A DNA stretch of 64,000 nucleotides. Source: Callorhinchus milii. Lineage: Eukaryota. The notes under the pieces were generated by a model. That model was given only the letters and a program-made list of their open reading frames with translations, was not told the DNA's origin and searched no databases. The translations under genes and the position numbers were made by a program. Where the stretch lies: positions 13,144,001 to 13,208,000 of the forward strand of contig NW_024704751.1 of assembly GCF_018977255.1 (NCBI RefSeq), read 5' to 3'. Of the stretch, positions 1 to 64,000 are shown piece by piece. Position 1 is the first letter of the stretch, and every line of letters starts with the position of its first letter.

Positions 1-149
1 CGGGGGCAGAAGTAGGAGAAGAGGGATGGGAAAGGATTGCAAAGATGGCCAAAATTGTGCAGTGATGTGAAAGCGAGGATGAGATTCTTAAAGTTGTTCC
101 CCTCTGGTACTCGGAGCCAGTGGAAGATAGGATGAGGTTATAATAAAAT

Positions 150-330
150 AATAATAATCATCCTTGCATTTGATATAGCATTCATGTCGTCGAGACTTCC
201 CAAAGCGCTTCACAGAATACACTGTAAAGTGTACTGACTGTATGTTTTGTGGGCCAAATGTGTACGCAGAGCGACAACAGAGTAGAGGAGAATTTGCAGC
301 CGTGCATTGGGAGGTGGAGGGATTCACGTA
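150..330 (-). mobile_element. DeuSINE-like SINE, 3' part
   Basis: Reverse complement of the AAGCGCTTTGGGA..GACATGAATGCTATATCAAATGCAAGGA-(ATT)n tail shared by many copies in the window. Confidence 0.75.
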
Positions 331-357
331 TTGCAGAGTACAGGTAAACTAACTCAC

Positions 358-2324
358 CTGAAGCAAAAACAAATATCCTGGAAAGAGATTGCTCCAAGGC
401 ATCATTTCTTATTCTGAATGTGAAGTTCAAAGAGTCTGCACTGCTTTCACCAATTTCCAATGTGCTATGCACTGAGTATAGGCCGTCTGCATTTTTTTCG
501 AAGAAAGTATTCGCTTGGAAAGAAATATCCTTGTGTTGTTCATCGAACCAGGAAACAACAGCTTGAGGGAAGCCTTGGGATTCGAATCGGAAAAGTGTTG
601 CATTTGTTCCTAATTCGATTACTAAAACGGGTTCCTTGTAGTATGCTGAGGAATAGAAGAACTGACTTTAGATACAAGCAGTGATAGTGAACTTGGAAAT
701 ATTCTCATGACAAATGTTATACTTATAATGCATTATACAAAGCCCTCCATGGCCTCGCCCCATCCTACCTCTGCGAATTCTTAACCCCCTACCAACCCGC
801 CCACTCCCTCCGCTTATCCTCAAAAGGTGTTATTATTATTAAATCCTCAAAAGCAGGGACCCTTATAAAAGCCAGTGGGTATGAGAACATTTACAGATTT
901 TACTTTACTGATAGTTGCACATTGAAGACACTTAATTCCCAGCCCCAAACCAAACGACATTGTATTGATATAATGTCCGTCGTGCAGAAGTAATGTCTCA
1001 GAGAGCTTGAAGAAGCATGTACCTGCGAATTTTACAGAGATTATTCCATTGGCGTCTGCCTGTTTAGTGCTGACGAAACACATGTACTTTCCGCTGTCCT
1101 CTGGTCTCACTCCTTCGAGTTTCAATGAAGCATTTCCCCGTTTAATCTCCTCCGGGAAGATACTGGCGCGCCCCGTGTACCGATGACTCTGTTTACTGAG
1201 CTGCTCTTTGTTGTAGTAATAACTATGAACCACCTCATTTGTGTCATCCCGTTGCCAGGTGATAACGATGCCCTCTGTAGACATTGCACTGGGAGTAAAA
1301 CTGCATTGCAGGACTGCGTAATGGCCGTGGATAACAGTTACTGGTTCTCTTGGGACGTGGACTTCAAATCCAGCTGTGGACACATTACATTGATGATCTG
1401 TGTCAGTACATGGTATTAGTCAGTAAAGCACATGTCCCTTCGTTGGGTATTTCAATTTGAAACGCACATGGGAGGGGAAGGGAGGGGAATGGGGGGGCAG
1501 TGGGTGGTCACCTTCCCCAACCCCCCCTGGCTCTTCCCCCTCCCCCCAGCTCGGTCCCGGGATCCGTTACTGTAAAGCGCTCTGAGACACCGTCCAGCGT
1601 GGAGGGCGCTATATACATCCAAGTTGTTGTTGTTTGTTGTTGAAGTGATTGACAAATTTTAGTTCAGGGAAATGGTAGTTGACCAGGACACCAGGGGAAA
1701 CTCCCTTCTCTTTTCGAATAGACCTTGATACCTTTAATTGAAATTAAATTACTTTAAACCATGGTTTTCCCCCTCCTCCATGGTTTCCCCCCTCAGGTTC
1801 TTAAAAGAAACCCACACCCAGGAAATTTTCAATAACAAGTGCTGTTTCACAAGAATTATTTTTGATGTAAGCACATGCCAGGTAAATATCATTGAAAAGT
1901 TTAGGGTAATTTGTTAGGAGTTTTCCATCAATAACATACAGTAAGTCATCACTTCAACAACAAAATTTGCCTTTATATAGCTCAGTTCATGAGGGCTCGC
2001 GTCCTAAGGGGTAAGAGTTAGTGAAGAGTTTTCTGAGTGAGAAGTTAAGCATAAATATAACTACATAAATAAATGCGGACGTGATATTGACAACATGATG
2101 ACTTAAGTGGTAATGACAAGTTAATGCAGGGTTGAGTTATCAGTTTACTATAGTAACTCACCCACAATTACACATCCACGCTTACAACAGAATAGCCTAA
2201 ACAGGGGTCTTCTGTAATACTCAAATAAAACAGGTCTAAAGGGAATGTAAAGTACCAAACTGAGATACTTACCAGCCATTAAACTGAAGCCAAATGTAAC
2301 GAAAACACCCAGAAGATTTTTCAT
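358..2324 (-). CDS. B7-family / CD276-like Ig-superfamily protein (signal peptide + IgV + IgC-like); 3' exons probably left of the window
   Basis: Exons 2324-2273 (MKNLLGVFVTFGFSLMA, donor G|GTAAGT), 1373-1023 (IgV: LQCSF..ITWQ..VVHSYY..GNASLKLEGVRPEDSGKYMC) and 645-358 (AYYKEP..GFPQAVVSW..DGLYSVHSTL..). All GT-AG with phase-1 junctions, the usual B7/butyrophilin exon layout. Confidence 0.85.
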
Positions 2325-2379
2325 CACACTTTGTCTTTTGTCAACCTGTCAAGAAAAAGCACAACAATCCCTGGTCAAG

Positions 2380-2790
2380 ACTGAATCATAGAATCATAAA
2401 ATCGTACAGCGCAAAAAGAGGCCATTCGGCCCATCGAGTTTGTGCCGGCTCTTTGGAAAGAGCAGTGTAATGTCAATCCCACTCCCCAGCTCCTTCCCCA
2501 TAACCCTGCAAACCTGTCCTCCTCAAATACCCGTCCACTGTGTTCTTACCATTCTACCATTTTTACCATTCTACCCATTTTACCATTCTGTCTATGTCTT
2601 CCTGCAGTTGGCTACTAACCTTCTCACTGTTTACCACCCTAACTAACTTGGTGTCGTCCGCAAACTTGGAAATGGTACTTGCTATACCCAAGTCCAGATA
2701 ATTTATGTATATTAAGAAGAGCAGTGGTCCTAATATCGACCCCCGGAAACCCCACTGTACTTCCCTCCAATCAGAAAAGCTGCACAATGA
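2380..2790 (-). mobile_element. CR1-type LINE 3' fragment
   Basis: RT motifs GSILGPLLFLIYIN..SKFADDTKL in ORF 2563-2787; ATAGAATC-type terminal repeat near 2385-2400. Confidence 0.8.
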
Positions 2791-3034
2791 CTAATGAGAA
2801 AGACCCTGAACTCACTTCATTACCCATTTTATTACCCACTGGGACTGGCTGACTCAATCACAAAACTAGATACATGAGACAAGGGGGCTGAAAATACAGG
2901 TTTGGTAATTATATTATCAATAATACCTAGTATTAATAATAAAGGGTTGTACTGTACAATCCCAACATTCAAATCTCCAGATTCAAATTACAGTTTAGTT
3001 TCAGGGACAAACCTTCATAACGTGATTTTATTCA

Positions 3035-3600
3035 GGCTTGACTATTACTTGTTGGCCTCCCCAATTCCTCCTTCCACAGGCTGCAGATCATCCAAAACTC
3101 TGCAGCCCATGTCCTCTCTCGCACTAGGCTCCGCGACCCTATCACCCCCCATCCTCGCCCAACTCCACTGGCTTCCCATCACACAGAGGATACAGTTAAA
3201 GATCCTGGTCCTCACCTTCAAAGTCCTCCATGGTCTTGCATCCCCTACCTTTGCAACCTCCTAATCCCCTACCATCCTGCCTGCTCCCTCCGCTCAGCGG
3301 GCTCCAGCCTGCTTCACGTCCACTGCCTCGCTCGCCCCTTCTGCCACTCTGCCCCCACCCTCTGGAACTCCATCCTGCAGTCCCTCCATCTTGCCCTCTC
3401 CCTTACCACCTTCAAAATCCATCTCAAGACCCTCCTCTTCGACTGTGCTTTTGATCTCCCTGCTTCCCCCACTACCCTCCGCCCTCCTCGACCCTGACAC
3501 CCAGCTTGGGTCCGTAACTCTGTCTTTCCAGCACCATAGGATGCCCTCCCGACGTGAAAAGCGCTTTACAAATGTAATTTTGTTGTAGTTGTTGTTGTAG
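3035..3600 (+). mobile_element. L2-type LINE 3' end
   Basis: Degenerate PILAQLHWLPITQRIQLKILVLTFKVLHGLA C-terminus, 3' stem-loop and (TTG)n tail. Confidence 0.8.
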
Positions 3601-3694
3601 TCCAAAGTTCCCTTGGGTATGTTAGGGGATATTGCTGTTTGTGGGAAAGTTACAGAAAGTACATAGCCACAGAACAGTTATTGAAATAACATAT

Positions 3695-3850
3695 TAATAA
3701 TCCTTGCATTTGATATAGCACTTGATCATGTCTTGGAGATGTCTCAAAGCGCTTCATAGAATTTACTGTAAAGTGAATTAACTATATTTTGGGGGCGAAA
3801 CGTGGCAGCCAATTAGACACAGCAACATTGCACCAACAGTGGTGGATTGA
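3695..3850 (-). mobile_element. DeuSINE-like SINE, 3' half
   Basis: Same tail and GCAATTGGCTGCC-type core as the full-length copy at 37015. Confidence 0.75.
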
Positions 3851-3879
3851 GTGTCTGTGCACTGACTGACTGACTGTCA

Positions 3880-4330
3880 GTCGAATTCAAGATCCTCATC
3901 CTCACCTACAAGGCCATTCCCGGCCTCGCTCCCTCCTACCTCTCCGACCTACTATCCCCCTACCTACTTGTCCGTACCCACCGTTCCTCCGGCTCCGGTC
4001 TGCTCCACATCCCCCGCCCCAACCGCCCTACCATCGGTGGCCGGACCTTCAGCCTCTCAGCCCCGAGGATCTGGAACTCCATCCCCCAGTGCCTTCGCCG
4101 CCTCCTCCCTTTCCTCCTTCAAGTCCCGTCTCAAGACCTTTCTGTTTGACCGTGCCTTCAGCTCCGCTCTTGACTCTCTACCCCCTCCTCGCTCCCTCCC
4201 TCCCCTCCCCTCACCCTGACCATTTCCCCCCAATGCTCGGGTCCTGACCCAACTGTACAGCGCCTCGGGACGTCCTCCCAACGTGAAAGGCGCTCAATAA
4301 ATGGAATCTTGTTGTTGTTGTTGTTGTTGT
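3880..4330 (+). mobile_element. 5'-truncated L2-type LINE with apparent TGTCA target-site duplication
   Basis: FKILILTYKA-like remnant and (TTG)n tail; the empty site is visible in the paralogous copy at ~6335. Confidence 0.8.
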
Positions 4331-5029
4331 TGTCACACAGCACTTCCCCACAATACAAAGCTCAACATCGCACAATACAGAGAGGCCACAGTGAGCACAA
4401 CCACAACATATTTCAGGGAACCGACTCCACAGAGAAGAAACACCACCAACCTGTGTAATGGCTTAATCTCCCGGTGCGGTCCTGTGTGTAGTGACTGGAA
4501 GGGGTTTGGCTCTCTTATACTGTTATTTATGGGCAGGACATGAGCAGGACATGCGTGATCTATTACCTCGTGTCCTTTGCTGTATTCAATGATACAAATA
4601 TCACGTTTAGTTTCGTGTCCATAAATAGACTATGATTCATAGGTTATTTGCATTGTGTTGGACCAGAAACGTCCTGCCTTCCCGTACCTCCCTCACCGGT
4701 GTAATACTATGAAACTGATACCGTAAATTGTGTCAACAGTTTATAGGTTTTTTTAAAAAGAATACCCTTGGCTTTCCCGCCCCTTCCCACGGGCTTTACA
4801 ACTGGATGACATATCCAGCCTCAACATTAAATGGGCAGTGGGTGAGGATGAAAACAGATTGCAATGCCTGCCTAGAACATCACAGAAAAGGCAAACGCTC
4901 TTCATTCTTCTCAATAAGGTTACAGTTCAGAAAATGCACTCTTGAGTTCATTTGTGCCTTTAGGAAATTAAAAAAATGACTAAATGTGGAGTGAAACCCA
5001 GTCTTTTCCATGTATCGGTCTGTTTTTTT

Positions 5030-5112
5030 GTTGACAAGTTGGCAAAATACAAAGTGCAATGAGAAATCTGTTGGCTGTTCTGGTTACATTTGGCTTCAGT
5101 TTAACAGCTGAT
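5030..5112 (+). pseudogene. Inverted, splice-dead copy of the B7-like gene's signal-peptide exon
   Basis: Encodes MRNLLAVLVTFGFSLTA vs MKNLLGVFVTFGFSLMA; acceptor GACAG changed to GACAA and donor GT changed to AT. Confidence 0.75.
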
Positions 5113-5384
5113 AAACATCTTAGTTTGGTGTTTATTGTTTCCTTCACACCTGTGTTTTATGAGTATATATTTATACTCATTATGACATTGTGTAAAGGTA
5201 AGTTGTCTGAGCTTTCTGCTACTCTTACAACTATAAGCGACAATCACTTTCTTTTCTGACAAATCACACAATATTGTTTGTTCATAACAGCAATATAAAA
5301 TTACTTTGGTTGGTATAGCAGTCTCTGACCGAAACTCAATGCGATTATTTTTAAATATTGTTATATAATAAACTGAATGTCAGA

Positions 5385-5769
5385 CTCTCTCTCTCACACA
5401 CACACACACACATAGACACTCACACAGAGACAGACGCATAGACACATACACACAGACAGACACACACACAGACACACACATAGCCACTCACACAACATAG
5501 ACGCTCTCACACACACATACACACCCAAACGAAGACACTCACACACACAGACACATAGACACTTACACACTCACACACACAGCACATAGACACACACACA
5601 CACATAGACGTTCCCACACACACACACACATTCACACGAAGACACACAGACACATACACACATAGACACTCACACACAGAGACAGACGCATAGATACACA
5701 CACACACACTCTCACACACAGACACATAGCCACTCACACAACAGACGCGCTCACACACACGTACACACC
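5385..5769. repeat. Compound (CA)n / CACATAGACA microsatellite, followed by a gap
   Basis: Direct reading. Confidence 0.95.
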
Positions 5770-6208
5770 NNNNNNNNNNNNNNNNNNNNNNNNNNNNNNN
5801 NNNNNNNNNNNNNNNNNNNNNNNNNNNNNNNNNNNNNNNNNNNNNNNNNNNNNNNNNNNNNNNNNNNNNNNNNNNNNNNNNNNNNNNNNNNNNNNNNNNN
5901 NNNNNNNNNNNNNNNNNNNNNNNNNNNNNNNNNNNNNNNNNNNNNNNNNNNNNNNNNNNNNNNNNNNNNNNNNNNNNNNNNNNNNNNNNNNNNNNNNNNN
6001 NNNNNNNNNNNNNNNNNNNNNNNNNNNNNNNNNNNNNNNNNNNNNNNNNNNNNNNNNNNNNNNNNNNNNNNNNNNNNNNNNNNNNNNNNNNNNNNNNNNN
6101 NNNNNNNNNNNNNNNNNNNNNNNNNNNNNNNNNNNNNNNNNNNNNNNNNNNNNNNNNNNNNNNNNNNNNNNNNNNNNNNNNNNNNNNNNNNNNNNNNNNN
6201 NNNNNNNN
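5770..6208. other. Assembly gap
   Basis: Run of N. Confidence 1.
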
Positions 6209-7298
6209 TCACCTCCTCCTGAAGTCACCAACACATGTAGAGAAGCTGCAGCCCCTGAGGGCAGAGCCTCCCACACACACTGACATGTCAGAGGGATTTC
6301 CAGCCTCACTGTGTTGGCTGCAGTGTCTGTGCACTGACTGTCACAGAGCACTTCCCCACAACACAAAGCTCAACAGCGCACAATACAGAGAGGACACAGT
6401 GAGCACAACCACAGAGGGCTTCAGGGAACCGACTCCACAGAGAAGAAACACCACCGACCTGTGTAATGGCTTAATCTCCCGGTGCGGTCCTGTGTGTAGT
6501 GACTGTGAGGGCTTTGGCTCTCTTACACTGTTCATTGCATCAATACAACTGTGTTGGAATGTAAATACTGATGTCACTGAGGTTGTGACGTGTTGTTTCC
6601 AGTGATACCAATGTGGTTTGGTTTCTGTATCACAAATGGACTGATCCATCAAACACTTCCGACCAAAGAGCGAATGAGCAGAAACGTTTCTTTTCCCCAC
6701 ATCCGCCCCCGATTTAACACAACCTCTGCGACTGAGACCGCAAATTGCGCGTTGGATACTTGATTTAAATGAACACGAATCTTGAGTGTGAATCTTGAGA
6801 GTCTGGAACTGGAAACACGAGTGGAAATCCTATAATTGGTAGAACAGTTCGGATAAGTGCGGTGGCCCCATGGTCCCGCTCTCCCCATCACCACCTCTGT
6901 CTGTCCAGCGCCTCGGGACGTCTTCCCGACGTGAAAGGCACTGTACAAAGGTGGTGCTGTTGCTGTTGCTGTCGACTCACTTGATCTTTCTGCGACAATA
7001 AATGTCTTTACTGAAAAATCACACAGTATTGTTTGTTCGTAACACCAACAGCAGCAAATGACACTTGTATAGCAGCCTCTCACCGCAACTCAAATACGAC
7101 TGCTTTTAAATATTATTATGTAATAAACTGTCTGTCAGGCGACACACACACACACAGACACACTTACACACACACACACACACTGACACACACACACACA
7201 CACACTGACACATACTCACACACACACACACTGACACATAGACACTCACACACACACACAGATACTCACACACACACACAGACAGACACATAGATACT

Positions 7299-7330
<32 letters not shown>

Positions 7331-8630
7331 CTCACACACACACATAGATACTCTCACACACACACACACACATAGATACTCACACACACATAGATACTCA
7401 CACACACGCAGACAGACACATAGATACTCACACACAGACACACACACGTAGATACTCACACACACACANNNNNNNNNNNNNNNNNNNNNNNNNNNNNNNN
7501 NNNNNNNNNNNNNNNNNNNNNNNNNNNNNNNNNNNNNNNNNNNNNNNNNNNNNNNNNNNNNNNNNNNNNNNNNNNNNNNNNNNNNNNNNNNNNNNNNNNN
7601 NNNNNNNNNNNNNNNNNNNNNNNNNNNNNNNNNNNNNNNNNNNNNNNNNNNNNNNNNNNNNNNNNNNNNNNNNNNNNNNNNNNNNNNNNNNNNNNNNNNN
7701 NNNNNNNNNNNNNNNNNNNNNNNNTCACCTCCTCCTGAAGTCACCAACACATGTAGAGAAGCTGCAGCCCCTGAGGGCAGAGCCTCCCACACACACTGAC
7801 ATGTCAGAGGGATTTCCAGCCTCACTGTGTTGGCTGCAGTGTCTGTGCACTGACTGTCACAGAGCACTTCCCCACAACACAAAGCTCAACAGCGCACAAT
7901 ACAGAGAGGACACAGTGAGCACAACCACAGAGGGCTTCAGGGAACCGACTCCACAGAGAAGAAACACCACCGACCTGTGTAATGGCTTAATCTCCCGGTG
8001 CGGTCCTGTGTGTAGTGACTGTGAGGGCTTTGGCTCTCTTATACTGTTCAATGCATAAATACAACTGTGTTGGAATGTAAATACTGATGTCACTGAGGTT
8101 GTGACGTGTTGTTTCCAGTGATACCAATGTGGTTTGGTTTCTGTATCACAAATGGACTGATCCATCAAACACTTCCGATCAAAGAGCGAATGAGCAGAAA
8201 CGTTTCGTTTCCCCACATCCGCCCCCGATTTAACACAACCTCTGCGACTGAGACCGCAAATTGCGCGTTGGATACTTGATTTAAACGAACACGAATCTTG
8301 AGTGTGAATCTTGAGAGTCTGGAACTGGAAACACGAGTGGAAATCCTATAATTGGTAGAACAGTTCGGATAAGTGCGGTGGCCCCATGGTCCCGCTCTCC
8401 CCATCACCACCTCTGTCTGTCCAGCGCCTCGGGACGTCTTCCCGACGTGAAAGGCACTGTACAAAGGTGCTGTTGTTGCTGTTGTTGTTGACTCACTTGA
8501 TCTTTCTGCGACAATAAATGTCTTTACTGAAAAATCACACAGTATTGTTTGTTCGTAACACCAACAGCAGCAAATGACACTTGTATAGCAGCCTCTCACC
8601 GCAACTCAAACACGACTGCTTTTAAATATG
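6209..8630 (+). repeat. Near-identical tandem duplication: 6209-~7120 and 7725-~8630 (offset 1516 bp), separated by CA satellite and a gap
   Basis: Both units begin TCACCTCCTCCTGAAGTCACC and differ by only a few substitutions. Confidence 0.95.
7142..7468. repeat. Compound (CA)n microsatellite (gap 7469-7724 follows)
   Basis: Direct reading. Confidence 0.95.
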
Positions 8631-10039
8631 TTTAATTATTAATTATTATTTGTGACCTCCCCTACTTCCCCATGAATACGTTGTCACTTCAATCCGCGAC
8701 TGTTTATGGGTCACTGCTGTGCGCAATTGGCTGCCCCATTTCACCCACAAGGTATACAGTCACTTCATTTTACAGTATATCCTGTGAAGCGCTTTGAAAC
8801 GCCTCAAAGATGTAATTAGGCCCAATATCAAATGCAAGGATTATTATTATTACTCGCTATGGTTTCAGCCACTTCACCGCGAACGCCCAAAACTCCTTGC
8901 CTGAATCCCTCCGCCCTGCTCCCTCTTTACCCATTTTCAAATCGCAGCTGAAGTCTTTCCTCTTCGCCCGTGTCCACAATAGCCGCTGTTTCTTTTCGCA
9001 GCTCAGCTTCAAACTCTGCTATTGCTCAACTCTTTGACACTACCCTGCATAAAGGGCACCGGATGTGGTTATTGTATTGGTGCATCCTAAAGCATTTTCC
9101 TGAGTTTACTTTTTCAATCCCATGGAAAGTATTATATACTGTAGCTCTATAAAGTCACCTCCAGGCAGTCTCCTCTCAAGACTGAAAAGCCCTCGCCAGT
9201 CTAATTGTCGCTCATTCCTCTAGGACACAAAATAGCTTGCAACAGAAATGGCTCATTTGTGCCGTCTTTTGAGTACTGCAGCTTTGCAACTTAAAACAAA
9301 ATTAGTTGAGGCAATCTATGCTTCAGTGCCGATGAAAGGAAAACTTAAATATTTGGAAAAAAATCTGAATTTTTTTACATTTATTTTATTTAAAGTGAAG
9401 GAGGTGGATTGCTGCCGTAAACAGTTTTTAGTGTATTTTTTTAAAAAAATGCCTTGCCTTTCCCTCCCCTTCCCACAGGCTTTACAACTGGAGGACATAT
9501 CCAGCCTCAACTTTAAACGGGCCAATGGGCGAGGACGAAAACAGATTACAAATGCCTGCCTGCCTTCTGAGACAATAACAAGAAGGGAGAAGCCATTTTG
9601 TACGGCTGCGTGGAAGCAAAACAGAAGACAGCAACAGCAGAGCAGCAAACAGCACCGACCCGGAGATGGAGAGAAACCCACCCGCTGACAGACGCAAAAC
9701 AGAGCGAGAGAGAGAGACACGCGGCACACGCACAACACAACACGACACACAACACACGCGCGAAGAGAGACTTTGCTGATCGTTGTAGAGTTTCGCTCCA
9801 CAAGAATATATACACAGTCATTCGCTTTTAAAGTGTGTAGCGTGGGGAGCGCTTTGAGACGTCTCGGAAGACGCGACGAGGCCCTGTATGAAATGCAAGG
9901 ATTGTTACAGGCTTCTCATCATCATCATCATTATATTATATTATATTACATTATTATTGATTATTATTGTAAAGAGTCAGAGTTGCCTTTGTTTAAAGCC
10001 CAGACTCGCACAGTCTGATTGACATTTGCAGGTGATTGA

Positions 10040-10350
10040 CAGCCAGGGGGCGGGGCCGGGACCACCGCCTGACGCGATTGGTCGAGGGCCGAGTGGGCGG
10101 GGCGGAGGTGGGGGGGCGGGCGGGGGGTTGCGTAACGGGAGCCTGTGATTGGCTGGGCGGCGGGCGGAGCGAGATCTGATTGGCCGGGCCGGGGGGGGGG
10201 GGAGGGCGGAGTCTGCTAACGATCGCGGGATCCCATTGGCTGCGGGCGAGGCGGGGGGGGGGGTGGGCGGAGCTAAGGCGAGGGAGGGCGGGGCCGAGGT
10301 GCAGTTGGCAACATTGTTGCCCCAGGAACTGGTTACTTTGTCGCCGCCGC
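10040..10350 (+). promoter_or_regulatory. CpG-island promoter of PNRC2
   Basis: Four inverted CCAAT boxes (ATTGG at ~10077, 10148, 10179, 10235), several GGGCGG boxes, high CpG; candidate first donor TCG|GTGAGC at 10695. Confidence 0.75.
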
Positions 10351-10389
10351 CCATCTGCTCTCAGACTGTTCACCCCCTCAACCATCTCA

Positions 10390-11290
10390 GGACCTCCTTC
10401 CCCTCCTCCTCCTTCCTCCTTCCTCCGTCTTCATCATCACCCCCTCCCCCCCCCCCCCATCTTTTTTCTCCCCCCCCCACCCTTTAAAATATACATTACA
10501 GTCTTTATTTTTTTCTCCTTTTCCCCCCTTCCTCCTCCCACCCTTTTTTTTTATTACCCCCCCTCTCCCCCCCCCCCAACCCCTCTTTTTTTTTCGCTGG
10601 ACAATCGACGGGTTGTGTTTTTTTTTACCCCCCCCCCACCCCACCCCATCATCACCCCACCACCCCCACCCTGAGAGAGAGAGAGAGAGAGTCGGTGAGC
10701 AGGACATGTTAGATGTTTGTCTCTCTCTGTGTGTGTGTGTCTTTCTCCCTCTCGGCGCCATGTTCGATGGCGTCTCTCTTTCTTTCTTTCTCTCTCTCTC
10801 TCTCTCTCTTCTTTGTTCGGTCGCCACTTCCCGAACGCTTTCGTTCTTGTTTTTCTCTTCCATTTCCTCCCTCCCTCCCCCCCCCCTCTCTTTCTCTCTG
10901 GGTTTTTTTTCTCTCTCTCTTTCTCTCTCCAAATTTTCTTTCTCTTTTTATTTCTCTCCTTCCCTGTTTCCCCCCTCCCCCCACTCTCTCTTTATCTTTT
11001 GAATCTCTCGCCCCCCCCCTCCCCCCTCTCCTTTTTTTTCTCTTCATTTCTCTGCTGTTTTTCTTTCGTTTTCTCTCTCTGTTTTCTCTCGTCTCAGTTT
11101 TTCTTCCCCAATGTCCTCTTTCTCTATTTTTTCTCTTCACTTCCCTGTCCCCCCTCCCCCCCCCTCCCCCCCCATACACTTTCTCTCTCTTCCTGTTCCT
11201 AGGGTTCAACCTCTCAGCCCCCCCCCCCACAGTTTTTGCCTGTTGCTTTGTGTGTGTGTGGGGGGGGGTTGGGGGGGGGACAAGCTATTT
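10390..11290. repeat. Low-complexity C/T-rich tract
   Basis: poly-C, (CT)n and poly-T runs. Confidence 0.9.
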
Positions 11291-11637
11291 GCATTGCACA
11301 AACCCTGTTTTTCTAAAAAAAAATCCACCACCAATGTTTGTTAAAGGCACTTTGAGACGTCTCGAAGACGCAATAAGGCTCTATGTCAAATGCAAGGATT
11401 ATTATTATTATTTATTATTATTAAATGCCCCCCCCACCCCCCCACCCTCGGTCCACGGTTCTCAAAATAAAACATTTGCATCTTTTAATTCCTCCCTCCC
11501 CGAGCCGTCAACGAGCACAATTTCGTGGGGAAATTTGACTTAAGGGCATTTTTTAAAATCTTTTCTTTATTGTGATCTCTCCTCTCTCTCCTCCCCCCCC
11601 CCCAAGGCACTGGAAGTGACTGTGGCTTGTGTGACCC

Positions 11638-12814
11638 ATGTTGTGCTCGGCCACGCGCTTACTTGCCACACTTCAGCTCATGCAAATTCCGAGTCGGGAA
11701 AAGTCATCAGAGACGACTGGAACTGGAGGATCTCCAAAAGTCTGGAATCGAAGTTCACTGGAAGCTTTGGATAAGGAGAAGGCTGACGATTTTAGGGATC
11801 TTTCAACGAAAAGGTACAGTAATGCGAATTTAAAATAAGGAACTCCACGTCAAATAATTGCACAAATTTAAATGGCACTAAACAGTTCTTATAATAATAA
11901 TAATCCATGATTTGATATTATAGCATCTTATCAATATAATGAATACATTAATATATTAAAGTAAATTTACTGATTTTAAAAACTTTTAGTATATCTTTTG
12001 TAAATAGAATTTTTTTTTGCATTGTTCAGGAATGCCTTTAATTCTTTTTGCCTAGTTGATAATAAATAATAACAATCATCCTTGCATTTGAATGTAGTGC
12101 CTGATCACGTTGTTGAGACATCTCAAAGAACTTCACAGAATATACTGTAAAGTGGATTGACTGTAATATTTTGTGGACGAAATGCAGTTTGTAAATGAGT
12201 CCAGTCTGGTCTGTGCTGAGTCGGTTTATCTCATCCGGGACATGGTATATACGGTGGCCCCAACACCAATATGGTTTCTGCTATTGATTGTTCTCTACTG
12301 ATCACCATTTGAAAAGCCAATGTGTGCTGGATAAGAAAGAAGCGTACACATAGTTACAGAGCTTTCGGATATTTTGTCTGAAAGTGCTCCAAGACTTGCG
12401 TATAAATGCAAAGTTGTTCTTGTTTGTTCAGAATATATGCAAATTAAATAAGGGGAGGGAGGCTTGATGTCACAGCTGCACACATTTTTAAAAGTCTCTA
12501 AATAGTTGTACTCACAAAATATGCAGTCAGATAGTTTTGCCCACAAAATATATAGTCCATTCACCTTACAATATATTCCTGTGAAGCGCTTTAAGACGTC
12601 TCAACGACGTGATCAGGCGCTATATCAAATGCAAGAATTATTATTATTGTAAATTTACTTCAGTGAACTAAGCTTAAGTACAGTGGAACTGTATGAGTGA
12701 ATGGCTTCAGAATAAAGGGAAAATATTGTGGATCGATTGAATTGAGTAAAACAGTGTAGGTAAGTCTGGTGCGTTGGGATTTACTTTTTTTGTTCGTTTA
12801 ATTTGCACAGGTGA
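11638..12814 (+). CDS. Spliced upstream ORF (59 codons) in the PNRC2 5' leader
   Basis: Leader exon 11607-11813 (AAG acceptor, AAG|GTACAG donor). ATG at 11638 stays open to the donor; splicing to 12811 gives AG|G TGA TAG. Confidence 0.55.
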
Positions 12815-12837
12815 TAGTTTCTTTTTAGGCAAAGAAA

Positions 12838-13281
12838 ATGGGAGGTGTTGAGAGATTAAACATTCCGATATCCCAGCCAAGCCATGGCACTGAGAAGAGA
12901 AACCAGCACTTAAGCGGCAGTAGCCGACAGAGAGGCAAAGACGAGAACCTTTACCACGTAAAAGCAACGCACAAGAAAGGCGAGAAGGGTCATGGCAGAT
13001 ACCCACTGATCTCCGAGACACGGCGGGCCGTGCAGAAGGAAGGGAAGAATATTATGCGCTTTGCTACTTACAATCAGAATTGGGAAGTGGCTCTGAGCAG
13101 CTCGAATACACTGTTTGCATCGCAGTCTGATCAAAATTATGCCGGAGCCAAGTTTAGTGAGCCGCCATCACCAAGTGTACTCCCCAAACCTCCAAGCCAT
13201 TGGGTGCATGTTCCCTTGGAGCCTTCTGATCACAGGGAAATGGCCTTTCAGTTGAAGACCTTGCTTAAAGTGCAGGCGTAA
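12838..13281 (+). CDS. PNRC2: Proline-rich nuclear receptor coactivator 2
   Basis: 147 aa single coding exon with YAGAKFSEPPSPSVLPKPPSHWV and C-terminal LKTLLKVQ; adjacent to SRSF10 as in other vertebrates. Confidence 0.96.
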   Translation: MGGVERLNIPISQPSHGTEKRNQHLSGSSRQRGKDENLYHVKATHKKGEKGHGRYPLISETRRAVQKEGKNIMRFATYNQNWEVALSSSNTLFASQSDQNYAGAKFSEPPSPSVLPKPPSHWVHVPLEPSDHREMAFQLKTLLKVQA

Positions 13282-16200
13282 CCTATCTGCGGGTTAAATA
13301 TGTAAGGACCATATATACCAGTGCTGGAAGCTAGCCATTTCCAAATCTATTTTTTAATACAGGAGCCATTGAAACCCTTTTGAGCACTGCCGATCACATA
13401 ATGTTTCCATTCCAAGTTGAATGTCCCATTTGCTGGTTTTAGATTCAGTTTTGTGAAAACTGAGAACGAGTCCATTTTTATATCTGACAACGTCTACCCT
13501 AGTTCTCCCTCATTAAGATTGTAGCCCAGCATCGCTTGGGAGCTTCCATGCTTTGAATGCTGTGCAGTATGCAACAGAGGTTGGCTGGTTGTCGGCTTCC
13601 ACTGCTATCCAAAAAAACACTTGAGACGACCCAAATTGTTTTGGGTGACTTTTTAAATTGAGCAAAAATGTTTTATCTGCAATTCCACCTTTTAACGAAA
13701 GCCGGTTCTCAACCGTTTAAATTTGACGTCAGAATGAACTTGAATTGAATTGGTCCTTCATGTTTAGCTAGCGAGATACGAGTTTACAACAAACATCCAT
13801 CGTATAATAACACCCAGTGTATAAGGTGTTGACTGCACCTTGTCTACCAATGTGAATTGTGTTTCGTGGCCTTTTTGTGTTTCTAAATATTGTTGAGAAA
13901 TGCAGTTTTTTTAAAAAAAAAGTTGCTCACCCACTGTGGCAAGTTAAAATATGCATGTCCAGTTTTATTGACTGAATGCGTACAATTTAGCAGCTTTTAC
14001 TGAGCATTTTATGTTGCCAGTTGGTACAAAGAACCTTCAAAACATACCATTTTAGTACAAGGCTTCATTTTGTTTACATTTTGTTTTCTGTGTTTCTCCT
14101 GTAATGGACGCTTTTCCAAACCAAAACTGCTTTAAAACTGGATGTGCAGATTTTAGTTGATTTATGGTTTTGTCACTTGCCAAAAACTCTTGCGCGGAGG
14201 GAAATGGAATGGGTCGGGTTTTTTTGAGCTTTCATCTGTTGTGTAAAGGTTAAAGCTGGTTCAAACTAATGTGCAGGTTAGAAACTTATGGCCAGTTTCT
14301 ATTTCAAAGACACACACTTACTGTGTAGAAAGAGCCATGTAAATAAGTGTAAAACTTGTAGCATATGTATATTTTAAAGCAGGACTTGCCTGCTGGATAA
14401 AGTATTTTAGTACAATAGCTAAATGTATAAACTGTGCCGGGTATTTTTTTGGCATGACGACAAAAAACCTAAGAATATTTTTGTTTTTTTTTAAAAAAAG
14501 GCAAAGCTTAACTGAAATGGATGATTTATTAAAAGAAAAATATTTCATGATGCTACATGCACTGTTTGTGCCCAGTGAGCTCGCATTGTGTTTTCAGATT
14601 AATAACTGGTTTAAATTGTCTTTGATGCAGGGATGAAAACAGACTGCAAGTTAAGAGAGTGGTGTTTTTTTTAAATATTTTTTTCAAACAAAAAAAGACA
14701 AAAAAAATTGAATATTGAGGCTGCTGCTTATCCTGTAATCCCCTTTTTTATTTTCAATGGATGGAAACAAGGTTTGATTGACACATAAAATTGATTGAAT
14801 ATAAATTTTCCAAATTGCTTATTTTGTGATGCTGGCCTTCGGAGGACTCAAACTTGTCCAGAGCTCTTCCCCCCCCCCCCCAAAAGATGATCAAATTAGG
14901 CTTTAGACTAGTAACAACTCTGCTGATGTCCTATTACATTTGTGTAATCTGTTTTTGATAGGCATCTGTGTATAGTGTGAGGTTCAATATCATTGTAGTG
15001 GGCTGGTCAGTTGCTGATTACTTGTCTTGCCTTCCTTCTGTTTCTCTCTTACCAATTTCCCCCAATACCAAGCTAAAGACTTATCTACGGTGTAAATAAC
15101 TACACCCCAGGAGGCCATTATTTGGCTCCATTTTTCCAAACGTCAAACTTTGCGTCTGCCCAGGGCTAAGTGTTTCCAAGCCACCTTCCCAATTCTAACC
15201 TTGTGAAAGAACAGGATTACATTCAAACAAATTGTAGTTAATGCACTCTCCCCAAGTATGAATGAATACCTTCACTGAATTCAGCAGCCTCCCTTACCCA
15301 ATAATGTGGTCTCACTGATCTTTCCCTAGTAATAATTGGGAGACCAGTTTAATGATTGGCATCTATACCAAAATAAATTTACAGTAATACATACCTCCCT
15401 TAGAAGTCCTATCGAATCAGGTAATTCTGTGGGTCTAGTAATAGGATCCATGTCATTGGCTATATTTTTTTAAATTGAAACGAGTACCTTCACTATGTTA
15501 TAACACAATGTTGTGTTTTGAATACCCAGATGATGTGAATTGACTTAACTAAAAAAAATTGTGCTTCACAAAGCAGTGTTACAAATTGGATTGAACAACA
15601 ATGAATAAAATTGATTTTTCCCCCTTCCTCAGATTGTTTGTTTACCTTTACATTTCTAGGGTCCAGGTATGAAAGCGGTGATCTTTGGCTTATTTGCTTT
15701 AAAGATGGGAACAATATGGTGCTTACACAGCCAGGACTGCCTTGGATTTTCTTTGCAGCACTGAGACCATGTCTACCCTACACATCGTTTTATTGCTGAG
15801 TGACCTTTCCATCTTAGAGCCAAATTCATACACAAAGATGCCCTGGTTATCTACCTCTGCAATGACAGTATTACTGGGATCCTGGCCAATAATCTCCCAA
15901 CTAAAATTGGACATTCACATGAGTAATGTACCATCGTATTACAATACAGTCTTTACTCTTCTCAATTTCAATGAGGTTTAGTTTACAGCTTCAAAAAACA
16001 TTCATAAATCTCCATTCTCAAGAAGCAATATTCCTTACATTTCACATGGTGCCTTATCACAGCTTAAAAGATGGCTCAATAATTTTTTAACAGGCATTAA
16101 AACATATGGCTGTGTAGTAAAATACTAATTTTAAAGTTATGGAAGAATATTTGATAACTTAATTGTGCATTAAAATTCCAGATGATAAAACAACTTGATG

Positions 16201-18243
16201 CTATTTCTCTGGGGATCAGCTATCTGACAAGTGCAGGTTTTGAACCCTTGCTAAGGGGATAGGATGTAACAGGAATTTAGCAAAAATGTGAGAGCATTGC
16301 CACCACCCCCTACCCATTAAGCAGTGATCCTAATTGAGAATTTTAAGGCTTAAGAAAACAGATCTTGAGTATGCATCATCATATAGCACAGATTTATTTA
16401 CAAGTCTGAAGTTACAGTCAGCTGTCAATCAACAAAAAGGGAGAGCACAACATCTATCCACATCTGACCCAAAACACTTAAGTTTTCACAATTTCAAAAG
16501 ACATACAATTGGAAGTCTCATAATTAGCACGTTTAAACCAGTGCAAAGGCTGTGAAAATAATGCTCATTCTGCACTGCATATCTTTTCAGTGAATTCTCG
16601 AGGGTATGAAAAGTGTAGCTGGGTACTGATTGACCTTTCTTGAGCTCTTGTAGATGGCTTGAATTGAAAGTAGATTTTTTTTAAAATCTCGAGTAGAGTC
16701 AATGAAAGCAAAGTGGGCAAAAGAACCAAGAAAGCATGAACCTAGCTGGTTTAGACGCATCATACTAGAGGTAAAACTCAAAATATGTAGGTCTGTAGAA
16801 CAATAAGAGAAGCACGCAAACAAGTCACCTTAAAAAAATAAAGTGATCCAATCACAATGTGATCTGGAAATTATTAGTCATTTCCAAGGAAGTAATATAC
16901 TTAAGTCAGTTTCACTCCTTTGTAGCAGATTTATCCTACTTCAATATTAGGTGAATAGGTACATTTGATTTCAATAGGCCCAATTACTATTTAGAATATA
17001 CTACTGTTAATTGTTTTGGAATGCAGTACAAAACAACAAAGACCAGAATGGTCAATACTTGATTTCAAATATCACAGTTTTTCTACATTCATGCAAAAAA
17101 CCTAAGGAACTCAGTATTGTAAAGCTTAAACTGAAAACATTTTTTTACTGTATATGAAATTTTACAAACAGCTTTTATTAAAAAGACTTGGTATAAAAAT
17201 CCCTTTTTTTTTTACAAGCTTCTACACGAAAGAAAGTAAGTTTGATCACAACACTTTTCCAACTCCCTTGACAAAATGTCCAATCCCCCCCTCCCCCCCC
17301 CCCCCCCCGATACAAGTTCCTGCATTGGTCTTACAATAAAACTGAAGACATTGCTTATCTAACAGATTAGCAAATGGTATCTTTACAGCTAAGAATGAAA
17401 AGAAGCATTCATGCAAAGTACACAAATCAATATTACAGGAGGCATGCCAGACCACTGCATCGCATAAATGGATGTAGTAACAGAATATAAGGTTGAGGGC
17501 AGCAAATTGCCAGTCACAGTCAATACTTTTGATTGTGCTTAAGGTGACTATTTCAATAAAGCGTGCGGAATTTCTACAAATTCATTCCCCGCATTGTATG
17601 GTTTCTCAATACGTTTAAATAGGATGAAAGAAATTTCAGACAGCCATTTCAAAGATGGCATTTGGGAAAAGAATACTGTTAACCAGGTTATTGAATATAG
17701 TAGCACTGCACCGATGATCTGTTCTTTGTTAAATGTTACCTTTTTAAATTCTGAATTCATACAGTTTCCATTTATTGCTCCAATAGCTTTATTAATCCAC
17801 CAGAATGTTAATATAAACTGCATTTAAACTCTGGGAAAAGAATATGGATATAAGGGACACACAACTAGTAATGGGGCACTGCTTTATAAAAATTACCAAC
17901 AGGAAGGAACACTGTCTTCAATCAAAATGGGTTTTAAATTTGCCCTGAAACTTAAAAGCAAACCGGTTAACCCAATGAATAAATGAGTGAACATGTTAAT
18001 GTTTTGAGGCCTATCATTTTATTAACTGTTCAGTCATAGTCACAACAGTTACTGCATTGTTTAGAATAAAATCATGGCTAAAATCTTTGAAACACCATCA
18101 AAACATATCAGTCCTGCATGTCAAGGTTGTTCTATAAAGAGTAATTTAGAATAAAACCAGTACCCACTTAACATTCTCTACAAGAACTAAACAAAAAGAA
18201 AAAGCATGTATGGAAGCCGCGAGTTGGTGCCCACTTCTTGCTT

Positions 18244-30867
<12,624 letters not shown>

Positions 30868-31190
30868 GATGGCGGCGGCGGAGGGCGGGCGGGCGGACGA
30901 CCGGGCGAGAAAAAGGCGGGCAAAGACGGCGCAGACGGACAGCGGCGCGCCTGCGCAGGCCTGCGGGCACCCCGCGAGCCGGAAACGCGTCACAATGGGG
31001 GGCGGAGACGGCCAATCGGGGCGCGCGGTGCGGCCCCAGGCCCCGCCCTCTCCCCCGGACACAAACACGCGGCCATCTTGTTGCCGGGGGGGAGGGGCCC
31101 CGGTTGCTAAGCTGCCATTTTGGAGCGAGTGAGCGAGAGCGAGAAAGCGCGAGAGAGAAAGGCGACTGCCCTCAGAGTGGGGGCGGAGAG
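30868..31190 (-). promoter_or_regulatory. CpG-island promoter / 5' leader of SRSF10
   Basis: YY1-type GGCCATCTTG (~31071) and GCCATTTT (~31114), NRF1-like GCGCCTGCGC (~30947), CCGGAA, CCAAT (~31012), GC boxes. Confidence 0.75.
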
Positions 31191-31232
31191 ATAGTGAGAC
31201 ACAGGAGATAAGTGGGGGTAAAGGGGGAGGAG

Positions 31233-31912
31233 GGGAGATCAGGGGACTGGGGGGGGGGGAGATCAGGGAGGCGGGGGGGAGATCAGGGAGGCGGGGGGGG
31301 AGATCAGGGAGGCGGGGGGGAGATCAGGGAGGCGGGGGGGGAGATCAGGGGGCTGGGGGGGGGAGATCAGGGAGGTGGGGGGGGGAGATCAGGGAGGTGG
31401 GGGGGGGGAGATCAGGGAGGTGGGGGGGGGAGATCAGGGAGGTGGGGGGGGAGATCAGGGAGGTGGGGGGGGGAGATCAGGGAGGTGGGGGGGAGATCAG
31501 GGAGGTGGGGGGGGAGATCAGGGGGCTGGGGGGAGATCAGGGGCTGGGGGGGAGATCAGGGGGCTGGGGGGGGATCAGGGGCCGGGGGGGGGAGATCAGG
31601 GGGCTGGGGGGGGAGATCAGGGGGCTGGGGGGGGAGATCAGGGGTGGAGGGGGAGATGGGGGGCCTGGGGGAGATCAGAGCTGGGGGGGGAGATCAGGGG
31701 GCTGGGGGGGGGATCAGGGGTGGGGGGGGAGATCAGGGGGCTGGGGGGTGGAGATCAGGGGCTGGGGGGGAATCAGGGGGCTGGGGGGGAGATCAGGGGC
31801 TGGGGGGGAGATCAGGGGGCTGGGGGGGAGATCAGGGGGCTGGGGGGGGGGGGAGATCAGGGGTGGAGGGGGGAGATGGGGGGCCTGGGGGGAGATCAGA
31901 GCTGGGGGGGGA
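31233..31912. repeat. ~18-21-bp minisatellite, GGAGATCAGGG(A/G)G(C/T)-poly-G unit
   Basis: About 35 units with a nearly invariant GATCAG core and variable G-runs. Confidence 0.95.
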
Positions 31913-34189
31913 AGATAAGGTGTGTGGGAGGGAATGAGGAATTAGTGGGGGAGAAAGAGGAGAGAGGGAAAGAGAAGGTAGTGAAAGAGAGGAAAGAGGA
32001 GAGAAGGAAGGAGGAAATAGAGAGAGAGGAGAGAGGGGAAGAGGAGATGGATAGTGAGAGGGAAAGAAGAAATAATGAGAGAAATATTGCCTCCCAACAA
32101 GCATGCTGATGAGTGTCTGTCTGCATGTCAGACATCCAGAGCACTTGCAATCCTCACTGAGAATAACTCAAGACAACAATGTTTCTTCAAGTTAAATGTA
32201 GAAATGTTTGGAATTTATTTTTGTGTGCATTTCTGAAAACTAATTCTAAAAGCTTGGCAGATAGCAAGGCTACAGAGGGCACGGAGTGAACTAGCAGCAG
32301 GATGAATATAAATATTGTCGCCAAAAAAAAAAAAAAATTCTGCATGACATTCCTGTTCCAAGAGCGGACGCACATTCCTTTTATACGTGCAGAAATAGTA
32401 GCACTCTCGCCTCGGAGGCAGGAGCTTGTGGGCTCAAGCCACGCGTCGGGGGAATTTGGAATGACATAGTCTAAGCTGACCCTGAGGGGGAGGTGTTGTA
32501 TTGTTGGATGAGAAGTTAAACCGATCTGCCTGCTCGGGTGGACTTTAAAGATCCTTTGTTTTTATGGCACAATTTGAAAAGAGAAGGGAGTTTCTCTCGG
32601 TTTCCTGGCCAACGTTCTCCCAGGTATATCTGCTTACTAACTGCAGGTCTGTTTGTGGGACGTTGCTGTGTGCAACTAGTTGCCCTATTTCGTCCACAAA
32701 ATACAAGGTCAATCCACTTTACCGTATATCCCGCCGCAAAGTCCTTTTGGATTGTTCTCCCGATCTGAAAGGTGCTATATCAGATGCAAGATTTATTATA
32801 ATTATCCCCTTTGAAGGCAAACTAGGTGGATTGCAGTGGTCTTTTCCAATCTAGTAGATTCTTAATACTTCTTGATCAGGGTTGAATAAAACCAATAAGG
32901 GGTAGCATTCCTGGGGTCAAAAATATGACTATTAAACACAAGGAATATTATCTCTAATCTAGAATACTAGAAATATCGGTTCCGTCCTCTTCAAGTAGAT
33001 TTCTTTACATGACTATTTTTAAATTATTGCAAAATATCATTATTTTTAAGGGATGACTTTTAACTAATTTGAAGGCAACCCCCCAACCCCACTCCAAGAA
33101 ATATTTGACTCAATCTTGCCCATTTTCATTTTCTAAATGTTACAGGATATTCTCTGGTCTCGTACAATATCGGGGACATATGCGCTGAGTATCGAGATAA
33201 CAACGTGAAACACTTCTTAAATGTTTCCTCATAATCTACAGGAAGTGTTTTTATGATTGACAACTCAGAAAAGGCAGGGAATTTCAAAAAAAAATTGTGG
33301 TAAACCTGTAATGTTTGAAGCAATTGGGAGCATATTGCTAAGTACAAGTTATATAAAAATGCAGAGACTACTGTATGGAAACAGACCATTCAGGCCAACT
33401 AGTGCATACCAGTGTGAATACTGCACACGAGCCTCTTAATCCCCTTCTCCCTCATGTATGCTGCAGTTAAACATTTATATTTCCTGGAAACAAAGGTTCT
33501 AAGTTAATGTTATCAAACAGGAGTGATACCTCCAGCTATCTCAGGATTCAATACAGCTGAAATATTGAGTTGGTGAAATGGCCACTAAGGGGCAGAGTAT
33601 CTTAAAATGAGAACGCTGTACTCCTGTACCATAGCAAATTGTACTTTTGTTGGCTTATTTCCAATCAAATACATCAATAGCAATTAATACTGTCTGGAAG
33701 ATACAGTGTGCATAACTACTCACCTAAACATTTATCTTAACCAGAAAAAAAAACTCTATGAACAGTTATATTTCATCTTTGTTTCTTTGATATTAAATAT
33801 TGGTACATTTTCGACAACTTTTGAGACTGCAGGTTGCACATAGATTGGAGATAAGTTGTTGCATAATAGCATTCCTATTAGAAGATTTTATAAATTAGCA
33901 TCTTGTTTCCCAATTCATTGGTGGAATGGTGTATTTAAGGCATATAATGATTTATAAGGCTATATAATGATAGACTGTATAAACCCTTGTGTCGTCTAAT
34001 AGTTTGACCATGTTTTACTAAAATAGCAGAGAGAAATTTCAACTGGATTTAGATTTACTCTATGTATGCAGCATTTCTGAATGGCCCGAATTTGGAAAAT
34101 GGTTGAATTCCAACTTTGAAACTGTTTTCCTCCAATTTCTTAAAAGGCTTCAAAGTTAAGGCAAAGTATTTGCAAAGCCTTCCATGACC

Positions 34190-34535
34190 TTTTTCTCCCC
34201 TACCTCTGCGACCTTCTCAACCCCTACCAACCTGCCCCTTCCCTCCTTCATGTCCCTCGCCTGTCCCACCATTTGTGGGTGGGCCTTCTGCCACTCTGCC
34301 CCCACCCTCTGGAATTCCATTCCACAGTCTCTCCACCTCGCCTCTTCCCTTGCCTCCTTCAAGAGCCGTCTCAAGACCCTCCTCTTCGACCATTCCTCCG
34401 GTCACCCTCTTTCCCCCCTGACCTCCACCCCCCCCGATCCCAACCCCCAGCTTGGGTCTGAAACACTGATTGTCCAGCACCTTGGGACGTCTTCCTGACA
34501 TGAAGGGCGCTATACAAATGTAATTTTGCTGTTGT
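34190..34535 (+). mobile_element. L2-type LINE 3' end
   Basis: GWAFCHSAPTLWNSIP..ASFKSRLKTLLF remnant plus tail. Confidence 0.8.
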
Positions 34536-35844
34536 TACCAAATTCCTGGACTGTAAATTGCGTGAATCGCGTAAATCTAGACTCAGATGGGATTTAGTCC
34601 CAATCTTTAGCTGATTCGTACAATCAGTAATTCATAATCCATTGTTCTACATTTCAGAAGTGTGAGATTCCAAACAAATTAACTTGTTGATTCTAAAGAA
34701 ACAACAACAAACATATCAAACATAATATATAGCTGTGTAACCATCTGAAACTATCACAAAGAAATAGTTCTGCCATCACTGGACAGGTCCACCTACATTC
34801 TTACATCAGAATAAACTGGTTCAACTGCAAGGTACAAATAGCAAAGCTTTTGGATTTCAGCCTCAGTCTTACCTCATACACAGAACATTTCACACAGTAT
34901 TTTTGTGTCCGGCATCTTTCACGGTAAGAAGAACAAATAGGTTTTATAGTAAAAAATTAAGAGGATTTATTTTTGTTATAGGTTGCCTTTTACAGTTGGA
35001 GATTAAACTGTTGACTGCAAGAAAAGTTTTCCAGTTTCATCCTAAATCATTTCTAAGAAGTTAATTTGACTTTGTGCCTTATCCTGTTGTCGAAAAGTCT
35101 CAAAACACTCCATAGGATTTACTGAGACTGAACGTATTTGTAGGCTAATTTGTCTGTGAACATGGGAAAGAAATTTTAAACAAATTTTCAAAGTGTATTG
35201 ATCGGATACAGATAAGAATAGGTGAAAAGACCAAATCTTACCTGCTCGATCAATACATAAGTAAATAATACGTTTATTTAAATAATGCATTTAAATAATA
35301 CATAAATTTAAGTTCACAGACAAATTTGCCACATATTGCAACGTGTTTTAAACTCAGTTGTACAAATTTACAGAAATGGCAAAATCAAACTGTATTTTAA
35401 ACTTGCTGTGATGGCATTCAATCTGTTAGATGTTATCATGTGTATGGATTTGAGCTCATAGTCTGGCTAGCACTTTGGTGCTTTTGGAGGTTCTGACCTT
35501 CAGATGAGATGTTAAACCCAGGTCTTGTCTGCCTGTTCAGGTAGATGTTAAAAATCGCATGGCACTATTCAATAACAGAAGGAAGTTTCTCCTGACGTGA
35601 AAGACGCGATATTAAATGTAAAGATTATTATTCTTATACAGTTATAAGGACTCTGTTATAAAGACCACTTGAGCGAGGTACAGTCCCAGAGAAACTGAAC
35701 TCCAGAGGTAAAAGGACAATAATGAAGTGTAAAAGTAGGAGACTCCTCACAAATCCAAGGAGTCAAACACATTCCAAGCTTCTTAGATTCCAAGCTACTG
35801 TGAAATAACAAACTGGTGTTTGCTTCGCTTTAGGTTGACTAGCA

Positions 35845-36606
35845 ATGAATTGGGATCTCCTCCATTCCCTGCTGAGCGGGGTGAACAAGTATTCTACGTC
35901 CCTGGGGAAAGTGTGGCTTTCGGTCATCTTTCTCTTCCGTCTCCTGGTCTTGGTAGTGGCGGCCGAGAGCGTGTGGGGAGACGAGCAGAGTGACTTTATT
36001 TGCAACACGCAGCAGCCCGGTTGCAGGAACGTGTGCTATGACCGCTTCTTCCCCATCTCCCAAATCAGGCTGTGGGTCTTCCAGCTCCTGTCCGTGTCTG
36101 CTCCGTCTTTCCTCATCGGCATGCACATTGCCCAGAGGAGGAAAAGGGGGAAGGACAACATCAAGATCTTTGACGAGAACAAACAGCACAAAATAAAAAT
36201 CGACCGTGCCCTTCTCAGGACCTACTTGATGAGTATTGTCTTCAAAATATTATTCGAAGTTGGCTTCATGTACTTGTTCTATTGGCTCTACGAGGGTTAT
36301 AGGATGCTCAGGTTGGTGAAATGCACAGAGTATCCCTGTCCTAACATCGTTGACTGCTTCATTTCCAGGCCAACTGAGAAGACAATCTTTACTGTTTTCA
36401 TGCTATCAGCTTCTGGTGTGTGCGTCGTGCTCAATGTGGCCGAACTGTGCTACTTGGTCATAAAGTACTGCATCATGCAATGGAAGCAGAACTGGATATC
36501 GATAGTGCAAACCAATGAACAAGCTAATATAAGCCAGGCTGACAGCAATGGTTCAAAGCTTGATGATGACCTACATTGCCGCATACATCTTAAAACCGAG
36601 ACATGA
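35845..36606 (+). CDS. Beta-type connexin (gap junction protein), 253 aa
   Basis: [17 protein letters not shown]; E1 C-X6-C-X3-C ([12 protein letters not shown]); E2 C-X4-C-X5-C ([12 protein letters not shown]); SRPTEKTIF; single coding exon with an acceptor 11 nt before the ATG. Confidence 0.96.
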
Positions 36607-36645
36607 GTTTGTGTGTATGTGTGCGGTGTGTATGCTATACATATA

Positions 36646-36860
36646 AATAATAATAATCCCTCCAAAACCAAAAACAATAATAAATTGGTCATTTTCAATC
36701 TACGACTGTTTGTGGGACATTGCTGTGCGCAATTGGCTGCCGCGTTCGCCCACAAATATACAGTCAATTCACTTTACAATGTGTTCTATGAAGCGCTTTG
36801 GGACGTCCTACCGACGTGAAAAGCGCTATATCAAATGCAAGGATTACTATTATTATTATT
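36646..36860 (+). mobile_element. 5'-truncated DeuSINE-like SINE
   Basis: Nearly identical to 37128-37352. Confidence 0.85.
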
Positions 36861-37014
36861 AAATGATTTGGATTCAGGTATAAAAGCTGTAGTATCAAAA
36901 TTTGCAGATGACGTCAATAGATGATTAGCAGAATCTGCGGATAGATGTCAAATAACGTGGGGAAAATGTGAAGTCATTCACTTCGGCAGGAAAACTAAAG
37001 AAGGCATTGCGACG

Positions 37015-37352
37015 TGGAGACCTGTAGCTCAGTGGTTAGAGCACTCGCTTTGCAAGCGAGAGACCCGAGTTCATTTCCAGGCAGAGGGCGAAACCTTGGG
37101 CAAGTGTCCTTACTCCACACAGAGCCTAATAATAATAATCCCTCCAAAACCCCCCCAAAAATAATAAAAATTGGTCATTTTCAATCTACGACTGTTTGTG
37201 GGACATTGCTGTGCGCAATTGGCTGCCGCGTTCGCCCACAAATATACAGTCAATTCACTTTACAGTGTGTTCTGTGAAGCGCTTTGGGACGTCCTCCCGA
37301 CGTGAAAAGCGCTATATCAAATGCAAGGATTATTATTATTATTATTATTATT
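37015..37352 (+). mobile_element. Full-length tRNA-derived DeuSINE-like SINE, inserted in a CR1 fragment
   Basis: A box TAGCTCAGTGG, TTTGCAA loop, B box GAGTTCATTTCC, core TGCTGTGCGCAATTGGCTGCCGCG, LINE-like tail, (ATT)n. Confidence 0.9.
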
Positions 37353-37598
37353 ATGAGCGCCGTTAGTTTAAATGGAAAGGCAATGGCTAGCTGGCACCAC
37401 CCAATGTCTGCGCGCGGTTTAGGTTTGGTTACTTGTTTCTCCTTCAAGTCGAGTCACTGCTGTAACTGTTAACAATTTGTTTATCGATGTGTCATAGGTT
37501 TTGGGTTATAGGTACATAGGAACAGGAGTAGGTCATTCAGCCCTTCAAGTCCATTCCGCCATTCTATTATATCATAACTGACCTGTACCTGACTCGTG

Positions 37599-37991
37599 TG
37601 GAGTCCTGTCGCTCAGTGGTTAGAGCACTCGCTTTGCAAGTGAGAGACCTGAGTTCAATTCCCGGCAGAGGGCGAAACCTTGGGCAAGTTTCCTTACTCC
37701 ACACAGAGCCCTAATAATAATCCCTCCAAAACAAAACAATAATAAATTGGTCATTTTCAATCCACGACTGTTTGTGGGACATTGCTGTGTGCAATTGGCT
37801 GCATTTACAGTTATCTCCCTCTTGTGGGTTATACAGCTCAATCATGGATAGAACAGGTTCTGCCTCAATGACCCTCATTTCGCCCACAAATATACGGTCA
37901 ATTCACTTTACAGTCTATTCTGTGAAGCGCTTTGGGACGTCGAGAAGACGTGAAAAGTGCTATATCAAATACAAGGATTATTATTATTATT
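37599..37991 (+). mobile_element. Full-length SINE carrying an ~80-bp foreign insert, nested in a CR1 3' end
   Basis: tRNA-like head and tail as at 37015; insert at 37801-37878. Confidence 0.85.
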
Positions 37992-38380
37992 TCCTCAACT
38001 CTAAATACCCGCCTTTGCCCCATATCCCTTGATATCCTGACCTAATAAAAATCGATTCACAAAAGCAGTCTTGAAAATTTTAAAAGATCCAGTATCCACA
38101 GCCTTTTTTGGGGGAAGAGAGTTTCAGATTTCAACAACATTATGTTTAGCACTCAGACTTCTTTTTTTAAAAAAAGTAAATAAAAGTTTTTGGGTATTAG
38201 AGAAAATAGGTTTCAAAAAACAAACTTAATGGTGGCTCACTAGTTTTAGTAATGAATTTTCCTGTTATAATCATATGGTAGCTGAGTAACCTACTGGTCC
38301 TAGATGTTGATTCTCTATAAATGACTAACTGGTTTAGTAACTAATTCATTAAATGGATTTAGCAAGACAAATCAGATGAA

Positions 38381-38490
38381 TAATAACAATCCTTGCATTT
38401 GATATAGAGCTTTTCACATCTTCTCGATGTCTCAAAGCGCTTCACAGAATAGACTGTAAAGTGAATTGACTCTATATTTGTGGGCGAAAC
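38381..38490 (-). mobile_element. SINE 3' half, inverted relative to the copy at 37599
   Basis: Reverse-complement family tail. Confidence 0.8.
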
Positions 38491-39014
38491 GAGGGTCAAT
38501 GAGGGTCATTGAGGCAGAACATGTTCTATCCATGATTCAGCTGTATAACCCACAAGAGGGAGATTACTGTAAATGCAGTCGAAGAGATATAGGTGACCTC
38601 CTGATGTGAAAGGTGCTAAATTAATGTAAATTGTTGCAGATTTATAGACAGAAAATATCACCTCTAGGGATATTGATTCCATGGGTACAAACTAGAGCAC
38701 TGTGCTTACTAAGTCTTACTTTGGCTCATTTGTTCGAAATAAAGGAAAGACTTGTTTTTATGATAACAGATTTATTTGTTTGTATTTTGAATTTGTAAAT
38801 GAAAAGTCTAAAATTGTTGGTTCTGATAACTCCATTATTCAGTTTTAACCACTGAACCCAGAGGTTATATAACCTCTCAGATTATACAAAATATAGTGTT
38901 TCAAAGTCTTTATCAACATCAGAAAATATAGCATAAATAACACAGCTGAGAGTGCCTTGCATTTCCTAAATTATTTTTATTAGGAGGTTCATTGTGAGGC
39001 TGGTTTCATTGCAG

Positions 39015-40753
39015 TTACATTCGACGGCTTTTCCTGATCATGGTGGCCTTTCCTGCAGTAAGTTTCTGTTAAAAAAGGTTAAGCACAAAGTGGTTTCAGT
39101 GCCATGCACATTGCCATTCCAATTTACAACAGATACAAGCCTGCCCTGAGCACGAAGGTGACGGTACAGCCAGTCTGGCTCATTGACCTGGAAGGGCAGA
39201 CCAGTCACTGGGCGCAGGCAGGGAATCAACCCACTCAGCTCCTGCTAATCCAGCAGGTCAAAGCCCTAACGAGTAGCGTGATCCTTGCTGGACGAGCAGC
39301 GGGAAAAGTTGTATTTGTGACACTTAAGTCCTTCACTGACATTGGAAAGTGGCTTATTATCTGCATTGATCAAGAGGACTTTTCAGCCACTCTATTGTCT
39401 TCTACTCACTTCAATCATTTCATTTCCCTGGACCTCCTGAATGTGGGTGAAGCTTTTCAATTTGCACACAAGCTTCCCGTCCTCCAGTTGAACAGTGCAC
39501 TGAATGAAAGGAAAGCTCATCAAAGAAATCTAGTCATACATACAATATATATTTAAACGTGAGGACAGTCAATGGATGGCGAGCATGTGGAACAACTGAG
39601 GTGTGTAGGGGAGGGAGCAGCAGCAACATGTGTTACCTAGAGTAGTAATGGCATAGAAACAGGCCATTCGGCCCAACGGAATAAAACTCGCAGTCGCAAC
39701 ACTGTACACAGTATATCCTGTGAAGTGCTTTGGGACATCCTCCCAACGTGAAAGGCGCTATCCCAATGTAAGGATTATTATGATTGATACTATGTTAGCT
39801 GTGTACTTGGCTGACTCTAAATTCCATTTTCCAGTCTAAAAATGCGCCAAATGTCCTCGGTCTTCCTACCAGTTAAATTGGTTTGCCATAGTCCGGTGCA
39901 TTTGTTCTGATTTAAGCTTGTTTGCCACACAGAGCATTATGGAAAATATCGCATGGCAACTCAACAGGGGAATAGGGTGGGGTGGGGGCTTAGGTGCAGC
40001 ATAAACACTGGCACGGACGAGTTGGGATGGTGGGTTGTGTTTCTGTGGCCTTAGGGGATAAATAAAGAGGGCAACACGTACCTTCAGTTTTTTACCATCC
40101 ATGGAGGTGATTTCCGCCTCTTTCCCCACGGTGAACTCATTTGTCACTGTCTGCTGTGAGGTTTTGACTACGATGACAAAGTGTTCTCCAGTTTGTTTGA
40201 TGTCAATGACTGGTTTGATGTCCTTCCCAATCTTAATTACTTCTTCTGGAAGGGCTGTAAGATTTAGCATCAAGTCAATGCTGCAGACATTGGTTAATAG
40301 TGGAGTCGTACAATGTTTTGGTTGGAGCGCTCCCCTCACAAGTGAGAGGACCCAAGTTTGATTCCCAGGCTTACTCCACATGCCTCTTTTTACCTAGCAA
40401 TTATATAATAATAATAATAATCCTTGCATTTGATAATAAGTAGGAACCCGGTTGTTAGTCGATTGGAAGATCACTTTTTGGGGATAATAATCCATTCAAA
40501 AAAATAAAGTAAAACAAAATAATTTGGTCACTCAATCCACGACTATTTATGGGACACTGTTCGCAATTCACTGTCACATTTCTTGCACAAAATATAGTCA
40601 ATTCACTTTACAGTATATCCTGTGAAGTGCTTTGAGCTATCTCAATGATGTGATAGGGCACTGTATCAAATGAAGAAACAACTTACAGAGAGCTCTTAGA
40701 AAATCCTCAATGTTCTCCTGTGAATAGACTTGCCATGTCCCAGAGAATGCCAT
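39015..40753 (-). CDS. fabp10: Liver basic fatty acid / bile acid-binding protein, 126 aa
   Basis: Exons 40753-40687, 40254-40082, 39499-39410, 39065-39015: [56 protein letters not shown]. Canonical 4-exon FABP structure; AATAAA at 38981-38976. Confidence 0.93.
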
Positions 40754-40824
40754 CATTCCAGTTGTGAGCTTCTACCTTGTTGAGATACTTGGCAAGGGAA
40801 AGTGATGGAAAGATCTTACCTAGC

Positions 40825-41045
40825 ATTTATACCTAACGGTGAATCAGATAAATTTAGATATGCTACTAAATTAGCTTTGCAGCTTGTCAGAAGGTTTGAG
40901 TCTAATCATTAACTTCAAGGGGATCAATGTCAGAAAGTCTCCACTGTACAAACATCCAAAGTTTATTCTTAATGCCAATAACCCAACATTTACCACAACC
41001 TGCTCATAACATGTAATGGCCTTTTTTCCCCAAGGTCAATGTCCT
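40825..41045 (-). promoter_or_regulatory. Liver-type promoter of fabp10
   Basis: TATAAAT 40831-40825; GATA site ~40846; HNF1-like GTTAATGATTAGA 40913-40901; IR1-like sites 40921-40933 and 41033-41045. Confidence 0.7.
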
Positions 41046-41696
41046 TCTACAGCAACGGAATAATACAAATTGGCTGAGTAGTGCTTAATGGATTTTTTTA
41101 ATATGTAGACCGAAATATGACTTTCTCTAATCCTTTACAAGTCTCTACAGCCAACCGAGCCAACACAATCCATGTTTTGCCATCTTTATGTAATTTATTG
41201 CCAAGTTCTGCTAATGGACCCTCATCACAAACCAACTCAATGGGTAAAGTTGGAAAGTCCTGAAATTGATTGGAAACTCATATGTTGGTTGAACTTTTGT
41301 GAACTGACACTGACACATTATCTTCACAAAGAGATTGTTTGGTTCCAGTATGTTTTGTGGGGCAGAAAGGGGAGAAATAGGTTTTGATTGATAGCTTTTT
41401 TAAAGACGTTTGGGACATAACCTAATCAAGATTGCTCAAATTCTAACCACACCCAGTAAACATTTTCAGAACAATCTTTTGTGATGTTGGGAGCCTTAAG
41501 TTTAGGGCCATAAGTTCATTGCCATTATTCTAACTTGGCTCTCGTTCTATCAGTTTATCTACATTCAATGTAGACAAATGTGTTTGAAAGGGCATCATCA
41601 TTAGTTAAAAACATTGACATTTCATTTCACTATACCTAGAAACAGAGATATGTCACAGTGCAATAACAGCAATTCTCTGTGTTAAAATAATAAATA

Positions 41697-41950
41697 AGAA
41701 TAATCCTTGCATTTGATGTAGCGCTTTTCACGTCTTTTAAACATCGGTTCACAGAATATACCGTGAAATGAATTGACTGTATATTTGTGGGCGAAAAGCG
41801 GCAAACAATTGTGCACAACAGTGTCCCACAAACAGCTGTCGATTGAGTGACCAAATTATTATTTTATTTATTTTTCTTGAGAGATTATCAGGCATGTGAA
41901 GTTTGGAAACTTGCCCAAGATTTTGCACTGCTGGGAATTGAACCCAGGTC
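41697..41950 (-). mobile_element. Near full-length SINE
   Basis: Reverse-complement B box, core and tail. Confidence 0.75.
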
Positions 41951-44432
41951 TCTGAACAGACATGAAACTGGAGGATTAATTTATCTGGAGGATCTTTTTG
42001 GGTCGCGTGAAACTCCTTTCTCTTTTCGAATAGCTCATTGGGATCTTTAACCTCCATCCGAATAAGCACAGACTGCGTTTTGCTTCATCCGAAGGGTAGC
42101 ACCGGAGAGCTCCCGCGGAACTGCAATGAAGATTTGAACTCTAGTCTGTGATGCAGCTTGAATCTATGACCTTCTTGACCCAGAGGAGAGAAGGTTATCC
42201 ACTAAGCCAAATTGTGGATCTACTAGTTGGATATAGTGTATATTCAGGTCAGGGGAGTGTTAATACGTATTTAGTTGGGTAGTTTATCAATATGGATATT
42301 TAGTTATGAATATTAATTCACCAAATATAGCCATTTGTATAGGTGTATCAGATTAATGTATTTAATGAACTGACAAAGCATTCTCTGCTTGTACTTGGCT
42401 CTTCGCTGGCTAAAGCAAACCGTGAACTGTCTAGTCTGGAAGTCAAGTTTGAGCATCTCTATTTGCTTAACCTGATCTGCGCCGCAGGTCATCGAAGTCG
42501 GTGAATTAGAGTGTTGAAAGAAATGGGGCCACGTTCATCTGTTGACGAAGCGACTGAAAGATAAGGAAAGGTGGGATGTTCCGCACAGCAAAACACAATT
42601 GCCCTGGACACTACCAATGTGAACTGATCAGTTACCCAAACCAGTTGGACTTCTCAGACTGCTTTATTGTACAGCGTACAATCACACACTTGAAATTTAA
42701 GTCGTCATTCTGACCTGGTTATCTCCAAATTCTCTCATTTCATACTCACTCTCCATCATTCCCATTCTTTACTGTAAATGGCTTGACGTTGCTTTTGCTT
42801 CATGTAATTTGTGGTTTATTGTAGATTCATGATAAAACTTGGTGTTTTCTACACTTCAGTGCGACTTCTGTATAATTTATAATCATTCCTGTGTTAAAAC
42901 AACATGTTGTTTCTGTGATCTCTGCGTGCGTGTCTTAATGCTGGAATGTGTCTGTTTCAAAACATTCTTCCATTCCTGTGGGCTGCGATTATCTTTAGTT
43001 CTTTCTACCACACCTTGGATGCATTGAGTCTGTCCTTTCCTTTCAAAAAGCTCTTTGTACACTGTAGTATAATTACCAACCATGCCGCCTTCACCCTTAT
43101 TTCAAAGGCATTTATCCTTTAAGAATCAATCAGTCCTGCCTGACCCACAGTCTCACTGTGAGAAGATGACATGAATCAGCAAAACTGCTCACGCGAAAGC
43201 CAATTTTACGTTGGGCAAATGCTTTCTAGATAAACAGGTCCTTGTTACGTCCATCTCCATTATCTCTTAACACCTTATAGCACAGAATTCATTTCTATTA
43301 TGGAATATTGCTATTCCACCTTTGAGTCTCACCTCAGTCTAAATCCCCAGCTACTTCTCAGGCCGTTGCCCGGACGTACCGTGACACTGGATTTAGCAGA
43401 AGCAGCCAGAAACCTTTGGTAGAACTGTTGTGGTTGCGTACGGGGTAGGTTGTTGACCTCAAAGATCTGAGTTACATCAAGCAGCTTATCAGTAAACCTT
43501 TGCTTCAAGGTTATCTTTATTCTCAGTATAATTTTTTTTAGATGTAATATATGGCAACATACTGCCTATTTAAGGCAAAGCCCTGTATGACTGATCCCTT
43601 AAAGCATTAGGGGAAATAATTCCTGTTGTGGCCTTGAAATTAAAGACCTGGTAATATTCTGTAAAGCTCTATTTATTAATCCCGTCTCCCAAATATCCTG
43701 GCACGTCAACTAATTACATAAAATGCTGGTCATTCATGTGGATTTATATAACAGTACAATTATGAATACATTTTAGCATTACAGTAGAAGTTTTTTTTTG
43801 ATCGAATTGCTGCATTAAATATTATTTTTTGTACATATTACATTGCACCATAGATTGAATCAAATTTGTTAACTGCAGAGTATAATGATATTAGCAGAAA
43901 AAAAACCCTCTCTAACTCTCCCCTGGCTCTAAGTGAACATTATCTAATGCTATCTCTGTGTCAGGTTGGTTTGTTCAGCAATGTCATTGTGCTGATGGCT
44001 TGGAGGTCACTGATCTTAACTGAGGAGACCTAATACTCTCCGGAATTAGGTGAGTAGGGAACAACCCTCTAAGCAGAGAGAGAGTGCATTCCATTCCACA
44101 CAGAAATATACACGTGCAGGCCACACACCTAAAACTCTCAGTCTGGTTTCGATACTCTTAAGAATACTGGTGGGTTTCAGTCACTCGTCCTGACAAAAAC
44201 AAAACCCTAAGGAAGAAGATCGTCTCAGCCAAAACAAAACATAAAAACTGCGCTGAAAACCGCAAGCAATGCACCAAACAAAACAACCCAACATTCAAAA
44301 AATGAGTTACAGGATATAATCCTTTCTGACTTTATTCACATCATGTAAAATAGAGCACAAACAAATGTCTGCACATCAATGATTGGAAACTCAATGGATG
44401 TGTTACATGAGCAACAGCGTTCATAAAAAGGA

Positions 44433-44765
44433 AACGCAAAATACTGCAGATGCTGGAAATCTGAAAACAAAAGCAGAAAGTGGCTGGGAACACTCAGCGG
44501 GTCAGGCAGCACCTATGGAGAAAGGAAAGTGTGTCAAAGTTTCGTGTCCATTGTTTGGGACACAGAGATAGCATTAGGTAATGCTCACTGACAGACGGGG
44601 AGAGTTAGAGAGGGCTTTTATTTCGCTAATATCATTATACTCTGCGGTTAACAAATTTGATTCAGTTCTGACCGAGGGTCGTGGACCCGAAACTTTGACT
44701 CACTTTCCTTTCTCCATAGATGCTGCCTGACCTGCTGAGTGTTCCCAGCGACTTCTGGTTTTATT
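44433..44765. mobile_element. Non-autonomous fold-back element (Penelope-like), flanked by a 13-bp TSD
   Basis: Inverted arms 44463-44550 and 44682-44768; TTCATAAAAAGGA at 44420-44432 and 44766-44778; hammerhead-like core at 44664-44700. Confidence 0.75.
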
Positions 44766-45461
44766 TTCATAAAAAGGAGTCTGACTGTAATCCCCTCTGT
44801 TAGGGCTCATCCACTCCATGATACCAGTGGAGTTGTTCTGCATGGAAAACATTAGGGAAGGATCACAGGTACTAAAACCTATTGCTGTAATGACTTAGTG
44901 GGAGTAAAAGAAAGATACCTACTATCTGATTGCACTGATATCACTAACAGGAGGCAATGTTGTTCAAAGGAATCCCGTAGTTCAACCTATTAATGCTCAC
45001 TTCAATGGCCCCAAAATAAGGAGTCCTGCAACTTGCAATATTTAGAGAATAATTTATTTCCCCCCGAAAAAGTATAAGTACCTATTGCTGGTTTGATTAT
45101 TTATCATTTATACTTTCCCCTCACAGGTCGAAGTTTCCCTTCAGTCTCAGGCAAACACAGCTAATTTCTATCAAAACCCAAAGAATCCCGGAACTAAAGT
45201 TATCCCTAAAGCAGATCCACTCAAAAAAGGGCGACGTGATCAAAGACGCTTATTAATTCCAGTATAGTCCTAAATTTTTTTAATCACTGTATTGTTTTCA
45301 CCTCAAGTAGTCTGACAAAAAAAACTAAATGATATGGTTTTGTGCCAATGAAAGGATGAACGTTTTATCCATAATAATCTTTGCATTTGATATAGCGCCT
45401 TATCACGTCGTTGAGACGTCTCAAAACCTTGGTGCAATAGTGTTGCAATCCAGAGCGCTTT

Positions 45462-63841
<18,380 letters not shown>

Positions 63842-63901
63842 CTGTAGGAAGGCAGTGAGCGTCAAGCACTGAAATTCTTCTGTAGTCAAATGACAGGGTT
63901 T

Positions 63902-64000
63902 GATCATAGAATCATACTGCAGAGAAGGAAGCCATTCAGTCCATCGTGCCTGTGCTGGCTCTTTGAAAGAGCTATCGCAATAGTTCCTCTGCCCCACTCT
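63902..64000 (-). mobile_element. CR1-type LINE 3' terminus
   Basis: ATCATAGAATCAT..GCCATTCAGTCCATCG, similar to 2385-2490. Confidence 0.65.

What the first reader, a model, noticed from the sequence alone, without database searches (positions are those of the whole stretch)
11638..12859. Spliced 59-codon uORF in the PNRC2 leader, with a possible splice-controlled switch to an overlapping uORF
Seen: a 207-nt leader exon is almost filled by one ORF (MLCSATRLLATLQLMQIPSREKSS..ALDKEKADDFRDLSTKR) that ends in a double stop directly after the junction, 23 nt before the PNRC2 ATG. A second good acceptor (TTTCTTTTTAG at 12828) would skip those stops and extend it (RQRKWEVLRD*) out of frame across the PNRC2 start. 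Established: PNRC2 links UPF1 to decapping. Inference: a candidate microprotein or bicistronic mRNA, and translational or NMD feedback on a decay factor.
Basis: partly seen in the sequence, partly recalled or inferred. Interest (0 to 1): 0.75.

Follow-up and report, generated by a model that had tools for sequence, protein, structure and literature searches.

The report
Known PNRC2 upstream ORF, fish copy
This cartilaginous fish has a 59-codon reading frame spliced in front of the mRNA-decay gene PNRC2, most likely its copy of an upstream frame already published for human, mouse and zebrafish that probably dampens PNRC2 translation; the proposed splicing switch has no support.

Summary
Exon 11607-11813 holds a 59-codon ORF that stops just after the junction, 23 nt before the PNRC2 ATG. 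Contigs of 5 of 6 runs laid join it to acceptor 12811.

It is not new. Mudge et al. 2013 described a 56-aa PNRC2 uORF, with ribosome-profiling support in human and mouse, conserved to zebrafish, and suggested a bicistronic locus. A teleost locus and mammalian and bonefish protein models show the same design: 56-60 codons and in-frame Met at codons 1 and 15. Window, teleost and human also share weak uAUG contexts and an AG|G-TGA stop at the junction.

Peptide identity to bony vertebrates is only 23-26%, and the one codon-level comparison shows no coding signature. A leaky-scanning brake is therefore likelier than a conserved microprotein.

The 12829 acceptor was not recovered from any run, and its pyrimidine tract is absent from both teleost loci. 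No junction lies downstream of the stop, so exon-junction-driven NMD feedback is not expected. The scan had not noted this uORF elsewhere.

The parts
10048..10291 (+). Likely promoter region: 4 CCAAT/ATTGG and 10 GGGCGG motifs
   Evidence: Motif counts in 9950-10350; the promoter role is inferred and no transcription start was mapped
10660..10694 (+). 3' end of the likely first leader exon, donor TCG|GTGAGC; its start is unknown; no ATG in 10250-10694
   Evidence: The X2 contig carries a GA-repeat ending AGAGTC before 11606, close to but not identical with the genome; GAGAGAGTCG occurs once on the + strand of the window
11607..11813 (+). Leader exon 2 (207 nt); its only two ATGs are in one frame
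   Evidence: Sequence; covered end to end by X2 and X9 contigs; single match in the own genome
11638..11813 (+). uORF codons 1-58 and the first two bases of codon 59; weak-context ATG (C at -3, T at +4)
11680..11682 (+). Second in-frame ATG, codon 15, weak context (C at -3, C at +4)
   Evidence: Met15 also in P0034, P0123, P0125 and L003
11814..12810 (+). 997-nt GT..AG intron, last intron seen
   Evidence: Joint 11811>12809 (cut +2) in X2, X4, X9; loose ends in X3, X4, X5
12811..12817 (+). Last base of uORF codon 59 and the double stop TGA TAG
   Evidence: the same AG|G TGA junction in teleost locus L003
12818..12828 (+). T-rich tract and AG: putative second acceptor, use not shown
   Evidence: Sequence only; 13 of 22 pyrimidines and 2 upstream AGs, against 16 of 22 and 0 for the used acceptor
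12838..13281 (+). PNRC2 coding sequence, 147 aa, single exon, strong ATG context (A at -3, G at +4)
   Evidence: Pfam PF15365 PNRC, E 1.6e-6; 79% identical to catshark PNRC2

Best explanation
The window's 59-codon frame is spliced directly in front of PNRC2, is most likely the cartilaginous-fish orthologue of the published PNRC2 uORF, and probably works as a leaky-scanning brake on PNRC2 translation. Shown: exon, junction, two in-frame ATGs (codons 1 and 15) in weak contexts, a stop 1 nt after the junction, and a strong PNRC2 ATG 23 nt further on. Inferred: scanning ribosomes that start at either weak AUG translate 45-59 codons and are mostly lost to PNRC2, because reinitiation after a long uORF with a short spacer is poor (textbook, recalled). 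Ribosomes that leak past both AUGs make PNRC2. Conditions that lower initiation at weak AUGs, such as eIF2 phosphorylation or low eIF5, would raise PNRC2 output. What selection keeps over long times appears to be the start positions, length and stop position more than the peptide. Orthology about 0.9; attenuator as the main role about 0.65.
For: Same architecture in a teleost genomic locus L003: 60 codons, only two exon ATGs, both in frame (codons 1 and 15), donor AG|GTGAGC, stop AG|G TGA. Met1 and Met15 in 4 of 4 peptides compared and in L003; the human leader printed in the supplement of PMC4770231 reads by eye as 56 codons with ATG at codons 1 and 15, ending AGG TGA. uAUG contexts are weak in 6 of 6 cases (window 2, L003 2; human 2, by eye). 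Main ATG is strong in window and L003. Global similarity to the bonefish uORF: 16 of 62 identical, 1 of 5000 shuffles as good; to the cat uORF 18 of 69, 48 of 5000; to L003 14 of 62, 267 of 10000. Codon-position identity window vs L003 is flat in the uORF (0.46/0.44/0.46) but coding-like in PNRC2 (0.67/0.69/0.41). Mouse ribosome profiling: both upstream starts used, CDS poorly translated, ribosome density 1.9-fold up on tunicamycin (PMC5892948 passages). Human PNRC2 was among 17 CPuORFs tested by frameshift and is not among the 8 named as sequence-dependent repressors (PMC7530721).
Against: No translation data exist here for this species. Similarity is weak: BLASTP to P0034 E=38, local score reached by 2726 of 10000 shuffles, the truncated P0125 peptide is not significant (2901 of 5000), and a two-sequence MAFFT alignment did not align Met15. 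The fish uORF starts in P0123 and P0125 were picked by eye from fused gene models. The codon test is one pair of 57 codons. The human uORF passed ESUCA's Ka/Ks<0.5 filter by being a CPuORF; cat and human peptides are 55 of 56 identical by eye; two teleosts share 31 of 61. All three point to peptide-level or nucleotide-level constraint within lineages. Paolini et al. favour reinitiation rather than leaky scanning.
Confidence: 0.65

Rival explanations
1. A genuinely bicistronic mRNA: the uORF makes a stable, functional 56-60-aa microprotein, kept since the jawed-vertebrate ancestor, and any repression of PNRC2 is secondary.
For: Proposed by Mudge 2013 from conservation to zebrafish. CPuORF status implies Ka/Ks<0.5 in ESUCA. 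Length 56-60 and 8 invariant columns in a four-way alignment. 31 of 61 identical between two teleosts.
Against: 23-26% identity across the cartilaginous/bony split against 49-53% for PNRC2 in the window pairs, and flat codon positions. Weak start contexts. No Pfam family and no stand-alone homologue in two protein searches, which are weak tests for a 59-aa query. PNRC2 is absent from the main text of a 2026 bicistronic screen and appears in its supplements only in an expression table (one file was cut when stored).
Confidence: 0.25
2. One reading: regulated use of the 12829 acceptor turns the uORF into an overlapping uORF and shuts off PNRC2.
For: The geometry is as described. Nine pyrimidines followed by AG is uncommon in this window, about 0.011 expected per 27 nt (post hoc). 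Both teleost loci also have a TAG 12-15 nt before the ATG.
Against: In the narrow lay each of 4 runs gave one contig, all running through 12811-12829, so 12811 is the form these assemblies kept. Two competing AGs lie within 25 nt upstream. No pyrimidine tract precedes the TAG in L002 or L003. Tetrapod models read VTKKLK or VTFKLK here, with no in-frame TAG. If PNRC2 is made by leaky scanning, overlap would change little (inference).
Confidence: 0.06
3. The uORF makes PNRC2 mRNA an NMD target and so gives feedback on a decay factor.
For: uORFs can trigger NMD, and uORF transcripts are enriched among those raised in zebrafish pnrc2 mutants (21.2% vs 15.7%, bioRxiv 2025.05.08.652725 passages). 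Over 3 kb of exon follows the stop, which could allow junction-independent NMD.
Against: No junction lies downstream of the stop in 12811-16000, so the >50-nt rule is not met. None of the passages read names PNRC2 mRNA as an NMD target.
Confidence: 0.12
4. Chance ORF in a leader exon with no function.
For: 4% of exon shuffles give such a frame (122 of 3000); pairwise local similarity is not significant.
Against: Start, second start, length and stop position recur in teleost and mammalian orthologues, and the starts carry ribosome-profiling signal in human and mouse.
Confidence: 0.03

Closest known systems
Human/mouse/zebrafish PNRC2 56-aa uORF (Mudge et al. 2013, PMC3847767, Fig. 5; passages and legend read)
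   Same: Same gene, an upstream leader exon, AUG start, near-equal length; by eye also the codon-15 AUG, the ML-S--R start and the AGG TGA end
   Different: 59 instead of 56 codons, about a quarter of residues identical to the mammalian peptide, 23 instead of 14 nt spacer, double stop and T-rich tract after the junction; no translation data for this species
PNRC2 CPuORF of the ESUCA set (PMC7530721; results section and passages read, supplement too large to read)
   Same: Taken to be the same human uORF (its sequence was not seen); tested in reporters
   Different: No sequence-dependent repression reported for it in HEK293T; whether their taxonomic range already includes cartilaginous fishes is in a figure and supplement I could not see
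Bicistronic uORF microproteins MIURF-MIEF1, PYURF-PIGY, ASDURF-ASNSD1, STREMI-SLC35A4 (named in PMC13303939 passages)
   Same: Long conserved uORF in a spliced leader ahead of an intronless or separate main ORF
   Different: Those have demonstrated protein products; this one has weak deep conservation, no family match and no reported product in the searches made
ATF4-type overlapping-uORF control (described in PMC7530721 introduction; details recalled)
   Same: PNRC2 ribosome density rises with eIF2 phosphorylation in mouse
   Different: No short first uORF and no overlap in the recovered mRNA; two starts share one frame and one stop

Membership tests
PNRC2 uORF of Mudge 2013 | Lies in the leader of a PNRC2 orthologue | tested here: met
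   Pfam PNRC; top hits are shark and ray PNRC2, up to 79%; the PNRC1-like paralogue is on another contig
PNRC2 uORF of Mudge 2013 | AUG-started frame of about 56 codons in the leader exon, spliced to the coding exon and ending before the main ATG | tested here: met
   59 codons; junction in 5 of 6 runs laid
PNRC2 uORF of Mudge 2013 | Sequence similarity to the mammalian and teleost peptide | tested here: met
   Weak: global scores reached by 1 of 5000 (bonefish), 48 of 5000 (cat) and 267 of 10000 (L003) shuffles; not significant for truncated P0125 or by BLASTP
PNRC2 uORF of Mudge 2013 | Initiation shown by ribosome profiling | not testable with these tools
   Published for human and mouse only
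Conserved-peptide uORF (ESUCA definition) | Purifying selection on the peptide (Ka/Ks<0.5) | tested here: inconclusive
   One pair, 57 codons, flat position identity 0.46/0.44/0.46, 5 synonymous-only against 9 identical codons; no Ka/Ks was computed
Conserved-peptide uORF (ESUCA definition) | Not fused to the main ORF | tested here: met
   Offset to the PNRC2 ATG is not a multiple of 3 with any of 4 acceptors
Bicistronic uORF microprotein loci | Stable protein product with its own function | not testable with these tools
   No proteomics available; none reported in the searches
Bicistronic uORF microprotein loci | Recognisable family or database homologue | tested here: not met
   0 Pfam families; 0 hits; 1 unrelated repeat-protein hit; seen only inside fused PNRC2 models
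ATF4-type or splice-made overlapping uORF switch | An mRNA form in which the uORF overlaps the main ATG | tested here: inconclusive
   Only the non-overlapping form recovered; contigs drop rare forms
Exon-junction-dependent NMD target | Junction more than 50 nt downstream of the stop | tested here: not met
   Stop begins 1 nt after the last junction; X4 contig continuous 12809-16000; beyond 16000 not examined

The most novel reading that the evidence does not exclude
The PNRC2 uORF encodes a real microprotein kept since the jawed-vertebrate ancestor, made in a long (Met1) and a short (Met15) form from two conserved weak starts. The same two starts act as a stress-sensitive valve that trades microprotein for PNRC2, coupling initiation stringency to mRNA decapping.
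Probability: 0.2. Interest if true: 0.6.

Novelty: already known. Interest (0 to 1): 0.25.

Why it matters
The element is published, so this is mainly a distant data point. It is useful because a cartilaginous fish shows which features lasted across jawed vertebrates: two weak in-frame starts 14 codons apart, a 56-60-codon length and a stop glued to the last junction, with little of the peptide. That bears on the question left open in 2013, whether PNRC2 is bicistronic or merely uORF-controlled, and names the positions to mutate. I did not find this comparison in the papers listed, but ESUCA's unread supplement may hold it.

Tried and rejected
Protein searches with the 59-aa peptide: no candidate; one hit, a 3234-aa bacterial-type glycine-rich repeat protein, rejected as low-complexity noise; not in the collection by identity; no Pfam family. 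Atlas: no reading for the window peptide, no usable hit for the first 56 residues of P0034. Rfam 9000-20000: 0 matches.

No RNA holder is on record among the 14 listed runs; kinds are guessed. No DNA run was laid. A processed copy as source of the junction is unlikely, since the exon matches once in the own genome and the protein search gives only this locus, a PNRC1-like locus and a weak third match. The 11813>12829 junction was not seen in 6 runs, but contigs show presence only and hid 23 joints and 297 loose ends.

Of 80 metagenome loci I opened 4 (L002, L003, L004, L006); only L003 held the leader exon. Of 11 N-terminally extended PNRC2-like proteins, 3 contained the uORF peptide; the other 8 were left out of the comparison.

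Supplement searches for the human uORF: ESUCA file too large; nothing in PMC10032668 or PMC4383229; only an unrelated zebrafish 20-aa ORF in PMC4568590, with 7 of 16 files unsearched. PNRC2 with PhyloCSF: 0 papers. No PNRC2 mention among the 15 listed cartilaginous-fish papers. PMC5896957 names PNRC2 only in a screen table.

A mitochondrial targeting or membrane role was considered. The first acidic residue lies at 21, 8, 27 and 12 in the four peptides and the best 19-residue hydropathy is 0.91 or lower, so there is no consistent signal. No structure was predicted.

Full report
Observation. The sequence is as described. An exon at 11607-11813 (207 nt) has a C/T-tract acceptor and a GTACAG donor. 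Its ATG at 11638 opens 59 codons when joined to 12811, ending in TGA TAG with 23 nt from the TGA to the PNRC2 ATG at 12838. Joined to 12829 it would open 68 codons across that ATG. The exon has exactly two ATGs, 11638 and 11680 (codon 15), in one frame. The main ORF is PNRC2 (Pfam PF15365; 79% to catshark PNRC2), which places the genome among cartilaginous fishes. An ATG frame this long arises in 122 of 3000 dinucleotide shuffles of the exon, so the frame alone is only mildly unusual.

Is the exon used? Fourteen runs were listed, none on record as RNA, ten guessed to be RNA; six were laid. A 997-nt GT..AG joint from 11813 to 12811 is in contigs of X2, X4 and X9. On a repeat-free stretch around the acceptor, X3, X4 and X5 carry the exon's last letters before 12809, and X1 starts there with nothing attached. 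So 5 of 6 runs, from 3 studies, show the junction. The exon matches once in the genome and no processed PNRC2 copy appeared. One X2 contig carries a GA-repeat before 11606 that resembles the sequence ending at the donor 10694|GTGAGC, the likely first exon. There is no ATG in 10250-10694.

The second acceptor. In one search each run gave one contig and all four run through 12811-12829. No joint or loose end at 12829 was listed in either lay, although hid 23 joints and 297 loose ends and contigs drop rare forms. The used acceptor has 16 of 22 pyrimidines and no upstream AG within 25 nt; the 12828 AG has 13 of 22 and two competing AGs. AGs ending at 12817 and 12834 would also make overlapping frames, so overlap is what any skipped stop gives. 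In favour, nine pyrimidines before an AG is uncommon here (0.011 per 27 nt, post hoc), and both teleost loci have a TAG 12-15 nt before the ATG, but without a pyrimidine tract. Tetrapod models read VTKKLK or VTFKLK in this stretch. I rate a regulated switch at about 0.06.

Conservation. Direct searches with the peptide found no homologue. Searches with PNRC2 returned 11 N-terminally extended models, of which 3 contain the uORF peptide fused to PNRC2: cat P0034, bonefish P0123 and toothfish P0125. A metagenome scan gave teleost locus L003 with the whole structure: a 221-nt exon, two ATGs in frame at codons 1 and 15, 60 codons ending TTKR against STKR here, donor AG|GTGAGC and exon start G TGA. 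The human leader printed in the supplement of PMC4770231 reads by eye as 56 codons with the second ATG at codon 15 and the end AGG TGA, 55 of 56 residues equal to the start of P0034. All six upstream ATG contexts seen lack a purine at -3 and a G at +4, and the main ATG has both in window and L003.

The peptide is poorly kept: 16 of 62 identical to bonefish (1 of 5000 shuffles as good), 18 of 69 to cat (48 of 5000) and 14 of 62 to L003 (267 of 10000). PNRC2 itself shows 86 of 163 and 79 of 160 in the fish pairs. BLASTP to P0034 gives E=38, the truncated P0125 peptide is not significant, and one MAFFT run did not align Met15. Codon-position identity with L003 is flat in the uORF and coding-like in PNRC2, one pair only. 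Within lineages the peptide is better kept: 31 of 61 between two teleosts.

What is in print. Mudge et al. 2013 (PMC3847767; three passages with the Fig. 5 legend) report a 56-aa PNRC2 uORF with initiation seen in human and mouse ribosome profiling, conserved to zebrafish, and suggest the locus may be genuinely bicistronic. Paolini et al. 2018 (PMC5892948; passages) see two upstream starts used in mouse, a poorly translated CDS and 1.9-fold higher ribosome density on tunicamycin; they suggest reinitiation. The ESUCA paper (PMC7530721; results section and passages; supplement unreadable) includes PNRC2 among 17 human CPuORFs tested, and it is not among the 8 with a sequence-dependent effect. 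PMC4770231 (passages, one section, one supplement passage) used the leader among uORF reporters repressed to varying extent by added eIF5; the PNRC2 value is in a figure I could not see. PMC13303939 (passages and supplement search) does not name PNRC2 among bicistronic loci in what was searched. I found no paper on a function of the peptide or on the cartilaginous-fish copy (listings only).

Mechanism. Shown: a spliced leader whose two AUGs are weak, share a frame and stop just past the last junction. Inferred: they capture part of the scanning ribosomes; reinitiation after 45-59 codons with a 23-nt spacer is expected to be poor (recalled), so PNRC2 would come mainly from leaky scanning and would rise when initiation at weak AUGs falls. 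Because the stop lies 1 nt after the last junction seen and an X4 contig is continuous to 16000, the junction-dependent NMD rule (PMC4288159 passage) is not met. Junction-independent NMD from the long downstream exon remains possible and untested. A functional microprotein remains a fair rival (0.25) because of ESUCA's Ka/Ks filter and the conservation within mammals and within teleosts. The roles are not exclusive.

Verdict. A real and correctly read feature, most likely the orthologue of a uORF published in 2013. The new-looking part, the splice switch, lacks support. Interest 0.25.

Noticed in passing
P0034 (NCBI model, 202 aa): A cat PNRC2 model joins the 56-aa uORF in frame to PNRC2 through one extra Phe, as a 4-nt later donor would do (inferred; DNA not seen). 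In the window the next GT is 5 nt on and an in-frame TAG at 12826 would block such a fusion. The fused fish models P0123 and P0125 are probably gene-prediction artefacts.
   Followed up: partly
L083:200-1530 (G000:C3) and window 11800-12840: The PNRC1-like paralogue appears to have an intron at the matching place: K|V in the main frame, exon starting GTGAT as here. Its upstream exon codes in frame, whereas PNRC2's leader exon has stops in that frame and the uORF in another. The leader exon may descend from an ancestral N-terminal coding exon; no similarity was shown.
   Followed up: partly
L084 (G000:C4:62668040-62668180, - strand): A third, weak PNRC-like match, 60% over the C-terminal 47 residues, E 4.6e-6.
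   Followed up: no
window 18244-31200 (-), 35839-36606 (+), 39866-40393 (-), 45462-57173 (-): Neighbouring frames look like SRSF10, a connexin, a fatty-acid-binding protein and a myomesin (names recalled from the translations, no family search). PNRC2-SRSF10-MYOM3 is the human gene order as I recall it.
   Followed up: no
window about 12110-12165, 12534-12650, 11340-11400, 9860-9910: Short interspersed-repeat-like pieces attract very many contigs and spurious joints.
   Followed up: no
window 13736: Contigs of X1, X2 and X4 read T where the window has G in the 3' UTR: a common allele or an assembly error.
   Followed up: no
window 5770-6208 and 7469-7724: Two N stretches upstream of the gene, outside the finding.
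   Followed up: no
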